Translations under genes and position numbers: made by a program | Notes under the pieces: generated by a model | The model's input: only the letters and a program-made list of their open reading frames with translations | What the model was told of the DNA's origin: nothing | Database searches by the model: none | Shown here: piece by piece, positions 1 through 64,000 of the stretch | Layout: every line of letters starts with the position of its first letter | How positions within the stretch are numbered: position 1 is the first letter of the stretch | Assembly (NCBI GenBank): GCA_021780375.1 | Contig: JAJXYT010000111.1 | Location: forward strand, 10,809-74,808 | Origin: a bacterium | GTDB taxonomy: Bacteria > Verrucomicrobiota > Verrucomicrobiia > Limisphaerales > UBA11358 | Direction: 5' to 3' | DNA: 64,000 bases

Positions 1-998
1 TCGAGTTCCTGTTTCATCGCCTGGTAACTTTCCACGCCGATGCGGGAGGGGGCGACCGAAATCACAAACACCACCTTGCCGTGCCATGGCGGGTTGTTCT
101 TCAAAAACAACTCGTAGCCGCGCAGCCGGTTGATGAGGCCCTTGGTGTAATCCAGCCGGTCCACGGAAAAAATCACCTTCTGCCCCGCGCATTTTTCGCG
201 CAATTCCGCCACCTGCGAATCCGTTTCCTTGGACGCCGCGGCGGCCGCAAAGCGGTCGAACTCGATGCCCATCGGGAAAGTTTCCACCTTTACCACCCGG
301 TCGCGCAAGGCCAGGCTGCCAAGCTGATGTTCGTAACCGGCCGTGCGCAGCACGGAGGTCAAAAAATGCCGGACGTAATCATGTGTGTGAAAGCCGATCA
401 GGCTCGCGCCGAGCAGGCCTTCGATAATTTCCTCGCGCCAGCCGCGCGGCAGCATCCGGAAAATTTCCCAGGACGGAAACGGGATGTGCAGGAAGAAGCC
501 GATGGGCATTTCGGGGAATTTTTCGCGCACCAGCTTCGGCAGCAGCATCAGGTGATAGTCGTGGATCCAGAGCAGGTCATCCGGTTGCAGGGCGTTCACC
601 ACCGCCTCGCCGAAGCGGCGGTTCACGCTCTGGTATTCCTGCCAGTATTCCTCCTCGTACCGGGTCAGCGTGGGGAAATAATGAAACAGCGGCCAGATGG
701 TCTTGTTGCAAAAACCGAGGTAAAAACGGTCCATGCTTTCCTCCGGCAGAAAAACGGGGCTGGACTTGAACTGCTGCGTGCCGTAAGTCCGCACCGCCGC
801 CTCCTGTTCCGGCGGGATGTTCGCGCCGGGCCAGCCCATCCATAAATAATCCGGACGCTCCACGCCAGCCGGAGACTTGCGGTTCAAATAGCTCCACAAG
901 CCCGTCGTCAACCCGCCGACGCTGGGCTTGAACTCAGGCGCGCCATCCTTAAAGGAAACCGTAAACGGCAGCCGATTTGAGACGACAACCAACCGCAT
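1..998 (-). CDS. otsA: alpha,alpha-trehalose-phosphate synthase (GT20); 3' end runs off the window
   Basis: The minus frame is open from ATG at 996-998 to the window edge, so it has no stop and is absent from the ORF track. Translation MRLVVVSNRLPF...LWIHDYHLMLLP...FFLHIPFPS...DRLDYTKGL matches OtsA/GT20 blocks. The + ORF 81..845 is its antisense shadow. Confidence 0.9.
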   Translation of the reverse strand, partial: MRLVVVSNRLPFTVSFKDGAPEFKPSVGGLTTGLWSYLNRKSPAGVERPDYLWMGWPGANIPPEQEAAVRTYGTQQFKSSPVFLPEESMDRFYLGFCNKTIWPLFHYFPTLTRYEEEYWQEYQSVNRRFGEAVVNALQPDDLLWIHDYHLMLLPKLVREKFPEMPIGFFLHIPFPSWEIFRMLPRGWREEIIEGLLGASLIGFHTHDYVRHFLTSVLRTAGYEHQLGSLALRDRVVKVETFPMGIEFDRFAAAAASKETDSQVAELREKCAGQKVIFSVDRLDYTKGLINRLRGYELFLKNNPPWHGKVVFVISVAPSRIGVESYQAMKQEL

Positions 999-1140
999 AA
1001 AAAAAGTTCTGACATTTTCAGCAATTGTTCAAGCCATTCGTCTGAAAAATTTAGAATAATTTGCGCTCAATCCCCATAGCGGCTTCCTGAACACGCGCTG
1101 GCCACGGCCACCTGTTTTACCCCAAACCAAACAGTGACTG

Positions 1141-1165
1141 AAAAAACGCGACGGGGGCGTCGCGC
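1141..1165 (-). terminator. GC hairpin plus U-tract (minus strand), about 140 nt upstream of the otsA start
   Basis: On the minus strand, GCGCGACG-ccccc-CGTCGCG is followed by TTTTTT. A second GCGACG..CGTCGC hairpin lies at 1175-1190. No CDS ends here. Confidence 0.45.
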
Positions 1166-1589
1166 TCACCCTTCAGCGACGAGGCGTCGCCGCTGCCTGC
1201 CTGCGCTCTTGCTGCATGGTTACGGCCAAGACCAAGCCCATACGGGCCGTCAAAATTGCGAACCGGGGCGATAGACTCGTCCAGGCTGCGGCAATACTGC
1301 CAGGTTGTCACCGGGACAGCAGTTCCCAGCCCTGCCCAGGCCTGCCGCGGAGCGGCAGGCATGCGTGGGGCGGGATTGCTTGAAGATGAATTGTGTCCAG
1401 ATGAAGTCATGCGAAGGTTCCACGTGTCCACGATATCAAAAGCCAGAGGCGCCTGACCCCTCGGGACCGGGAGTGTAGCCGTTTCATGTGACTATCGAAC
1501 ATGGCTTTTCAGTGTTAAACTTTGTCAGACTTAAAGAACTTTCAACGATTTCTTGAACCAAACTGAACAAGAAATCAGAGTGTGGCATT

Positions 1590-2534
1590 ATGAAAATCAA
1601 ATCACCAACGAGGTGGCTGGCGGCCGTGCTTGCCGTGGCGGGCGGATTGACATTGGCCAGCCGGGTGCAGGCTCAAGACATCTACTACTGGTATTATTTC
1701 TATCCACCCTGGCCACCCAACAGTTCGCTGTACGCTAATTGGAACAACTACCCAACCAACCCTTCGGCTGTGAACTTTAACACGGTGTTTGCTTACACGA
1801 ACCAGGTGTTGGACGAAGCGGCGTCCGGTCTGGAAGTAACGTCGACGATTGGTGGTTATGGCAGCGGTTATGCTGACCTGAACAGCGGCACGGGCGTTAC
1901 CTTTGCCAACGGAAATTTTGCGCTCGCTACCAACGACACGACTTGCACCCTGACTTTTACAGTCAATCCGACGCCGGGCATGGCGTCCTCGGGGACATCG
2001 TTTTATACCAATTACAACTGGATAGGAATACAGTTCTACTTGAATCTCGACAGTGGTCCATACACCAGTCTGCCTGTCCTTTACGGCGGATGGAACAATC
2101 CGGGTAACTCTAATGGCATCGTGTGGGCGGGCAGCAACGTCACGATGACGGTAAATTTGTCATCCTTGCCTAAATTTGCGGCCTACACCCAGGGTGGAAC
2201 GAATCACTTTTACGGTTGCAACCTGGGCGTTAATCCGGCGGTCATTTTTAATGATCCTAGTGGGAGTTCCGGATTGCCTTACGATATCACGTTCAACACT
2301 ATCGAATTTGCTCCAGCGGCAGCGCCGCCGCCGAACCTTTCCATCGGCCATGTCGGCACCAATGTCATCGTCTCCTGGCCCGCGAGCGGCCCCTACACCT
2401 TGCAACAAAGCGCCAATCTGGCCAGATTCAGTTGGTCGCCCTGGGGTTTTCCAGCCGACTCGAATAACGGAATCTACAGTATCACCATTCCGGCGCCCAC
2501 GAACACTTTGTTTTTCCGCCTGAGCAGTCCGTAG
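1590..2534 (+). CDS. secreted hypothetical protein with C-terminal ...FFRL module
   Basis: Signal peptide MKIKSPTRWLAAVLAVAGGLTLASRVQAQ. The last ~70 aa (LSIGHVGTNVIVSWPA...YTLQQS...LFFRLSSP) resemble the C-termini of the 4589..6634 and 63256.. proteins. Confidence 0.75.
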   Translation: MKIKSPTRWLAAVLAVAGGLTLASRVQAQDIYYWYYFYPPWPPNSSLYANWNNYPTNPSAVNFNTVFAYTNQVLDEAASGLEVTSTIGGYGSGYADLNSGTGVTFANGNFALATNDTTCTLTFTVNPTPGMASSGTSFYTNYNWIGIQFYLNLDSGPYTSLPVLYGGWNNPGNSNGIVWAGSNVTMTVNLSSLPKFAAYTQGGTNHFYGCNLGVNPAVIFNDPSGSSGLPYDITFNTIEFAPAAAPPPNLSIGHVGTNVIVSWPASGPYTLQQSANLARFSWSPWGFPADSNNGIYSITIPAPTNTLFFRLSSP

Positions 2535-2999
2535 CCTGAATGGCGGATGATACGTCCGGCGGGTGGCGCTCATGAACCGGGCAGCGCCGCTATAGCATCG
2601 ACAGGGGAAAACGGCCACCATCGCCTCGCTAATTCAGGCGGCCAGGTTTCGGCGGCAGGGGACCATTAATGTGGTAACGCCGATCGCGAACAAGCCAAAA
2701 ATTGATGGTTCAGGTACAGGTTGGCAGGCGAGTCCGGCCGGTGCCTACAATCCGAAGGTATGGGTGCCTTGCACTGCGTCCGGAGGTATTCCGCCGGGCA
2801 ATACCAAGAGGAGTCGTCCGTTTGCGGCTCCATATTTATGGGTGCGGTGCCATGGAGGGACATTGCTCGGTGCGTCCAGACTAAAAACCTTAAAATAACA
2901 CCTCCAAGTAATAAATTAGAATCGCTGTGCGGTTGTTTATCCTCCCGGTTTATAAAGAGAATATGGGTATTTTTCAACCCCGGGCCTTGTTTTCGGAGA

Positions 3000-3063
3000 G
3001 TCGTAAAACATTAAATAAAATACGTGAACCCTCAATGACAGCCGGGGCTTGGATTAGTAGAAT
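3000..3063 (+). promoter_or_regulatory. promoter module copy 1 (conserved activator-site-like block, -35 ATGACA, -10 TAGAAT)
   Basis: GTCGTAAAACATTAAATAAAATACGTGAACCCTCAATGACA, then 17 nt, then TAGAAT. The ATG of the next gene is at 3085. One of five near-identical modules. Confidence 0.7.
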
Positions 3064-3084
3064 ACGATTATTAAATCAGCGTTT

Positions 3085-3894
3085 ATGTTTGTGAGACTAT
3101 CACGTGCTTATAAAACGGCTGCTTCTCCTTTGGGCTTCACTTTGATTGAGTTGCTGGTGGTGATCGCGATTATCGCGCTCCTGGCCAGCATGCTGCTCCC
3201 CGCTCTTGGCGCGGCCAAAATGCGGGCCAAGTCGATCGCCTGTCTCAGCAACCTGAAACAAATGTCCCTCGGCAGCCAGCTCTACGCTGGCGACGATCCG
3301 GCCGGCGCCCTCACCGGCGTTGACCCCGGCAATTGGGGCGACGACGACGTTAATTGGCTTTACCCGCAATATGTTAAAAATTTAAAGGTGTTCGTATGTC
3401 CTGCGACGCAGAATTTTATCCGGAACCAGCCGGTCGTGCTCGATCCCAAAACCTACGCTGCTTACATCCAGCGATTGCACGGGAATCAGACTTATATTCC
3501 CGATCTGCAAAACACCGCTCTGGGCACAGGATACTTGCCGGGTCATAGCTACGACGTTTATGGAAATATGACCTCGCACATTCGTAAAACAGAAAACGTG
3601 GTCGGACACTATATTCTGGTTGCGCCAGGCAGACCCAAGGCAGCGCTCATGTTGCTCAAGGGGATGGAAGTGGGTCCCTCCAAGATCTGGGTGTTTCTTG
3701 ATAATCTGGACCGGATTATTGGCGCGCCGCTGGCGTATCCGGACCGGCCAACCCGGTGGAGCAACCACGGCGCGGCTGGGGATAATGTGTCGTTTGCAGA
3801 CGGGCACGTGGCCTTCATTAAGGCCACGGACTGGGATTATGCATACGTCATCGGTAATGATTACCCGGCGCCCGGCAATAATACTCCCAATTAA
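3085..3894 (+). CDS. DUF1559-type protein with prepilin N-terminal cleavage/methylation domain (pseudopilin-like)
   Basis: N-terminus [25 protein letters not shown], then ...CLSNLKQM. C-terminal H-X9/10-DG-like [10 protein letters not shown]. Confidence 0.85.
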
Positions 3895-3898
3895 CAGC

Positions 3899-4285
3899 AT
3901 GACCCGGGATTTTAGTCGCAGCCCCAATCGTCGCGTGCTCGCTGCTCTGCTGGCAGCGGTGGTCGGCGTTGGCCTCTGCGGGTGTTCAAAGTCGGGACCC
4001 AAGGACTGGGAAGTGAACGGCTATTTGGACACGGTAACCGGTTACAAGTTTTACACAGACAAGGACGTTTTTGCCGAAAAGAGCCCTGTGCATCCTGACG
4101 ATCGCTTTGTGCAGGTGCTTGTTTTTATCTATCCCCGGGGTAATAGCGTTATTGCCGCTCGCGACGCCCAAAACCTGGAAGATCCGCAAACGCATAAAAC
4201 GCCGGTGAGTGTTCGCTATCCGACCGAAGCTGAACTGAAGGCCTGGGGCGCCGTGAAGGCAACCCGGCAGGAAGTGTGCAATTGA
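3899..4285 (+). CDS. small lipoprotein, hypothetical
   Basis: Internal ATG of ORF 3620..4285, 5 nt after the upstream stop. MTRDFSRSPNRRVLAALLAAVVGVGLCGCSKSG carries a lipobox (L-C-G-C). Confidence 0.65.
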   Translation: MTRDFSRSPNRRVLAALLAAVVGVGLCGCSKSGPKDWEVNGYLDTVTGYKFYTDKDVFAEKSPVHPDDRFVQVLVFIYPRGNSVIAARDAQNLEDPQTHKTPVSVRYPTEAELKAWGAVKATRQEVCN

Positions 4286-4480
4286 TCGGTCGGCAGGTGT
4301 CGGGTGATTCATCTCCTTTCCGCCGGTAGCAAGCCGGTAAAGGAATTTTTCCCGGGGCACGACCTAAAACCTTAATATCTTACTTTTGAATAATCAGCCA
4401 AAATCAGCCGCTCAATTGTTTGTCCCACAGTTTATGCGAAAAAAAGGGCTTTTTTTAACGCTGGCGTTTGCCCTGGCGAA

Positions 4481-4544
4481 GTCGTAAAACCATAAATAAA
4501 ATGCGTGAACTCTCAATGACACGGCCGTTCTGAGTCAGTAAAAT
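4481..4544 (+). promoter_or_regulatory. promoter module copy 2 (-35 ATGACA, 17 nt, -10 TAAAAT)
   Basis: GTCGTAAAACCATAAATAAAATGCGTGAACTCTCAATGACA is almost identical to copy 1 over 41 nt. The next ATG is at 4589. Confidence 0.7.
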
Positions 4545-4588
4545 ACAATGACGTTAAACCACTTGAAACATCCAAACCACTCAACTCT

Positions 4589-6634
4589 ATGAAAGCAGAC
4601 TTCGCACCATTGTTGACGATGATTGTGGTCGCTTGCGCCACAGTCCTCCCTGTCCCGTACGTGCAAGAAGCCCAGGCAGCGCCGTCGGTTGTCGGTCTCT
4701 GGCGGTTCGATGAAGGCAGTGGAACCAATGTCTTCGATTCATCAGGTTTGGGAAACAATGGGACATTGATGGGTGAGAACGGTAATGTTCCGACGTGGGT
4801 CGCGGGCCAGGCAGGCTTCAACAGCGCCCTGCGTTTCACCAACAATGGTGCCGACCATGCCTATGTGAACATCCCTGGTGCCAGCTCACTGATGATCGGC
4901 CAGACGGCGACCAATGCGTGGACGATTACGTGCTGGGCATATGAAGAATCAAATGGCACGAGTAATTTTGTCTCGAGTTATGGGCGAATGTTGACAACGG
5001 ATGACGGAGCGGCATTCCAGTTGGAATCCGGGGCGGTGGGGGACGCGGAATTGTACACCTGGAGTGAGATGACTCCCTCCTGGCAGATTGCCTGGGGCGT
5101 GGGTTCCAGTGTCGCCCCGCTTCTGGATCAGTGGGTCCATTGGGCCGTCGTTTATGATGGAACCAACATTACCATCTATCGCAACGGCAACCAGGGTCCC
5201 AACGGTGGGGTTGCTTCCCAGCCGGTGACGGCACCGCTGGCATTCCCCGGTTACACGGGAGCAGTGGTGATCGGTTCACAACTGGATCAGGCGGGCACCG
5301 CCAATTGGAACGGGATGCTGGACGACGTGGCGGTGTTTAACGGTGCTTTGACGCAATCCCAAGTTGACACCGTGATGACCAATAATTTTTCTCCATTCAT
5401 TGGTGGCCCGGTCAATTTTGTCAGTGGGCCACAAAGCCAGACGGTGTTTCAAGGCGCCAGCGTCAGTTTCAGCGTCGGTGTGGCCGGACAGGCGCCCTTC
5501 CAATATCAATGGTATTTCAACGGAACCAACCCGCTGTCGAGTGTCAGCAACCCGACGGCGACGAACGCGACGTTGGTGCTGTCAAATGTCCAATTGGACC
5601 AGTCGGGGACTTATTCGGTGGTCGTCAGCAACTCTTTGGGTAGCGCAACCAATCCGGCGGTTACTCTTACCGTTTTCCGGCCTCAACCCCTGGTCGGGCT
5701 CTGGCGGTTTAATCAAGGCAGCGGGACCAATGTCCTTGATTCATCAGGCCTGGGGAACAATGGGTTTATTGCCGGCGAAAATGGCAATGTCCCGGCCTGG
5801 ACCACCGGCCAGGCGGGATTTGGTGACGCTCTGCGTTTCACCAATAACGGCGCCGACCATGCCTATGTCGTTATTCCCCCCAGCGGTACCTTGCTGATTG
5901 GCCAGACGGCCACGAATCCCTGGACCATCACCGGCTGGGCTTATGAGAGCTCCGACGGCACGAGCAATTTTGTGGCGACTTACGGACGGATCCTGGTCAT
6001 CGACGACGGCACGGCATTCCAATTTGAATCAGGGGCATCCGGCGATGACGAAATGTACACCTGGGCGCGCGCCAATATAGCATGGCAAATCGGTTGGGCG
6101 GGATTTTCCGGTGTAACGCCGCTCTTGGATCAATGGGTGCATTGGGCGGTGGTTTATGATGGAACCAATATCACTGTTTATCGTAATGGAAACCAGGGTC
6201 CCAACGGCGGAATGGCCTCTCTCCCGCTGAGTCCCCCTTCACCACTTGGCGGCTACTTCGGATTCCAGGATGGCATCCTGATTGGTTCTGAGCTGGCACA
6301 ATCCGGTAATCGCACCTGGAACGGCATGTTGGACGATGAGGCCGTATTCAACGTCGCGTTGTCCCAGGCCCAAATTCAAACCGTCATGGCCGGCAATTTC
6401 AGCGCTTTCATGACGCAGCCTCCGCCGCAGTTGTCCATCGGCAACAGTGCCGGGAACATTATGCTCAGTTGGCCGGCGGCCCCCCAGGCCGCGTACCAGC
6501 TTCAATCCACCGCCAGCCTGGCTCCGTCCTCGTGGACCAGCGTTACCAACTTGCCGGTGCAAAATGGCAGTGCGCTGACCGTGACTCTGCCGGGTAGTTC
6601 GGGAACGCAGTTCTTCCGTCTGATGGGACAATAG
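4589..6634 (+). CDS. secreted protein: two LamG/concanavalin-A-like lectin domains, an Ig-like domain and a C-terminal ...FFRL module
   Basis: Signal peptide ...VPYVQEAQA. Two ~177-aa units (GLWRF.EGSGTNV.DSSGLGNNG...LDQWVHWAVVYDGTNIT.YRNGNQGPNGG) flank an I-set-like segment (FQYQWYFNG...SGTYSVVVSN). The protein ends QFFRLMGQ. Confidence 0.85.
   Translation: MKADFAPLLTMIVVACATVLPVPYVQEAQAAPSVVGLWRFDEGSGTNVFDSSGLGNNGTLMGENGNVPTWVAGQAGFNSALRFTNNGADHAYVNIPGASSLMIGQTATNAWTITCWAYEESNGTSNFVSSYGRMLTTDDGAAFQLESGAVGDAELYTWSEMTPSWQIAWGVGSSVAPLLDQWVHWAVVYDGTNITIYRNGNQGPNGGVASQPVTAPLAFPGYTGAVVIGSQLDQAGTANWNGMLDDVAVFNGALTQSQVDTVMTNNFSPFIGGPVNFVSGPQSQTVFQGASVSFSVGVAGQAPFQYQWYFNGTNPLSSVSNPTATNATLVLSNVQLDQSGTYSVVVSNSLGSATNPAVTLTVFRPQPLVGLWRFNQGSGTNVLDSSGLGNNGFIAGENGNVPAWTTGQAGFGDALRFTNNGADHAYVVIPPSGTLLIGQTATNPWTITGWAYESSDGTSNFVATYGRILVIDDGTAFQFESGASGDDEMYTWARANIAWQIGWAGFSGVTPLLDQWVHWAVVYDGTNITVYRNGNQGPNGGMASLPLSPPSPLGGYFGFQDGILIGSELAQSGNRTWNGMLDDEAVFNVALSQAQIQTVMAGNFSAFMTQPPPQLSIGNSAGNIMLSWPAAPQAAYQLQSTASLAPSSWTSVTNLPVQNGSALTVTLPGSSGTQFFRLMGQ
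4688..5218 (+). repeat. LamG unit 1 of an intragenic tandem duplication
   Basis: Aligns with 5690-6220 at DNA and protein level; roughly 70% amino-acid identity by eye. Confidence 0.8.
5690..6220 (+). repeat. LamG unit 2 of an intragenic tandem duplication
   Basis: See 4688-5218. Confidence 0.8.
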
Positions 6635-6650
6635 TTGCTTTTGTGAAGGA

Positions 6651-6683
6651 CGAGGGGGGCGATTGAATTCGCCCCTCTCGTTT
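6651..6683 (+). terminator. hairpin plus short T run between the LamG gene and the next gene (possible attenuator)
   Basis: CGAGGGGGGCGA-ttgaa-TTCGCCCCTCTCG followed by TTT. The stem is imperfect. Confidence 0.4.
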
Positions 6684-6700
6684 AAACAGTGATTGTATGT

Positions 6701-9409
6701 ATGACAAAATTTACGGGTGTAAAGGGTTGGCAATCCGCGCAGAACGTGTATCCGCGAAGTAATGCAGGAATTCGCTTCCTTCCTTTTAGAAAAACGTGGT
6801 GGTTGCTTGCGGTGGTCACGGTTTGTATCAAGGTCCAGGCGGCCACCAATCTCCCTTCTTATTACGCCCATCCAACCGAATTGGATTCGAACGGTGTCAT
6901 TGCGCCCTGGTATCATGGGCTGAACGGCCAGTTGGACGAACGTTTGCGCATTGCGGTGGACGTCTATAAGCGTTATCCGTGGGTGGACAAACCCAAGGCG
7001 GTGATGGCGGCGCCGGACTTTGTTTATAGCTCCCACTGGAGTACCAAACCGGATGGCACCATTTTAATGGCCCCGACCAGCGACTGGATGTGCGGTGATT
7101 TGGCTCAACGCGCCTGGAGCATCATCAAAGGCCTCACGGCTTATTACCAATACAGCGGCGATCCGATTGCGTTCGTCTATATCCCGCGCACCGTGGATTA
7201 CATTTTGGATTACGGGTTGACCGATAAAAACGCCGACTGGCCGCTGTTTCCCATCAGCACGCCGACACGGGGAAAAGCCTACGGCAAATGCGATCCATCG
7301 GGTCGGAACCAGCTTGACCTCTGCGCCATCGTTGGCATCGAGGTGCTCCGAGCCTATAAGCTCACCGGCAATCCCCGCTACCTTCAAATGGCGGAACATT
7401 GGGGCGATGTGTTTGCCGCCAAGGGTCAGTTTAACGATCCGGATATTTCTCCGTGGAATCGTTATGTGGACCCGTCCGTCGTCGGCTGGTCTGACGTCCT
7501 TACCGGCACGACGTCGATCATTGTTGATTTTTTGGATGATCTGATCCAGATGGGTGACACCGGCAAAGAGGGCGCAATTCTCAAGGCGAGAGATGCCGGG
7601 AGACGTTTTTTAAATGAACGGATGCTGCCCGCCTGGTGGGTGGATGACACCTGGGGACGAACTTATTGGGATTGGGACAATCCGATGATGTGCGGCATGG
7701 TGGCGATGTGCGCCGACCATTTCCTGAAACATCCCCAAGCCTATCCCAACTGGCGAAACGATGTGCGAAACATGCTTTCCTTGCTCTGGAACCGCAACTG
7801 CGCCGCCCCGGATTCGTTCGGTGACGTGTATAGCGGCGCCTGGGCGTTTCCCGAATCCTCGGTTTGCTGCGGCACTTCGCTTTCTTACAACCAGTACACC
7901 GCCGGCCCCACGCTGCTCCACTACGGCGCGCTGGCTCACAGCGCGTGGGCCGCCGAAATCGGGCGGCGCATGATGCTCATGGCCACTTACGACAGCCTTC
8001 CCAATGGCATCGTCAAAGACGGTTTGTTTGGCGATCAAGTTGCCACGATCGACTGGTCAAACCTGGCTCACCCGTGGCCGTTGTGTCAGGTGATGGCCGC
8101 CATTGCGTGGCTGCCTGAAGATTTCGCTCCGAACCGCGAAAACCATATTGTCCGTTCCTCCTCGGTCGTGCAGAAGGTCCTTTATGAAAAGGGCAGGATT
8201 GCCTACACCACCTTTGATGCACCGCCGGGCGTGCAGGAAGTCATGCGGCTGGCGTTTTGTCCTGAATCGATTCGAGCCGATGGCCGCCGACTTAAGGAAC
8301 GTTCTGCCCTGGATGCCAGCGGTTATACGCTCATTCCCTTGTCAAACGGCGATTGGCTGGTTGCCGTGCGCCACGACGGCTGCCGGGACGTCGAAGTGAC
8401 CGGAGACGGTGATCCACAACAGGTTGCCAACGTCGATGACCACGCGTTCGCCTTTAACGGCGCGTGGACCGTGGTGAAAGACAGCGGTGCGCCGCATGGC
8501 GCCTTCCGATCGGCAGATCAATCGGGCGCGATGATGACTTTCCGGTTTTCCGGCAATCAAGTGCGCTTGCTGGGCGTGGTCGGTCCCGAGGGCGGCTGGG
8601 CGGATGCCTTTATGGATGGTGTGAAACAACCGACCCTGATCGAGTGTTGGAATCCTGCCGTGCGACATGAACAGCCGATTTTTATCAAGAGTGGTCTGAC
8701 CCAAGGCCGGCATGAATTGAAAATTGTCGTGCGCGGCGAGAAAAATCCTCTGGCGCGCGGCGCTCAAATTGGAATCGAGTCCGCCCAGTTTTCCGCCGCG
8801 ACCGGCGACGCCGGTTTCGGCTCCGGTGGCGGTCCGGCCGGCCCGCAGCGGCTGATCTTTGGTTACACCCGGCGGCACGATTATATGGACTCGAAGGGGA
8901 ACACCTGGCGGCCCGGCACCGAGTTTGTCGCCCGGGTGGGAGCGGACGTGGATACGGTGGCGCGCTGCTGGTGGCGGGACCGCCGCAGCATGTATATCGG
9001 TGGAACTCCGGACGAAGAAATCTACCGATATGGCGTTCATGCGCCGGAGTTTTGGGTGAATCTCACCGCGGCGCCGGGCCATTACACCGTGCGTTTGCAT
9101 TGGGCGGACACGCCCGAAACGCCGTGGGTCGAGCGCGCAGGAACCAATTGGGAAACGATTTCACGTCCCACCACGGTGCTCATCAATGGCAAAACGGTGA
9201 TTGAAGATTTGAATGTGCGGGACAAGGTGGGGACGTTCCACGCTTACACTCGCGAATTCAAAGACGTCGAGCCGCAAAACGGAATTATTGAATTGCGGTT
9301 CAAATCCACCCCCGATCACGAGGCAATGATTCAGGCGGTGGAGATCATTCCTGACAAAAACGGCGAGGAGCGCAAGTCCGCCCGTCCCTCAGGAAACCCG
9401 CGGTTATGA
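6701..9409 (+). CDS. large secreted protein: N-terminal unrecognised alpha/alpha-barrel-like region, CBM-like middle, C-terminal malectin-like domain
   Basis: Signal-like [17 protein letters not shown]. The C-terminus ([10 protein letters not shown]...[19 protein letters not shown]...INGK.V.EDL) is malectin-like. The N-terminal ~560 aa are paralogous to 17536..19278. Start chosen at the first ATG (track starts at GTG 6689). Confidence 0.75.
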
Positions 9410-10215
9410 GAGCCAAAATCGGCGTCCGTTCTTCGACGGCCGGGTCAGCTTTCACGCTGATCGAGTTGTTGGTGGTCATCGCCATCATCGCGATTCTGGC
9501 CGCCATGCTGTTGCCGGCGCTTTCACGGGCCAGGAGCAAGGCCGAGCAAATCTCTTGTCTCAATAACCTGAGGCAGATTGGAATTCTCATGCAACTCTAC
9601 ACCGACAGTCACAACGACATCTTCCCGGCACACCGCAATCAGGATATTAACAACAACAATGTCAATATCTCGATGACCAATTGGTGGGGCACCGCCTTGC
9701 TGGCCATGGCCAACAACTCGTCGCAAAGCAATCTCTTTCATTGTCCCGCCCTCAAAGGACGGAGGATCGATGCGGGAGTGGCCTGGTCGTGGAAGTTTGA
9801 TCCTCATTTTGTCGGTTACGGATATAACAATTATTTTCTTGGCTTGCACCCGTTCCTGGCTACCACCTTGCTGGTGGGCGGAATCCGTTTTGACACGGCG
9901 CCCGATTTCAAGCGAAGTTCCATCCACCGTCCCTCGCAGACACTTGAGATTGCCGACTGCATGCCGGCATCGGGCAACGCGGCTTCTTTGAACTGCTGGA
10001 GTTCAGATTGTTGGTGGCCGTATTCGTCCCACACCGGCCTTCAGGGCGTTGATACGTACCGGCATTTCGGGGTGGGAAACATTGTGTTCACCGATGCTCA
10101 TGCCGAGGCGCGCAAGGACGCAAATATCAACCCGCCTGTGGATCCGGCTTCGGCAACCGTCCAGGCACTGACCAACTGCCGATTTTGGGATCCGTTGCAG
10201 AGGTCCACTCGTTAG
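9406..10215 (+). CDS. DUF1559-type protein with prepilin N-terminal cleavage/methylation domain (pseudopilin-like)
   Basis: [26 protein letters not shown]...CLNNLRQIG, with C-terminal [17 protein letters not shown] start/stop overlap with the upstream gene. Confidence 0.85.
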
Positions 10216-10248
10216 CCCTTTTTATTTTAACCAACCACCGTTAACCAC

Positions 10249-11775
10249 ATGAAGCGAATATACTCATTCATTATCCTCCTGCTGTTATCTCGCAGCGCGG
10301 TTTTCGCCCAGCTCGACCCCGGCAATCCGTTGTCCGGCCTCGAAAAACTCAAAGATTTCAAAACCATGCGCGCGTCGTCCACCGATCCCGACTGGCGCAA
10401 TGGCAACGGCGATTGCCGGTGGATCCGGGCGGGCGGCAGCCTGACCCTGGCGGAACTCAAAGGCCCCGGCGAAATCGTCCATTTCTGGTGCACCATCGCC
10501 GACCAGGAGCCGAATTACTCCCGGTTGCTCACCTTGCGCATTTATTGGGACGGCGAAACCAATGCCAGTGTCGAATGTCCGATTGGCGATTTCTTTGGCA
10601 TAGGCATGGGGGTTGACAAACCGTTCACCTCGCTGCCCGTCCGCGTGAGTTCCGACGGCCGTGGTCGCAATTGCTATTGGCCGATGCCGTTCCGAAAATC
10701 GGCCCGGATTGTCGTGACCAATGACGGCAAGAAACCATGCGACGCCTTTTACTACTACATCGACTGGCAGAAATTGAAGTCCTTGCCGGATGACAGCGCC
10801 TACTTCCACGCGATGTACCGGCAGGAGTTTCCGTGCGTGATGGGCCGGAATTATTTGATTGCGGATATCACGGGCCGCGGACAGTACGTCGGTACCGTAT
10901 TGAGCGTTTATCTGACTTCTCCGGGCTGGTTTGGCGAGGGAAACGATTACTTTTTTATCGACGGCGAAAAAGAGCCGAGTTTGCGCGGGACGGGAACGGA
11001 AGACTATTTTTGCGATGGCTGGGGTTTTCGTGAGCAGTCCGGCCCGTTCTATGGCACACCGCTTTGGGAAGGTTATGACACCGGTGATCGAGGCAGTGCT
11101 TATCGCTGGCATATTCCCGACCCGGTCACTTTCAAGAAATCGCTGCGTGTGGAAATCCAGCATCGAGGCTACCAGAAATTTCCTGACGGCAAGGAAACCG
11201 GTTACATCGAGCGCGATGATCTGATGTCCAGCGTGGCCTTCTGGTATCAAATCGGGCCGCACAAACCTTATCCGCCGTTGCCGCCCGGGCCGGAGCGATT
11301 GCCGTTCCGTGACCGGATTTTACTTAAAGGCTATGCGGCCGTGGCCACGGCGAAACATTCCGATGACCCGATGGAAGTGCAGCCTTTGGATGGCGTCACC
11401 GACGGCAAACAACTCTGGTTTCATCCCCACAATGACAAGGGGTGGGTGGAAGTCTCGTTCGAGAGTCCCACCAATCAAAGCATCGAATTGACCGCCAAAA
11501 TGGTGCATTCCTACGACTATGGGATTTATCGTGTGCTGCTCGACGGTGAACCGATTGCGGTCCTGGACCTTTACAACCCGGATATTGTTCCCACCGCGGA
11601 AAAACTGGGGATGCAGAAGCTGGCGGCGGGAACCCATACTCTGCGGTTCGAATGCGTGGGGAAGTCGCCCAAGTCAGCGGGATATTTTCTGGGGTTTGAT
11701 GCGTTGGTGGAGCGGATCCCGGCGTACTTCAGACCTCCAAGCGTTGACTTGCGTACGCTGCAAAAGCACAAGTGA
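10249..11775 (+). CDS. DUF2961 / GH172 family glycoside hydrolase with C-terminal CBM-like extension
   Basis: Signal peptide. Motifs DFFGIG, NCYWPMPF, FYYYIDWQ and RGTGTEDYFCDGW are typical of DUF2961. There are ~150 extra C-terminal residues. Confidence 0.8.
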   Translation: MKRIYSFIILLLLSRSAVFAQLDPGNPLSGLEKLKDFKTMRASSTDPDWRNGNGDCRWIRAGGSLTLAELKGPGEIVHFWCTIADQEPNYSRLLTLRIYWDGETNASVECPIGDFFGIGMGVDKPFTSLPVRVSSDGRGRNCYWPMPFRKSARIVVTNDGKKPCDAFYYYIDWQKLKSLPDDSAYFHAMYRQEFPCVMGRNYLIADITGRGQYVGTVLSVYLTSPGWFGEGNDYFFIDGEKEPSLRGTGTEDYFCDGWGFREQSGPFYGTPLWEGYDTGDRGSAYRWHIPDPVTFKKSLRVEIQHRGYQKFPDGKETGYIERDDLMSSVAFWYQIGPHKPYPPLPPGPERLPFRDRILLKGYAAVATAKHSDDPMEVQPLDGVTDGKQLWFHPHNDKGWVEVSFESPTNQSIELTAKMVHSYDYGIYRVLLDGEPIAVLDLYNPDIVPTAEKLGMQKLAAGTHTLRFECVGKSPKSAGYFLGFDALVERIPAYFRPPSVDLRTLQKHK

Positions 11776-11780
11776 TTCAT

Positions 11781-13016
11781 TTACTCCAGGCGAAACCGGC
11801 CTCTTGAGGACAGTTCCGCCTGCTTGCGATATTGTCCCGGTGTGATGCCCGTTTTCTGGGTGAAGACGGTGTGCAGATACTCGGCGTAGTTGAAGCCGGT
11901 CCTTTCGGCAATCTGCGCCAGATTCCAATCGGTGTCGGTCAGCAGTTGTTTGACTCGTTCCAGCCGCAACCGCAGTACCTCGGCTTTGGGCGACCGTCCC
12001 ATCTGCGCCACGAACCGCCGTTCAAAGACGCGCCGGCACAGACCCGTCACCTTGGCCACTTCCTTGATGGTGATGGGATCAAAGGCGTGATCCCGGATGA
12101 AACGCAATCCGACGGCCAACTGGCGGTCGTCCAGGGCCAGCACCTCGGTGGAACGGCGGGTGACAATTCCACGCGGAGGGATGTGGATGGATTTGGCCGG
12201 CGGTTTGCCGCCGGCCATCATCCGTTCGAGAAGAACCGCCGCATCATACCCGATCCGAAATGTATCCGGCACCACGCTGCTCAAAGGCGGGTCAGACAGT
12301 TCACAAAGAATCTCGTCATTGTCCATGCCAATGACCGCCACTTCTTCGGGCACCGCCAAACCCAGCTGGCGGCAAAGATTCAGGACATGCTGGCCGCGGA
12401 TGTCATTACACGCCATGACTCCGACGGGTTTGGGAAGCGAGACCAGCCAGCGACCGAGGTCTTCCTGAAATAGAAGACCTTTCTTTTCGTATTCGATGGT
12501 TTGCGCCGCCATCGTCCGTGTCGGCGGACGGTAGGCGTGACACTGGAACCCGGACTGGGCCAGTCGCTCCTGGAACCAACGGGAGCGCTTGTCTGAATAA
12601 TTCGCTCCGAGGAATCCACAGAACGCGTACTGTCGAAACCCCCGATTGATGAGATGTTCAGCCGCCAGATACGCCACCTTTTGGTCGTCGGTGTCAATCA
12701 GGGGGAAACCAAAACCGCTGACCGAGCCGCGCAAATCCACCGCCGGTACTTTGAGTCGTTTGATAAACGCGGCCATTTCCGTCGTTTCCACCCGGGCAAT
12801 GACGCCGTCCCCATCCCAATTCTTGAGCCAGCCTGGAAAGGAGTCGGTCCACTTCCATTCCTCGCTTTGCACCGACCATTCGTGGTGCTCACGCACAAAT
12901 TTGGCGATGCCGAGAAACAAACCCCGGCCATAAGCGCGCGATGATTCGATGAGTAATGCCACGCGCCGCCCACGCTTTCGAAAAATGCGTTCACGGAGAA
13001 GCTTCATGCCGTGCAC
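11781..13016 (-). CDS. XylR-like transcriptional regulator (periplasmic-binding-protein-like sugar-binding fold plus AraC-type HTH)
   Basis: N-terminus has a LacI/PBP-like core (VALLIESSRAYGRG..., ACNDIRG). The C-terminal AraC HTH is IKEVAKVTGLCRRVFERRF...LAQIAERTGFNYAEYLHTVFTQKTGITPGQYR. Confidence 0.85.
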   Translation of the reverse strand: MHGMKLLRERIFRKRGRRVALLIESSRAYGRGLFLGIAKFVREHHEWSVQSEEWKWTDSFPGWLKNWDGDGVIARVETTEMAAFIKRLKVPAVDLRGSVSGFGFPLIDTDDQKVAYLAAEHLINRGFRQYAFCGFLGANYSDKRSRWFQERLAQSGFQCHAYRPPTRTMAAQTIEYEKKGLLFQEDLGRWLVSLPKPVGVMACNDIRGQHVLNLCRQLGLAVPEEVAVIGMDNDEILCELSDPPLSSVVPDTFRIGYDAAVLLERMMAGGKPPAKSIHIPPRGIVTRRSTEVLALDDRQLAVGLRFIRDHAFDPITIKEVAKVTGLCRRVFERRFVAQMGRSPKAEVLRLRLERVKQLLTDTDWNLAQIAERTGFNYAEYLHTVFTQKTGITPGQYRKQAELSSRGRFRLE

Positions 13017-13190
13017 AGTTTAATTGAATACCGATTGCCAATCCCGTACGCCGCCGCGCCTGGAAAACGCGCGTGCGGGTGACCGGAATCTTAATGAATT
13101 CCGGGACAAGCCGCTAAAATATTTTACGCCAGCGGTCTTTGCTTCGGGCGTTTTTCTCAAAATCAAGGGTATTCACGACAATTCTTCCAT

Positions 13191-13232
13191 GTCGCAAAAG
13201 TTTAATGGAAAAAACGCGAAATCTCAATGACA
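13191..13232 (+). promoter_or_regulatory. promoter module copy 3 (no convincing -10 at the expected spacing)
   Basis: GTCGCAAAAGTTTAATGGAAAAAACGCGAAATCTCAATGACA. CAAAAG lies 17 nt downstream, where the other copies have TA.AAT. Confidence 0.55.
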
Positions 13233-13387
13233 ATCATTCCAAACTACGGCAAAAGAGCAACAAACCTTGGTTGCGGCGGGTGCTTGTTTCACTGGGTGAA
13301 TAAACTGAATAAAGATTTTTATCACGAAACGCTTGCCACTCTTATGGATGGCTCCTTGATTGCCGGATGGAAGTCGGTCTCAGTTCC

Positions 13388-13643
13388 ATGAACGTTCCTG
13401 AATCAAGAACCGAAAACCCAGGCGGCCACCTTGGTTTGCAGGAGCGGCATCACCAAGAGCTTTGGCAATGTGACGGTATGAAATGACGCGCAACTTGAAG
13501 TGCGCAGCCGTGAGGTTCACGTATTGGTCGGCGAAAGCGGGGCCGGCCAAAGCACGTCAATCAGGATTCTGGCCGGGGTTTACACGGAATTTGAAGGCCG
13601 GATTGAAATCGGCGGCCGGGAAGTCCGTCCGCGCCAAGACCAG
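13388..13643 (+). pseudogene. relic of the N-terminus of a sugar-type ABC transporter ATP-binding protein
   Basis: The frame reads ...[65 protein letters not shown]. There is an in-frame TGA at 13479-13481. The Walker A Lys is Gln (GESGAGQST vs GxxGxGKST). The only ATG (13388) is in another frame. Similarity stops at the GH116 start. Confidence 0.7.
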
Positions 13644-13645
13644 GT

Positions 13646-16600
13646 ATGCGAAAATGTAAATGCTCCGGCCCGTGTGCAGCTCCGGCCGGCGATCTGACCC
13701 GGCGCGAATTTCTAGCCATGATGGGCGCGGCGACGGGCGCGATGCTGGTGTCGGGTTCCGCGCGGGCCGTCTTTGAACTTCCCGAAAGCGACTGGAAACA
13801 ATGGCAGCAAACACTTTTTGAGACGGCGCCCTCTCGACGCTACCTCTCCCATGTCCATACGGATGCGAGGATGCATCTGGGCGGCATTGGCACCGGCAAT
13901 TTTGAAATCGGCGCGGATGGACAGTTGACGACCTGGCAGTTGTTCAACACGTTGCGAGACGGGCAGATTCCCTTTTATTTCTGTGTCAAGGCCGGCAAGG
14001 TGGCGAAACTTTTGCAGACGGCGGGCGGTCCGGATTGGCCCCGCGTCCAAAAAAACGAAATGACCGGCGAATATCCTCTGGCCAAACTGCTCTTCCAGGA
14101 TGGTGAATTGCCGGTGCAAGTCGAACTGGAGGCGTTCAGTCCGTTTGTCCCGTTGGACGCTGATACATCTTCGTTGCCGCTCGCGTTGTTCCATTTCCGG
14201 GTTCACAACCCGACCAGACAAGCGCAGGTGGTCTCACTCGGCGCCCTGCTCCTGAATCCCGTGGGCTATGACGCCAGCGGGGAAATCCATGGGAATTCGC
14301 ACCCGAACTTCGGCGGGAACGTGAACGAAGTTTACTCTGAAGATCAAACCACAGGCCTGTTTTTACGCGCCGAACCCGGCAATGAACCCACGCTGGACCG
14401 CACCCTTTGTCTCTATGTGCCGGATACCTTCCAGGAACTCAAATTGTTATCCTTTGACCGCCCTGAGAATCTGAAAATCAATATCCTCGACACCCAAACT
14501 TTGGCCACGCGCAACGTGGCGGATTCCAACGACGTCGTAATCTGGCTGGACGACACCTCGACCGCGATTACAGTGGCTTGGTTGCGTATGGTTTTTGAAA
14601 CTACGCGAGCGGGAGGCACTTTAATCTTCTCCGGTCGCACGATGCCGTTGTTAAGCGCCTATGCGACGGTTACCGGTGGCAAGCCGCTCGACCGGGCCGC
14701 CTTGCGGCCGGATGTTGTGTTCGAGGATTTCGAGCAGGGTTACTCCAAATGGACGGTGGCAGGCGAGGCGTTCGGGCGGGAACCGGCCCACGGCACCTTG
14801 CCCAACCAACAGCCGGTGTCCGGTTTTTCAGGCAAAGGTTTGGTTGACTCCCGCCTCGATGGCGATCAAACCACCGGCAAGCTCACCGGCCGGACTTTCA
14901 CCGTTGAGCGCAACTTTATCTGCTTTCGGGTCGGCGGTGGACATTACCGGACAACCGGGATTCGTCTCGTGGTCGGAGGCAACGTGGTCCGCGCCACGTC
15001 GGGCAAGGACGACGAGCAGCTTGAGCCGGCATTTTGGGATGTGCGAGAGTTTCTCGGCCGTTCCGCGCACATCGAAATCGTGGACAATCAAACCGATGGA
15101 TGGGGCCATATTAACATTGACCAGATTGTCTTTGCCGACTGGCCGGGTGACCGCGAACAGTTGGAATTATTGGACGAGTTGTTGCCGATCTGGTTCGAGG
15201 GAGTGCAAGAACAGCCGTCCAGGTCTGACGGCCTTGGTCAGGTTGCTTTTCAAAAGCTGGCACTGCGTCCGGGAACTCAGAGAACCAGCTTAAGGAATGA
15301 ATCCGTGGTGTTCACGCGCCGGATGGGTAACGGCCAGGTGGCCCTGGTTGCCGGCCAATTTCTGGATGCGGCCCGTCTTTATTCAATCCCGGCACGGCAG
15401 ATGGCCTATTCGATACTGTGTGAGCTGGCGGGCGCCAGGTATGTCGAGCAGGAAGGACAATCAGCGAAGGCGCCCGGCTTCGGGACGCTGTCTTTGGCGA
15501 CCACCGGTCCGAACGCGACTGGATTGGCCCATTTTGAGGAATGGACTGAAGCCTGGGACCTGTTTTCAAAGCAAGGACATTTTCTCGCAGCCGAGGCCGC
15601 CCGGCCGAATTCCCCTACCGCCGCCGGCAAAAGCGTTCAGGGTGCGCTGGCCACGACCATTTCGGTGCCGCCGGGTGGGACCGTCGAGATTCCTTTCTTT
15701 TTTGCCTGGCATTACCCGAACAGCTATTACCCGGAGACCGGAGAGCGGATTGGATGTCATTATGCGACCCGATGGACTGACGCCCGTGCGGTGATTCGTT
15801 CGGCGGTTGCGAATCATAAGTCCTTGCGCCAAAGAACCGAACTGTACCACAAGACTTTTTACGACAGTACCTTGCCTTACTGGCTGCTCGATTGTCTTAC
15901 GGCGAATTCAGGAATCATGCGTCATATCGGCGTCGTTTTCCGGATTGCCAATCACGACATTTACGGGTGGGAAGGATCCAATGGCTGTTGCACTCCCACC
16001 TGCACGCACGTTTGGGGTTACGAGCAGTCGCTCGCCCGACTTTTTCCAGATCTCGAAAGAGACCTGCGGCGGATTGACTTCAAACATCAGCAAAATCCTG
16101 ACGGCGGCATCAATAATCGCACCCTGGTGCCTTCGCCGCCTCATCCCACCGGGGAACACCCTTTTGCGGACGGCCACGCGAGCTGCGTGCTTAAGGCTTA
16201 TCGCGAGGCGCTGAATTCCACCGACGAATCGTTCTTCCGAGACTGCTGGCCACACGTGAAACGCGCAGTCGAGTATCTCATCCAACGTGATGCCAAAGCG
16301 GCGCACGGCCAGCCTCGGGGCATTTTGCAGGATGATCAATGGTGCACCTACGATGAAGCCTTGCATGGCGTCACCACTTTTATCAGCGGCTACTATCTGG
16401 CCGCATTAAGAGCCGGAGAAGAATGGGCGCGGCGCATGAATGACACGGCAACCGCCGGCCGTTTTCACGGCATTTTTGAGAAGGGACAAAGCAAGCTCGT
16501 CGAATGGTGCTGGAACGGAGAGTATTTTCAGCAACATCTTCCGGATTATCTGACCCGTCCGGGCGAAGTGGGACCGGGTTGCCTGTCCGATCAATTGCTC

Positions 16601-17395
16601 GGACAATGGTGGGCGCACCAACTGGGTCTTGGATATATTCTGCCCAAGGAGAAAGTGGTTTCCGCCTTGCGATCTATTTTCAAATACAACTTTAAATCGG
16701 ACCTGACGGGGTGGCGGTTTATGCCGCGCGCCTTCGCCGGGGCGAAGGACAAAGGACTTATGGTTTGCACCTGGCCCAAAGGCGGACGTCCTGCCGACGT
16801 GATGCTATATGCCGACGAGGTCTGGACCGGCATCGAATATCAGGTGGCGTCCCACATGATCTACGAGGGGCTACTGGAAGAAGGGCTGGGCGTTGCGAAG
16901 GGGGCGCGCGATCGTTATGACGGTGTTCCCCGCCCGCCCATGCCACGCAATCCCTGGAGCGAAATCGAATGCGGCGGTCATTACGCCCGCGCTATGTCTT
17001 CCTGGTCCCTGCTCCTGGCACTCTCGGGTTATCATTGCGACGGCCCGGGGTGCGTGCTTGGCTTTTCGCCACGATATAATCCCGACGATTTTAAATCATA
17101 CTTCTGCGCGCCGGAAGGCTGGGGCAACTTCACCCAAAGATTGGAGGGCGACGCTCAGCAAGTCCGGATTAACGTGAACTGGGGAATCGTGCGCGTGAAA
17201 ACCCTGTGTTTGGCGGCGGCAAATAATTCCAGGCCCGCAACGGTTGCCGTATTCGCCAACGGCGAGCGCAGGTCGGCAGATGTCCAGGTAAAGGATGGCA
17301 CTGTGAAAATTGACTTTGGGGAACCGTTGGTGGTTAAGGAGCGTGAAGAATTACAGATAACCATCTCTTACGGCAGGATGCGAAGCGCAGTTTAG
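13646..17395 (+). CDS. GH116-family glycoside hydrolase (GBA2-type beta-glucosidase-like) with Tat signal and a large lectin-like insertion
   Basis: Tat motif [17 protein letters not shown]. The GH116 N-domain block is [24 protein letters not shown]. The catalytic-domain block is [27 protein letters not shown]. The inserted DFEQGYSKW...GKLTGRTF...[11 protein letters not shown] segment is a concanavalin-like jelly roll. Confidence 0.8.
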
Positions 17396-17421
17396 CCCGG
17401 TAACCAGAGGGTTTCGAGCTG

Positions 17422-17487
17422 GCTGCAAAATCTTAATGAAAGAAACGCGAACCCTCAATGACACGCACCAGCCTGTTCACTTAGAAT
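17422..17487 (+). promoter_or_regulatory. promoter module copy 4 (-35 ATGACA, 18 nt, -10 TAGAAT)
   Basis: GCTGCAAAATCTTAATGAAAGAAACGCGAACCCTCAATGACA, then TAGAAT at 17482-17487. Confidence 0.7.
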
Positions 17488-17535
17488 GGGTTTAATGGAA
17501 TTCGAGCCGTGGTGCGGGCAAAAGCAGAGGTACCC

Positions 17536-19278
17536 ATGAATATGACAGCGCCGGTTTACCACCGGGATCGCAAGTTTCGGCGATACCGTTATTTCAAAAC
17601 CAGCGCCTGGAGTGGAATCCTGGTTTGGTTCCTGAGCGCAACTATGTTGCTGGGGGACCAACTCTTCAGCCACCAGGTCCGACTGGATGATCAAGGCAAA
17701 CTCCTGAGCTGGGTTAATTCCGCTGCTCCCTATGACCAGATCCTGCGAACGGACTGGGCCATGTTCGAGAGCATTCCGGTCCAGCCCGATGGTTATCGGA
17801 CCTATTTTACTTATCCGGAATTCAACGGCCCCAATGATCCCTCGAAACCCCTCTTTGAGGGCCGTCCTTGGGCGCACAATCCGGCGGGAGTGTTCACCAT
17901 GCTTACCGATTCGGCCGTCCTCTATTATGCTTATAGCGGAGACGAGGTGGTCATGGATCGGGTTCGGGAGATGCTCGATCACATGCTGGAGGACGGGACC
18001 AGCAGTGTGACCGATTCCTGGGCCCAGGTCCCCTATGCCAGTTCGGATGCGGGCAATCCGGTTTATCGCGGCGGCACGGACACGATTTATTGTGACGGTC
18101 ACAAGCCCTGCGGGCGCGGCGATGGGCTGGGATACCTGGAACCGGACAAGGTTGGCGAACTCGGATGTGCCTACCTCCAATATTACGAATTTTCGCTGAA
18201 CAAGAAATATCTCCAGGCCGCCATACACTGCGCAGATGCGTTGGCGGGGCATGTGCGGCCGGGAGACGAGTCCCATTCGCCGTGGCCGTTTCGGGTCGAT
18301 GCCCTGACCGGCGCGCAGATTCGCGAGCAATACACCGCCAACACCATCGGGCCCATTCGCCTCTTCGACGAGCTTCTTCGCTTGCGGCAAGGCAATCAAA
18401 AAGCCTATGCCCGCGCCCGAAAAATGGCCTGGAAGTGGTTGATGAAGTATCCGATGGCAAACCAGATCTGGACACAATATTTCGAAGACGTGCAGATCTA
18501 CCCCAATTATCGCATCAACCGGAATCAATACTCGGCGCTGGAAACTGCTCGTTACCTGCTCCAGCACCCGGAAATGGACCCGCAAGCGCTCGCCCACGCG
18601 AAGGGGATTCTTGATTGGGTCACCCGTTTTTTTGGCAAAGATTCGAGGACTATGGCCGGACTTCGCGAAAAGGGGCTGCAATGGGGAGCGAGAGTCCTCT
18701 CCGAGCAGGTCAACGACATGGATAAAATGGCCAGCCACACCGCCCGCTACGCTTCGGTTTGTGCGCTTTATTACGCGGTCACCGGCGATCGCGACTACCG
18801 GGAACGGGCGTTCCGTTCCTTCAATTGGGCGACGTATGCCTCGCGTGAAGACGGACTGGTGATCGGAGGCGGGACGGATCCAGCCACCAGTTGCTGGTTT
18901 TCGGATGGCTATGGCGATTACCTGCGCCATTTTGAACGGGGCCTGGCCTGCGTGCCCGAATGGGCGCCGTCAAAGGAGCCGCATCTGCTGGGATCAACTT
19001 CGGTGGTACGCTCCGTTCATTATGGCAGCAACCGGATTGATTACCTGACGTTCGATGACCAGTCACGCGAAGTGCTGAAATTGTGCGAGCCACCGTCGGC
19101 CGTTCAGGCTGGCCATAAACTGTTGCACCGTGTCAATAATCTCCGGAGACACACCGAAGGCTACACCTCGGAACCGAGCAGGGGTGGCGGATTTGTGGTT
19201 CGCATTCAGCACAAGCGTTCGGGAAGCGTCTCGATCCAATTCGGAAGTACCGGGGCCGCGACCAGCTCCACAAAGTAA
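17536..19278 (+). CDS. hypothetical exported protein, paralogue of the N-terminal region of 6701..9409 (alpha/alpha-barrel-like)
   Basis: Shared blocks include STSVVRSVHYGSNRIDYLTFD vs [21 protein letters not shown] and LYYAYSGDE vs AYYQYSGDP. Start moved to ATG 17536 (GAGG 8 nt upstream) because the predicted -10 at 17482 leaves GTG 17509 very close to the transcription start. Confidence 0.7.
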   Translation: MNMTAPVYHRDRKFRRYRYFKTSAWSGILVWFLSATMLLGDQLFSHQVRLDDQGKLLSWVNSAAPYDQILRTDWAMFESIPVQPDGYRTYFTYPEFNGPNDPSKPLFEGRPWAHNPAGVFTMLTDSAVLYYAYSGDEVVMDRVREMLDHMLEDGTSSVTDSWAQVPYASSDAGNPVYRGGTDTIYCDGHKPCGRGDGLGYLEPDKVGELGCAYLQYYEFSLNKKYLQAAIHCADALAGHVRPGDESHSPWPFRVDALTGAQIREQYTANTIGPIRLFDELLRLRQGNQKAYARARKMAWKWLMKYPMANQIWTQYFEDVQIYPNYRINRNQYSALETARYLLQHPEMDPQALAHAKGILDWVTRFFGKDSRTMAGLREKGLQWGARVLSEQVNDMDKMASHTARYASVCALYYAVTGDRDYRERAFRSFNWATYASREDGLVIGGGTDPATSCWFSDGYGDYLRHFERGLACVPEWAPSKEPHLLGSTSVVRSVHYGSNRIDYLTFDDQSREVLKLCEPPSAVQAGHKLLHRVNNLRRHTEGYTSEPSRGGGFVVRIQHKRSGSVSIQFGSTGAATSSTK

Positions 19279-19323
19279 CAACCGAATTCTGAAAACGGGG
19301 ATGGAATGCGGGTTGGATAACCG

Positions 19324-21480
19324 ATGAAAACAAACCGCCGACAATTTCTCCAGGCCACAGCTGCCACCTTGCTGGCCTTGGGAGTCTGGCCAGCCCAAGC
19401 CGCCCAAATCCTGGCGCCATTCCGGTTTGATCCTTCCCAGGACATCATCCCGGCTCCCGATGACCCGACCCAGTGGCCGGCCTTCCGGGATGCTTTGGCT
19501 CGTTGGCGCGATCAAATTCGAGCCGATCTGAAATATAATGATGTTCTCTACCGCCGGCCGGATTTAAAGTGGTCGGCTTCGAATTATTCCTGCGGTTTTG
19601 TCATGGTCTGGGATGAGCAGTTTTACGATTACCGGTCCGGACGTTATACGGTGGATGATTTTCTGAATGAAGGAGACCGGGAATTTGGCGGCTATGACAG
19701 CATCGTGTTGTGGCAGGCGTATCCCCGCATCGGAGTGGATGGGCGCAACCAGTTTGATTTCTATCGCGATTTGCCCGGCGGCTTGCGTGGATTGCGACGC
19801 GTTGTGCGCCGGTGTCATCACCGTGGCGTCCGGGTTTACATTGACTATAACCCGTGGGACACAGGCACACGGCGGGAACCCGAATCAGATATAGCTGCAC
19901 TGGTCGGGATGGTACGCGTGCTGGAGGCGGACGGGATTTTTCTGGACACATTGGATAAGGGTGGCGCCGATTTCCGCGCCAGGCTCGATGCCGCGCGGCC
20001 GGGCGTGATACTGGAAGGTGAAATGGCCCTGCCGGTTGAAGCTCTGGCAGATTACCTTGCCTCCTGGGCGCAATGGTTCGACGACAGTTTCGTGCCGGGC
20101 GTGCTGCGGAACAAATGGATCGAGCGGCGGCACATGCAACACCAAATCCGGCGCTGGGACCGCGATCACACAGGCGAACTCCACTCGGCCTGGATGAATG
20201 GAAGTGGAATGTTGGTCTGGGAAAATGTGTTTGGTTCCCTGGTGCCCTGGAACCAGCGCGATCGCTCAATCCTCCGCGCCATGCTGCCGATTCAACGCCG
20301 GTTCACCGGCTTGTTCAGCGGCGAGCACTGGACACCCTGGGTGCCGGTTCGGCCAAGCGGTGTGTTCGCCTCGCTATGGGAAAACCAGGACCTGCGGCTT
20401 TGGACGCTGGTCAATCGGACTGGAAAAAACATCGAAGGAATGCTGCTCCAGGTGCCAGCGGTGCCGGAACACCGTTACTTCGATCTGGTGGCCGGCAAGG
20501 AAATCCAACCCGAGGGCAGGGGTGATAACGTCCTGCTGTCCGGCGTGATGCCAGCCCGCAGCGTCGGCTGTTTTCTGTCCGGCCCGCCCGGGAAGCTCGG
20601 AGCTGGTTTTAAACCATTTTTAAGGCGGCAGGCGCGTTTGGATACCGGGAAAAATTTCCGTACCACGACCCCCGGAGCATCCACACAACTCATTCCCGTC
20701 AGGCCCAGCCGGGCTCATTGGCGTGCGCCGGCGGGTATGGTGGAAATTGCCGCCGCCAGGGTGGAATTGAACATCGAAATGCGCGTGCGGGAATGCGGTT
20801 TCTATGATTCCACGCCGCCGGGCGGAGACGTTTATAATTTTCAAACGCGGCGATTTTCCCGGAAGGTTTCCTTGCCGCGATTTGCGATGGATGAGGCGCT
20901 GGTGACCAACGCGCAGTTTGCCGGGTTTCTGGCTGCCAGCCGGTACCGGCCAGGGCATCCGGAAAATTTCCTGAAGCATTGGCCCGACGGTCGGCTGCCA
21001 TCAGGCAGGGAAGATCATCCGGTTGTTTACGTGGATCTGGAAGACGCACGGGCTTACGCGAGTTGGGCCGGCAAACGGCTCCCGACCGAGGACGAATGGC
21101 AATACGCGGCCCAGGGCCTGGACGGCCGGAAATATCCCTGGGGCGGACATTGGGAAACGGGACGATGCAATGACGGAACAACCGGTTCAACGACGCCGGT
21201 TAAAGCGTTCCCATCCGGGCGATCGCCCTTCGGTTGTTATGATATGTGCGGCAATGTCTGGGAATGGACGGAAAGCGAACGCAGCGACGGCCGAACCCGG
21301 TTCTGCATTATCCGGGGAGGCGCCTTTTTTGCTGCCAAAGGGTCGAATTGGTATGTGGATGGTGGTCCGCGTCCGGCCAACTTCGCCACGAAGCTCATCT
21401 TGATGTGGCCGGGGCTGGATCGGTGCAGCACGATTGGATTTCGTTGCGCTGCTGACCTGGCCGCCTCTGCCCGCTCGTAA
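19324..21480 (+). CDS. Tat-exported fusion: glycosidase-like TIM-barrel-like N-region plus C-terminal FGE/SUMF1-type domain
   Basis: Tat signal NRRQFLQATAATLLALGVWPAQA. The C-terminus VTNAQFAGFL...HPVVYVDLEDARAYASWAGKRLPTEDEWQYAAQG...YPWG...GCYDMCGNVWEWTES...RGGAFF matches the FGE-sulfatase domain pattern. Confidence 0.75.
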   Translation: MKTNRRQFLQATAATLLALGVWPAQAAQILAPFRFDPSQDIIPAPDDPTQWPAFRDALARWRDQIRADLKYNDVLYRRPDLKWSASNYSCGFVMVWDEQFYDYRSGRYTVDDFLNEGDREFGGYDSIVLWQAYPRIGVDGRNQFDFYRDLPGGLRGLRRVVRRCHHRGVRVYIDYNPWDTGTRREPESDIAALVGMVRVLEADGIFLDTLDKGGADFRARLDAARPGVILEGEMALPVEALADYLASWAQWFDDSFVPGVLRNKWIERRHMQHQIRRWDRDHTGELHSAWMNGSGMLVWENVFGSLVPWNQRDRSILRAMLPIQRRFTGLFSGEHWTPWVPVRPSGVFASLWENQDLRLWTLVNRTGKNIEGMLLQVPAVPEHRYFDLVAGKEIQPEGRGDNVLLSGVMPARSVGCFLSGPPGKLGAGFKPFLRRQARLDTGKNFRTTTPGASTQLIPVRPSRAHWRAPAGMVEIAAARVELNIEMRVRECGFYDSTPPGGDVYNFQTRRFSRKVSLPRFAMDEALVTNAQFAGFLAASRYRPGHPENFLKHWPDGRLPSGREDHPVVYVDLEDARAYASWAGKRLPTEDEWQYAAQGLDGRKYPWGGHWETGRCNDGTTGSTTPVKAFPSGRSPFGCYDMCGNVWEWTESERSDGRTRFCIIRGGAFFAAKGSNWYVDGGPRPANFATKLILMWPGLDRCSTIGFRCAADLAASARS

Positions 21481-21528
21481 CCGCAGGCGCAACCCCGGCG
21501 GTCGCGGAGCGGTCACCGATTTTAACGG

Positions 21529-21594
21529 CATCGCAAAATCTCAACAGAAAAACGCGATTCCTCAATGACAACCGCCTTCTTTTCGGCAGAGAAT
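21529..21594 (+). promoter_or_regulatory. promoter module copy 5 (-35 ATGACA, 18 nt, -10 GAGAAT)
   Basis: CATCGCAAAATCTCAACAGAAAAACGCGATTCCTCAATGACA. The -10 overlaps the ORF-track start at 21593, so the real start must be downstream. Confidence 0.65.
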
Positions 21595-21622
21595 GACAGA
21601 AATACCGTTACCACAGGTAACT

Positions 21623-22720
21623 ATGAAATCGTCATTGCTCTTGCGTTTGGTTTGTTTTTCCTTAATTACCACCGCATCGGTGGTCCGCGCGGCAGACCCT
21701 CCGGATACCCCGGGCGGCCTGCTGGCGAATCTTTGTCGCACTTCCAAAGCTTTGTCCCGCTCCATCAGTCCGGAGAATTTCACCGGTGAAAAAGGCAAGG
21801 GCGGAATGGCCACCCAGGGCACCGGACAACAAGCGGCTCGTGAGCTGGGTCAGGGCTGGAAAGTCTCGCCCTCGGTCGTCATCAAGGCCGGAACGACCTT
21901 CATGCTGGCCGATATCCAGGGGCCGGGTTGCATCAATCACATTTGGATGACGCCCACCGGCAACTGGCGCCATTCCATTCTCCGCTTCTTCTGGGATGGT
22001 CAAACCAACGCGTCCGTCGAATCTCCGGTGGGCGACTTCTTCGCCTGCGGTTGGGGAAAATACTGTCAGATCAGCTCGCTGGCGGTTTGCGTTAATCCGG
22101 GGAGTGCGTTCAACTGCTACTGGCCCATGCCGTTCCGCCGGGAGGCGCGGATCACGATGGAGAACACCGACGACAAGGACATGTTGCTTTATTACCAGAT
22201 AGACTACACCCTGGCGAAAGTGCCCAAGGACGCCGGCTATTTCCACGCGCGTTTTCGCTCGGAAACGCCGCTCCAGACCAAGGGCCTTTATACCATCCTC
22301 GACGGTGTTCAGGGCCATGGTCAATACGTGGGCACGTATCTGGCGATTAAAGTGCATGACTCCGGCTGGTGGGGCGAAGGCGAGATCAAGTTTTACCTGG
22401 ATGGCGACACGAAGTTCCCAACCATTTGCGGCACCGGCACGGAAGATTACTTTTGCGGTTCCTACGATTTCGAGAGCCAGGAGACCCACAAATATGTGAC
22501 CTTTTCCACGTCCTACACAGGCCTGGCCCAGGTGATTCCGCCGGATGAAATTTACCAGCCGGAACAATGCTTCGGACTTTACCGCTGGCATATCACCGAC
22601 CCGATCCGCTTTCAAAAGGACCTCAAGGTGACGATTCAGGCTCTGGGATGGAAATCGGGGGTGGGTTATGAGCGTTTAGACCCCGACATCGCGTCGGTCG
22701 CGTATTGGTATCAAAATTGA
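21623..22720 (+). CDS. DUF2961 / GH172 family glycoside hydrolase
   Basis: Starts at MKSSLLLRLVCFSLITTASVVRA (signal peptide). Motifs DFFACGWG, NCYWPMPF, LLYYQIDY and CGTGTEDYFCGSYDF. Confidence 0.85.
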   Translation: MKSSLLLRLVCFSLITTASVVRAADPPDTPGGLLANLCRTSKALSRSISPENFTGEKGKGGMATQGTGQQAARELGQGWKVSPSVVIKAGTTFMLADIQGPGCINHIWMTPTGNWRHSILRFFWDGQTNASVESPVGDFFACGWGKYCQISSLAVCVNPGSAFNCYWPMPFRREARITMENTDDKDMLLYYQIDYTLAKVPKDAGYFHARFRSETPLQTKGLYTILDGVQGHGQYVGTYLAIKVHDSGWWGEGEIKFYLDGDTKFPTICGTGTEDYFCGSYDFESQETHKYVTFSTSYTGLAQVIPPDEIYQPEQCFGLYRWHITDPIRFQKDLKVTIQALGWKSGVGYERLDPDIASVAYWYQN

Positions 22721-22796
22721 CAACCGGTTATTTGAAAAATGCATTGCGGTTTGATTCCGTACAGGAATCAGACTGAAATTTCGTTCCCAAGGCTCA

Positions 22797-24428
22797 ATGA
22801 AATCTCCGCCAACCTTGAAACCCAGGCAGACTTACCTCGTCGCCAGCGGCGATTTGCGCCTCTCGGCCAACCAACAGTGCTGGCCCGAACAGGCGAAGAT
22901 GGAGGCGGCACTCGCGCGCGCCTTGAAGGCTGAAGGCTGGACCGTCGTCCGGGCTCACCCCTGCGATAAAGAGAAACAGCATGGGTTTATTGATTCGCAG
23001 AAGATGGGGATCGAGGTCTTTCGCCGCATGGACCCGGCCGCGCCCGTGATCGTGGCCGAATCGGTGTGGCAATACAGCCACCATGTCCTCGCCGGGCTCT
23101 GGACCCATGGCGGGCCGGTGCTGACGGTGGCCAACTGGAGCGGCACCTGGCCCGGCCTGGTCGGCATGCTGAACCTGAACGGCTCGCTCACCAAGGCCGG
23201 TATCCGCTACAGCACCCTCTGGAGCGAGAACTTCACCGATGCTTTCTTCCGCCATGGCCTTCGCCAGTGGCTCGCCGAAGGCGTGGTGACTCACGACCAA
23301 AGCCACGTCCGGGATTTGCGCCTGCTTAAACTGCCGATGGAGGAGGAACGCCTCGGCAAACGCCTCGCCCGCCAGTTCCAGCAGCACAAATGGATCCTGG
23401 GCGCTTTTGACGAGGGTTGCATGGGCATGTTCAATGCCATCCTCCCCGATGATTTGCTCTCCTCGACGGGTGTGTTCAAAGAGCGGCTCAGCCAGTCCAC
23501 TCTCTATGCCGCGATGCAGCAGGTGAGTGACGAAGAAGCCTTGGAAGTTCTCGATTGGTTGTTGAAGAAAGGCATGAAATTTGAATGGGGAACCTGCGAG
23601 GAGACAGACCTGACTCGGGCCCAAACCCTCCAGCAATGTAAGATGTACATCGCGGCGGTCCGTCTCGCCGCGGAATTCGGCTGTGCCGCCATTGGCATTC
23701 AGTACCAGCAAGGACTCAAAGACCTTGCGCCAGCCAGCGATCTTGCCGAAGGATTGCTCAACAACACCGATCGCCCGCCGGTGAAATGTCCCGACTCCGG
23801 CCGTGTTTTGTTTTCGGGCGAGGCGGTGCCGCATTTTAACGAGGTGGATGAATGCGCCGGACTCGACGGCCTGGTGACCTACCGGCTTTGGCGTGAACTG
23901 GGGTTTGCTCCGGAGAACACGCTGCATGACTTGCGCTGGGGCCAGCCTTACCCAATGAACGGCACAGCTGCTTATGTCTGGGTTCTGCTCATTTCGGGTG
24001 CGGTTCCCCCCGCACACTTGATTGGCGGATTCCGGGGCGCCACCAGCCAACGCCAGCCGCCAATGTATTTCCGCCTCGGCGGCGGCACCATTAAAGGCAT
24101 CTCGAAGCCGGGGCATGGCGTCTGGAGCCGTATCTTCGTCATGGACGGCAAACTCCACTGCGACCTCGGGGTGTTGGAAGTCGTCAGGCTCCCCGAAGAG
24201 GAAACCCGGCGCCGCTGGCGCGAAACCACGCCGCAGTGGCCCATCGCCCACGCTGTTTTTGATGGGATCCGCCGTGACCAGATGATGGCGCGGCACAAGG
24301 CGAACCACATACAAATCGTTTACGCCCCCAACCGGAAACAGGCGAGCCGGGCCTGTCGCATCAAAGCTTCCATGCTGGCTGCGCTGGGCATCGAAGTCCA
24401 CCTGTGCGGAAAAGTGGATATCACTTAA
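22797..24428 (+). CDS. L-fucose isomerase-like sugar isomerase (FucI/AraA superfamily)
   Basis: Length and blocks resemble FucI: WQYSHHVL..THGGPVLTVANWSGTWPGLVGMLNLNG vs FucI WCYGSET...IWGFNGTERPGAVYL, and C-terminal WPIAHAVF...ANHIQIVY...AAMLAALGIEVH. Judged from memory of FucI only. Confidence 0.6.
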   Translation: MKSPPTLKPRQTYLVASGDLRLSANQQCWPEQAKMEAALARALKAEGWTVVRAHPCDKEKQHGFIDSQKMGIEVFRRMDPAAPVIVAESVWQYSHHVLAGLWTHGGPVLTVANWSGTWPGLVGMLNLNGSLTKAGIRYSTLWSENFTDAFFRHGLRQWLAEGVVTHDQSHVRDLRLLKLPMEEERLGKRLARQFQQHKWILGAFDEGCMGMFNAILPDDLLSSTGVFKERLSQSTLYAAMQQVSDEEALEVLDWLLKKGMKFEWGTCEETDLTRAQTLQQCKMYIAAVRLAAEFGCAAIGIQYQQGLKDLAPASDLAEGLLNNTDRPPVKCPDSGRVLFSGEAVPHFNEVDECAGLDGLVTYRLWRELGFAPENTLHDLRWGQPYPMNGTAAYVWVLLISGAVPPAHLIGGFRGATSQRQPPMYFRLGGGTIKGISKPGHGVWSRIFVMDGKLHCDLGVLEVVRLPEEETRRRWRETTPQWPIAHAVFDGIRRDQMMARHKANHIQIVYAPNRKQASRACRIKASMLAALGIEVHLCGKVDIT

Positions 24429-24565
24429 TGGCCGACAATTTTTGATCCGACGACCGGCCCGGACATCAAAACCGGGACGACCGCTTTCAGTGGAACATGG
24501 CGCGCTTTAATTTTAAGGCGGCGGCTCCCGGTCGCGAGACCGCCCATCGACAGGCAAGGGTATGG

Positions 24566-25795
24566 TCAATCGCCAGATGTTTCTTCCGGCAGCGTGAAGA
24601 AAAACACCGCGCCTTTGCCCGGCTCGCTTCTGGCCCAGACCTGGCCTTCATGATTTTGAACGATGTGCTTTACAATCGAAAGCCCCAGACCGGTACCGCC
24701 TTGTTCGCGTGAGCGCGCCTTGTCCACGCGGTAAAATCGTTCGAACACGCGGTCGAGTGACTCGGTCGGAATACCCGGCCCGTCGTCCTGCACAAAAGCC
24801 TCAATTTTACCGGCGTCGGTTTTTCGCCCACCCACGGTCACGGTGCCCTGGGTGCGGCCGTATTTAATGGCGTTGTCCACGAGGTTGGCGAACACCTGCT
24901 CGAGGCGGTGCGCGTCCGCCAGGGCGGTCAAGTCGCTCAATTGATTGACCAGTTTCACCTCTTTCTCCTCGGCCCGCGTTTTTAAATCCGTAAAAACCTT
25001 TTCCACCAGCGGACGCAATTCCACCGGTTGCAGGTTCAGTTTGACCTGGCCTGATTCCAATGCGGAGATCGTGAGCAAATCCTGAATCAGCAAATCGAGC
25101 CGTTGCGTGTTCCGCTCGATAATTTTGAGAAAACGCTCCGCGACTTCGGGATTGTTGCGCGCGCCGTCCAGCAGCGTTTCGACGTAGCCTTTGATGAGCG
25201 ACAGCGGCGTGCGCAACTCATGGCTGACGTTGGCTACGAATTCCTCGCGGGTGCGCTCCAGTTGCTTGATCCGGGTCAGGTCGTGAAAAACGAGGATGGT
25301 GCCTTCACGTTCGCCGGCGGAATTGGAAATGGCGGCGGCGTTGACCTGCAGCCAGCGCTCGCTCAATTCCGGCAGCTTCAATTCGTAGTCGAAAACCTGG
25401 CCGTCGCGCTCGACCCGTTCGACGAGGGCGGCCAGATCATGCACGCGCAACGCTTCCATGATGGTTTTGCCGCGCAGCTCGGTTTTCAGGCCGAACAAAT
25501 TTTTGAAAGCGCGGTTGGCGAGATAAATCCGGCGGTGGCGATCGAGTAACAGCAGTCCTTCCAACATGCTGTTAAACAGGACCTGTTGTTGCGCCCTGGC
25601 GTCCACGGCGGTCTGCTGCTCCCGCCGCTGAAAATCCTCCATGTCGGCCTGCAATTGTCGCTGCTGGCGCCGGAATTTCTGCCGCCACCCGAAATGGATG
25701 CCCGCGGCAACGGCAACGGCCAGGATGGTCAGGAGCGGCCACATGCCCTGGTGATAATTAAAAACACCGAACAGCCAACGCCGAACATCCAACAT
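24566..25795 (-). CDS. PAS-domain sensor histidine kinase (PhoR-like)
   Basis: One N-terminal TM segment, a PAS-like region, the HisKA H-box FVANVSHELRTPL, and HATPase_c blocks (NLVDNAIKYG, DDGPGIP, GGTGLGLSIVK). Confidence 0.9.
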   Translation of the reverse strand: MLDVRRWLFGVFNYHQGMWPLLTILAVAVAAGIHFGWRQKFRRQQRQLQADMEDFQRREQQTAVDARAQQQVLFNSMLEGLLLLDRHRRIYLANRAFKNLFGLKTELRGKTIMEALRVHDLAALVERVERDGQVFDYELKLPELSERWLQVNAAAISNSAGEREGTILVFHDLTRIKQLERTREEFVANVSHELRTPLSLIKGYVETLLDGARNNPEVAERFLKIIERNTQRLDLLIQDLLTISALESGQVKLNLQPVELRPLVEKVFTDLKTRAEEKEVKLVNQLSDLTALADAHRLEQVFANLVDNAIKYGRTQGTVTVGGRKTDAGKIEAFVQDDGPGIPTESLDRVFERFYRVDKARSREQGGTGLGLSIVKHIVQNHEGQVWARSEPGKGAVFFFTLPEETSGD

Positions 25796-25843
25796 CGAAT
25801 GGTCAACCGCCGCAAATCATTCGGCGTTCGATGTTGGATGTTC
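25783..25843. other. 17-bp perfect inverted repeat spanning the kinase start codon (intercistronic hairpin)
   Basis: GAACATCCAACATCGAA (25783-25799) pairs with TTCGATGTTGGATGTTC (25827-25843), with a 27-nt loop. The kinase ATG (complement of 25793-25795) lies inside the left arm. Confidence 0.7.
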
Positions 25844-25868
25844 AGAGTTCGATGTTCCCGACCTTCAT

Positions 25869-26636
25869 TCACTCCACAAACCGATACCCGACCCCGCGTA
25901 CGGTGTCCAGATGCTTTGCGGCCGGGCCGAGCTTTTCGCGCAGACGACGCATGTGGGTGTCCACCGTCCGCGTGTCAATGAGGCTGTCGTATTCCCACAC
26001 ATCACGCAGCAGATGGTCGCGCGATTGCACCCGCCCGGCGCGCTGGGCGAGCACGACCAGGAGTTTGAATTCAGTGGCCGTCAGCTCGATGGCTTTGCCC
26101 TTCCAACTGGCCACGTGCCGCGGCAGGTCAATCAGCAAATCGCCAAAACGCATCTGGTCGCTCGGCTTTTCGCCGTTCTGCCCGCGCGACAGAATTTTTT
26201 TGATGCGCAGCAGCAGTTCGCGCGGGCTGAACGGCTTGGTCAGGTAATCGTCGGCGCCCAGTTCGAGGCCGAGCACGCGGTCAATTTCCGCCGCCTTGGC
26301 CGTCAGCAGGATGACCGGCACGCGCGCCGTGACCGGTTCCAGCCGCAGCGTTTTGCAAATCTCGAAGCCGTCCATTTCCGGGAGCATCACGTCGAGCACG
26401 ATGAGGTCCGGCGGTTGTGCGCGCGCCTTTTTCAGCGCCTCCGCGCCGTCCGCGGCCGTGCTGACCGCATATCCAGCCTGTTTGAGGTTGAATTCCACAA
26501 GCTCGACGGCTTCCGGTTCGTCGTCCACCACTAGTATCTTAGGCTTCACCTTTGCTTTCACATCATGCCTTAAATCGCCGCCGCCGCACAATTTCAAACC
26601 GGTGACAACCGTGTGACGATTCGGTGACAATTTCAT
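25869..26636 (-). CDS. OmpR/PhoB-family response regulator
   Basis: Receiver KILVVDDEPEAVELV...DLIVLDVMLPEMDG plus a winged-helix output (LTATEFKLLVVLA...RTVDTHMRRLREKL...VRGVGYRF). The true start may be an internal GTG about 30 codons downstream. Confidence 0.9.
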   Translation of the reverse strand: MKLSPNRHTVVTGLKLCGGGDLRHDVKAKVKPKILVVDDEPEAVELVEFNLKQAGYAVSTAADGAEALKKARAQPPDLIVLDVMLPEMDGFEICKTLRLEPVTARVPVILLTAKAAEIDRVLGLELGADDYLTKPFSPRELLLRIKKILSRGQNGEKPSDQMRFGDLLIDLPRHVASWKGKAIELTATEFKLLVVLAQRAGRVQSRDHLLRDVWEYDSLIDTRTVDTHMRRLREKLGPAAKHLDTVRGVGYRFVE

Positions 26637-26712
26637 TTATGATTGTTGATTGATGATTTATGATTTGCTGTGCGCGCACTTGAAAAAATCATCAATCGTA
26701 AATCATAAATAG
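26637..26712. repeat. AT-rich imperfect palindrome in the divergent regulator/nnr intergenic region
   Basis: TTTATGATTGTTGATTGATGATTT ... AAAATCATCAATCGTAAATCATAAA. About 21 of 25 positions pair, around a GC-rich loop. Confidence 0.6.
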
Positions 26713-26721
26713 ATAAATGCC

Positions 26722-28191
26722 ATGCCAGTTCCGGTCGTCAATATTGCCCAGATGCGCGAGTGGGAAAAGGCCACCTGGGCCACCGGCCAAACCGAGGCCG
26801 AAGTCATCCGCCGCGTCGGCGGAAAAATCGCCGGACTCGCATTGCGCCTGACCCGGCCGGGTGACGGCATTCTGATTCTCGCCGGCAAGGGCCATAACGG
26901 TGACGATGCCCGCGCCGGGCGCGAATTTTTGACCGGCCGGAAAATTATTTTATTGGACGTGGCCGATCCTGAAGCGGCCTTGGCGGAATTTCAGCGCAGG
27001 ACAGCCCCGAAAACTTTCGGGGCTGTCTCTGACTCTTCTGTTTCAGATGGAGACAGGCTGGAAGCCCGTCCTACCTTAATCATTGACGGCTTGTTCGGTA
27101 TCGGCTTGAGCCGCCCGCTCGATGGCGGCTGGAAGAAAATGATCACGACGGTCAATCGATCCCCAATTCCGGTTCTCGCCGTGGACGTGCCGTCCGGCTT
27201 GAACGCCGACACCGGCCAGCCCCAAGGAACAGCCATTGCGGCAGCGGTAACGCTGACGGTGGGCGCGCCCAAAATCGGAATGCTCCAACAAAGTGCCTGG
27301 CCATTTGTCGGCCGGCTGGAAGTGGCCGAAGATATCGGCCTGATTCCCTGTCCGCATCGGGGCGAAATGAATTGGACGCTGCCGGGCGAGTTCGCCGGTT
27401 TTCCACCGCGCCGCGACGTAGCCGGCCACAAAGGTTCATTCGGGCATCTGGCGATTATCGCGGGCAGTTTCGGATTTCATGGCGCGGCGGTTCTGGCCGC
27501 GCGGGCGGCACAACGCGCGCAACCAGGGCTGATCACGCTGTTCACCCAAGAAATCATCTACCGTCCCGTGGCGGTGCAATTGCAGGCCGTGATGGTTAAC
27601 ATTTGGAAACCGGAAACCCGATTACCGGAATCCACCAGCGCCATTCTGATCGGGCCGGGTCTGGCCGCGCCGGAAATAACCGAAGCCATGAAAGCGCCGA
27701 CCCGTCAATTTTGGCGCGAGTCGGAACTGCCGGTAATTGTGGATGCCAGCGCACTTGCCTGGCTCGAGTCAGGCGCCGCGCCAAAGAATACCATTCGCGT
27801 CGTCACGCCGCATCCCGGCGAAGCGGCCCGAATGCTGGGTAAAACCGTGCCGCAAGTGCAGGCGGACCGGCCGCAGGCCCTGCGCGAGATTTCACAACAC
27901 TTTGGCAATTGCTGGGTCGTGTTGAAAGGACATCAAACGCTGGTGGGCCGGAGCACGGGCGAAATCTCTGTAAATTCATCCGGCAATCCGCATCTGGCCC
28001 AGGGCGGCAGCGGGGACGTGCTGTCAGGTTTCATTGCGGGACTGCTCGCGCAACCCGCGCTGCAAGCCGATGCCGGCAAAACCCTCCGCTTCGCCGTTTG
28101 GCGGCACGGCCATGCGGCGGATACCTTGCAGGCGGCACGAACAAATTGGGTGGTGGAAGATCTGGTCGCCGAATTGGGCAAGGCAGGCTGA
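26722..28191 (+). CDS. nnr: bifunctional NAD(P)H-hydrate repair enzyme (epimerase / ADP-dependent dehydratase)
   Basis: YjeF-N blocks GKGHNGDDA and VDVPSGLNADTG. Carbohydrate-kinase blocks HKGSFGHLAIIAGS and GNPHLAQGGSGDVLSG. Confidence 0.9.
   Translation: MPVPVVNIAQMREWEKATWATGQTEAEVIRRVGGKIAGLALRLTRPGDGILILAGKGHNGDDARAGREFLTGRKIILLDVADPEAALAEFQRRTAPKTFGAVSDSSVSDGDRLEARPTLIIDGLFGIGLSRPLDGGWKKMITTVNRSPIPVLAVDVPSGLNADTGQPQGTAIAAAVTLTVGAPKIGMLQQSAWPFVGRLEVAEDIGLIPCPHRGEMNWTLPGEFAGFPPRRDVAGHKGSFGHLAIIAGSFGFHGAAVLAARAAQRAQPGLITLFTQEIIYRPVAVQLQAVMVNIWKPETRLPESTSAILIGPGLAAPEITEAMKAPTRQFWRESELPVIVDASALAWLESGAAPKNTIRVVTPHPGEAARMLGKTVPQVQADRPQALREISQHFGNCWVVLKGHQTLVGRSTGEISVNSSGNPHLAQGGSGDVLSGFIAGLLAQPALQADAGKTLRFAVWRHGHAADTLQAARTNWVVEDLVAELGKAG
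27000..27027. repeat. 13-bp perfect palindrome inside the nnr coding sequence
   Basis: GACAGCCCCGAAA-ac-TTTCGGGGCTGTC. It is followed by CTGTCTC..GAGACAG and GACAGGCT-gga-AGCCCGTC hairpins up to about 27075. Confidence 0.75.
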
Positions 28192-28246
28192 AAATTCAAC
28201 GGTTCTTCAATTCAGCCGTTTGGCGGCGTGGCAAACTTTTACGCCA

Positions 28247-28291
28247 TTTCCTTCACCTTCCGCAAATCCAGCCTGCCGGTGCCAGCAGCGG
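28247..28291. repeat. decayed copy of the last ~45 nt of the aas coding sequence
   Basis: TTTCCTTCACCTTCCGCAAATCCAGCCTGCCGGTGCCAGCAGCGG vs 28777-28822 TTTCCTTCACTTTTCGCAAATCCAGCTTGCCGGTGCCCAGCAGTGG (about 41/46). On the minus strand it reads ..AAGTGRLDLRKVKEMA*, compared with the genuine end ..LLGTGKLDLRKVKETA... Confidence 0.75.
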
Positions 28292-28681
28292 TCTTCTATT
28301 TTTGGACTGCGGCGGGAAGCGCAGCGCCACGCCGCTTGCGCACGCACGAGCCATTGCCTGCACTCGAAAATCTTGGGTCCGTCCGAAAGCGGTGTCGTCG
28401 CTTCGCTCTGCCACCGCACTCCAAGACGCTCCGCGTTCACCAGGCCACCGTGCCGTCCCGCCAGCGTCTTGGGCTCCGTAGCCCGCCGCCGCTCTCGCTT
28501 TGCGTTAATTCGCGGGATTCGCGGATCAAAAATCCGTCATCCAATGACATCCCTTCGCGCATCTTTGACCAAGACCGGTGGGCGCGCTCATGCTTCCTCG
28601 CCCCGCGACGCAGGAGCGGGGAGAGGATCGAGGAGAGAGGCGGCTTTATTGATTGAATTGACAGGCTCCTCCTCTCTCCGG

Positions 28682-28710
28682 CCCGCGCCTCCATTTTATG
28701 GAGGCGCGGG
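28682..28710 (-). terminator. 13-bp GC-rich perfect hairpin 28 nt downstream of the aas stop (no U-tract)
   Basis: CCCGCGCCTCCAT-ttt-ATGGAGGCGCGGG. Confidence 0.45.
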
Positions 28711-28738
28711 AGTGGTTGCGGCGCAAGCCGCGCCGTGT

Positions 28739-31700
28739 TTATCCGTGTCCATCTGTGGTTGAAAGTTTCCGGGCTGTTTCCTTCACTTTTCGCAAATCCA
28801 GCTTGCCGGTGCCCAGCAGTGGAAACTGCTCCACGCGGAAAAACTGGTCGGCACGCGGTTTCCAGAGATTCGGCAGGTCACATTGCGCCAGCTTTTCCAG
28901 ACACGGCGCCAATTTTTCGACGGTCAACTTGTGCAGCACCACCAGGCGTTCGCCTTTCTTTTCGTCCGGGACACCGGCGACAACGAAGGTCTGCTCGGTC
29001 GCGCCGGCCAGTTCGTGCAATTTTTCCTCCACCTTGATGTGCGGCACCATTTCGCCGCCGATTTTGCTGAAGCGGCTCAGGCGATCGGTGATTTGCAGGA
29101 AACCGTCTTCGTCAATCGCCGCAATGTCGCCGGTACAATACCATTTTGCTTCGTTGGCGGAGCGCGGATTGTCTTCAATCCGCAGCGGTCGATTTTGCAG
29201 AGGTGCTGCGAGTTGGGACAACTCGCGCTCCGGTTCTCGCAGCACTTCAGCCGTCTTCTCCGGTTTGCCGAGGTACCCGAGCATCACATTCGGGCCGCTC
29301 ACAAGCATCAGACCGGGCTGACCGACCGGCAGGTTTTCCCCGCTCCACGGATTTTCCGGATCAACAATTTTGACGCTCACGCCCGGCAGCGGATGGCCGA
29401 TTTTTCCCCGTTTGGCGCCGATCTGGCGGAAACCCGCCGAGCGGAAATCGTGCGTGTTCACCGCCACGGCCGGCGCGCATTCGGTACAGCCGTAGCCTTC
29501 GAGCGGGCGGAGGCCGAACTGCTCTTCGAACGCCAACGCGAGCCGGTCCGGCAGTTTTTCCGCGGCGGTCACCACGACCCGCAGGCTGCCGAAATCCTCC
29601 GCCGGACAGCCGCGCAGGTAAAGTTGCAGGAACGTCGGCGTGGCGAGCAGGAAGGTGAGCCGGTAATCGCGCACCAGCGGGCCGATGGCTTTCGCGTCGA
29701 GCGGATTCGGATGATAAACCACGCCCACGCCCAGGATGGCCGGCAGGCAAAGCGTGCCGGTGAAACCGAACGAATGGAAGAACGGCAGGATGCCCAGGAA
29801 ACCATCGCGGTAGGCGAGGCCAAACACCTGTTCGAGTTGTTCGACGTTCGAGCCGATGTTGTAGTGGCTCAACATCACGCCTTTCGGGTCGCCGGTGCTG
29901 CCGCTGGAGAAAATCACCGTGGCCAGATCATCGAGCTGCGATTTTCTTTCCGCGCCGAGCCACGATTGCAACCAGCGGTCGGGCACAAACCACGCGATGA
30001 AAAAAGCGGCGAGCTTCTCGCCGATGCCCGGAGCGCCGGGCACCAGCCCGGCGGGTTTGCCAGCATTCCCACTTTGCGTCGAAACGGTGTTCGGCGTTCC
30101 GAGTTGTTCCTGGCGGTCTGTTTCACGCCGGGTCGGAGACCGGCGCTCCACTCCCATTACGTCCTCCAGCAGAACGGTTTCGCAGGGCAGCTTCAGCTTG
30201 AGCCGGTCAAGAAACGCCTTTGCGGTGACGACGGTTTTGAGGTCGCATTGCCGGAGGCACGAGGCGAGTGTTTCCTCCGACACGGTGTAATTCAAATTCA
30301 CCGGCACCTTGCCGAGCAGCAGCGCGGCATAATTGACGAGGGCGCCCGGCACCGACGGCGGCAGCAGTACACCGACCATGGGCTGATTCAACCAGATTTT
30401 TCGCAGCCGCCGCGCAAGAAAAACGGACCGTACCAGCGCTGCGCCGAAGCTGACCCGGGTGTTTTGCACGTCCGCCATGGCGAAGCGGAAGGGATGGTTG
30501 CGCGCCGTGTTGACGAAGGCGATGGGCAACGGACGCATCCGTTTCTTGCGAGCCTGCCAGGCCTCGACGAGCAGTTCCTGCACCGTGGAGCGCACTTGAA
30601 AAGGGGTGGCCGTGGGCGGTAGCGGTTTACCATAGTTAATCGTGATGGGGTAGGGGTAACGCCGCGGCAGTTTCCACAGGAACCGGCCTTTTTCAAAACT
30701 AAAGATGCTGCCCCAGACGCCGTCCATGGCCACCGGAACAATCGGCGCGTCCACACCTTTCATGATGCGTTCGAAGCCGCGCCGGAACGGCAACAGATGG
30801 CCGATGCGCGTGATTTGCCCCTCGGCGAAAATACAAACCACGTCGCCGGCGCGGATGGCGTCACTGGCGGTTTGGAGCGACTTGAGCATTTCGCGCGGGC
30901 GTTGCTCGGACGAAATTGGAATGATGCCAAGAATTCTGGCGAACGGCTTGACGTACGGCAGTTCGTAGAGGCCCTTGAACATCATGAACCGGACCCGCCG
31001 GTCGGTGGACGCCAGCAGCAGCACCGCGTCCACAAATGACACGTGATTGCAGACAAAGAGGGCGCCGCCCTTTTCGGGAATGTGGTCGCGGCCGAGGACG
31101 CGGATGCGATACAGCGAATGCGTCGCGCACCAGAGCACGAACCGCAGCAGCGAATCCGGCATCAGCTTGACGCAATAAATGGTTCCCGCCAGCGACAGCA
31201 CCGCGCCGAACAGGAAAATTTGCGGCGCCTTCAGATGCAACCCAACCGTGAGCAGCGAATAGACTTCCGACGCGAGCAGCATGCCAATCCAGCTCAACAA
31301 CGTGGAGGCGGCGATGACCTTCCCCTTGTTATCGGCGTCGGGCCGGTGCTGGATGATGGCGTTGACGGGCACGTTATAAAATCCGCCGAAAAAACCGAGG
31401 AGGCCAAGGCCCCACGCGAAGGCGGCAACACCCAGTCCGGCGTGGGCGAGCAGCGCGGAAAAAATCGTCAAGCCGGCCATGCCGAGCGGTATCAAACCGT
31501 ATTCGATTTTTCCGCCCGACAGGAATCCGGCCGCCAGGCTGCCCGCGCCGACGCCAACGAGCATTCCGCCCTGCAAATAGCTGCTGTGCCGGTCGTCGAA
31601 ATGAAAAATGTCCTTGCCGTAAAAAAGAATGGTGAATTGCAACAGCATGGCGAGAAACCAGAGGAAGGCATTGCCGATGACGCCGAGAAACAAGACGCGA

Positions 31701-32431
31701 TCGCGGCGGATTGCCTTCAATTGCGACCAGAAATCGCCGAGAAAATTCGCACGGAATTTTTTATGCGGATCGGCGGCGGGCAGGCGCGTGATGCCGAGGC
31801 AGAGTGACAATCCGACCAGGGCCAGCGCGAGGAGGATGAGTCCAGACCAGATTTGCCGTTGGCCGAACGTATCCGAAAGCATGCCGGCAAAAATCGTCCC
31901 GGTGATGGCGGCGGAGAAGGTGCCCAGGCCGAAAATGCCGTTGCCCCACGACAATTTCTTTTCCGGCAACAGCTCCGGCAACATCCCGTATTTCGTCGGA
32001 CCGAAAATCGCGCTGTGCGTGCTCATCAAAAAAATGCCTGTCAGCATCAGGGGAATATTATTGAGCCACAGACCGAGCGCCGCCGTGGACATAATGCCGA
32101 GTTCGGCGCATTTGACGGCGATGGCGACGCTGCGTTTGCTGTAGCGATCTGCAAAAAATCCACCGGCCATCGAAAACAGGACAAACGGCAGTGCGAACAC
32201 GGTGCCGACCAGCGGCACCAGCGAATCGCGTTTTTCCAGCGACAAACCCATGCCGACAATCAAAAACGAGACGAGCCACCGGAGGACGTTGTCGCTGAAG
32301 GCATTTTGAAATTCGACGGCGAACATGAGCCAGAAACTGCGCAGATGGGAAGCCGGAGTCCGAAGGTGCGCAGACTGATTTCCGCCGTCTGTCTGCGGCC
32401 GTCCGGCGGCCGGGGTCTGGTTTGCGGTCAC
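28739..32431 (-). CDS. aas: triple fusion: MFS lysophospholipid transporter (LplT-like), PlsC-type acyltransferase and acyl-ACP synthetase/AMP-binding (Aas-like)
   Basis: The N-terminal ~420 aa are a 12-TM MFS. The acyltransferase carries HX4D (CNHVSFVDAV) and FAEGQITR. The AMP-binding motif is IFSSGSTGDPKGVMLSH, with C-terminal GTGKLDLRKV. Confidence 0.85.
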   Translation of the reverse strand: MTANQTPAAGRPQTDGGNQSAHLRTPASHLRSFWLMFAVEFQNAFSDNVLRWLVSFLIVGMGLSLEKRDSLVPLVGTVFALPFVLFSMAGGFFADRYSKRSVAIAVKCAELGIMSTAALGLWLNNIPLMLTGIFLMSTHSAIFGPTKYGMLPELLPEKKLSWGNGIFGLGTFSAAITGTIFAGMLSDTFGQRQIWSGLILLALALVGLSLCLGITRLPAADPHKKFRANFLGDFWSQLKAIRRDRVLFLGVIGNAFLWFLAMLLQFTILFYGKDIFHFDDRHSSYLQGGMLVGVGAGSLAAGFLSGGKIEYGLIPLGMAGLTIFSALLAHAGLGVAAFAWGLGLLGFFGGFYNVPVNAIIQHRPDADNKGKVIAASTLLSWIGMLLASEVYSLLTVGLHLKAPQIFLFGAVLSLAGTIYCVKLMPDSLLRFVLWCATHSLYRIRVLGRDHIPEKGGALFVCNHVSFVDAVLLLASTDRRVRFMMFKGLYELPYVKPFARILGIIPISSEQRPREMLKSLQTASDAIRAGDVVCIFAEGQITRIGHLLPFRRGFERIMKGVDAPIVPVAMDGVWGSIFSFEKGRFLWKLPRRYPYPITINYGKPLPPTATPFQVRSTVQELLVEAWQARKKRMRPLPIAFVNTARNHPFRFAMADVQNTRVSFGAALVRSVFLARRLRKIWLNQPMVGVLLPPSVPGALVNYAALLLGKVPVNLNYTVSEETLASCLRQCDLKTVVTAKAFLDRLKLKLPCETVLLEDVMGVERRSPTRRETDRQEQLGTPNTVSTQSGNAGKPAGLVPGAPGIGEKLAAFFIAWFVPDRWLQSWLGAERKSQLDDLATVIFSSGSTGDPKGVMLSHYNIGSNVEQLEQVFGLAYRDGFLGILPFFHSFGFTGTLCLPAILGVGVVYHPNPLDAKAIGPLVRDYRLTFLLATPTFLQLYLRGCPAEDFGSLRVVVTAAEKLPDRLALAFEEQFGLRPLEGYGCTECAPAVAVNTHDFRSAGFRQIGAKRGKIGHPLPGVSVKIVDPENPWSGENLPVGQPGLMLVSGPNVMLGYLGKPEKTAEVLREPERELSQLAAPLQNRPLRIEDNPRSANEAKWYCTGDIAAIDEDGFLQITDRLSRFSKIGGEMVPHIKVEEKLHELAGATEQTFVVAGVPDEKKGERLVVLHKLTVEKLAPCLEKLAQCDLPNLWKPRADQFFRVEQFPLLGTGKLDLRKVKETARKLSTTDGHG
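29172..29231. repeat. 60-nt repeat element, copy inside the aas CDS (encodes ERELSQLAAPLQNRPLRIED)
   Basis: TCTTCAATCCGCAGCG..GCTGCGAGTTGGGACAACTCGCGCTCC. It contains the 8-bp palindrome GCGAGTTG/CAACTCGC. The second copy is at 32576-32635. Confidence 0.75.
30030..30149. repeat. 120-nt segment inside aas bounded by a perfect 10-bp inverted repeat
   Basis: GGAGCGCCGG (30030-30039) and CCGGCGCTCC (30140-30149). It encodes a low-complexity stretch ..RRSPTRRETDRQEQLGTPNTVSTQSGNAGKPAGLVPGAP... Confidence 0.5.
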
Positions 32432-32575
32432 GCGACCAGACTATCTCTTTGTGAGCCAGGCTGTGAATTGAAAAACTTTGGCCGGACATTGTTTGTACTG
32501 ATGGAACCGTCGGCCGGATGAAGCCCGGCAAAAATGGAAATTTGGGGTGTCCTGATTTGCCGGGAGCGCGGATCG

Positions 32576-32635
32576 TCTCAATCCGCAGCGTTTGGGGTAG
32601 TCGAACCGGCTGCGAGTTGAGACAACTCGCGCTCC
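32576..32635. repeat. 60-nt repeat element, intergenic copy
   Basis: TCTCAATCCGCAGCG..GCTGCGAGTTGAGACAACTCGCGCTCC, in the same orientation as the 29172-29231 copy. It lies in the aas/CHAD divergent region. Confidence 0.75.
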
Positions 32636-32748
32636 ACGTCGGCAATTCGGATTTCAAAGCGGGACACTACCGGAAATTCCTTGAACTGAAGCCGGCCGGC
32701 GGGCATGGTTAAACCTGAAGAAATTCTCCGCTCAAGACCCGGCGGTTT

Positions 32749-33678
32749 ATGGCATTTCATTTCAAAAAAAAGGAATCTCCGACCAAAGCGGTACGGCGCT
32801 TGAGCCGGGAACGGCTCGAAAAGGCGCTGGACCACTTGCGGAAGTGTGACCGGCTGGAGGCCATTCACCGCGTGCGTAAAGAGATCAAAAAAGTGCGCGC
32901 GACCCTGGGGTTGGTACGTGAGAATACAGGTGCGAACGCCTATCGCAAGCGCGTGAAGACGTTGCGCGCAGCGGCGAAGCGCCTGCAGGACCCCCGGGAC
33001 GCGCGGGTCCGGCCCCAAGCGCTGGAACGATTAATCGGGCATTTCCAGAACCGGCTGCCCGCCCGGCCGTTTGCCGGGATTGAAAAAGTTTTAAGCCAAC
33101 ATTGCCGCAAGGAAATTCGCGAGTTCAACCAGAGCAAATCCGTGACGGCGGTCGGCCGCCTGTTGCAGAAAATATACCGGGGCACCGGCGGTTTGAAAGT
33201 CAAGGCGAACGGCTGGACCGCCATTCAACCGGGATTGCAGGAAAGTTACAGCGACGGGCGGAAAGCATACGAAACAGCTGTTCACGAAACATCGCCGAAG
33301 AATCTTCATCAGTGGCGGAAACACGTGCAGAGCCTCTGGCATCAACTCCGCCTGCTTCATTCGATCCAGCCGGAAAGACTGCAAACTGCGGTCGGTGAAA
33401 TGAAGCTGCTGAGCCAATATCTTGGCGACGATCATGATTTGGTCATGCTCAGGCAATTCGTCGCCGGCCACTGTGCCCGCCGATATGCCCGGGAAGTCAG
33501 GATGCTGGATCTGCTGATTGATTTGCGCCAAAAGGAACTGCGGTCGGCCGCCTTTGCCCTGGGCGCGCGTTTTTATGCGGAGAAACCTTCCTCGTTTTGC
33601 CGGCGACTTGAAAGTTACTGGCATAGCTGGCGAACCGCGGGGAAGAGTCCACTGGTTGAACGGGTATCGCAGCCGTGA
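32749..33678 (+). CDS. CHAD domain-containing protein
   Basis: Helical His-rich pattern: AIHRVRKEIKKVRATL, LHQWRKHVQSLWHQLRLL, LGDDHDLVML. Confidence 0.75.
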   Translation: MAFHFKKKESPTKAVRRLSRERLEKALDHLRKCDRLEAIHRVRKEIKKVRATLGLVRENTGANAYRKRVKTLRAAAKRLQDPRDARVRPQALERLIGHFQNRLPARPFAGIEKVLSQHCRKEIREFNQSKSVTAVGRLLQKIYRGTGGLKVKANGWTAIQPGLQESYSDGRKAYETAVHETSPKNLHQWRKHVQSLWHQLRLLHSIQPERLQTAVGEMKLLSQYLGDDHDLVMLRQFVAGHCARRYAREVRMLDLLIDLRQKELRSAAFALGARFYAEKPSSFCRRLESYWHSWRTAGKSPLVERVSQP

Positions 33679-33915
33679 GACGTCTCTGGGTTCAGTCATT
33701 CGGGCTTGCTGCAATCCGGCGCCGGCGATATGGCACCCGGCAGCTGCCTGGCGGCTCAAATCAATTCGCGACCCAAGTCATTCCAAATAAATGAGTTGGC
33801 AGATGAGTGGGAATGTCCGGTACGGCAAATAATCCCTTCAAATTGGCACATCCGCTGCTGCTTTATCGGCGGGGCAAGAGCCTCGTAGAAATGTAGAGCA
33901 GGCGATTGCCGGTAG

Positions 33916-34839
33916 ATGCATGGAAAAATGAACGTGGGAAACGCAAAATCCAAGACCATCGTCTTTGTCGAAGACGATCCGGTGGTGCTGGCGGCTTATC
34001 GGATGCTTCTTGAACAGGGGGGATTTCAAATCAAGGTGATGACCGATGGCCTGGAAGCGATGAGGCTCCTTTCGCATTTCGTACCGGATCTGGTGATCCT
34101 TGACCTGATGTTGCCCAGGTTCAATGGAGGAGAAGTTCTCAAGTATATCCACTCCAATCCCTGCCTCAACGCGGTGCCCGTCATCACGCTTTCCACCAAT
34201 TCCATAGTGGAAGGGACCGAGGAATATGTTTGGGAACGGGCACACCGGCGGCTTCTGAAAGACTCCTGCACACCGGCCATCAAGCTGCAGACGGTTCAGG
34301 AATTGCTCGCCGAACATTCGGTTCCCGTTGACGTTGTATCGGCCAACCCGCCGGATGATTCACCCGCCGCAAAAGACCAGATCGTTCTTTTTATCGAGGA
34401 TAATCCCGTCGTGTTGGCGGCGTACCGCCACCAACTGGACCAGGGCGGCTATCACGTGGAATCGGCCCGGGATGGCCTGGAAGCGATGAAGCTGCTTGGC
34501 CGGCTGACGCCCGACGTGGTGGTGCTTGACCTGCTGTTGCCCAAATTCAACGGTGTGGACGTGCTCAAGTTCATCTGCTCGACTCCGCGTCTGAGTTCAG
34601 TCCGCGTCGTCCTCTTCTCCACCGGTTCCATCATCGCCGCGATGGAGGAATATGTGCTGGAGCGCGCCAACAAGCGTCTCCTCAAGGACGTCTGCACACC
34701 GGCCATCATGTTTCAAACCATTCGAGAATTGCTGGCCGGCTCGCCGGGCCAAAATGATGTTTCTTCTGCGAATCAATCGAGCGAAACCAACAGCGAAAAG
34801 GTTGCTGCCGGCACACACGTTGCTAGAACGCCTCTTTAA
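33916..34839 (+). CDS. stand-alone protein with two tandem response-regulator receiver domains
   Basis: Two ~125-aa units: IVFVEDDPVVLAAYR...DLVILDLMLPRFNGGEVLKYI and IVLFIEDNPVVLAAYR...DVVVLDLLLPKFNGVDVLKFI. No output domain. Confidence 0.85.
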   Translation: MHGKMNVGNAKSKTIVFVEDDPVVLAAYRMLLEQGGFQIKVMTDGLEAMRLLSHFVPDLVILDLMLPRFNGGEVLKYIHSNPCLNAVPVITLSTNSIVEGTEEYVWERAHRRLLKDSCTPAIKLQTVQELLAEHSVPVDVVSANPPDDSPAAKDQIVLFIEDNPVVLAAYRHQLDQGGYHVESARDGLEAMKLLGRLTPDVVVLDLLLPKFNGVDVLKFICSTPRLSSVRVVLFSTGSIIAAMEEYVLERANKRLLKDVCTPAIMFQTIRELLAGSPGQNDVSSANQSSETNSEKVAAGTHVARTPL

Positions 34840-34912
34840 AAGCCGGTTTGAAGTCTGAATTCATCGTCTTTCCAGTTAGACACGACCGTCCAGAATCTTT
34901 TGGCACATGGCC

Positions 34913-35815
34913 TTATGGCACGCGTGGCAAATCCGCCAAGGTTCCCACCACGGTGTCCGCGAGAATCTCCGCGTCACGAGGATCTTTATGCTTGAACTCC
35001 CGCCGATTCAGCCAGAGCACCTCGCGCGTTTGAACATCCACCAGCGCAATGTTATGCTGGAGAGAATTATCCGAGCGCCAGAAAGGATCAACCCAGACAG
35101 GTACCGGCGCCGAGTCCGCTCCCACCAAAACGGCTGCCGCGAGGATGGCCAGGTTAACCCCCACTTCGGCGGTGGCAAGCAATCCGCCGCCGGTCCAATT
35201 CCAAACTACGCGCTGGGTGTGTTTATGCTCCGATTCAAAAAACGCCTTGGTGTCCACCAGCAAGACCGCCTCCGAGTTGGTGGCGCCCATCCAGAACAAC
35301 ACGTTGGTGAGCGAAGAAGTCATCTGGTAATGAAATGGATTGTGTTCAAACCGGGCAGGACTCCACGTTGCCAGGTAACGAAAGAAGCCGAGCGCGGTAT
35401 TGGTCTGGAACGTCAACGGTCGGCCGTCAGCGGGAAAAGGGAATTGCTGCAGCAGGTTTTCGCAAAGGTCCATTTGCACGGTTTCGAGCGGTCCACAGAA
35501 TCCCGTCCCCCACCCGGCGGAGCTTTGGTCACCCTGCCAAAGCTGAACCGGCCCGACTACTTCATAACCTTTCGATTGAAGCTCCCGTCGGATTGTGCGG
35601 ACCAGATCTTTGCCCGATTGCCGGCAGAGCACCTGCAAATCGTTGGTCGAGAGCGAACGGTCAATATTACCCGCGCCCTCGAACCACACCGGCAGAACTT
35701 GCACGTGCCGATGCGCGGCCGGTTGCGCCATGAACCGCTCATCCACCGTCCGGAAGGTGGTCTGGCAGCCGGCCAAGATCACCGCCAGCATCAGAAGCGG
35801 GACGATTTTTTTCAT
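34913..35815 (-). CDS. hypothetical lipoprotein
   Basis: MKKIVPLLMLAVILAGCQT lipobox. No recognisable domain. Confidence 0.7.
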   Translation of the reverse strand: MKKIVPLLMLAVILAGCQTTFRTVDERFMAQPAAHRHVQVLPVWFEGAGNIDRSLSTNDLQVLCRQSGKDLVRTIRRELQSKGYEVVGPVQLWQGDQSSAGWGTGFCGPLETVQMDLCENLLQQFPFPADGRPLTFQTNTALGFFRYLATWSPARFEHNPFHYQMTSSLTNVLFWMGATNSEAVLLVDTKAFFESEHKHTQRVVWNWTGGGLLATAEVGVNLAILAAAVLVGADSAPVPVWVDPFWRSDNSLQHNIALVDVQTREVLWLNRREFKHKDPRDAEILADTVVGTLADLPRVP

Positions 35816-35887
35816 CGTGGCCGGCGCCTTTCAGTTTCAGTGTTGGTTGAGTTTCAAAATTCATTTCCGGCTCGCGGCGCGGAGCTT

Positions 35888-36469
35888 TCAATCCGAACGT
35901 CCGTTGTTCTGAATGAACCCGGCGATTTGGCTGACCGAATATGAAATCAGCCCCATGCGGGTGGACTCATCGGATTTGAAGGTCGGATTATCCGTTAACT
36001 CCATTCCGTGATACGCTTTGCCGCCCTCCAATTCGGCGATGAGTTCTCCGGAGGGCGTCTGGAAATCGGCGGTGAACCTCAAAACGGCCCGCCCCGCGCC
36101 GAAGCCGACCAGTGTGCGCAGAGCGCGATCTCCCTCGTCGAACCGGTGGACCCGCACGTTCATAACCATTTCCGGATCGGTTTCAACCAGCGTGTAGCCG
36201 AGCGCCTGGAGTCTGCCTTTGAGCAATCCTTCGAACATGGGTACGCCCTCTCTGGAATAGGGTGTGTTGACGGCATCAGTGACCATCAGTTTGGCCCGAT
36301 GAAAACGCTGTAAATCCCCGGCTGCCGGCGGAGGCTTCGTCACGCGCGGCGACACGCATCCGACCAGCACACTTGTTGCGGTCGCGAGGAGAATGACCAT
36401 CGCTCTTTTTATGGTCATCGCTTTCAGATTGAACCGGCTTAGTGCCAGACTGCTTATGATCGTTTTCAT
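35888..36469 (-). CDS. hypothetical lipoprotein (possibly DUF4410-like)
   Basis: Lipobox ...ATATSVLVGCVSP and a GFGAGRAVL motif. AAGGA lies upstream of the first ATG. An alternative start is at 36418. Confidence 0.65.
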   Translation of the reverse strand: MKTIISSLALSRFNLKAMTIKRAMVILLATATSVLVGCVSPRVTKPPPAAGDLQRFHRAKLMVTDAVNTPYSREGVPMFEGLLKGRLQALGYTLVETDPEMVMNVRVHRFDEGDRALRTLVGFGAGRAVLRFTADFQTPSGELIAELEGGKAYHGMELTDNPTFKSDESTRMGLISYSVSQIAGFIQNNGRSD

Positions 36470-36497
36470 TTAAGTTCCTTTCTATTAATTGAAGGGT

Positions 36498-36665
36498 TCA
36501 CGTGACGATCAGATCATCTATTCCCCATGGCGTTGGGTCTTTCAAATCGTCGCTGAAGTCATCGCTGCCATTGAAGTTTGCGTAACATGCGTTGGCCAAG
36601 ATTGCCGCCAGGACACCGGCCATTAAAACTGCTTGGTTTGCTTTCATATTGTTTCTGCCTTTCAT
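36498..36665 (-). CDS. possible small secreted peptide (55 aa; not in the ORF track)
   Basis: My own translation: MKGRNNMKANQAVLMAGVLAAILANACYANFNGSDDFSDDLKDPTPWGIDDLIVT*. It has a signal-like N-terminus and an acidic tail, and sits between two minus-strand genes. Confidence 0.3.
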   Translation of the reverse strand: MKGRNNMKANQAVLMAGVLAAILANACYANFNGSDDFSDDLKDPTPWGIDDLIVT

Positions 36666-36727
36666 TTTTTTCCGCCCGTCTCGCCAAAACTGGCGTGTCG
36701 GCCAACGGATTCATCACCACGGCGTGA

Positions 36728-36764
36728 CCGGTTGCGCGAGCCTTTCAGGATCACGCGCAACCGG
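36728..36764 (-). other. 11-bp perfect GC hairpin just downstream of the EEP gene stop
   Basis: CCGGTTGCGCG-15 nt-CGCGCAACCGG. No U-tract. Confidence 0.4.
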
Positions 36765-36789
36765 GTGTTCTGACTCACCCAGCCGTGGC

Positions 36790-37968
36790 TTATTGGAGCC
36801 GGAATTGGGCGCTGATGGCCGCATGATCGGATGCCCAAAGCGGCGGTTGGGTGCGGTCAAGTCCCATGTCCACCACGTTCGCCTGCGTCGGACCGAAGCC
36901 CGCGCCTCTGTAAAACACCAGATCAATGCGACGATTAAACTGGACGAAAGGATTGGCGAGATATTCGTCGTGTCCCCAGGTCAAACCGCCAGTGAGATCG
37001 TCCGGGTGCAACACGGCCCAGGCGTCGCTGAAGCCGGCCGCCGGGAACAGGTCGTAAGCGATCGAACCGTCGCGTCCGTAGGGATCGGCATTGAAATCGC
37101 CGACCATGATGACGGGCAGGTTGACGTTGGCCGGACCGTCCAGGAGTTCCTGCGCTTCGAGGACCTGGATTTCGGGAGCGGTTTCTTCCGTCAAATGCGC
37201 GCAGATATATCTGAAGTTCTCGCCGCGGATGAACACGTCCACGGAGCACCAGCCGTAAAGCAGCGGCAATCCGGTGGGGGTGACCACCACGTTGCTGAAA
37301 TTGTCGCCTTGCGGATTCGTCACGCGGAACTGACCGGGCGGCAAATCGGTTCGGACGAGAATCGCTTCGCGGTCGGTCAGCCGCGCGTCATCAATCGTGT
37401 AGGTCTGTAGATTGAGCATCGGCATCTCGGCGTCGAACCCGCAGGTGACAGCGGCGACGGCATAGTGCGCACCGCGAGCGTTGAGCGCGTCCACGAGCGT
37501 TTGCAGGTAATCGAACACGACATTGGTCGCGGGACTTGTGCCCCCGTAGAGGAGGTCGCCCGGCGATTGAAGGCGGAGGAGCGACGCTTCCTCGACGCTG
37601 ACGAGATCCGGCATCCGCGCCGCGATTTGGTCCGCCACCGCGTGCAGGCGGACTGGCGGCTGGGAGGCGACGATTTCATAAAAAATGCCTGTTACCGCCA
37701 CGACGAGGTTGCTGGCGTAGCCGGGGTCCGTGGGATTAAGTGCCACGGCCCGCTGAAGTCCGCCGCCGACGTAGAGGTTGACCTGCATCACGTCCACGCT
37801 GCGCTTGCCGCCAATCCCGGTCTCCTGGGCTTGAACCGGTGCCGCCGCCATCAACAAGCCCGCCAGCAGCAACGCGCCGAGCAGACCATGCCGCATCCCG
37901 TTTGGCGCGCGAGGCAGCACGCGCCAGGTCGAATTGTTTGCGTCTTGGTACTTTTCATTGATCTTCAT
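36790..37968 (-). CDS. endonuclease/exonuclease/phosphatase (EEP) family protein, secreted
   Basis: Signal peptide ...LLMAAAPVQA. EEP blocks: VMQVNLY, DLVSVEEA, ICAHL, VIMVGDFNADP, ASDHAAISAQF. Confidence 0.8.
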   Translation of the reverse strand: MKINEKYQDANNSTWRVLPRAPNGMRHGLLGALLLAGLLMAAAPVQAQETGIGGKRSVDVMQVNLYVGGGLQRAVALNPTDPGYASNLVVAVTGIFYEIVASQPPVRLHAVADQIAARMPDLVSVEEASLLRLQSPGDLLYGGTSPATNVVFDYLQTLVDALNARGAHYAVAAVTCGFDAEMPMLNLQTYTIDDARLTDREAILVRTDLPPGQFRVTNPQGDNFSNVVVTPTGLPLLYGWCSVDVFIRGENFRYICAHLTEETAPEIQVLEAQELLDGPANVNLPVIMVGDFNADPYGRDGSIAYDLFPAAGFSDAWAVLHPDDLTGGLTWGHDEYLANPFVQFNRRIDLVFYRGAGFGPTQANVVDMGLDRTQPPLWASDHAAISAQFRLQ

Positions 37969-38125
37969 AATGAGTTGTCATTTTCTGCGGCAGACTTTTG
38001 TTGTCATCGGCGTCGGCACTGTCGCCTGTCGCCACCGATGATTACAACGGTTCTGTTTTACCACCCGGTGCGGGCGGATGTTAATCAAAAAAACTGAAAC
38101 CAACATTGAATAAATCGTTGCCAGC

Positions 38126-38359
38126 TTATGGGTGTGGCGACATGCCTGGGGCGCGGCCTGCCGGCGGACAACCAACGCGGTTTTCAACCCGTGTGACAAT
38201 CAATTTCGCCATCGAGGCGGCCACTGGCCGTTTCAGTTTTCCGATCAGATCAGCCGAACCGACGAGCGCACCGGCGCCCATCCCGATCAGGGCCGCGAGC
38301 CAAAGTTCTCTCTCTGGGATTGGGTGAAGCTCGTCTGCTGATCGGTTAGCGGTTTTCAT
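38126..38359 (-). CDS. possible small glycine-zipper membrane protein (77 aa)
   Basis: Internal ATG of ORF 38126..38686, overlapping the WD40 stop by 14 nt. Contains LWLAALIGMGAGALVGSADLIG. Weak evidence. Confidence 0.3.
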   Translation of the reverse strand: MKTANRSADELHPIPERELWLAALIGMGAGALVGSADLIGKLKRPVAASMAKLIVTRVENRVGCPPAGRAPGMSPHP

Positions 38360-39560
38360 AAGGTTTCTCCGGCATTTCGAGCACGACGAATTCGCCGCTG
38401 CGACCGGCGGCGAGCCAGCGGTTGTCGTCAGAAATAGAAATGCCATAGACGTAAGCGGGGCCGTCACTAAAACGCAGCCGCCCGGCTTCCTTGCCCGTCG
38501 CCGTTTCCCAGACGCTGGCGGTGGTGTCGCCCGAACTGGACGCGAGCCGGGAAGCGTCCGACGAGAACGCCAGTGCCACCACCCAGTTCTTATGCGCGTT
38601 AAGAAAACGCAAGCATTTCCCTGAGTCCGTGTCCCAAATGCCGATGTTGTAGGGCGCGTAACCCACGGCGCATAATTTCCCATCACGGCTCATGGCGACG
38701 GAAAGCGGGCCGGAACGATATTTCTCGTCCGCCAGCTCGCGCAGCGTGTGCCCGGTCTCGGCGTCGAGTAATGCGACGGCACCTTCGCGAACCACAGCCA
38801 GGGTTTTTCCGTCGCCCGCAAATGAGACCGCCTGGAAGTCGCAACGCCCGATTTTGCCGGCCCAGAGTTTCTCCCCGTTCGTGGCGTTCAGCATCAGGAG
38901 TGATTCGTCCGGTTTAATCCATGCCCGGTTCGTGCCGTATTTCCCGTTGCAGGCGCAGACCAACCGCGAACCGTCGGGAGTGACCGCCAGCGCCGTTACG
39001 GGCCAGCCCTGCCAATCAAATACCTTTCGGGCGCCGGTTGAACCTTCTTGCCAGACAAAAAGAGAACCCCGTTCCGTCCCGGCGAAAATTTTCATGCCGT
39101 CCTTCGAGGTGGCGAGGCAGCGGGCTGCGTCATCGAGTCCGCCGAGGGTGGCCTCGACTTCGCCTTCGGGCAGCCGGAGGAGTTTCACCTGACCGTCGTC
39201 CTGAGCAACAGCCAGGCGGCGCGTGCCGGGCAGGAACAGCAATTTCGAATTAAAGGCCTCGTCCTTTGACCGGAAGACTTCCTTCAGGGCGAGCGCCGCG
39301 TCTTCGGCGTGTTGCTTCTTCAACTCCGCGGCGCGTGCTTCCATTTCCGGCAACTCCGGGCCGAGCGCCTCGTAAAGGCGGTCGATGCGCTTCGTCTGCC
39401 CGGCCAGTTGCTCGCGAAGCAGGCGGATTTCGTCCGCAGAGTTTGGTGCGGCAGGATTTCCGGTCCCGGCCAACACCGGCAACGGGCCGAATACGCCGAT
39501 GATCATACCGAGCAAGCCGACAAGCTGGCGCAACTTTTTACCGGCAGTCCTGGTTTTCAT
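38346..39560 (-). CDS. exported WD40/beta-propeller repeat protein with N-terminal coiled coil
   Basis: Signal peptide. Coiled-coil segment LRLLREQLAGQTKRIDRLYEAL...AAELKKQHAED. Repeated ..G...A.S.DG..LA....D..I.(L/W).. units. Confidence 0.75.
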   Translation of the reverse strand: MKTRTAGKKLRQLVGLLGMIIGVFGPLPVLAGTGNPAAPNSADEIRLLREQLAGQTKRIDRLYEALGPELPEMEARAAELKKQHAEDAALALKEVFRSKDEAFNSKLLFLPGTRRLAVAQDDGQVKLLRLPEGEVEATLGGLDDAARCLATSKDGMKIFAGTERGSLFVWQEGSTGARKVFDWQGWPVTALAVTPDGSRLVCACNGKYGTNRAWIKPDESLLMLNATNGEKLWAGKIGRCDFQAVSFAGDGKTLAVVREGAVALLDAETGHTLRELADEKYRSGPLSVAMSRDGKLCAVGYAPYNIGIWDTDSGKCLRFLNAHKNWVVALAFSSDASRLASSSGDTTASVWETATGKEAGRLRFSDGPAYVYGISISDDNRWLAAGRSGEFVVLEMPEKPYENR

Positions 39561-39603
39561 GTTTTCCCTCCCGTCGGGTTGCGACGGTTACGGCGGTGCT
39601 CAT

Positions 39604-40209
39604 TCAGTTCCGGTGCTTCAACTGTGTTGGTTCTTCCCAGGCGTTCGTGTTGTTGACGTATTTGAGTATGAACCGCTGCAATTCCTTTGTGTCGGCAGTC
39701 AGAATAATCCGACCACCCTGTTCGTCCCCGGCTTTTTCGCGCAACACCATGTGCCGGATTGCGTTGGGGTGGTTCTTCACCAATTTGGCGAGCCAATCGT
39801 AATTCAGGTTGGCCGTTTCGAGTACCGGCCCGATTCGTGTGACTTTGGACACCTGATGAACCGGCACAAAGTCCAGCGAACGATTGGTGGGGAAAGAATC
39901 CAAAAACAACTGTTGTTTCAGACGAAACAGGTGCACTTCCATGCTGTTGGTTTCGTGCCCGCCAAATACGGTCGCCCAATATCCCTTCTCACCCAACGAT
40001 TCGATCTGCACATATTCGGCGGGCTGATTGGTCGTGCCGGCTTCCACCCATTCGCCGATCAGCGCCGGGTCGAAGACCAAATCTTTGTCCGTGTAATACG
40101 GATAGATGGAGGTGACGACGCAGCCGGCAAAGAACATCATGATTGCGAACAACGCCGCCACCGTGAAGGTGATGCGGCCCGATAGCTGGTTCAGGATTCG
40201 TATTTTCAT
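39604..40209 (-). CDS. hypothetical lipoprotein / membrane-anchored protein
   Basis: N-terminus ITFTVAALFAIMMFFAGCVV. No known domain recognised. Confidence 0.65.
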   Translation of the reverse strand: MKIRILNQLSGRITFTVAALFAIMMFFAGCVVTSIYPYYTDKDLVFDPALIGEWVEAGTTNQPAEYVQIESLGEKGYWATVFGGHETNSMEVHLFRLKQQLFLDSFPTNRSLDFVPVHQVSKVTRIGPVLETANLNYDWLAKLVKNHPNAIRHMVLREKAGDEQGGRIILTADTKELQRFILKYVNNTNAWEEPTQLKHRN

Positions 40210-40277
40210 AATTTACCTTTCATTTTTGCTTTCGGGACGTGGGCGGTGCCACTTTCTCGAAAAATCATTGACTGTTT

Positions 40278-41777
40278 CTACGCCGCGAGCTTTCGTTCCG
40301 GCCGTACCGCGTCCAGCCTCCGCTGTGCGGCGACGGAGGACGGGTGCCGGCCAAAATTCGGCGATGTTTTCAACATGCGTTTGAATTCTGCGCGGCGTTC
40401 GTGCGTTTCCTCCGCGGAGTAAAGCTGCTTCACCAGTTTCAGAAACCCGCTCTGCAATCCGGCAACGCTCATCTTTTTCGGCTGGAAATTGATATCGAAC
40501 AAAGTGCAAAGCTCCCATGCGTTGTCGCGGAGGATGCGGCCTTCCTTTCTCAGCCGCGCATAAAGCGGGGTGCCCGGAAACGCGGTTTGGAACGTCACCT
40601 GCACTTCGTAAAGTCCGGAGTCGCGCACGAAATCCAGCACGTCGTCGAAAGTTTCCGGTGTGTCACCGTCGAGGCCGAGGATAAAACAGCCGTTGACGGT
40701 GATGCCGTAAGACTGGATTTTGGCGATGGCTGTTTTGTAATGTTCCTGCTGGCGAGCCTTCCAGTTGTGTTTGAGTTCGATACCGTTGAGATTGGCACGG
40801 CGCGGGCTTTCCAGGCCGATGAGCACCTGCTGGCAGCCGGAATCGCGCATCAGACCGAGCAATTCGTCGTCCTCCGCCACGCTAATGTCGGCTTCGGTGA
40901 ACCAGCGGACATTTTCCTCCGCCAGTTCGCGGAGCAGTTTTTTGTAATGCGCGTGATGGACAAAGCTGTTGTCGTCGGCAAACTCGATGAACGGCTGGGA
41001 CCAGATTTTTTTAATCTCGCGGATTTCGGCGATGGCTTTTTCCACCGGCTTCACCTTGTAACGCGGCGTCAGCAGAATGGAACTCGCGCAGAACTCGCAG
41101 CGGTGCGGGCAGCCGCGGCTCGTTTGCACGGTCAGGCGGTTGTATTTTTGCGGCGCCAGCAAATCAAAGCGCGGCATCGGCGCGTCGGCCAGGTCAAATT
41201 CCTTCTTCGGCGTGTAAAACGGTTTCAAATCGCCGCGCTCGAAATCCGCGAGTACTTCCGGCCAGAGCAATTCACCTTCGCCGATGACAACGCTGGTGCA
41301 GTGCTCCTTGGCCTGCTCGCGCAACGACGACACCGTGATGCCACCCATGATGACGGGAATTCCTCGCGTTTGGTAAAAATCCGCAACGTCGCACGCCTCG
41401 TAAAATTGCGCCGTGAAGGTGCTGAGGGCGACGAGGTCAAAGTCGGTCGGCAGATCCAGCCTGAAGGTAGCGCGGCCGTCCCCGGCTGCGGGTGGAGGCG
41501 GCGTCTCGCCGCCATTGCCGTTGCCGGGCGGGTCGCCCGGCGAACCCGCAGGCGGGACGCCTGCGCTACGGCGCCAATCAGCGATTTCGTGGTAGGCGAT
41601 TTCAAATCTGTCCGGCGTCAAGCCGGCGAGGGTGAGCAGGCCGAGGCTGGGCAGGGAAGCGATGATTTTATTGCGGTCCACGAAGCCGGGCAGGGTGAGG
41701 CCGAGCCGGGTGAGTTCCTCGTTATGGGCGCGGACGCCGCTCATGGCGATGAAAGCGATGTGTTTTTTTGTATTCAT
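40278..41777 (-). CDS. B12-binding-domain radical SAM protein
   Basis: Start at MNTKKHIAFIAMSG, with an ATGA overlap with the upstream gene. The CX3CX2C motif is SRGCPHRCEFCAS. The N-terminal cobalamin-binding-like domain is interrupted by the low-complexity stretch PPAGSPGDPPGNGNGGETPPPPAAGDG. The ORF-track extension to 42125 overlaps the upstream gene. Confidence 0.8.
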   Translation of the reverse strand: MNTKKHIAFIAMSGVRAHNEELTRLGLTLPGFVDRNKIIASLPSLGLLTLAGLTPDRFEIAYHEIADWRRSAGVPPAGSPGDPPGNGNGGETPPPPAAGDGRATFRLDLPTDFDLVALSTFTAQFYEACDVADFYQTRGIPVIMGGITVSSLREQAKEHCTSVVIGEGELLWPEVLADFERGDLKPFYTPKKEFDLADAPMPRFDLLAPQKYNRLTVQTSRGCPHRCEFCASSILLTPRYKVKPVEKAIAEIREIKKIWSQPFIEFADDNSFVHHAHYKKLLRELAEENVRWFTEADISVAEDDELLGLMRDSGCQQVLIGLESPRRANLNGIELKHNWKARQQEHYKTAIAKIQSYGITVNGCFILGLDGDTPETFDDVLDFVRDSGLYEVQVTFQTAFPGTPLYARLRKEGRILRDNAWELCTLFDINFQPKKMSVAGLQSGFLKLVKQLYSAEETHERRAEFKRMLKTSPNFGRHPSSVAAQRRLDAVRPERKLAA

Positions 41778-42160
41778 AGTTTTGTTACCTCCCATAAAGT
41801 CAAAATCCCGCCGGTGATGAGGCTCACCACGGGCACGGCAAAAATCAGGTGTGCCCTCGGAAAATGCGCCATGACGATGCAGCAAACCGGCGTGGTGATG
41901 GCACCAATGATGAAAGCCCATGACGCGATTTCTACGTGTAATTCCGCCGGAGAAATTGTTTGCAGTGTCAGCCAGAACAGCAGATTCACCGCGCCGAGGC
42001 CGAAGCAGGAAATGTGGCCGAGCCGGTACATCCGGCGTTTGAAGCTGCCATAACCGCCCAGCCAGTTTTCGTGGTGGAAGAACAAGCCCAGCACCAGGCC
42101 GGTCCCCAATCCGAGCAAAATCCACAGCCAGGCGAGGAAAAGATTTGGATTAGATTTCAT
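41774..42160 (-). CDS. small integral membrane protein (4 TM), hypothetical
   Basis: MKSNPNLFLAWLWILLGLGTGLVLGLFF... Hydrophobic throughout. Translationally coupled to the radical SAM gene. Confidence 0.65.
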   Translation of the reverse strand: MKSNPNLFLAWLWILLGLGTGLVLGLFFHHENWLGGYGSFKRRMYRLGHISCFGLGAVNLLFWLTLQTISPAELHVEIASWAFIIGAITTPVCCIVMAHFPRAHLIFAVPVVSLITGGILTLWEVTKL

Positions 42161-42196
42161 TTGAGTGTTTCTGATTGCCTGTTACAAACTTATGGG

Positions 42197-42607
42197 ATGA
42201 AACCCGCCAAAGAAAAGTATTATCGGGGTCTCTTCACCATCGCCGCCTTTTACGACCTGCTGCTCGGCGTCACGTTCACCTTCTTCCCGGCGCGGGCCTT
42301 TGCCGCGCTGGGCATCAGCGAAAAGCTGCCGGCGTTCGGCGGCTATGTCACGCTGCTGGGCGCCTTCCTGCTGGTAATTGGCATCGCCTACGCGTTGATT
42401 TCGCGCGGCCATCTGCGGTGCAACGGGGATTTGATCCTCGTGGGCACGCTTTACAAACTGGCCTATTCGGCGACGGCTTTTTATTACTGGGCGGCGGGTA
42501 CGCTGCCGCACGTCGCGTTCGGCGCGCTGTTCGGCGTGGCCGATGCAGTCTTTTTCGTCCTGATGGCCGAGTGCTGGCTCTGCCTCAAGCGGGAAACCAG
42601 AACCTGA
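42197..42607 (+). CDS. small integral membrane protein, hypothetical
   Basis: Internal ATG of ORF 41960..42607: MKPAKEKYYRGLFTIAAFYDLLLGVTFTFF... Four hydrophobic segments. Confidence 0.6.
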   Translation: MKPAKEKYYRGLFTIAAFYDLLLGVTFTFFPARAFAALGISEKLPAFGGYVTLLGAFLLVIGIAYALISRGHLRCNGDLILVGTLYKLAYSATAFYYWAAGTLPHVAFGALFGVADAVFFVLMAECWLCLKRETRT

Positions 42608-42639
42608 ATTGAAATTGGTTTTCATTTTGAAAACGAGGT

Positions 42640-43230
42640 TCAATAAATGATTTGGAACAGCTTGAACGCCAACCAGCCGAGCAATGCACCGGCGGGCAGG
42701 TCCACGACATAATGTTGTTTGGTGAACAGGCAGCTCAATGCGATCAGCAGCGGAAACGCGACCATCACGGGACCGAAGGACGGATACAGATGCAGTGCGG
42801 TCAGCGTGGCCACCGAAGTATGCATGCTGGGGAAGCTGTTTGAGCGCCCGTCAAAACTTTGAACGAAGGCGAGAAACCGTTCCGACTGTCCCCGGCCCGA
42901 GACAGCGGCACGCCATTCCGCCGGGGTTGTGACCGGAAGAAAGATGAAGAAAGCCATTTGAAATCCAAGCAGCAGCATGTAGCTGATGGCCACGTAGAGA
43001 AATTGGCGCGGTGAGGTGACGGTCCAATTGATGGCGACGATGACAGGGTAATAGAGGAAGCTGTAAATCCACACCCAGCGCGGGCGATACGGGATGCGGT
43101 CGTCAATCGGCAGCCGGAATTCGCGCGGCGACGTCACGTAGTTCCGCTGGCACCAGAAATAAAACTGGTAAACGCCCACGATGAGAAACGCGCTGACCAC
43201 GAGTTGGACGAGACGGTCAATCGGTTGCAT
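42640..43230 (-). CDS. PAP2-superfamily membrane protein lacking the C1 motif (sphingomyelin/IPC-synthase-like phosphotransferase type)
   Basis: C2 motif FPSMHTS and C3 motif HYVVDLPAG are present. There is no KxxxxxxRP motif. About 6 TM segments. Confidence 0.7.
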   Translation of the reverse strand: MQPIDRLVQLVVSAFLIVGVYQFYFWCQRNYVTSPREFRLPIDDRIPYRPRWVWIYSFLYYPVIVAINWTVTSPRQFLYVAISYMLLLGFQMAFFIFLPVTTPAEWRAAVSGRGQSERFLAFVQSFDGRSNSFPSMHTSVATLTALHLYPSFGPVMVAFPLLIALSCLFTKQHYVVDLPAGALLGWLAFKLFQIIY

Positions 43231-43303
43231 GGCTAATGGCGGTTAAGGGCTTGGTCATCCGGACTGTTCCTGCCACACTTATACCGCGGCTGGCGGGCGG
43301 CGG

Positions 43304-43342
43304 GTTAAATGATAAAACATTTGCAACATCGGCTGGATCAAT
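43304..43342. promoter_or_regulatory. conserved intergenic element, copy A
   Basis: GTTAAATGATAAAAC-atttgca-ACATCGGCTGGATCAAT. It lies 74-112 nt upstream of the PAP2 gene start. Confidence 0.6.
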
Positions 43343-43380
43343 CGCTAACTTCATTGGGAATTGCCCTTTTGGCTTCATGG

Positions 43381-44115
43381 TTAAAACTTGAAGGTCAAGG
43401 CCATCAGGACCGAGTGCGTCATGGTCCCGTCTGATTCGAATTCAGTCGGGTTGCCATTAGAATCGAAGCCTGGTCCGACGTCGTGGTCGGTCGTGCCGAG
43501 GAACTTGTAGGCAACGCCAATATCCCACCGGTCGTTGATCGCGTATTTGATGCCCGCCAGGCCCTGGAAGCCAAACGTCGTATCGCTCGCAGTCGTTCCG
43601 CCGAATTCGTTGCTATAATCGCTGAAGACTCCGCCGATACCGCCGCCGACATAAGCCGAGAAATGGCGGCCCAGCGGTTGTGTATAGATCACGTTGACCA
43701 TGATGGGAAGCTCGACCCAATCGACTTCCATGAAATCGGTTCCGAGGAAGAACGAGTTTTTGACCTGATTGACGATGAGGCCGATTTCCAGTTCGGCAGC
43801 CCAATTTTTAGTGAAGTTGTATCCGAAATCGAAATCCAGTCTTGCCCCGGGATCAAACGTCACCTTCTCGCTGTCGCCAATGGGGTCGCTCATGGTGATG
43901 TCCTGTTGCCAGGCAGGACCGAGGTCGAAGCTCAGATACACTTTGCCGCTCAGCGGCGTTGCATAATAACGGCCCGGCATTGTGCCGGTTGGCGCGCCGG
44001 AGTACGGCGTATCGTAGTAGGCGGGCCAGTACGGTTGCGCCTGAAGGCATGATGCGGAGTTTGCCAGGGCAAGTCCGGCAACCCCGGCGAGGATTTTAAT
44101 TCGGATTGTTTTCAT
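43381..44115 (-). CDS. outer-membrane beta-barrel protein (OmpA-N/OmpW-like small barrel)
   Basis: Signal peptide, alternating-hydrophobic strands, Gly/aromatic-rich sequence, and terminal ...ALTFKF. Confidence 0.75.
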   Translation of the reverse strand: MKTIRIKILAGVAGLALANSASCLQAQPYWPAYYDTPYSGAPTGTMPGRYYATPLSGKVYLSFDLGPAWQQDITMSDPIGDSEKVTFDPGARLDFDFGYNFTKNWAAELEIGLIVNQVKNSFFLGTDFMEVDWVELPIMVNVIYTQPLGRHFSAYVGGGIGGVFSDYSNEFGGTTASDTTFGFQGLAGIKYAINDRWDIGVAYKFLGTTDHDVGPGFDSNGNPTEFESDGTMTHSVLMALTFKF

Positions 44116-44206
44116 AGGTTCAGCGGTTTGAGTTTTCGGTTATGGTTATGGTTTTGTCCGACATTGGTGTTTCTGCCTGTCTTGTAACTCCATTGGCCAT
44201 GCAGGT

Positions 44207-44246
44207 GTTAATTGATAAAACTTCGGCGAACATCGGCTGGCTCAAT
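44207..44246. promoter_or_regulatory. conserved intergenic element, copy B
   Basis: GTTAATTGATAAAAC-ttcggcga-ACATCGGCTGGCTCAAT. It lies 92-131 nt upstream of the OMP gene start. Confidence 0.6.
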
Positions 44247-44280
44247 GAGCGGTCTCTCCCTCGGATTTTCAGCGCGTTCG

Positions 44281-45129
44281 TCATGGCAAAGCGCCTCCCA
44301 AACCGGCCAGGCCGCGGAGCCTGCGGCGCAACCACAGCCGGGTGAAACGGACGGTCAGCAGAAGTTTGTCGCTCCGACGGCGGGTATGAAATTTCCTGGC
44401 TGGCGATTCGCAGGCGGACAGCGCAATGACTTCCTCCCGGGCCACCGCCGCAATCCGGCGCCAGCCGGCGGCGTGATTGGCGACGGTTTCAAAAGTCATC
44501 GGTGCTCCGATTTGCAGAACGATTTTTCGGGGGCGCACTGCGCGGGCCTCGGGCGGCATCGCGGCAAAACTACCCGACAGACGGCATGGCAAGACCGGGA
44601 TGGCGGTTCCGGCAACGAGCGTGGCAAAGCCCGACTTGAACTCGTGCAGTTGGCCGTCCCGGCTGCGGCTGCCTTCGGGAAACACAATATAAATGGCCTG
44701 CTGATTGATCAGCCGCCCGCGCAAATCGCCGAGTTCATGACGCTGGCCGCCACGGCGGTTGCGCCAGACAGGCAGCGCATTGAGAATCACCGCCGAGAAA
44801 CCGGCGAGCGGCGGCGTGGCAAAAAAATAGTCGCCGGCGGCCAGTGGCGAAACCTGGTCGCGCCAGCGCGCCGAAAGCGCCGAGGCCAGCACGACCGTGT
44901 CCAAGTGGCTGGAATGATTGGCCACGATGACGAATGGCGGTTGCGCGGGCAGATTTTCCAGGCCGCAAATTTCCAGGCGGTTCCAGCATTTAAGAATGGT
45001 CCGCACCGTCATCAGCCAGCCCAGGCGCAGCACGTTGGAAGTCAAATCCGATTCACGGAGCGGACTGCAATGGCGTTCTTTGGTTTGCAGTCCCAGGTCG
45101 CGCGCCGAAAGGTATCGCCAGTCGTTCAC
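44281..45129 (-). CDS. lysophospholipid acyltransferase (PlsC/LPLAT family)
   Basis: HX4D motif VANHSSHLDT and the FPEGSRSRDG block. Confidence 0.8.
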   Translation of the reverse strand: MNDWRYLSARDLGLQTKERHCSPLRESDLTSNVLRLGWLMTVRTILKCWNRLEICGLENLPAQPPFVIVANHSSHLDTVVLASALSARWRDQVSPLAAGDYFFATPPLAGFSAVILNALPVWRNRRGGQRHELGDLRGRLINQQAIYIVFPEGSRSRDGQLHEFKSGFATLVAGTAIPVLPCRLSGSFAAMPPEARAVRPRKIVLQIGAPMTFETVANHAAGWRRIAAVAREEVIALSACESPARKFHTRRRSDKLLLTVRFTRLWLRRRLRGLAGLGGALP

Positions 45130-45131
45130 GA

Positions 45132-46139
45132 TCAGCCTCCGGTGAGGATCCGCATTGGCTGGTTTTGGCCCAGCGGACCCAGTTCATACGACAGAAAATG
45201 ATAAACGGCCGGGGGAACCAGCACGAGGCTGTCAAAACGGTCCAGCCAGCCGCCGTGTCCGGCGATGCAGACGCCAAGGTCTTTTACGCCGAGGTCGCGT
45301 TTGATAGCGGACAGAATCAGGTCGCCGAGCTGGCCGAGCAGGCTGATGAGCAAGCCGAGCTTCAGCAACGAGAAGTCATTGCCCATCGCCGTTCCGGCAA
45401 AAATACTTTTCCCCATCCCTGTTACCAGTGCCGTGGTCAGAACCAGCGCGCCGAGGGAGCCGGCAACGGTTTTGCCGGGACTGATGTTCGACAATAATTT
45501 GCGGCCGCCGAAAATTTTTCCGACGCAATAGGCGAAAATGTCGTTCAATTCCACGCTCAACAGCACGAGGATGAGCAGGGGACGGTAGTGCGAATCGTTG
45601 GCCATCAAGCCGAGATAGCCGATGGAATAGCCGAAGAGCAAAAAGCCCAGGATGCCGAGCGAGACACGCTGGAGGTAGCCTTGGGGGCGGTTTTCCGGCA
45701 GCGTGACCATGGCGATGACGCCGCTGGTCAGCGCGGCCAGTGAAAAATACATCCGGTCGTAGTGGTCCACGTTGGCGATCCCTAGCGCGAAGATGCCGAC
45801 CAGGACGACGGCGACGATCGGGAATTCGCGGAACAGTCCGGTGGCGCGGGCGAATTCCTGGAAGCAAAACCAACTCAACACCGCCACCGCGATCATGACC
45901 CAGGCCGCGCCCAGCAGAATCGGGCCAACCATTGCCGCGGTCAGCCACAACCAGGATTTCCAGCGCCGCCAGAGTTCTTCGTGTAACTGTGGTGAAATGA
46001 CGTTGAGCCTCGACAGCGCGTGAATCACCAGCGGCGCGAGGGCGAGCGCCGCGAGAATGCCCGTGACCGCGCAGACGGTGACCGGATGGTCAAAGGCGGT
46101 ACGCCAGCCAAACAAATGTTGCCAGGCCGTGGAGTTCAT
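45132..46139 (-). CDS. cdsA: phosphatidate cytidylyltransferase
   Basis: Polytopic membrane protein with C-terminal signature SAIKRDLGVKDLGVCIAGHGGWLDRFDSL. Confidence 0.85.
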   Translation of the reverse strand: MNSTAWQHLFGWRTAFDHPVTVCAVTGILAALALAPLVIHALSRLNVISPQLHEELWRRWKSWLWLTAAMVGPILLGAAWVMIAVAVLSWFCFQEFARATGLFREFPIVAVVLVGIFALGIANVDHYDRMYFSLAALTSGVIAMVTLPENRPQGYLQRVSLGILGFLLFGYSIGYLGLMANDSHYRPLLILVLLSVELNDIFAYCVGKIFGGRKLLSNISPGKTVAGSLGALVLTTALVTGMGKSIFAGTAMGNDFSLLKLGLLISLLGQLGDLILSAIKRDLGVKDLGVCIAGHGGWLDRFDSLVLVPPAVYHFLSYELGPLGQNQPMRILTGG

Positions 46140-46840
46140 TTTTTGATCGGGTAGGATTGGGAGACTTCACCGGCGATTCGTTTTAGCCGGCGGAACACGG
46201 TAACGATCCCGCCTGACACGATGGCGGCCAGTCCGAACGACATCAGACCGAAAGGGTTATTTCCAATTTGCACGAGCGGCTGCCAGCCGGCCGGCGTCAA
46301 CCCGCAATACAGCGAGATGAGCAGAATTACCACCATGCGCCCCGGCTTGGCCATCGGGCCGCAGTAATGTTGCATTGCACCGGTGACTTTGCCTTCGGCG
46401 CGGACGTAAGCGACGAACACGGCCGTGAGCGCCGCGCTGAATCCGAGCGCCGGGTTTCCGCCGGCGGCGTATCCTGCGCCCACCAGAACCGCCATGTCGG
46501 CCAAGCGGTCCGGGATTTCGTTGAATAACTCGCCGAACGGCGAGGCTTTTCCACTGCCCACCGCGACCATGCCGTCGAGGAGATTTCCCATGCCGCGCAC
46601 CACGATCCCGGCGACGGCAAGGAGGAACAGGAGTTGGGGCAGCGCCAGCCGTTGTGTCGCGGCAAGCGCCAGTCCGGCCCCGATGCCGCCAGCCATGCCC
46701 GCCAGCGAAATAACGTTCGGCGATACCTTTCGGGCGATGAGCCAGCGGGCGAATTGTCGGGAAATGTTCCAGTCGCGTGTGAACATCGGACGGCGTTCCG
46801 GCGCAACGATGGGCGTTGAGATGATTTGGTTTGTTTTCAT
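46136..46840 (-). CDS. CDP-alcohol phosphatidyltransferase family protein
   Basis: Start at MKTNQIIS, with an ATGA overlap with the upstream gene. The motif DG(x)2A(x)8G(x)3D(x)3D appears as LDGMVAVGSGKASPFGELFNEIPDRLAD. Confidence 0.8.
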   Translation of the reverse strand: MKTNQIISTPIVAPERRPMFTRDWNISRQFARWLIARKVSPNVISLAGMAGGIGAGLALAATQRLALPQLLFLLAVAGIVVRGMGNLLDGMVAVGSGKASPFGELFNEIPDRLADMAVLVGAGYAAGGNPALGFSAALTAVFVAYVRAEGKVTGAMQHYCGPMAKPGRMVVILLISLYCGLTPAGWQPLVQIGNNPFGLMSFGLAAIVSGGIVTVFRRLKRIAGEVSQSYPIKK

Positions 46841-47190
46841 GATGTTCTCCCCAGCAAATACATGCCGCCGATGAGCAATGCCATGCCGGCGACGTTGGCA
46901 GCGGAAATTATCCGGCCATACAACACGTGTTCGATGAGCGCGGCCCAGATGAATGTCGTGGCATACAGCGGATAGAGCGCACTGGGCGAAGCCTTCTGCT
47001 TGAACGCGGCCACGAACAGCACCATCACCGCAACGTAACAACACGCGCCCACCAGAATCCGGCTGTTCAATAAATAACTTTGGAGGGTCCCGCGCGTCCG
47101 GTCGGCGCCGGCCTTGTAAAAGAATTGTCCGACCGCTCCCAGCACCGAAGCGAACAGGAAGCAGAGAATGGCCAGCGGCGTGGTTTTCAT
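46837..47190 (-). CDS. small DMT-superfamily (EamA/ArnE-like) membrane protein
   Basis: MKTTPLAILCFLFASVLGAVGQFFYK..., about 4 TM segments. ATG 47190 is preceded by GAGG. The track starts at GTG 47199. Confidence 0.65.
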   Translation of the reverse strand: MKTTPLAILCFLFASVLGAVGQFFYKAGADRTRGTLQSYLLNSRILVGACCYVAVMVLFVAAFKQKASPSALYPLYATTFIWAALIEHVLYGRIISAANVAGMALLIGGMYLLGRTS

Positions 47191-47225
47191 TTGCCTCACA
47201 CTTTAAGCGCGCTTGCCTTGCGGGC

Positions 47226-47265
47226 GTTAATTGATAAAACTGGCGGCATCATCGCTACAACCAAT
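47226..47265. promoter_or_regulatory. conserved intergenic element, copy C (fills the divergent LysR / lipid-operon spacer)
   Basis: GTTAATTGATAAAAC-tggcgg-CATCATCGCTACAACCAAT. The final AT.. runs into the LysR ATG at 47264. Confidence 0.6.
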
Positions 47266-48157
47266 GAACATCCATCACTTGGAGTTGTTCTATTACGTCG
47301 CCCGTCATGGCGGCATCATGCCGGCGGTGCACAACATCCCCTACGGCATCCAGCAACCCGCGGTCAGTTCCCAGATTGCCCAACTTGAGGAATTTCTCGG
47401 CGCGACGTTGTTTCAGCGCCGGCCGTTTGCGCTGACGCCGGCGGGCCAGGCGCTGTACGATTACGTCAAGCCGTTTTTTGACAACCTGGATCCGGTGGCC
47501 GAGAAAATCCGCGGCGGCGTTTCCCAGCACCTGCGCATCGCCGCGTCCGAAACAGTGCTGCGGGAACATCTGCCGGTGATGCTGCAGGAGCTGCGGCGGC
47601 CGTTTCCGAAGTTGAAGGTGACGTTGCGCGAAGGTTATCATCCGGAGGTTGTCACCTGGCTGCAACAACGGGAAATTGACGTGTCTCTCGGACTGGTTGG
47701 CAACAAGCCGCCCCCGGGCGTGAACGCCTTGCCCTTGTTCAAACTGCCGCTGGTATTGCTCGTCCCGAAAACGAGCAAGCTGAAATCCGCCCAGGAACTC
47801 TGGGAACGCGATCCGATCGGGGAATCACTCATCACGGTGCCGAGCAACGAATTTATCAGCCGTGCGTTCCAGGCGGGGTTGGCGAAACTCGGGGTGGACT
47901 GGTTCAGCCGGATTGAGGTCAATTCCGTCGAAATTGTGCAAACGTATGTTGCCAACGGCTACGGCATTGGCGTGACCGTGGGCGTGCCGAAGATGAAGAT
48001 CCACCCGCAGGTGCGGGTGCTGCCGCTCGAAGGGTTCGAGCCGGTCAAATTTGGCGTCCTCTGGCAGGGCGGAAAAAATCCCCTGCTCGAGGCCTTTCTC
48101 AAAATTGTCCAGGCCACCGCGCGCCGGTTGCTGGCCGGAGAAAACCTGGACTTGTGA
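47264..48157 (+). CDS. LysR-family transcriptional regulator
   Basis: MNIHHLELFYYVARHGGIMPAVHNIPYGIQQPAVSSQIAQLEEFLG (LysR HTH) plus a substrate-binding domain. The first ATG in the frame was used. Confidence 0.85.
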   Translation: MNIHHLELFYYVARHGGIMPAVHNIPYGIQQPAVSSQIAQLEEFLGATLFQRRPFALTPAGQALYDYVKPFFDNLDPVAEKIRGGVSQHLRIAASETVLREHLPVMLQELRRPFPKLKVTLREGYHPEVVTWLQQREIDVSLGLVGNKPPPGVNALPLFKLPLVLLVPKTSKLKSAQELWERDPIGESLITVPSNEFISRAFQAGLAKLGVDWFSRIEVNSVEIVQTYVANGYGIGVTVGVPKMKIHPQVRVLPLEGFEPVKFGVLWQGGKNPLLEAFLKIVQATARRLLAGENLDL

Positions 48158-48444
48158 TTCTCCAGGCGCGGAGTCTCTCCCGGAATCTGGTCGCCGCGGG
48201 AATTTTTTACATTGGTGTGATTCCCGGGGGCGATTTTACCCGAATTTGTTTCGCGCCGACAATCGGTAATGGGCCATGGACGGCCATTTCCGAGACAGCG
48301 CGCCTTGGGTCGGGACAAATCCATGCTGAATTAAAGTGATTTCCCCCCGCATTGGAATCTGGCGCGGCGATTGCTAAAGTTGCGAAGAATCTGTTGGAAA
48401 GCTGCGTGCAACCAGGTAATTAAAACTGAACGATTAAGCAACCA

Positions 48445-49524
48445 ATGCAAATGGGTTTGCCATTTCTGAACGGTGTCGCGGGAAAAAGCCGGAACCAAAT
48501 GATCTCGGTTGATCTGGGGAGCCGCACGACGAAGGCCGTGCTTTTGGAGCGGCGGGGAGAGGGTTTTGCCCTGACTCGTTATGCGTTGCTGGACGCCCCG
48601 ATTTTCGAAAAAATCCTTTCGCCGGAATTGCTGGCGGAACATCTGAAAACCATTTGTGAAACATTGGAAGCCAGAGCCAAGTTGGTGACCTTGTCCATTG
48701 GCGTAAATGACGCCATGGTGCGAACGGTGGAACTGCCACTCATACCCGTGGACGAGATGCGCCTGGTGTTGAAAAACAACACCCGCGGTTATCTACAACA
48801 GGATTTGCCCAATCGCGTTTTCGACTGCCATATTATTCCGATCAAACCGCTGCCCAAACCTGCCGACGCCGGCAAAACCCCGTCGCTCTCCAAAGTGAAA
48901 GTATTGGTGGCGGCTGCCGGAAAGCAGTTGATCGGCGATTTCCAAAGCGCGGTCGGGGAGGCGGGGCTTGTGGCGGACCACATCGTGCCCGGTCTGATTG
49001 GTCCGGTGAATGCTTTTGAGATGGCCATGCCCGAAGCGTTCGCCAGCGACTCCGTTGCGCTGGTGGATATCGGATTCAAACACTCCTCGATCGCCCTCCT
49101 GCATCAAGGTGAACTGGCATTAAGCCGGGTGGTGGGGATCGGCGGCGACAAATTGACAGCCGGTTTGGCGGAGGCGATGAATATCAGTTACGCCGAGGCG
49201 GAGGGGATTAAAATAGGCATGGCTCCGGAAATTCAGTCCACCCTGGAAACGCAAGTATTGCCGCTCGGCCGCGAATTGCGGGCGTCCCTTGACTTTTTTG
49301 AACATCAACAGGACCGGCCGGTCTCGCATGTTTATGTCAGCGGTGGTTCCGCCCGGTCGGAACTCATCCTGCAAATGCTGCACAGCGAGTTGATCGCAGA
49401 ATGCAAGGCCTGGAATCCGACGACCTTCCTTCAACTGGCATTGCCGGAACAGCAGACGGCCGAGCTTGAACACGTCGCGCCGCAACTCACGGTAGCCATC
49501 GGTGCTGCGATGGCCGCCTTTTAA
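48445..49524 (+). CDS. pilM: type IV pilus assembly protein PilM
   Basis: Actin-like ATPase fold blocks ISVDLGSRTTKAV, VDIGFKHSS and YVSGGSA. Followed by pilNOPQ-like genes. Confidence 0.85.
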   Translation: MQMGLPFLNGVAGKSRNQMISVDLGSRTTKAVLLERRGEGFALTRYALLDAPIFEKILSPELLAEHLKTICETLEARAKLVTLSIGVNDAMVRTVELPLIPVDEMRLVLKNNTRGYLQQDLPNRVFDCHIIPIKPLPKPADAGKTPSLSKVKVLVAAAGKQLIGDFQSAVGEAGLVADHIVPGLIGPVNAFEMAMPEAFASDSVALVDIGFKHSSIALLHQGELALSRVVGIGGDKLTAGLAEAMNISYAEAEGIKIGMAPEIQSTLETQVLPLGRELRASLDFFEHQQDRPVSHVYVSGGSARSELILQMLHSELIAECKAWNPTTFLQLALPEQQTAELEHVAPQLTVAIGAAMAAF

Positions 49525-49527
49525 GTT

Positions 49528-50172
49528 ATGCCGATACGCCTCAATCTGCTGGCCGAAGCCCAAGCCGCCGAAGAATTACGGCGCCGGGACCCGATCAAGC
49601 GCGTGATCTTCGGCGGGGTGCTGGTCGTGGTATTGATGTTGGTGTGGTGGAGTTGGCTCCAACTGCGGGTCATCGTCGCCAACGCGAGCCTGTCCCAGAC
49701 CAAAGCCCAGATCGAATCACACACCAATGCCTATCAAGTTGTATTGGTCGGTGAAAAAAAGATCACGGAGGCGAAGGAAAATCTGGCAGCCCTGCAAAAA
49801 TTAACCAATAACCGTTTCCTGCAAGGCAACCTGTTGAATGCCTTGCAGGAGGCCACCGTGCCCGGCGTACAGCTGGTCAGGTTGCGGGTGAACCAGGCGT
49901 ATCAGGCCAATCAAGGAACCGGGGTTCAGACCAACGCCACGATTACGGAAAAAATTGTCCTGTCACTGGATGCGGAGGACTTCAGTAGCAACCCGGGTGA
50001 TCAGGTAAACAAATTTAAAGATGCCATCAGTGACGAGCCCTACTTCCAAACCAAACTGGGCAGCGCGAATGCTGTTCGTCTGACGAACCTGTCGGCGCCC
50101 CAGGTTGATCCGAGTGGCAAAGCGTCGGTCTTGTTCAGTTTGCAGTGCGCTTATCCCGATCACACCCGATGA
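49528..50172 (+). CDS. pilN: PilN-like pilus assembly protein
   Basis: MPIRLNLLAE..., a single TM segment, a coiled-coil region, and its position after pilM. Confidence 0.75.
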   Translation: MPIRLNLLAEAQAAEELRRRDPIKRVIFGGVLVVVLMLVWWSWLQLRVIVANASLSQTKAQIESHTNAYQVVLVGEKKITEAKENLAALQKLTNNRFLQGNLLNALQEATVPGVQLVRLRVNQAYQANQGTGVQTNATITEKIVLSLDAEDFSSNPGDQVNKFKDAISDEPYFQTKLGSANAVRLTNLSAPQVDPSGKASVLFSLQCAYPDHTR

Positions 50173-50735
50173 AATTGTCCAAAGACAAACGCAATCAGCT
50201 CGCCCTTGTGCTCGTCTGCACATTGGCAGTAATCGCCATGATGTGGTTTGAGTTAATTCGGCCCCGGTACGCGGTGCTGACCCAGGTAGTCGCAAGTCAG
50301 AGTGTTGCTGAAAAAAAACTCGATGGTATTCAAACGGCCATAAAGCATGCCAACACCACCGCCGCCGAATTGACCAATGTGACGCAGACTCTGTCCGAAG
50401 CCGAGAAGGATATGGCTTCGGGGGACCTGTACTCCTGGACTTATAACACCATTCGGCTTTTTAAAGCCCGGTATCAAGTGGACATTCCGGAAATAGGCCA
50501 TCCGGATGTCGGGCCGGTGGATCTGTTTTCGTCTTTTCCATTCAAACAGGTGAAATTCACCGTTACCGGGACAGCCTATTACCATGACTTGGGCAAATTC
50601 ATTGCCGATTTCGAAAATACCTATCCGCATATTCGGGTGGTCAATCTGCAACTCCAGCCTGCTAACGCAGATGACGGTGGCGAAAAGCTTTCCTTCAAAA
50701 TGGATATCATTGCTTTGGTAAAATCCACCTCTTAG
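50169..50735 (+). CDS. pilO: PilO-like pilus assembly protein
   Basis: ATGA overlap with pilN. One TM segment (LALVLVCTLAVIAMMWF) followed by coiled-coil and ferredoxin-like regions. Confidence 0.65.
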   Translation: MKLSKDKRNQLALVLVCTLAVIAMMWFELIRPRYAVLTQVVASQSVAEKKLDGIQTAIKHANTTAAELTNVTQTLSEAEKDMASGDLYSWTYNTIRLFKARYQVDIPEIGHPDVGPVDLFSSFPFKQVKFTVTGTAYYHDLGKFIADFENTYPHIRVVNLQLQPANADDGGEKLSFKMDIIALVKSTS

Positions 50736-50760
50736 CCCACAAAACTCCTGTGAAGCGGCC

Positions 50761-51192
50761 ATGAAAAATTTTAGCGAAAAAACCATGACGGGTTTGCTGG
50801 TGATTGGCTGCGCGATGGTCCTTACGACCGGCGCCGCGCCGGCGCCGCAACGCAACATTACCCATGCGAACCGCTCAATATTCATTCTTCCGTCAAATCC
50901 CAGGGAAGGCCGCGACCCATTTTTTCCCGACTCCACCCGGCCCTATAAAATTGCCGTCGCCGCCAATCCTCGGGTGGCGGATGTGAGTTCACTGGTGGTG
51001 AAGGGATTTTCCGGCTCGATGAACCGCCGATTAGTCATCATCAACAATCACACTTTTGCCGCCGGCGATGAAGGCGACGTTGTGACTCCCGATGGCCGCA
51101 TCCATCTAAGCTGCATCGAAATCAGAACCAATTCCGTTGTGATTGAAGTTGGCGGCCAACGCCACGAACTGTTTTATTCCGACCAACTTTAA
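50761..51192 (+). CDS. PilP-like small periplasmic protein
   Basis: Signal peptide and a C-terminal beta-rich segment VVKGFSGSMNRRLVIINNHTFAAGDEG. Sits between the pilO-like gene and the secretin. Confidence 0.5.
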   Translation: MKNFSEKTMTGLLVIGCAMVLTTGAAPAPQRNITHANRSIFILPSNPREGRDPFFPDSTRPYKIAVAANPRVADVSSLVVKGFSGSMNRRLVIINNHTFAAGDEGDVVTPDGRIHLSCIEIRTNSVVIEVGGQRHELFYSDQL

Positions 51193-51423
51193 GGTCGAAC
51201 ACCAGGAGAGCCTTAAAATTTAAACCAGCGTTCATTCCGAATTTGTTTGTTCGGGAAGGCGGTTTTTTTGCTTTGAGTCTGGTTGGGCGAAATCTCCTTT
51301 TCCGGCCGGCGCGGAACGCCGGCGCTTCTCGTTAACATAAAAGTCCAGGGCTGTTTCAGGGTTGGCTCGGTATCTGCTAAGTACTTCCACCATTGGACTG
51401 AAAAACCAATAAAAACAAAAAAT

Positions 51424-53292
51424 ATGAAATCGAAACTGCTAATTGCCACGCTGTGTGCGGGACTTGTCTCGCAATGGTGGGCTATGTCTCAAACTGATAC
51501 CAACAGTGTCGCGACGAATCAGCCTGCGATGAGTGAGTCGGCCCCCGCTGCTCAACCCGCCGCCGCCTCCACTGTTGAAACCACGGCCACCGCTGCCACC
51601 AATGCTGCGGCGATGCCGGCTGCCAGCACCGACACGTCTTCCTCCAGTGCGACCAGTGGCAACGATACGGCCACTGCTGCCACGGGCAGCACATCGGCCA
51701 TGACCGCAACGAACGCGGAATCTTCCGGCGCGGAGGGCGCCAGTGAAATTGCCGGCGCCGCCTCCAACGCGCCGGTCGTGTTGCCCATTCAATTCCAGGA
51801 TGTTCCCATTACCACGGCCATCGAAAATCTGGCCCGCCTGGCGGGAATCAATTACCTGCTCGACCCGAAGATTGGTTACGGCCAGCCCGATAAAAATGGC
51901 CAGATCAAGCCGGAACCGACGATTTCTGTCCGTTGGGAAAACGTCTCCGCCCGTCAGGCGCTGTTGGCGGTGTTGGATAATTACAACCTGCAACTGACGG
52001 AAGAACCGAAAACCAAAATTGCCCGCATCAGCATCAAAAACCCCAATGCGCCGCCGCCGCTGATTACCCGGGTCATCCAGCTCAAATACTCCAGCGTCTC
52101 CAACATTATGGTCGCCGTGGAAAGCACGTTGACCGACAAGCGAAGCAGGGTGGTGGGGGATTCACGCACCAGTCAATTGGTTGTGGTTGCCACCGAGAAC
52201 GAACAAGACGCGGTGGATACGCTGATTGACCAGCTTGACAAACCCACCCGCCAGGTTTTGATCGAAACCCGCCTGATGGAGGTTTCCAGCTCGCCCAGCA
52301 CCACCAAAGGCATTGATTGGTCGGGCACTCTCAGTGCGCAAAATGTCTCCTTTGGAAATGATGCGCTTGCGGGACTGGCGCCACAAGCTGCAATTCCGGC
52401 TTCCGCCGGACCACCACCGACACTCGCACAACCGGCTACTCAAGGCATCATTGGTGGAATTCTTAACAATCCAGCCGTGCTAGCCAGTACGGCAAAAGGA
52501 TTTAATCCTTCTACGTTCTTCCTGAACGCTGATGGCGTCCGGGCGGTGCTGTCTTTTTTGAACAACGATTCCGATGCCCAAACGATCGCCACTCCTCGCG
52601 TGGTGACGCTGGACAATCAATTGGCGCATATCGAGGTTACCCGGGCCGTCCCGATCTTTGCCACCACTGCGGGTACACAAGGTTCGCCCGGCGGTTCGCA
52701 GGTGGCCTACACCAACTTGGGAACCATCCTGGATGTCACCCCGCGCATTTCCGCCAACGATTATATCTGGCTCACCGTTCAGCCGGAAGTCTCCAGTGTG
52801 TTTGACACCATCACAAAAATCGTTGCCGGGGTGGAAAACCAGGCGGACGAATATGACGTGCGCAAGGTTAAAACCCAGGTTTTAATCCCCAACGCGAATA
52901 CCCTGGTCATGGGTGGATTTATCAAGGACAACACCAAAAGCATATACACAAAAGTGCCGATCCTGGGTGACATTCCGATTCTTGGATATGCCTTTCGGTC
53001 TGAAAGCAAGGGCCTCGATAAAGATAATCTGCTGATTTTCATCACCCCGACCATTGTCAAAGACACTGACTATCAGCCGACCTCAACGGCATTCCTGCAG
53101 TCCAGTCCCCTGGGGCCCAAACCGCCCATGAATCCCAAGACCCCATGGAACAGTGCCAAGCCTTATGACTGGAGCAATCCGAAAAATACGGACCCTTATT
53201 ACGACGTAGCCAATCAACCCTCATCCGACCGGCAGGAACCCAACAATGCGACCGAACCTTCGACGATGACGAATTCGACGGTTAATCCGTGA
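51424..53292 (+). CDS. pilQ: type IV pilus / type II secretion secretin
   Basis: Start at MKSKLLIATLCAGLVS (signal peptide). Ala/Thr/Ser-rich spacer. Secretin blocks: RVVTLDNQLAHIEV, VPILGDIPILGYAFRS, NLLIFITPTIV. Confidence 0.85.
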   Translation: MKSKLLIATLCAGLVSQWWAMSQTDTNSVATNQPAMSESAPAAQPAAASTVETTATAATNAAAMPAASTDTSSSSATSGNDTATAATGSTSAMTATNAESSGAEGASEIAGAASNAPVVLPIQFQDVPITTAIENLARLAGINYLLDPKIGYGQPDKNGQIKPEPTISVRWENVSARQALLAVLDNYNLQLTEEPKTKIARISIKNPNAPPPLITRVIQLKYSSVSNIMVAVESTLTDKRSRVVGDSRTSQLVVVATENEQDAVDTLIDQLDKPTRQVLIETRLMEVSSSPSTTKGIDWSGTLSAQNVSFGNDALAGLAPQAAIPASAGPPPTLAQPATQGIIGGILNNPAVLASTAKGFNPSTFFLNADGVRAVLSFLNNDSDAQTIATPRVVTLDNQLAHIEVTRAVPIFATTAGTQGSPGGSQVAYTNLGTILDVTPRISANDYIWLTVQPEVSSVFDTITKIVAGVENQADEYDVRKVKTQVLIPNANTLVMGGFIKDNTKSIYTKVPILGDIPILGYAFRSESKGLDKDNLLIFITPTIVKDTDYQPTSTAFLQSSPLGPKPPMNPKTPWNSAKPYDWSNPKNTDPYYDVANQPSSDRQEPNNATEPSTMTNSTVNP

Positions 53293-53310
53293 TGGAAGCC
53301 GATCCTCGAC

Positions 53311-53345
53311 GGCGCGCTCAAAAAAAGCGCGCCGTTTTTGTTTTT
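53311..53345 (+). terminator. rho-independent terminator after pilQ
   Basis: GGCGCGCT-caaaaaa-AGCGCGCC followed by GTTTTTGTTTTT. Confidence 0.85.
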
Positions 53346-53658
53346 AGCGGGATGAATTTTCGGCAGCCACCTTCTGCAAATAATCAAACGAATATATTCC
53401 GGTTGCATGTCCATCTGCCCAAACCGGCTGAATGGCATAGCCACCCACATGGGAAAACCGGACCAACTGGAATGCCGGCGGCGCCAGTTGTCGTTCGGGA
53501 TTTTTATGAATATTCCCCAAGATATCCGCTTCACCCTGGCAGCCGGCGCAGGGACACCGTCGCCGCAACGTTTTCAGCGGAATGAAACTTTCATTCCCGT
53601 CATCCCATTTGATGGCCAGTTCCTGGCCGATCAGTTGAATGTCCAATGGTCGTATCAA
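53344..53658 (-). CDS. DUF971 domain protein
   Basis: ...RRRCPCAGCQGE... and ...GYAIQPVWADGHATGIYSFDYL match the DUF971 pattern. Confidence 0.75.
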   Translation of the reverse strand: MIRPLDIQLIGQELAIKWDDGNESFIPLKTLRRRCPCAGCQGEADILGNIHKNPERQLAPPAFQLVRFSHVGGYAIQPVWADGHATGIYSFDYLQKVAAENSSR

Positions 53659-54116
53659 CGCTTTTTCAGGCGCCGCTCAAAGGCGGCCAGGGTTTCCGGG
53701 CTGACGTGATGTTCGATGCCCTCCGCATCCAGTTGCGCGGCTTTTGGGGAAATGCCGAGCGATTGCAGAAAGGCCACCACCGTTTCGTGCCGTTGCTTGC
53801 TCTCCGCCGCCAGCGTGCGGCCGGCGGCGGTCAGGAAAATGGCGCGGTAAGGCCTGGTGTTCACGTAACCTGCCTGTCGCAGGCGCGCCAGCGTGCGATT
53901 GACCGTGACGTGGGTGACGCCCAGCCGCCGCGCCAGATCCACCACGCGCGCTTTGCCGACGGAGGCCGACAAATCAGCAATGGCCTCGACGTAATCCTGC
54001 ACGACTTCCGTGGCGCGATCGCGCCGCGAACGGCGGAAGTTTTCGGCCTGCAGCGCGGACAGCCGTGTCAGTGAGCTGCGGGTCACCGCCGGCGAATTTC
54101 GATTGGCACGCGGCAT
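53655..54116 (-). CDS. mntR: manganese-responsive transcriptional regulator (DtxR/MntR family)
   Basis: VQDYVEAIADL...ARVVDLARRLGVTHVTVNRTLARLRQAGYV... Length is ~150 aa. Divergent from an Nramp gene. Confidence 0.8.
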   Translation of the reverse strand: MPRANRNSPAVTRSSLTRLSALQAENFRRSRRDRATEVVQDYVEAIADLSASVGKARVVDLARRLGVTHVTVNRTLARLRQAGYVNTRPYRAIFLTAAGRTLAAESKQRHETVVAFLQSLGISPKAAQLDAEGIEHHVSPETLAAFERRLKKR

Positions 54117-54163
54117 GATTTGGAAAGTGGAGCCGAAGGCGCTTTCAAAGTCCAGTTTTATTT

Positions 54164-54222
54164 TGTAACTCAGGCTACATTCGGCTTTGACACCCGGAAG
54201 TTTGCTTGTATCTTAGGCTACA
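54164..54222. promoter_or_regulatory. two 16-bp quasi-palindromic boxes in the mntR/mntH divergent region (candidate MntR operators)
   Basis: TGTAACTCAGGCTACA (54164-54179) and TGTATCTTAGGCTACA (54207-54222), with a TGTA..C......G.TACA dyad. Centres are 43 nt apart. Confidence 0.55.
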
Positions 54223-54248
54223 CATTTTTGAATCGTGAGCACCAGGGT

Positions 54249-55661
54249 GTGAAAACCGCAAACTCCAAACCGGGCGACCGGGTTGCTGCCGAATCAGCCT
54301 GGCGCGTGCCCAGGGGACGGGTTTCCCTGCCGGAAGTTCACCGCAGCATCGTCGTTCCCACGAACGCCCCTTTTTGGCGGAAGCTGCTGGCGTTTTCCGG
54401 CCCCGGCTTTCTCATCGCCGTCGGTTACATGGATCCCGGCAACTGGGCGACCGACCTCTCCGGCGGCGCGCAGTTTGGCTACACTTTGCTGTTCATCGTC
54501 ATGCTCTCCAACCTCATGGCGATCCTGCTCCAGCACCTTTCCATTAAACTGGGCGTCGCCACCGGACGCGACCTGGCGCAGGCGTGCCGCGACCATTACT
54601 CCACGGCAACGGTATGGTTTCTGTGGATTCTCTGTGAAATTGCCATTGGCGCCTGCGACCTGGCGGAAGTCGTCGGCTCCGCCATTGCGTTACAACTGTT
54701 ATTTGGCATCCCGCTGGTCTGGGGCTGCCTCATCACCGCGCTGGACGTGATCGCCGTGCTTTTTTTGCAGGCAAAAGGTTTCCGTTATATCGAAGCATTG
54801 GTCATCATACTGATTGCGACCATCGCCGGTTGTTTCAGCGTGGAACTGTTTTTTTCGAAACCCCAGGTTGGGCCCATGCTGCTGGGCTTCCTTCCCGGCC
54901 CGGAGCTGTTGAAGAACCAGAACATGCTTTACGTTGCCATCGGCATCATTGGCGCGACGGTGATGCCGCACAACCTGTATCTGCATTCGTCCATTGTCCA
55001 GACGCGCAAATACGAGCAGACGGCCGGTGGCAAACGCGAAGCCATCAAGTTTGCGACCATTGACTCGACCGTGGCGCTCATGTTTGCGCTGCTCGTCAAT
55101 GGCGCCATCCTTGCCCTGGCGGCGGCGGCGTTCCACTGGTCGGGCCATCAAAATGTGGCGGAAATTCAGGACGCCTACAAGTTGCTCAGTCCTTTGCTGG
55201 GTGTTGGGGTTGCCAGTGTCTTGTTTGCCGTGGCGTTGCTCGCGTCCGGACAGAACTCCACGCTCACCGGTACGCTCGCGGGTCAGGTCGTCATGGAAGG
55301 TTTCGTAAACATCCGGCTCCGTCCGTGGCTGCGCCGGTTGCTGACCCGGTTGCTTGCCATTGTTCCGGCGGTGTGCGTCATCGGATTTTTCGGCGAAAGC
55401 AAAACCACCGAACTGCTCATCGCCAGCCAGGTGGTATTAAGCATGCAGTTGGGATTTGCGGTCTGGCCGTTGCTGCGGTTTACCGGTGAGAAGGCGAAAA
55501 TGGGCGAGTTCGCCAACGCGCTTTGGCTGAAAATTCTCGGCTGGACGACCGCGGCCACCATCATCATCCTGAACGGGAAACTGCTCTTAGACGCCTTTTT
55601 GCCCGGCCCGGTCTTGAAGGTGCTCTACGGGCATCTCGGATTGCCCCTGCCGACGCAGTAG
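54249..55661 (+). CDS. mntH: Nramp-family divalent metal (Mn2+/Fe2+) transporter
   Basis: GPGFLIAVGYMDPGNWATDL and MPHNLYLHS signatures. The start was moved to GTG 54249 because the track start at 54120 would cover the operator region. There is no in-frame ATG before the conserved core. Confidence 0.85.
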   Translation: MKTANSKPGDRVAAESAWRVPRGRVSLPEVHRSIVVPTNAPFWRKLLAFSGPGFLIAVGYMDPGNWATDLSGGAQFGYTLLFIVMLSNLMAILLQHLSIKLGVATGRDLAQACRDHYSTATVWFLWILCEIAIGACDLAEVVGSAIALQLLFGIPLVWGCLITALDVIAVLFLQAKGFRYIEALVIILIATIAGCFSVELFFSKPQVGPMLLGFLPGPELLKNQNMLYVAIGIIGATVMPHNLYLHSSIVQTRKYEQTAGGKREAIKFATIDSTVALMFALLVNGAILALAAAAFHWSGHQNVAEIQDAYKLLSPLLGVGVASVLFAVALLASGQNSTLTGTLAGQVVMEGFVNIRLRPWLRRLLTRLLAIVPAVCVIGFFGESKTTELLIASQVVLSMQLGFAVWPLLRFTGEKAKMGEFANALWLKILGWTTAATIIILNGKLLLDAFLPGPVLKVLYGHLGLPLPTQ

Positions 55662-55666
55662 CGACC

Positions 55667-56095
55667 ATGTACCAACATATTCTCATTCCGCTGGAAAACA
55701 GCGCCGCCGACCAGGTCATTCTGGACCACATCACCCCGCTGGTCAGGTTGACCGGGGCGAAATTGCTTTTGTTGCACGTGGCCGACGGCTGGGCGGCGAG
55801 AAATTTCAATCAACTCAAGCTGGCTGAATCCGAGGAAATGAAAAGCGATCGCGAGTACCTCGAAAAAATCGCCGGCCAGCTGCGCGGCGACGGGTTTGCC
55901 GTCCAGACCATGCTGGCGCTGGGCGATCCGCCGCAGGAGATCCTGAAAGTCGCTGAGGGCGAGCATTGCGATTTGATCGCCATGACCAGCCATGGCCACC
56001 GGCTGTTTGGCGACCTTTTTCACGGCAGCACCATCACCGAAGTCCGCCACCAGACTTCCATCCCCATACTCGTCGTTCGCGCGCGAAAAAAATAG
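55667..56095 (+). CDS. universal stress protein (UspA family)
   Basis: MYQHILIPLENS...LLLLHV...DLIAMTSHGH...GSTITEVRHQTSIPILVV. Confidence 0.85.
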   Translation: MYQHILIPLENSAADQVILDHITPLVRLTGAKLLLLHVADGWAARNFNQLKLAESEEMKSDREYLEKIAGQLRGDGFAVQTMLALGDPPQEILKVAEGEHCDLIAMTSHGHRLFGDLFHGSTITEVRHQTSIPILVVRARKK

Positions 56096-56107
56096 CGCGG
56101 GCACAAA

Positions 56108-56509
56108 TCACTTTCCCGCCAGTGGCGATTCCGCCGGTCGCTCAACCAGATGCAGCAGATTTCCTTCGAAATCCTCGAAGAACAACACCCGACCACCACC
56201 CGCCGCCGGCCGGACTTCTTCGCCAAACTTCACGCCGCGTCTTTCCAATTCGGCTTTGGCCACCTCGATCGAATCCACCCGCAGGGCAACGTGGCGAAAG
56301 CCGGCGAGTTTGTTGTTACCACGTTTTTCCGGCGCGCCTTCGGCGGCATAAATTTCAAACCAGCCGCCGCCCGGCAGGGCCATCAGGCACGTCGGCGGAC
56401 TCTGGCCATTGTTGAAAATTTCGCGCGCGCCCAGAACCCGTTCATACCAGCTTCTCAAGGCGGCCGGGTCCGGAGACGGAATGGCGATGTGTTCGATGGC
56501 AAGGTGCAT
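56108..56509 (-). CDS. VOC-family (glyoxalase/bleomycin-resistance/dioxygenase) protein
   Basis: IEHIAIPSPD...FRHVALRVDSIE...LFFEDFEGNLLHLV. Start placed at MHLAIEH. Confidence 0.75.
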   Translation of the reverse strand: MHLAIEHIAIPSPDPAALRSWYERVLGAREIFNNGQSPPTCLMALPGGGWFEIYAAEGAPEKRGNNKLAGFRHVALRVDSIEVAKAELERRGVKFGEEVRPAAGGGRVLFFEDFEGNLLHLVERPAESPLAGK

Positions 56510-56516
56510 TTGAATG

Positions 56517-56578
56517 TTAAATGAGTGATCGGTTGAATAGTTAAATGAGTTGAAGCCGCCCGGCAATCACTCATTTAA
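56517..56578. repeat. 13-bp perfect inverted repeat TTAAATGAGTGAT / ATCACTCATTTAA in an AT-rich island
   Basis: Arms at 56517-56529 and 56566-56578. An extra TAAATGAGTTG lies in the loop. The region is the divergent VOC/eda spacer. Confidence 0.65.
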
Positions 56579-56659
56579 CGAATCACTGATTTAACGGTTA
56601 ACCGGCTTGAATTTTCGTTCGTTGATCCGGGGTTTTCTGTATCATCGCCGCACGACTCT

Positions 56660-57301
56660 ATGAATAGTGAATCTTTTCTCCAACAGCGGTTGATGTGCAT
56701 CACCACCATTGACCGCGCAGACGACGCCGTGCCGTTGGCCAAGGCCCTCCGCGCCGGGGGACTGAACGTGATGGAAATCACCTTCCGTACCGCCGCCGCC
56801 GCCGAATCCATCCGGCGCGTCCGGCAGGAAGTTCCCCAGATGGCCATCGGCGCAGGCACCTTATTGACGGCCGATCAGGTGCAACAGGCAGCGGCCGCTG
56901 GCGCGCAGTTTGGCGTTTCGCCGGGTCTGAACGAAGCGGTTTTGACGGCGGCCGGCAGAGTTCAGATGCCGTTTTTTCCGGGCATCATGACGCCGACCGA
57001 AGTGGATCATGCTTTGAATCTCGGCTGCAAATATTTGAAGTTTTTTCCGGCGGAATCTGCCGGCGGCGCGGCGATGCTCAAGGCGCTGGCCGGACCGTTT
57101 GCGCATACGGGCGTGAAATTCCTTCCTACCGGCGGCATCAACGCCGCCACCCTGGCGAATTACCTGGCCTTGCCGCAGGTGGCCGCGGTCGGCGGTTCGT
57201 GGATGGCCGAAAAGAAGCTCGTCGTCGCAAAAGCCTGGGGCAAAATCACCGCGATTACCGTCGAAGCATTGAAGATGGTTGCGCAGTCTCAGAAAGCGTA
57301 G
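56660..57301 (+). CDS. eda: 2-dehydro-3-deoxy-phosphogluconate (KDPG) / 4-hydroxy-2-oxoglutarate aldolase
   Basis: MEITFRT...AIGAGT...GAQFGVSPG...PGIMTPTEV...LKFFPAE..GG...PTGGI...GGSW is collinear with E. coli Eda. Confidence 0.9.
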   Translation: MNSESFLQQRLMCITTIDRADDAVPLAKALRAGGLNVMEITFRTAAAAESIRRVRQEVPQMAIGAGTLLTADQVQQAAAAGAQFGVSPGLNEAVLTAAGRVQMPFFPGIMTPTEVDHALNLGCKYLKFFPAESAGGAAMLKALAGPFAHTGVKFLPTGGINAATLANYLALPQVAAVGGSWMAEKKLVVAKAWGKITAITVEALKMVAQSQKA

Positions 57302-57360
57302 CAGCCGACGTGAGTCGGCTCATAATTCCAAAGTCAGAGCGGACCAACGTCCGCTGCTAC
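57298..57360. repeat. imperfect 24-bp inverted repeat at the convergent eda / GH105 junction (possible bidirectional terminator)
   Basis: GTAGCAGCCGACGTGAGTCGGCTC ... GAGCGGACCAACGTCCGCTGCTAC, about 20/24 complementary. Each arm holds its own small hairpin. Confidence 0.5.
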
Positions 57361-57369
57361 GAATATAAA

Positions 57370-59898
57370 TCAATTCCCGATCGTCACCTGCAACGGCTGG
57401 TCGCGGCGTTCGGCGAATCGGCGAACGTAATCATTCCACGATTTGGCGGTGGGAAAATCGCCGCTCTCGCTCCAGCCCGCGCCGGCGTAATAAACCAGCG
57501 GCTTGCCGACCTCGGCCCGCGTGGTGGCCAGCAAATCGCGGATTGGCGGCTGGCCTTCGCCGAGCGTGTGGGTCGGTGGTGTGAACGCGCTGGCCGGCAG
57601 ATTCGGATTGTCGTTGGTGAAGGCTTCGACGCTGCCCTTCGGCAACACGATGGCGACCGCGATGGTGCCTTTGGCAAAATCCCGCGGCTGCCAGTAAGTC
57701 ATCCAGCCTTCCTTTTGGTTTTGCACGACCAGGCCCTTGGCGGTGCTGTTTTGCCACGAGTCAATCGCCGGCGAGCCGTCCGGCACAATGACATTGTCGC
57801 CGGGGCGTTCGGCCAGTCCGACACCGATGGTCAGCGGCGATTTGTCGTCACTGCTGAAGGAGCATTCGAAGCGGCTCAGGTTTGAGCCGGCGTCAATGCT
57901 GACGCGTTTGGTTTCGGAGACCATTCTTCCGTCGGCGTCCCACGCGCCGTAGGTCAGTTCAAATTCGGAGCGAATCGGCCCGGTCGTGATGATCCTGTAA
58001 GTGCGCCAGTTTTTGGAGACGTACAGCTTGCCGTCCTGCCAAATGCCCAGCCCACCGCAACCGCGCGTCCTGCCAACCTTGTAATCGTCCTGCGACGGGC
58101 CGCTTATGTTAAACAGGTCCATGGTCCGGTACATGTCGTTGACGACAAGATGGCGGGTGCGTTTGATCCAGACATCCACGCCGCTGCTGGTCAGCGGCTC
58201 TTTCTTCCACGTTTCCAGCGCCTTGCCGTACATGCGGTGCGCGATACGGTCGCTTTCCCAGGCGAAATCGTCCTCTCGTTCCGGTACGTAACGCGCGAAA
58301 GTCTTGACGATGGGCGGCGGCACGGCAGCCAGAGCCGAGGCATCTAAAATGTAGAATTTTCGCGTCTCACGCGGCGCAAGGTCAACCTGGAAAAGCAATT
58401 TGTCTGAGTAAATCGGATTGTTTGTATCAGAGACATAAACTTGAGAATCCAAAATCCGGGAGGAAACTCCATCCATCACGGCCAATATTTTAGCGTGCTT
58501 GCCCGTCGACGGGTTATCGCCCAGGGCCGGAACCAGATTGATTTGAGTAGGAAGTTCAACGGTTTCGCAATCCCGGCGAAATGAAGCAGGATTTGTTACT
58601 TTGACCAATACGCGGCCTGACGGGTGTTGCATGTTTGGCAAAGAAAATGTTTGCGGAAAAATGCGGGGCTCTTCTAAAACCGCCATCCGATAGACTTCGC
58701 TTCCCGCGAGCAAAAACGCGCCGTCGCCGTAAGGTTCAGTCGTGTCAGCATCGAACTTTTTCGGATCAGCGCCGGGAGGTTGAACGTGCGTCAGTTTGCC
58801 ATTGGCGCCCACGCAATCTACCAGTGCCATCCAGCCTTTGCGGACCGCCGGCTCATATTTGGCGCGGTCGAGCAGGCCTTGGTTCACGCCCCAGGCCAGG
58901 GCGTAGGTGAACAGGGCGGAACCGCTGGTTTCCTTTTCAGGATAATCCGCCGGGTCCAGCAAACTGGCCCGCCAAAGGCCGTCGGGTTGCTGCAACGTCA
59001 CTATTTTCGCAGCCATGTCCTTGAACAACTGCTCGAAGCGCGGCCGGTCGGGATGGTTCGTCGGCAGATATTGCAGCACGCGCACCAGCCCGGCCATGAC
59101 CCAGCCGTTGCCCCGGCTCCAGAAGATCTTCTGGCCGTTGGCTTCACGTTTGTCGAAATACGTGCTGTCGCGGAAGAACAGGTGCTCGTCCTTGTCGTAA
59201 AGATAATCCGTGGTGCGCCACCAGTTGGTCACGGCAAAATCCAGATACCGTTCATCACCGGTCGCGGCGTAAAGCCGTACCCACGTCGGCGGCGCCATGA
59301 AGAGCGAATCGCACCAGGACCACAGTTCCTGTGCCTTTCCATGCGGCTGCGTAAAATCGAGGCTGGGTGCGTCTGATGGATGAGCCAGGATGAAATTAAA
59401 CCGTTCCCGCAGGGGAGCGATCATTTTATTTTCACGGTAAAGAAAATAAAGTTCCGTCCAGACCTGTCCCTCGCACTGATCGTCGGCGTGATATTTTCGC
59501 CCTTGGTGCGCCGCCAGCTCCCAATCACTGGCCTCACCCTTGGCGAGCATCGCCTCGCGGTATTTCGGGTCGCCGGAAATTCCGGCCAGGGCCATCATGC
59601 CCGCGTCGCCAACGGCCTGAACCCAGCCGGTGGTCCGGTTCGTAACGGAGTGCGCCAGTTCCCAATCTCCCACGCGCTGCATCGCCGTGAGCACGGCATA
59701 AGGTTTCACCGCCGGGGAAAGGCTCGCGGTCAATGTGACAGGAGCGGGCAGGGGAAATACACCCGGTTGTGTGGTGGGAACGGACCCGGGAGATGTGCCC
59801 GGTTGCGCAAAAAGCGGCAGGGATGCGGTGAGACAGGTCAACGCGGCGAGCAGGCTGGCGAGCCGGTTAAAAGTTCCAGAAAGAGGGATGGTTTTCAT
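57370..59898 (-). CDS. fusion of a GH105/GH88-type unsaturated glycuronyl hydrolase and a DUF4861 domain
   Basis: N-half: WSWCDSLFMAPPTW, WSRGNGWVMAGL and ETSGSALFTYA (Glyco_hydro_88 pattern). C-half: DDFAWESDRIAHRMYG...SGVDVWIKRT (DUF4861 pattern). Signal peptide present. Confidence 0.8.
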   Translation of the reverse strand: MKTIPLSGTFNRLASLLAALTCLTASLPLFAQPGTSPGSVPTTQPGVFPLPAPVTLTASLSPAVKPYAVLTAMQRVGDWELAHSVTNRTTGWVQAVGDAGMMALAGISGDPKYREAMLAKGEASDWELAAHQGRKYHADDQCEGQVWTELYFLYRENKMIAPLRERFNFILAHPSDAPSLDFTQPHGKAQELWSWCDSLFMAPPTWVRLYAATGDERYLDFAVTNWWRTTDYLYDKDEHLFFRDSTYFDKREANGQKIFWSRGNGWVMAGLVRVLQYLPTNHPDRPRFEQLFKDMAAKIVTLQQPDGLWRASLLDPADYPEKETSGSALFTYALAWGVNQGLLDRAKYEPAVRKGWMALVDCVGANGKLTHVQPPGADPKKFDADTTEPYGDGAFLLAGSEVYRMAVLEEPRIFPQTFSLPNMQHPSGRVLVKVTNPASFRRDCETVELPTQINLVPALGDNPSTGKHAKILAVMDGVSSRILDSQVYVSDTNNPIYSDKLLFQVDLAPRETRKFYILDASALAAVPPPIVKTFARYVPEREDDFAWESDRIAHRMYGKALETWKKEPLTSSGVDVWIKRTRHLVVNDMYRTMDLFNISGPSQDDYKVGRTRGCGGLGIWQDGKLYVSKNWRTYRIITTGPIRSEFELTYGAWDADGRMVSETKRVSIDAGSNLSRFECSFSSDDKSPLTIGVGLAERPGDNVIVPDGSPAIDSWQNSTAKGLVVQNQKEGWMTYWQPRDFAKGTIAVAIVLPKGSVEAFTNDNPNLPASAFTPPTHTLGEGQPPIRDLLATTRAEVGKPLVYYAGAGWSESGDFPTAKSWNDYVRRFAERRDQPLQVTIGN

Positions 59899-59935
59899 AC
59901 GCCATGGATCGGATTAACAGATTTTTGGGCCGGCG

Positions 59936-61186
59936 TCAGGGAATTTGTTGGGTCGCGCCGTGTGGCGGATCGGTTGATTTTTGCACTTCACTGCCGGCGA
60001 GGATGAAAGGGCCGATCCCTTTGAGATCATTGTCCACCACCGGTTCGTGGACGTAGTACTCGAATGAACCATCCCGCCCGTAGCCCAGCCCGGCCACCGA
60101 ACAGCAATGGGTCAACGACCATCTCCCGTTGCCGTCGTCCCGGATGAGATGCTCAATGATGCCGCGATAACCTTTCAACACCGCCGGCTCATAGCTGCGC
60201 GGGAGATAACCGTGATTGATGCCTTTGGCCATTGCATAAACGAACATGCCCGACGCCGTCGCTTCAAGGTAATTGCCCTTGCGCTGGCCCTGGTCAACCA
60301 CCTGCCACCAAAGGCCCGTCCGCGGATCCTGATATTTCACCACGCCGGCGCATAATTTCTGGAAGGTGGCGATGATTTGTGGCCGCGCCGGATGATTCGT
60401 CGGGAAATAATCGAGCACATCCACCATCGCCATGGCATACCAGCCGATGGCGCGCCCCCAGAAATTGGACGACGTGCCGGTGATTCTGTCCGCCCACGGC
60501 TGCGATTTGCTTTCATCCCAGCCATGATAAAACAATCCGGTCCTGGGATTGTAAGTGTGCTCGTCAGCCAGACGAATCTGTTTGGCAACGTCGTTGAAAT
60601 CCGCCGGTTCATCGAACAACTTTGCGTACTCGGCATAAAACGGCTCCGCCATGTAAAGTCCATCGAGCCACATCTGATGAGGATATCGCTGCTTATGCCA
60701 GAACCCGCCGTCACCGGTGCGTGGCTGGGTGTCGAATTGCTTTCGCAGCAGGGTGGCGGCGCTGTGATAGCGTTCATCGCCAGTAATTCGCCACAGTGAC
60801 AGCACCGTCCGGCCCGGCGCGAGGTTGTCCAGACTTTCATCCTGCGGCTTGTAACCGTTGATTCCTCCATCCGGCTTGATGAACGAACCCATTGTGTCCT
60901 CGGCGAATTTAAGGTCATGCGGGTTGTGTGTCTGTTCGTTCAATTTGAGCAACGCCAACGTAAACAAGCCGGTGGTGTAATCCCATTTGGCCTTGCCGCC
61001 CGGCTTCCAGGCCAGACTGTCGCCGCGGCGTGCCATTTCCGAATCAGCCAGGCGCTGCGACCAGGCCAGCGGCGAAGCGCCGGAAAATTTCGCGGGTGGC
61101 AACTTTTCCGTCGCGCATGAAACGGACGAAAGACAAAGACCGGCAATGCCCAGCAGACAAAACAACCGATTGAAGATCTTTTTCAT
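59936..61186 (-). CDS. GH105-family unsaturated rhamnogalacturonyl hydrolase (YteR/YesR-like), lipoprotein
   Basis: Start at MKKIFNRLFCLLGIAGLCLSSVSCAT. Blocks: MWLDGLYMAEPFYAEYA, WGRAIGWYAMAMVD, EATASGMFVYA. The track extension to 61660 overlaps kduD. Confidence 0.85.
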   Translation of the reverse strand: MKKIFNRLFCLLGIAGLCLSSVSCATEKLPPAKFSGASPLAWSQRLADSEMARRGDSLAWKPGGKAKWDYTTGLFTLALLKLNEQTHNPHDLKFAEDTMGSFIKPDGGINGYKPQDESLDNLAPGRTVLSLWRITGDERYHSAATLLRKQFDTQPRTGDGGFWHKQRYPHQMWLDGLYMAEPFYAEYAKLFDEPADFNDVAKQIRLADEHTYNPRTGLFYHGWDESKSQPWADRITGTSSNFWGRAIGWYAMAMVDVLDYFPTNHPARPQIIATFQKLCAGVVKYQDPRTGLWWQVVDQGQRKGNYLEATASGMFVYAMAKGINHGYLPRSYEPAVLKGYRGIIEHLIRDDGNGRWSLTHCCSVAGLGYGRDGSFEYYVHEPVVDNDLKGIGPFILAGSEVQKSTDPPHGATQQIP

Positions 61187-61245
61187 TGGACCATAAACCG
61201 TGATTTCATGCCCGTTTGTCAAACGCCCATCGCGCAAACGGATTC

Positions 61246-62019
61246 TCAGCGCCCCAGCCAACCGCCATCCACGCTGAGCACCGAGCCGTTGAGATAATCC
61301 GCGTCGCGGGAAGCCAGAAACACGCAAGCTCCGGCGATGTCTTCGGGTTTGCCCCAACGGCCTTCGGGAATGCGTTCGACGATCGCCTGATTGCGCCGGG
61401 TATCCTCGCGCAAGGCCTGGGTGTTTTCGGTGGCAATGTAGCCTGGCGCAATGGCGTTGACGTTGATGCGTTCCTTCGCCCATTCGTTGGCCAGCGCCTT
61501 GGTGATGCCGGCAAGGCCATGCTTGCTCGCCGTGTAAGCCGGAACCAGGATGCCGCCCTGGAACGAAAGCAGCGACGCAATATTGACGATCTTCAAGCGC
61601 GCGCCGGCAGGCGATTGCTCGCGGCCACCCGTCAGCCACCATTTCGCCACCGCCTGGCAAAGGAAAAAAGGCGTGGACAAATTCGTGCGCAGGACTTCGT
61701 TCCAGTCCGCTTCAGGAAAATCCACCGCCGGCGCGCGGAGAATGATTCCGGCATTGTTGACCAGTGTGTCAATCCGCCCGGTCTGTTTCAAAATTGCCGC
61801 GATCAAACCGGCGGCTTCTGTTTGAGTGGCTTGGCCTAAATCGGCTTTGACCGCAATGAATTCGCCGCCCGCTGCTTTTGCCTTTGCGCCGGTCTCCGCC
61901 AGATCGCTCCGCGCCAGGCCGGCGACGTTCGCGCCTTCCCGCGCGAACGCCACGGCGATGGCCTGCCCGAGGCCCCGGCTCGCGCCGGTGACAACGACCA
62001 CTTGATTTTTGAAACGCAT
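61246..62019 (-). CDS. kduD: 2-dehydro-3-deoxy-D-gluconate 5-dehydrogenase (SDR)
   Basis: TGASRGLG...NIASLLSFQGGILVPAYTASKHGLAGITKALANEWAKERINVNAIAPGYIATENT...DGGWLGR is nearly collinear with E. coli KduD. Confidence 0.85.
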   Translation of the reverse strand: MRFKNQVVVVTGASRGLGQAIAVAFAREGANVAGLARSDLAETGAKAKAAGGEFIAVKADLGQATQTEAAGLIAAILKQTGRIDTLVNNAGIILRAPAVDFPEADWNEVLRTNLSTPFFLCQAVAKWWLTGGREQSPAGARLKIVNIASLLSFQGGILVPAYTASKHGLAGITKALANEWAKERINVNAIAPGYIATENTQALREDTRRNQAIVERIPEGRWGKPEDIAGACVFLASRDADYLNGSVLSVDGGWLGR

Positions 62020-62110
62020 CTTTGGAAAGTAATTCGTTAAATGGGTTAAATGAGTCAGTTTGGTCCCGCTCTGTATCTCGTTTAGCCGATCACTTATTTA
62101 CCAGTTACCC

Positions 62111-62944
62111 TTACCGCAAATCCATCGGTTTCACGCCGTCCATGTCATCAAAGGTTTGGTTTTCGCCGGCCATGCCCCAGATGAACTTGTAATTGCCCGT
62201 GCCGCAGCCGCAATGAATGGACCAGTTCGGCGACAGCGCCACTTCTTCATTATGCAAAAACAGGTGCCGCGTCTGTTGCGGTTCGCCCATGAAATGGGTC
62301 AGCACGTTCTCGCCCAGATCGAAATAAAAATAAATCTCCGTGCGCCGCCAATGGGTGTGCGGTGGAAACGAATTCCACACATTCCCCGCCTCCAGGGCGG
62401 TGAAACCCATTACCAATTGGCAGCTCGGTATGCCGCCGGTATGAATGTATTTGTAAATCGTTCGCTGGTTGGCCGCCGCCGGCGAACCCAGCGGCACGGG
62501 TGACGCATCCTTTGGCTTCATGGTCGCGGCCGGATGGGTCGCGTGCGCCGGACAACTTAGAAAATAAAACCTGGCCGGATGTTTGGCGTCCTGGCTCTCG
62601 AACGTGACTGATTTGGATCCCATCGGCAGATAAACACAATCCAGCCGATCGAGCGAAAACGTTTTGCCATCGGCGTGGACCACACCCGGCCCGCCGACGT
62701 TGATGGCGCCCAGTTCGCGGCGCTCGAGGAAAAAGGCGCGGCCGGTTTCCTTGTGGTTCGGCAAGTCAATCGGCTGCAACGGCATGACGCCGCCGACAAC
62801 CAGACGGTCGAGATCGGTAAACACGCCGCGCAGTTCGCCCGGTGCGAAAAGGTGGGTGACGGCAAACGTATCGCGCAGCTGTTGGGTGGTCAGGGTTGCC
62901 GCATCCTGCGGACGCGGCATCCGGCGGATGGCGTTTTCGAACAT
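62111..62944 (-). CDS. kduI: 5-dehydro-4-deoxy-D-glucuronate isomerase
   Basis: FFLERRELGAINVGG...CQLVMGFTALEAGNVWNSFPPHTHWRRTEIYFYF...WGMAGENQTFDDMD is collinear with E. coli KduI. Confidence 0.9.
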   Translation of the reverse strand: MFENAIRRMPRPQDAATLTTQQLRDTFAVTHLFAPGELRGVFTDLDRLVVGGVMPLQPIDLPNHKETGRAFFLERRELGAINVGGPGVVHADGKTFSLDRLDCVYLPMGSKSVTFESQDAKHPARFYFLSCPAHATHPAATMKPKDASPVPLGSPAAANQRTIYKYIHTGGIPSCQLVMGFTALEAGNVWNSFPPHTHWRRTEIYFYFDLGENVLTHFMGEPQQTRHLFLHNEEVALSPNWSIHCGCGTGNYKFIWGMAGENQTFDDMDGVKPMDLR

Positions 62945-63190
62945 GCCCTCAGCTTGGCAAAAGTGAAACCGCCGGGCAAAACTTTTAACCGTGAATTAAC
63001 TGCCCGGCGAACTCAAAGTTCTCCCGGATGACTCATCTAGCTCCGGCGCGAACCAGGCCGGAACGATGTAGTCGAGCCCGACGGACAATGCCACGCCACC
63101 GATGTCGGCCAGGCGTCGCGCCCGTTTCCATCTAAAAAATCAAATCCTGCGCCGGCTCGCTCCAACCGGCATCGGACCCATGTGTTGACA

Positions 63191-63221
63191 GAAGCGGGGC
63201 GCATTGCGAGCACCCCGCTTC
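63191..63221 (-). terminator. hairpin downstream of the beta-strand-repeat gene
   Basis: GAAGCGGGG-13 nt-CCCCGCTTC, 35 nt past the stop at 63256. No clear U-tract. Confidence 0.4.
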
Positions 63222-63255
63222 CATTTCAAGACACGCCCGGCTGAGGCGATTTTCT

Positions 63256-64000
63256 TCAAGGATTGTAGTTGGTGCTGCTCAACATGAAGAATTGTTGAGG
63301 CGAGCCGGCGGTGATTACATTGGTGCCGATGAAGGTATAGGCACTTCCGCCCAGGACATTGGTTGCCACCGTCTTCCATTGGTTTAGCGGTTGGGCAATA
63401 TTGGTGGTCATCAACAGATAGGCCGTCGCGCCTGCCTGGCCGTTGGAGCCGTTGATGACCGCATTCGCACCCTGAGGACTGAAGCTGGTGATCAGCGGCG
63501 AGTTGGTAAGAACCACGTAGCCGAGGCTGACCTGAACACTTCCATCGGCAACCAGATTGTTGGCCCACGTCAATCCGCCTCCGGTCACTGTCAGCGCTGC
63601 GCCGTTCTCAACCGGGCCGCTGAAGATTTTGAACCTGTCACCCACTGCCAGAGGGGTCGCTCCGCTGTTGGTGATGGTCACCGTTCCGGTCCCGCCGTTG
63701 GTAATGGCGCCGGTGGCGGAGATCAGGTCATTCGATTGCGCAAGCGATTTATCCACGCGAATATGAACTTTGCCAGTGAGGTTCACGTTGCCGTTGACGG
63801 TGAACGTGCCGATGGCGCCCGCCGCGCCGCCGCCGATGGTTCCGCCGGAGCTCACCGTCAGCGGGCCGTTGATGCTCCCGCTGCCGGCCAGGAAGCCGGC
63901 GGAGACTGTAGTCGTATTGGTGTAGGTATTGGCGCCGTTCAAATAGACCGCGCCCGCGCCGGACACGAAGAATGCCGCAGTGGGGCCGGAAATGGCGCCG
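63256..64000 (-). CDS. autotransporter-associated beta-strand repeat protein (C-terminal part; 5' end outside the window)
   Basis: The frame stays open to the window edge. Gly/Thr/Asn-rich repeats (GAGAVYLNGANTYTNTTTVSAGFLAGSGSINGPLTV...). The C-terminal module ends QQFFMLSSTNYNP. Confidence 0.75.
   Translation of the reverse strand, partial: GAISGPTAAFFVSGAGAVYLNGANTYTNTTTVSAGFLAGSGSINGPLTVSSGGTIGGGAAGAIGTFTVNGNVNLTGKVHIRVDKSLAQSNDLISATGAITNGGTGTVTITNSGATPLAVGDRFKIFSGPVENGAALTVTGGGLTWANNLVADGSVQVSLGYVVLTNSPLITSFSPQGANAVINGSNGQAGATAYLLMTTNIAQPLNQWKTVATNVLGGSAYTFIGTNVITAGSPQQFFMLSSTNYNP

Follow-up and report, generated by a model that had tools for sequence, protein, structure and literature searches.

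The window, a 64,000-nt stretch of Verrucomicrobiota DNA (assembly GCA_021780375.1, contig JAJXYT010000111.1), contains a cluster of lipid and envelope genes on the minus strand. A gene encoding a LysR-family regulator lies beside this cluster and is divergent from its first gene across a 73-nt spacer (Table 1). LysR was single in the genome at E ≤ 1e-30, and its nearest solved structures were CbbR (5y2v, E 2e-16) and CatM. At the other end of the cluster, the gene after PAP2 (42197-42607) is convergent on the + strand, and an overlapping minus-strand ORF (p153, 42182-42643) was rejected as a regulon member because it is a false ORF.

Table 1. Features of the lysR-lipid region of the window; promoters and transcription starts are predictions from sequence
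Feature	Position	Strand	Details
LysR-family regulator	47264..48157	+	297 aa; presumed to bind the element; Pfam HTH_1 and LysR_substrate
Copy C unit	44281..47190	-	Small ArnE/EamA-like membrane protein (46837-47190), CDP-alcohol phosphatidyltransferase, CdsA, PlsC-type acyltransferase
Copy B unit	43381..44115	-	Outer-membrane beta-barrel protein (OMP)
Copy A unit	42640..43230	-	PAP2-family lipid phosphatase
Copy C	47226..47265	-	lysR/small-gene spacer, ATG at 47190; box 1 47226-47240 (GTTAATTGATAAAAC), box 2 47251-47265 (ATCGCTACAACCAAT)
Copy B	44207..44246	-	PlsC stop (44281) to OMP start (ATG 44115); box 1 44207-44221, box 2 44232-44246
Copy A	43304..43342	-	OMP stop (43381) to PAP2 start (ATG 43230); box 1 43304-43318, box 2 43328-43342; spacer 9 nt
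Weak candidate copy 5	38080..38119	-	21.1 bits; before exo/endo/phosphatase-family gene (ATG 37968); GGTAAAAC box at expected distance
Weak candidate copy 4	32463..32502	-	25.4 bits; before LplT-acyltransferase-Aas fusion; GATAGT at expected distance; GTG 32431, 32 nt from box 1
Predicted -10, copy C	47200..47205	-	TAAAGT; predicted start ~47193, 3 nt before ATG 47190; near-leaderless mRNA
Predicted -10, copy B	44181..44186	-	TACAAG; predicted start ~44174; 59-nt leader with 14-codon upstream ORF before OMP ATG
Predicted -10, copy A	43278..43283	-	TATAAG; predicted start ~43271; 41-nt leader to PAP2 ATG
Predicted lysR promoter	47212..47240	+	-35 CTTGCC 47212-47217; extended -10 TGATAAAAC 47232-47240 inside box 1; predicted start ~47247

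The 15-mer GTTAA(A/T)TGATAAAAC (box 1) was found three times in the cluster, always on the + strand and with zero mismatches to the degenerate pattern. The chance expectation was 0.09 matches per window (mean of 100 shuffles), and three matches occurred in 0 of the 100 shuffles. In every copy, GTTAAWTGATAAAAC was followed by a second block (box 2), which started 9 nt after the 15-mer in copy A and 10 nt after it in copies B and C and which read ATCGGCTGG(A/C)TCAAT in copies A and B and ATCGCTACAACCAAT in copy C. The threefold, same-orientation repeat described in the first-pass annotation was thus reproduced, as was its placement of each copy upstream of a minus-strand start. Copy C, as had been proposed, fills the 73-nt spacer and runs into the LysR gene, its last bases being the A and T of the ATG at 47264. 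Of a further ~45 nt said to be common to copies A and C, a similar block of 16 nt was recovered at an offset of 1 nt (CACACTT..A..CGCG), but ungapped identity over the whole was only 14/45; the shared block corresponds to the predicted minus-strand -10 region.

Genome-wide occurrence and conserved architecture

Exact copies in the whole 4.0-Mb assembly were limited to these three, all in one cluster. Matches with two mismatches were as frequent genome-wide as those of a reversed-pattern control (7 versus 7). A position weight matrix (PWM) built solely from the copies of relatives gave scores of 52.6 bits for copy C and 61.8 bits for copy B, and a separate PWM with a 9-nt spacer gave 49.0 bits for copy A, against reversed-genome maxima of 2.5 to 6.6 bits (2.5 bits in the copy C comparison). 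A dispersed repeat of the REP or MITE kind was ruled out on the basis of three strong copies in one cluster and five to six weaker PWM matches, mostly before gene starts. The common dispersed repeat unrelated to gene starts that the first-pass annotation had named as counterevidence was therefore not seen in the genome-wide pattern and PWM scans.

Among the weaker genome sites, five of six had a G-n-T-A box at the right distance, in columns that lay outside the PWM, and two precede DUF7670 and DUF2339 genes, whose family members in other species also have the element. Weaker modules are probably present before the LplT-Aas, EEP-family, DUF7670, lipoprotein and DUF2339 genes.

Eighty related loci were fetched, and the copies of the window were aligned with those of 35 related Verrucomicrobiota loci, 49 distinct copies in all. 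The element consists of box 1 (GTT-N9-AAC), a 10-nt spacer, box 2 (ATCG-N7-CAAT) and a G-n-T-A box 18 nt to the left of box 1. The spacing between boxes 1 and 2 was 10 nt in 47 of the 49 copies. Box 2 took the general form AT(C/T)G-N7-CAAT and was a perfect palindrome (ATTG-N7-CAAT) at loci L009, L015 and L035. Read on the minus strand, box 2 is ATTG-N7-CGAT and box 1 is GTTTTATCAATTAAC (GTT-N9-AAC), and both contain the T-N11-A interrupted dyad of LysR-type operators, which was kept in the 49 copies.

Within the minus-strand transcripts, the element might instead act as structured cis-regulatory RNA of the leader or riboswitch kind, since ATTGA at one end could pair with TCAAT at the other, and both sides change together in two to three loci (such as ATCGAT in both halves at L045 and L059). 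The putative pair was nevertheless broken in at least five loci, RNAalifold predicted 0 consensus pairs and no conserved stem across the 49 copies, and an Rfam search of positions 42000 to 48500 (E ≤ 1) returned no match on the element, so that neither conserved structure with covariation nor a known RNA family marked it. Moreover, a copy C transcript containing the element would need to start inside the lysR coding region, and start codons at the predicted +1 put the element upstream of the RNA. This explanation was considered exceedingly improbable. The sole Rfam match in the searched region was a Twister-sister hit inside the CDP-alcohol transferase gene, and it was rejected as being below threshold (26 bits versus a gathering score of 34).

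Predicted promoters on the two strands

The G-n-T-A box was read as a minus-strand -10 element (consensus G-14, T-12, A-11). Its distance from box 1 is fixed at 18 nt, and its G, T and A were kept in 46 to 48 of the 49 copies, with the T and A at alignment columns 67 and 68 kept in 48 of 49; copy C deviates from the G-14 consensus. In more than 20 copies, unrelated downstream genes had their start codon 32 to 36 nt from box 1. The positions of these start codons and the conserved G-n-T-A box fix the predicted +1 independently of each other. In many copies the start codon coincided with the predicted +1 or lay no more than 3 nt from it, apparently fitting leaderless mRNAs. Relative to the predicted +1, box 2 is centered at -65 and box 1 at -40, which matches the canonical LysR-type arrangement of a primary site near -65 and a secondary site reaching the -35, as described in PMC4834489. 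A sigma-70 consensus scan detected no promoter at the copies and was uninformative, as both predicted promoters deviate from the Escherichia coli consensus.

On the opposite strand, TGATAAAAC matches the extended -10 pattern TGnTAnnnT except at the final base, and in copy C it is preceded at 16 to 17 nt by a conserved -35, CTTGCC. CTTGC was kept in 28 of 29 lysR-adjacent copies versus 0 of 20 others, while both boxes were kept in all. CTTGC was also kept at lysR loci without the element (for example, L037, L043 and L052). The putative operator thus overlaps the predicted lysR promoter, and because of this overlap the operator reading and the lysR-promoter reading are compatible.

The first-pass annotation had offered a stronger version of the second reading, in which the 15-mer is only a + strand extended -10; copy C would drive lysR, and from copies A and B antisense transcripts would run into the OMP and PlsC genes. 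The lysR part of that proposal agrees with the retention of the -35 in the lysR-adjacent copies. Extended -10 promoters are able to function without a -35. The copies away from lysR, however, have lost the -35 (0 of 20) and have kept boxes 1 and 2, the 10 nt between them and the minus-strand -10, so that antisense transcripts from copies A and B were not supported. Box 2 would also be purposeless transcribed DNA under such a scheme, and copies far from lysR always precede an opposite-strand gene at a fixed distance. A + strand promoter as the sole function of the element was accordingly judged very unlikely.

Association with LysR and permutation of gene cassettes

The element was present within ~130 nt upstream of lysR in ~34 of the 80 related loci, down to 54% LysR identity. 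In most of these (~29), the 15-mer lay 38 to 42 nt before the LysR ATG, and it was always co-oriented with lysR. Residues 1 to 60 of LysR, the DNA-binding winged-helix domain, were near-invariant in all 80 homologues, while the remainder diverged to 54%. The domain did not differ between lysR loci that have an adjacent element and those that lack one; this comparison provided no discrimination and was consistent with one specificity. Across 41 related genomes, the motif occurred in 20 of 26 genomes with a LysR orthologue versus 1 of 15 without (Fisher's exact test, P = 1.4e-5, a value that exaggerates the association, as related genomes are not independent). The sole match without an orthologue contained one mismatch and was in a genome whose control also matched. 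Six orthologue-bearing genomes had no 15-mer at ≤1 mismatch.

These distributions bear on whether the module might be the site of another transcription factor whose gene lies elsewhere, with LysR as a frequent target or bystander. A lysR-adjacent element was absent from 46 of the 80 loci, as such a factor would allow, and copy A contains AATGATAA, which resembles a Fur-box core. Opposed to this are the near confinement of the motif to orthologue-bearing genomes, its fixed position relative to the LysR ATG across deep divergence, the T-N11-A dyads and -65/-40 geometry typical of LysR-type regulators, and the presence of only ~3 to 9 sites per genome, in contrast to a box recognized by a global regulator. 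Binding by another factor was considered unlikely, though it ranked above the other alternatives.

Gene cassettes bearing the module were permuted between close relatives. These cassettes carry the OMP gene, PAP2, the phospholipid operon of four genes or members of two lipoprotein families. Within each copy, the spacer and box 2 on the right move together with the neighbor on that side, and the 18-bp spacer and -10 on the left move with the gene on the left. A decayed lysR -35 persists in copy B (GGCCAA versus GGCAAG in lysR-adjacent OMP copies). Elements that are not adjacent to lysR stay with their targets, such as a pair of genes for a 128-aa membrane protein and a radical SAM enzyme, and a CarF-like desaturase gene.

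Given that cassette content and order between the lysR and radical SAM genes vary among relatives at 89 to 96% LysR identity, and that the element bounds every cassette with breakpoints inside it, the element could primarily be a recombination site, integron-like or for homologous exchange, rather than a regulatory one. Yet Pfam searches of ten ORFs between 40278 and 50172 identified lipid enzymes, OMP, LysR and PilM families and no recombinase domain (two ORFs matched no family). Distant relatives, furthermore, have a single deeply conserved copy between lysR and one target, with nothing to shuffle, and a fixed distance to the -10 and start codons is a property of promoters. A primarily recombinational element was rated as highly improbable. 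Another proposal, clearly more plausible than that one but still less likely than not, is that the 40-bp operator may double as a homology handle, such that promoter-equipped cassettes would be gained, lost and permuted beside lysR by recombination inside the element. The separate movement of the two halves of each copy and the decayed -35 of copy B are compatible with it.

Resemblance to integron arrays extends to one-orientation cassettes beside a divergent gene, a repeated site bounding each, and content and order that vary among close relatives. Unlike in integrons, the divergent gene encodes a transcription factor and not an integrase, neither a tyrosine recombinase among the ten ORFs nor a hairpin-forming attC-like structure was found, and the repeated site carries a predicted promoter, so that each cassette would be expressed separately. 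Cassettes here are presumably exchanged by homologous recombination.

A predicted LysR regulon for membrane lipids and the envelope

The element is probably the operator-promoter module of the neighboring LysR and would define a membrane-lipid and envelope regulon. The earlier suggestion of a LysR autoregulatory and activation site uniting the three units in one regulon is supported by the fixed position relative to lysR, the co-occurrence with orthologues, and the T-N11-A boxes at -65 and -40 of the promoter predicted from the conserved minus-strand -10. That LysR binds, and where transcription starts, are predictions from these sequence patterns. The target promoter would have no -35 of its own, with box 1 (~-40) covering its place; a LysR tetramer would occupy both boxes and, upon some signal, may recruit RNA polymerase to the left-hand gene. 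Activation rather than repression of the targets is suggested by the geometry and the missing -35. The extended -10 of the predicted lysR promoter lies inside box 1, so that LysR bound there would act as a repressor of its own gene.

In canonical LysR divergent regions (BenM/CatM, CbbR and ThnR), a T-N11-A site near -65 and a secondary site near -35 overlap the regulator promoter. Likewise, the regulator here is divergent from its target, two ~15-bp T-N11-A boxes are 25 bp apart, the target promoter has no recognizable -35, and the predicted lysR promoter lies within the operator, which fits autorepression. Textbook LysR systems have their high-affinity site at -65, whereas here the promoter-proximal box 1, at the predicted -40, was more strongly conserved than box 2. 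Other differences are the many apparently leaderless targets, the lipid and envelope function of the genes, their occurrence in Verrucomicrobiota, and a regulator that reached no curated equivalog cut-off in NCBIfam and so could be assigned to no named subfamily there.

Rhizobial nod boxes are ~47-bp elements that are bound by the LysR-type regulator NodD and repeated before several nod operons. The present element is similarly a long, conserved composite operator before several operons, in constant orientation to the operon; one of its copies separates the regulator gene from a divergent target, and the copies jointly define a regulon. The two differ in sequence (ATC-N9-GAT there versus GTT-N9-AAC plus ATTG-N7-CGAT here), phylum and function, and the copies here bound cassettes whose order and presence vary among species.

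The PAP2, OMP and four-gene units and the genes at weaker sites would together form a membrane-lipid and envelope remodeling regulon. Its recognizable lipid enzymes are CdsA, PlsC, a CDP-alcohol transferase, PAP2, LplT-Aas, a CarF-like desaturase and OlsB-like acyltransferases. The regulon joins to these several genes of unknown role, including those for a B12-radical SAM enzyme with its 128-aa membrane partner, DUF7670, DUF2339 and several lipoproteins, and guilt by association suggests that all of its genes may act in membrane-lipid remodeling.

Limisphaerales and Pedosphaera-like Verrucomicrobiota are abundant in soil and freshwater, and the metagenome-assembled genomes used here represent uncultured organisms. 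No relevant paper emerged from a literature search for a LysR regulator acting on lipid genes of this kind in Verrucomicrobia, and no published transcriptional control of these genes was found for this group. The regulon is most likely of a classical type, newly seen in uncultured Verrucomicrobiota, and it offers an operator precise enough to be tested, along with predicted promoters and a list of regulon members, for one regulator of this group. Should the operator also serve as a homology handle, the regulon would have been built up and reshuffled as a cassette array without a dedicated recombinase, and each incoming gene would automatically come under LysR control. Starts that appear leaderless and the permutation of cassettes are useful starting points for work on promoter biology and on how regulons evolve in Verrucomicrobiota.

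Element copies in the window and in related loci

An element of about 40 nt, described in the first-pass annotation as present at three places in one orientation, was borne out by the 15-mer GTTAA(A/T)TGATAAAAC (box 1), found at 43304 (copy A), 44207 (copy B), and 47226 (copy C), all on the + strand, compared with a mean of 0.09 matches in dinucleotide-preserving shuffles of the window (three or more matches in 0 of 100). A second block to the right (box 2) read ATCGGCTGG(A/C)TCAAT in copies A and B and ATCGCTACAACCAAT in copy C, after a gap of 9 nt in copy A and 10 nt in copies B and C. The alternative that the element is a common dispersed repeat was not sustained, because the 4.0-Mb assembly (210 contigs; window, C119:10809-74808) contained only these three exact copies, and two-mismatch matches numbered 7, as did those of a reversed-pattern control. 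Genes around the copies were assigned with Pfam and NCBIfam (see table). Copy C filled the spacer between lysR and an operon encoding a small ArnE/EamA-like membrane protein, a CDP-alcohol transferase, CdsA, and PlsC.

Species-representative genomes searched with the LysR protein gave 80 related loci (L001 to L080), nearly all labelled Verrucomicrobiota, Limisphaerales, or Pedosphaera, with LysR identities from 96% down to 54%. Record titles of several (L007, L011, L017, L022, L025, L028, L029, L039, and others) named unrelated taxa (Bifidobacteriaceae, Acidiferrales, Sulfopaludibacter, Haliangiales, and Limnocylindrales) despite a typically verrucomicrobial locus, which suggests mis-binned or mislabelled metagenome-assembled genomes. 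The element lay upstream of lysR in about 34 of the 80 loci, co-oriented with lysR without exception, and persisted at 54 to 58% LysR identity (L049, L061, L071, and L080); in most of these loci the 15-mer started 38 to 42 nt before the LysR ATG. The window and 35 loci together yielded 49 distinct copies, 29 adjoining lysR and 20 elsewhere. Across them, box 1 was GTT-N9-AAC and box 2 was AT(C/T)G-N7-CAAT (a perfect ATTG-N7-CAAT palindrome in L009, L015, and L035), separated by exactly 10 nt in 47 copies and by 9 nt in 2, including copy A. Both boxes contained the T-N11-A signature of LysR-type sites.

Several gene boundaries near the copies were revised. The listed CDP-alcohol transferase ORF shares about 200 nt with the 117-aa gene, and its first ~90 residues appear junk-like; its true start is probably near 46760-46800, because the Pfam match begins at residue 108. 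An Rfam Twister-sister ribozyme match within this coding sequence (46416-46513, - strand; 26.1 bits versus a gathering threshold of 34; E = 0.022) is most likely due to chance. A 153-aa minus-strand ORF between the PAP2 and radical SAM genes (42182-42643) was rejected as false, because substitutions relative to 13 relatives (477/199/103) peaked on third codon positions of a + strand frame (42197-42607). Read in that frame, the DNA specifies a multi-pass membrane protein of 136 aa (MKPAKEKYY...), whose gene converges on that of PAP2, and a transcript from copy A reading on beyond PAP2 would run antisense through it. A 128-aa membrane protein (...HREDWLGGYAS...; 41774-42160, - strand) is encoded by a separate gene preceding the B12-radical SAM gene (40278-42125, - strand), and the 615-aa radical SAM ORF is therefore over-extended at its 5' end. 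The predicted 59-nt leader of the outer-membrane beta-barrel protein (OMP) gene (44116-44174, - strand) contains a 14-codon upstream ORF (MSDKTITITENSNR), which could encode a leader peptide or mark an alternative start; in L007 and L008, a similar peptide, SDK(T/M)(I/M)NI(T/N)K, is joined in frame to the OMP N terminus, and the leader DNA GTTTTGTC(C/T)GACA is kept across relatives.

Features around the element copies, predicted promoter parts, and weaker candidate sites
Feature	Position	Strand	Remark
117-aa ArnE/EamA-like membrane protein	46837-47190	-	Pfam/NCBIfam
CDP-alcohol phosphatidyltransferase, listed ORF of 302 aa	46136-47044	-	Pfam/NCBIfam; 5' end over-extended
CdsA	45132-46139	-	Pfam/NCBIfam
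PlsC-type acyltransferase	44281-45129	-	Pfam/NCBIfam
OMP	43381-44115	-	Between copies B and A
PAP2 phosphatase	42640-43230	-	Beyond copy A
LysR-family regulator	47264-48157	+	297 aa; 73-nt spacer to 117-aa gene
Predicted -10 TATAAG, copy A	43278-43283	-	Conserved G-n-T-A
Predicted -10 TACAAG, copy B	44181-44186	-	Conserved G-n-T-A
Predicted -10 TAAAGT, copy C	47200-47205	-	T-12 and A-11 kept; departs from G-14 consensus
Predicted lysR -35	47212-47217	+	CTTGCC
Predicted lysR extended -10	47232-47240	+	TG-n-TAAAAC
Candidate weak site	32463-32502		25.4 bits; before MFS(LplT)-acyltransferase-AMP-ligase(Aas) fusion
Candidate weak site	C172:2124-2163		23.9 bits; before DUF7670 gene
Candidate weak site	38080-38119		21.1 bits; before exo/endo/phosphatase-family (EEP) gene
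Candidate weak site	C172:8302-8341		14.8 bits; before lipoprotein
Candidate weak site	C134:1419-1457		12.4 bits; before DUF2339 protein
Weak site, probably false	C90:5443		12.8 bits

Predicted promoters on the two strands

On the minus strand, the 49 copies shared a G-n-T-A pattern 18 bases past box 1 (G in 46, T and A each in 48), whereas the bases between box 1 and this signal vary. It corresponds to a -10 hexamer, with T and A as T-12 and A-11, accompanied by G-14, and is a predicted promoter; a conserved -35 hexamer for it was not found among the 49 copies. If transcripts start 7 nt past the hexamer, the downstream start codon falls at +1 to +4 in more than 20 copies (32 to 36 nt after box 1), the geometry of leaderless mRNAs. 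The genes concerned are mutually unrelated (a small membrane protein, three lipoprotein families, the 128-aa membrane protein, a CarF-like desaturase, a GNAT-aminotransferase fusion, and an LplT-Aas fusion), and their start codons independently back the predicted -10 and +1. Relative to this predicted +1, which would fall at about 43271 for copy A, 44174 for copy B, and 47193 for copy C, box 1 occupies -47 to -33 and box 2 occupies -72 to -58, with centers at -40 and -65, respectively. The canonical LysR-type region has a T-N11-A dyad near -65 overlapping the regulator's divergent promoter, with a second site reaching -35 (PMC4834489), a layout that the predicted -65 and -40 centers match.

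A structured RNA is an unlikely reading of the element: its putative ATTGA/TCAAT pairing was broken in at least 5 loci, the 49 copies gave zero consensus pairs, no Rfam match fell on the element, and start codons at +1 would place it upstream of the RNA.

The first-pass annotation had alternatively read the + strand as an extended -10, serving lysR at copy C and launching antisense transcripts at copies A and B. For copy C this was right, as CTTGCC lies 8 nt left of box 1 and 16 to 17 nt upstream of TAAAAC, itself preceded by TG-n, which gives a predicted -35 plus extended -10 for lysR with a start at about 47247. CTTGC was kept in 28 of 29 lysR-adjacent copies (L024, L025, and L056 counted as adjacent) versus 0 of 20 others, and it also preceded lysR in loci without the element, with other -10-like hexamers (TAGAGT in L037 and GATAAT in L043). 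Copies that do not adjoin lysR have lost the -35, whereas the two boxes, the distance between them, and the -10 on the minus strand are all retained. The extended -10 is therefore not the reason for the element's conservation, and selection does not maintain antisense promoters at copies A and B. The extended -10 alone might still fire antisense there.

The neighboring LysR and cassette order

Among 41 related genomes, a LysR orthologue (E ≤ 1e-30) was found in 26 and the 15-mer (≤1 mismatch) in 21: both in 20, LysR only in 6, the motif only in 1, and neither in 14 (Fisher P = 1.4e-5, overstated because the genomes are related). The match in the sole motif-only genome carried one mismatch, and the control of that genome gave matches too. 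For at least 13 of these related genomes, the motif and the LysR match were 23 to 42 nt apart. Residues 1 to 60 of LysR, the DNA-binding domain, were almost invariant in all 80 homologues, matching the invariance of box 1, and the remainder fell to 54% identity. LysR is present as a single copy in the window's genome; it fitted no curated subfamily among the NCBIfam models, and its closest solved structures were CbbR and CatM. Co-occurrence, adjacency, and the DNA-binding domain point to the neighboring LysR as the putative binder. Binding by a different regulator is improbable, and 3 to 9 sites per genome are out of keeping with a global factor such as Fur.

The element is thus likely an operator-promoter module of the LysR type, in which the positions of the two promoters are predicted. 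The annotation's main reading, a LysR site governing one regulon, was supported and sharpened by the fixed distance to the LysR ATG, the co-occurrence (20/26 versus 1/15), and the predicted -65/-40 positions of the boxes.

Distant relatives have the simple order lysR-[element]-128-aa protein-radical SAM, and this directly adjoining pair is probably the ancestral target. In the window's clade (LysR 89 to 96% identical), the content between lysR and radical SAM varies by species: lysR-[C]-operon-[B]-OMP-[A]-PAP2 in the window and, with [M] denoting a copy in relatives, lysR-[M]-OMP-[M]-operon-[M] (L004 and L005), lysR-[M]-OMP-[M]-PAP2 (L001 and L010), lysR-[M]-OMP-[M] (L003), lysR-[M]-OMP-[M]-lipoprotein (L007 and L008), and lysR-[M]-lipoprotein (L006, L009, and L014). 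The half comprising spacer and box 2 goes with the right-hand neighbor (the TGGCGGCAnC-ATCGCTAAAACCAAT type occurs only beside lysR), and the half comprising the 18-bp spacer and -10 goes with the left-hand gene. In copy B, which is similar to the OMP copies beside lysR in L003 and L008, the lysR -35 has decayed (GGCCAA for GGCAAG). These patterns place the breakpoints within the element. One explanation, tentative and rather doubtful, is homologous exchange at the operator, and it is not required for the operator-promoter conclusion; Pfam found no recombinase domain in ten ORFs submitted from 40278-50172.

Candidate regulon members

A position weight matrix built from relatives' copies only, without the G-n-T-A columns, scored copies B, C, and A at 61.8, 52.6, and 49.0 bits, compared with best control scores on the reversed genome of 2.5 bits and, with the 9-nt-spacer model, 6.6 bits. 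Six weaker sites exceeded these controls, and five of them had G-n-T-A at the correct distance; a -10-like box accompanies both degenerate copies in the window, again at the distance expected. At positions not next to lysR, full elements of other species precede genes for DUF7670, the DUF2339 family, lipoprotein families, the 128-aa protein and B12-radical SAM pair, CarF-like lipid desaturases (PF10520), and OlsB-like N-acyltransferases (PF13444). In a distant relative (L032:5174-8943), lysR is followed directly, on its own strand, by CDP-alcohol transferase, CdsA, and PlsC genes; the element was not detected there, and the arrangement ties lipid genes to lysR in a second, independent way.

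Judged by analogy, the module belongs to a well-known kind, its nearest analogue being the classical divergent LysR control regions. Nod boxes are the nearest analogue for its multi-copy aspect. Because of the target families in the window and in other species and the linkage in L032, the predicted regulon concerns membrane lipids and the envelope, and the module defines a predicted lipid and envelope regulon conserved across an order of Verrucomicrobiota.
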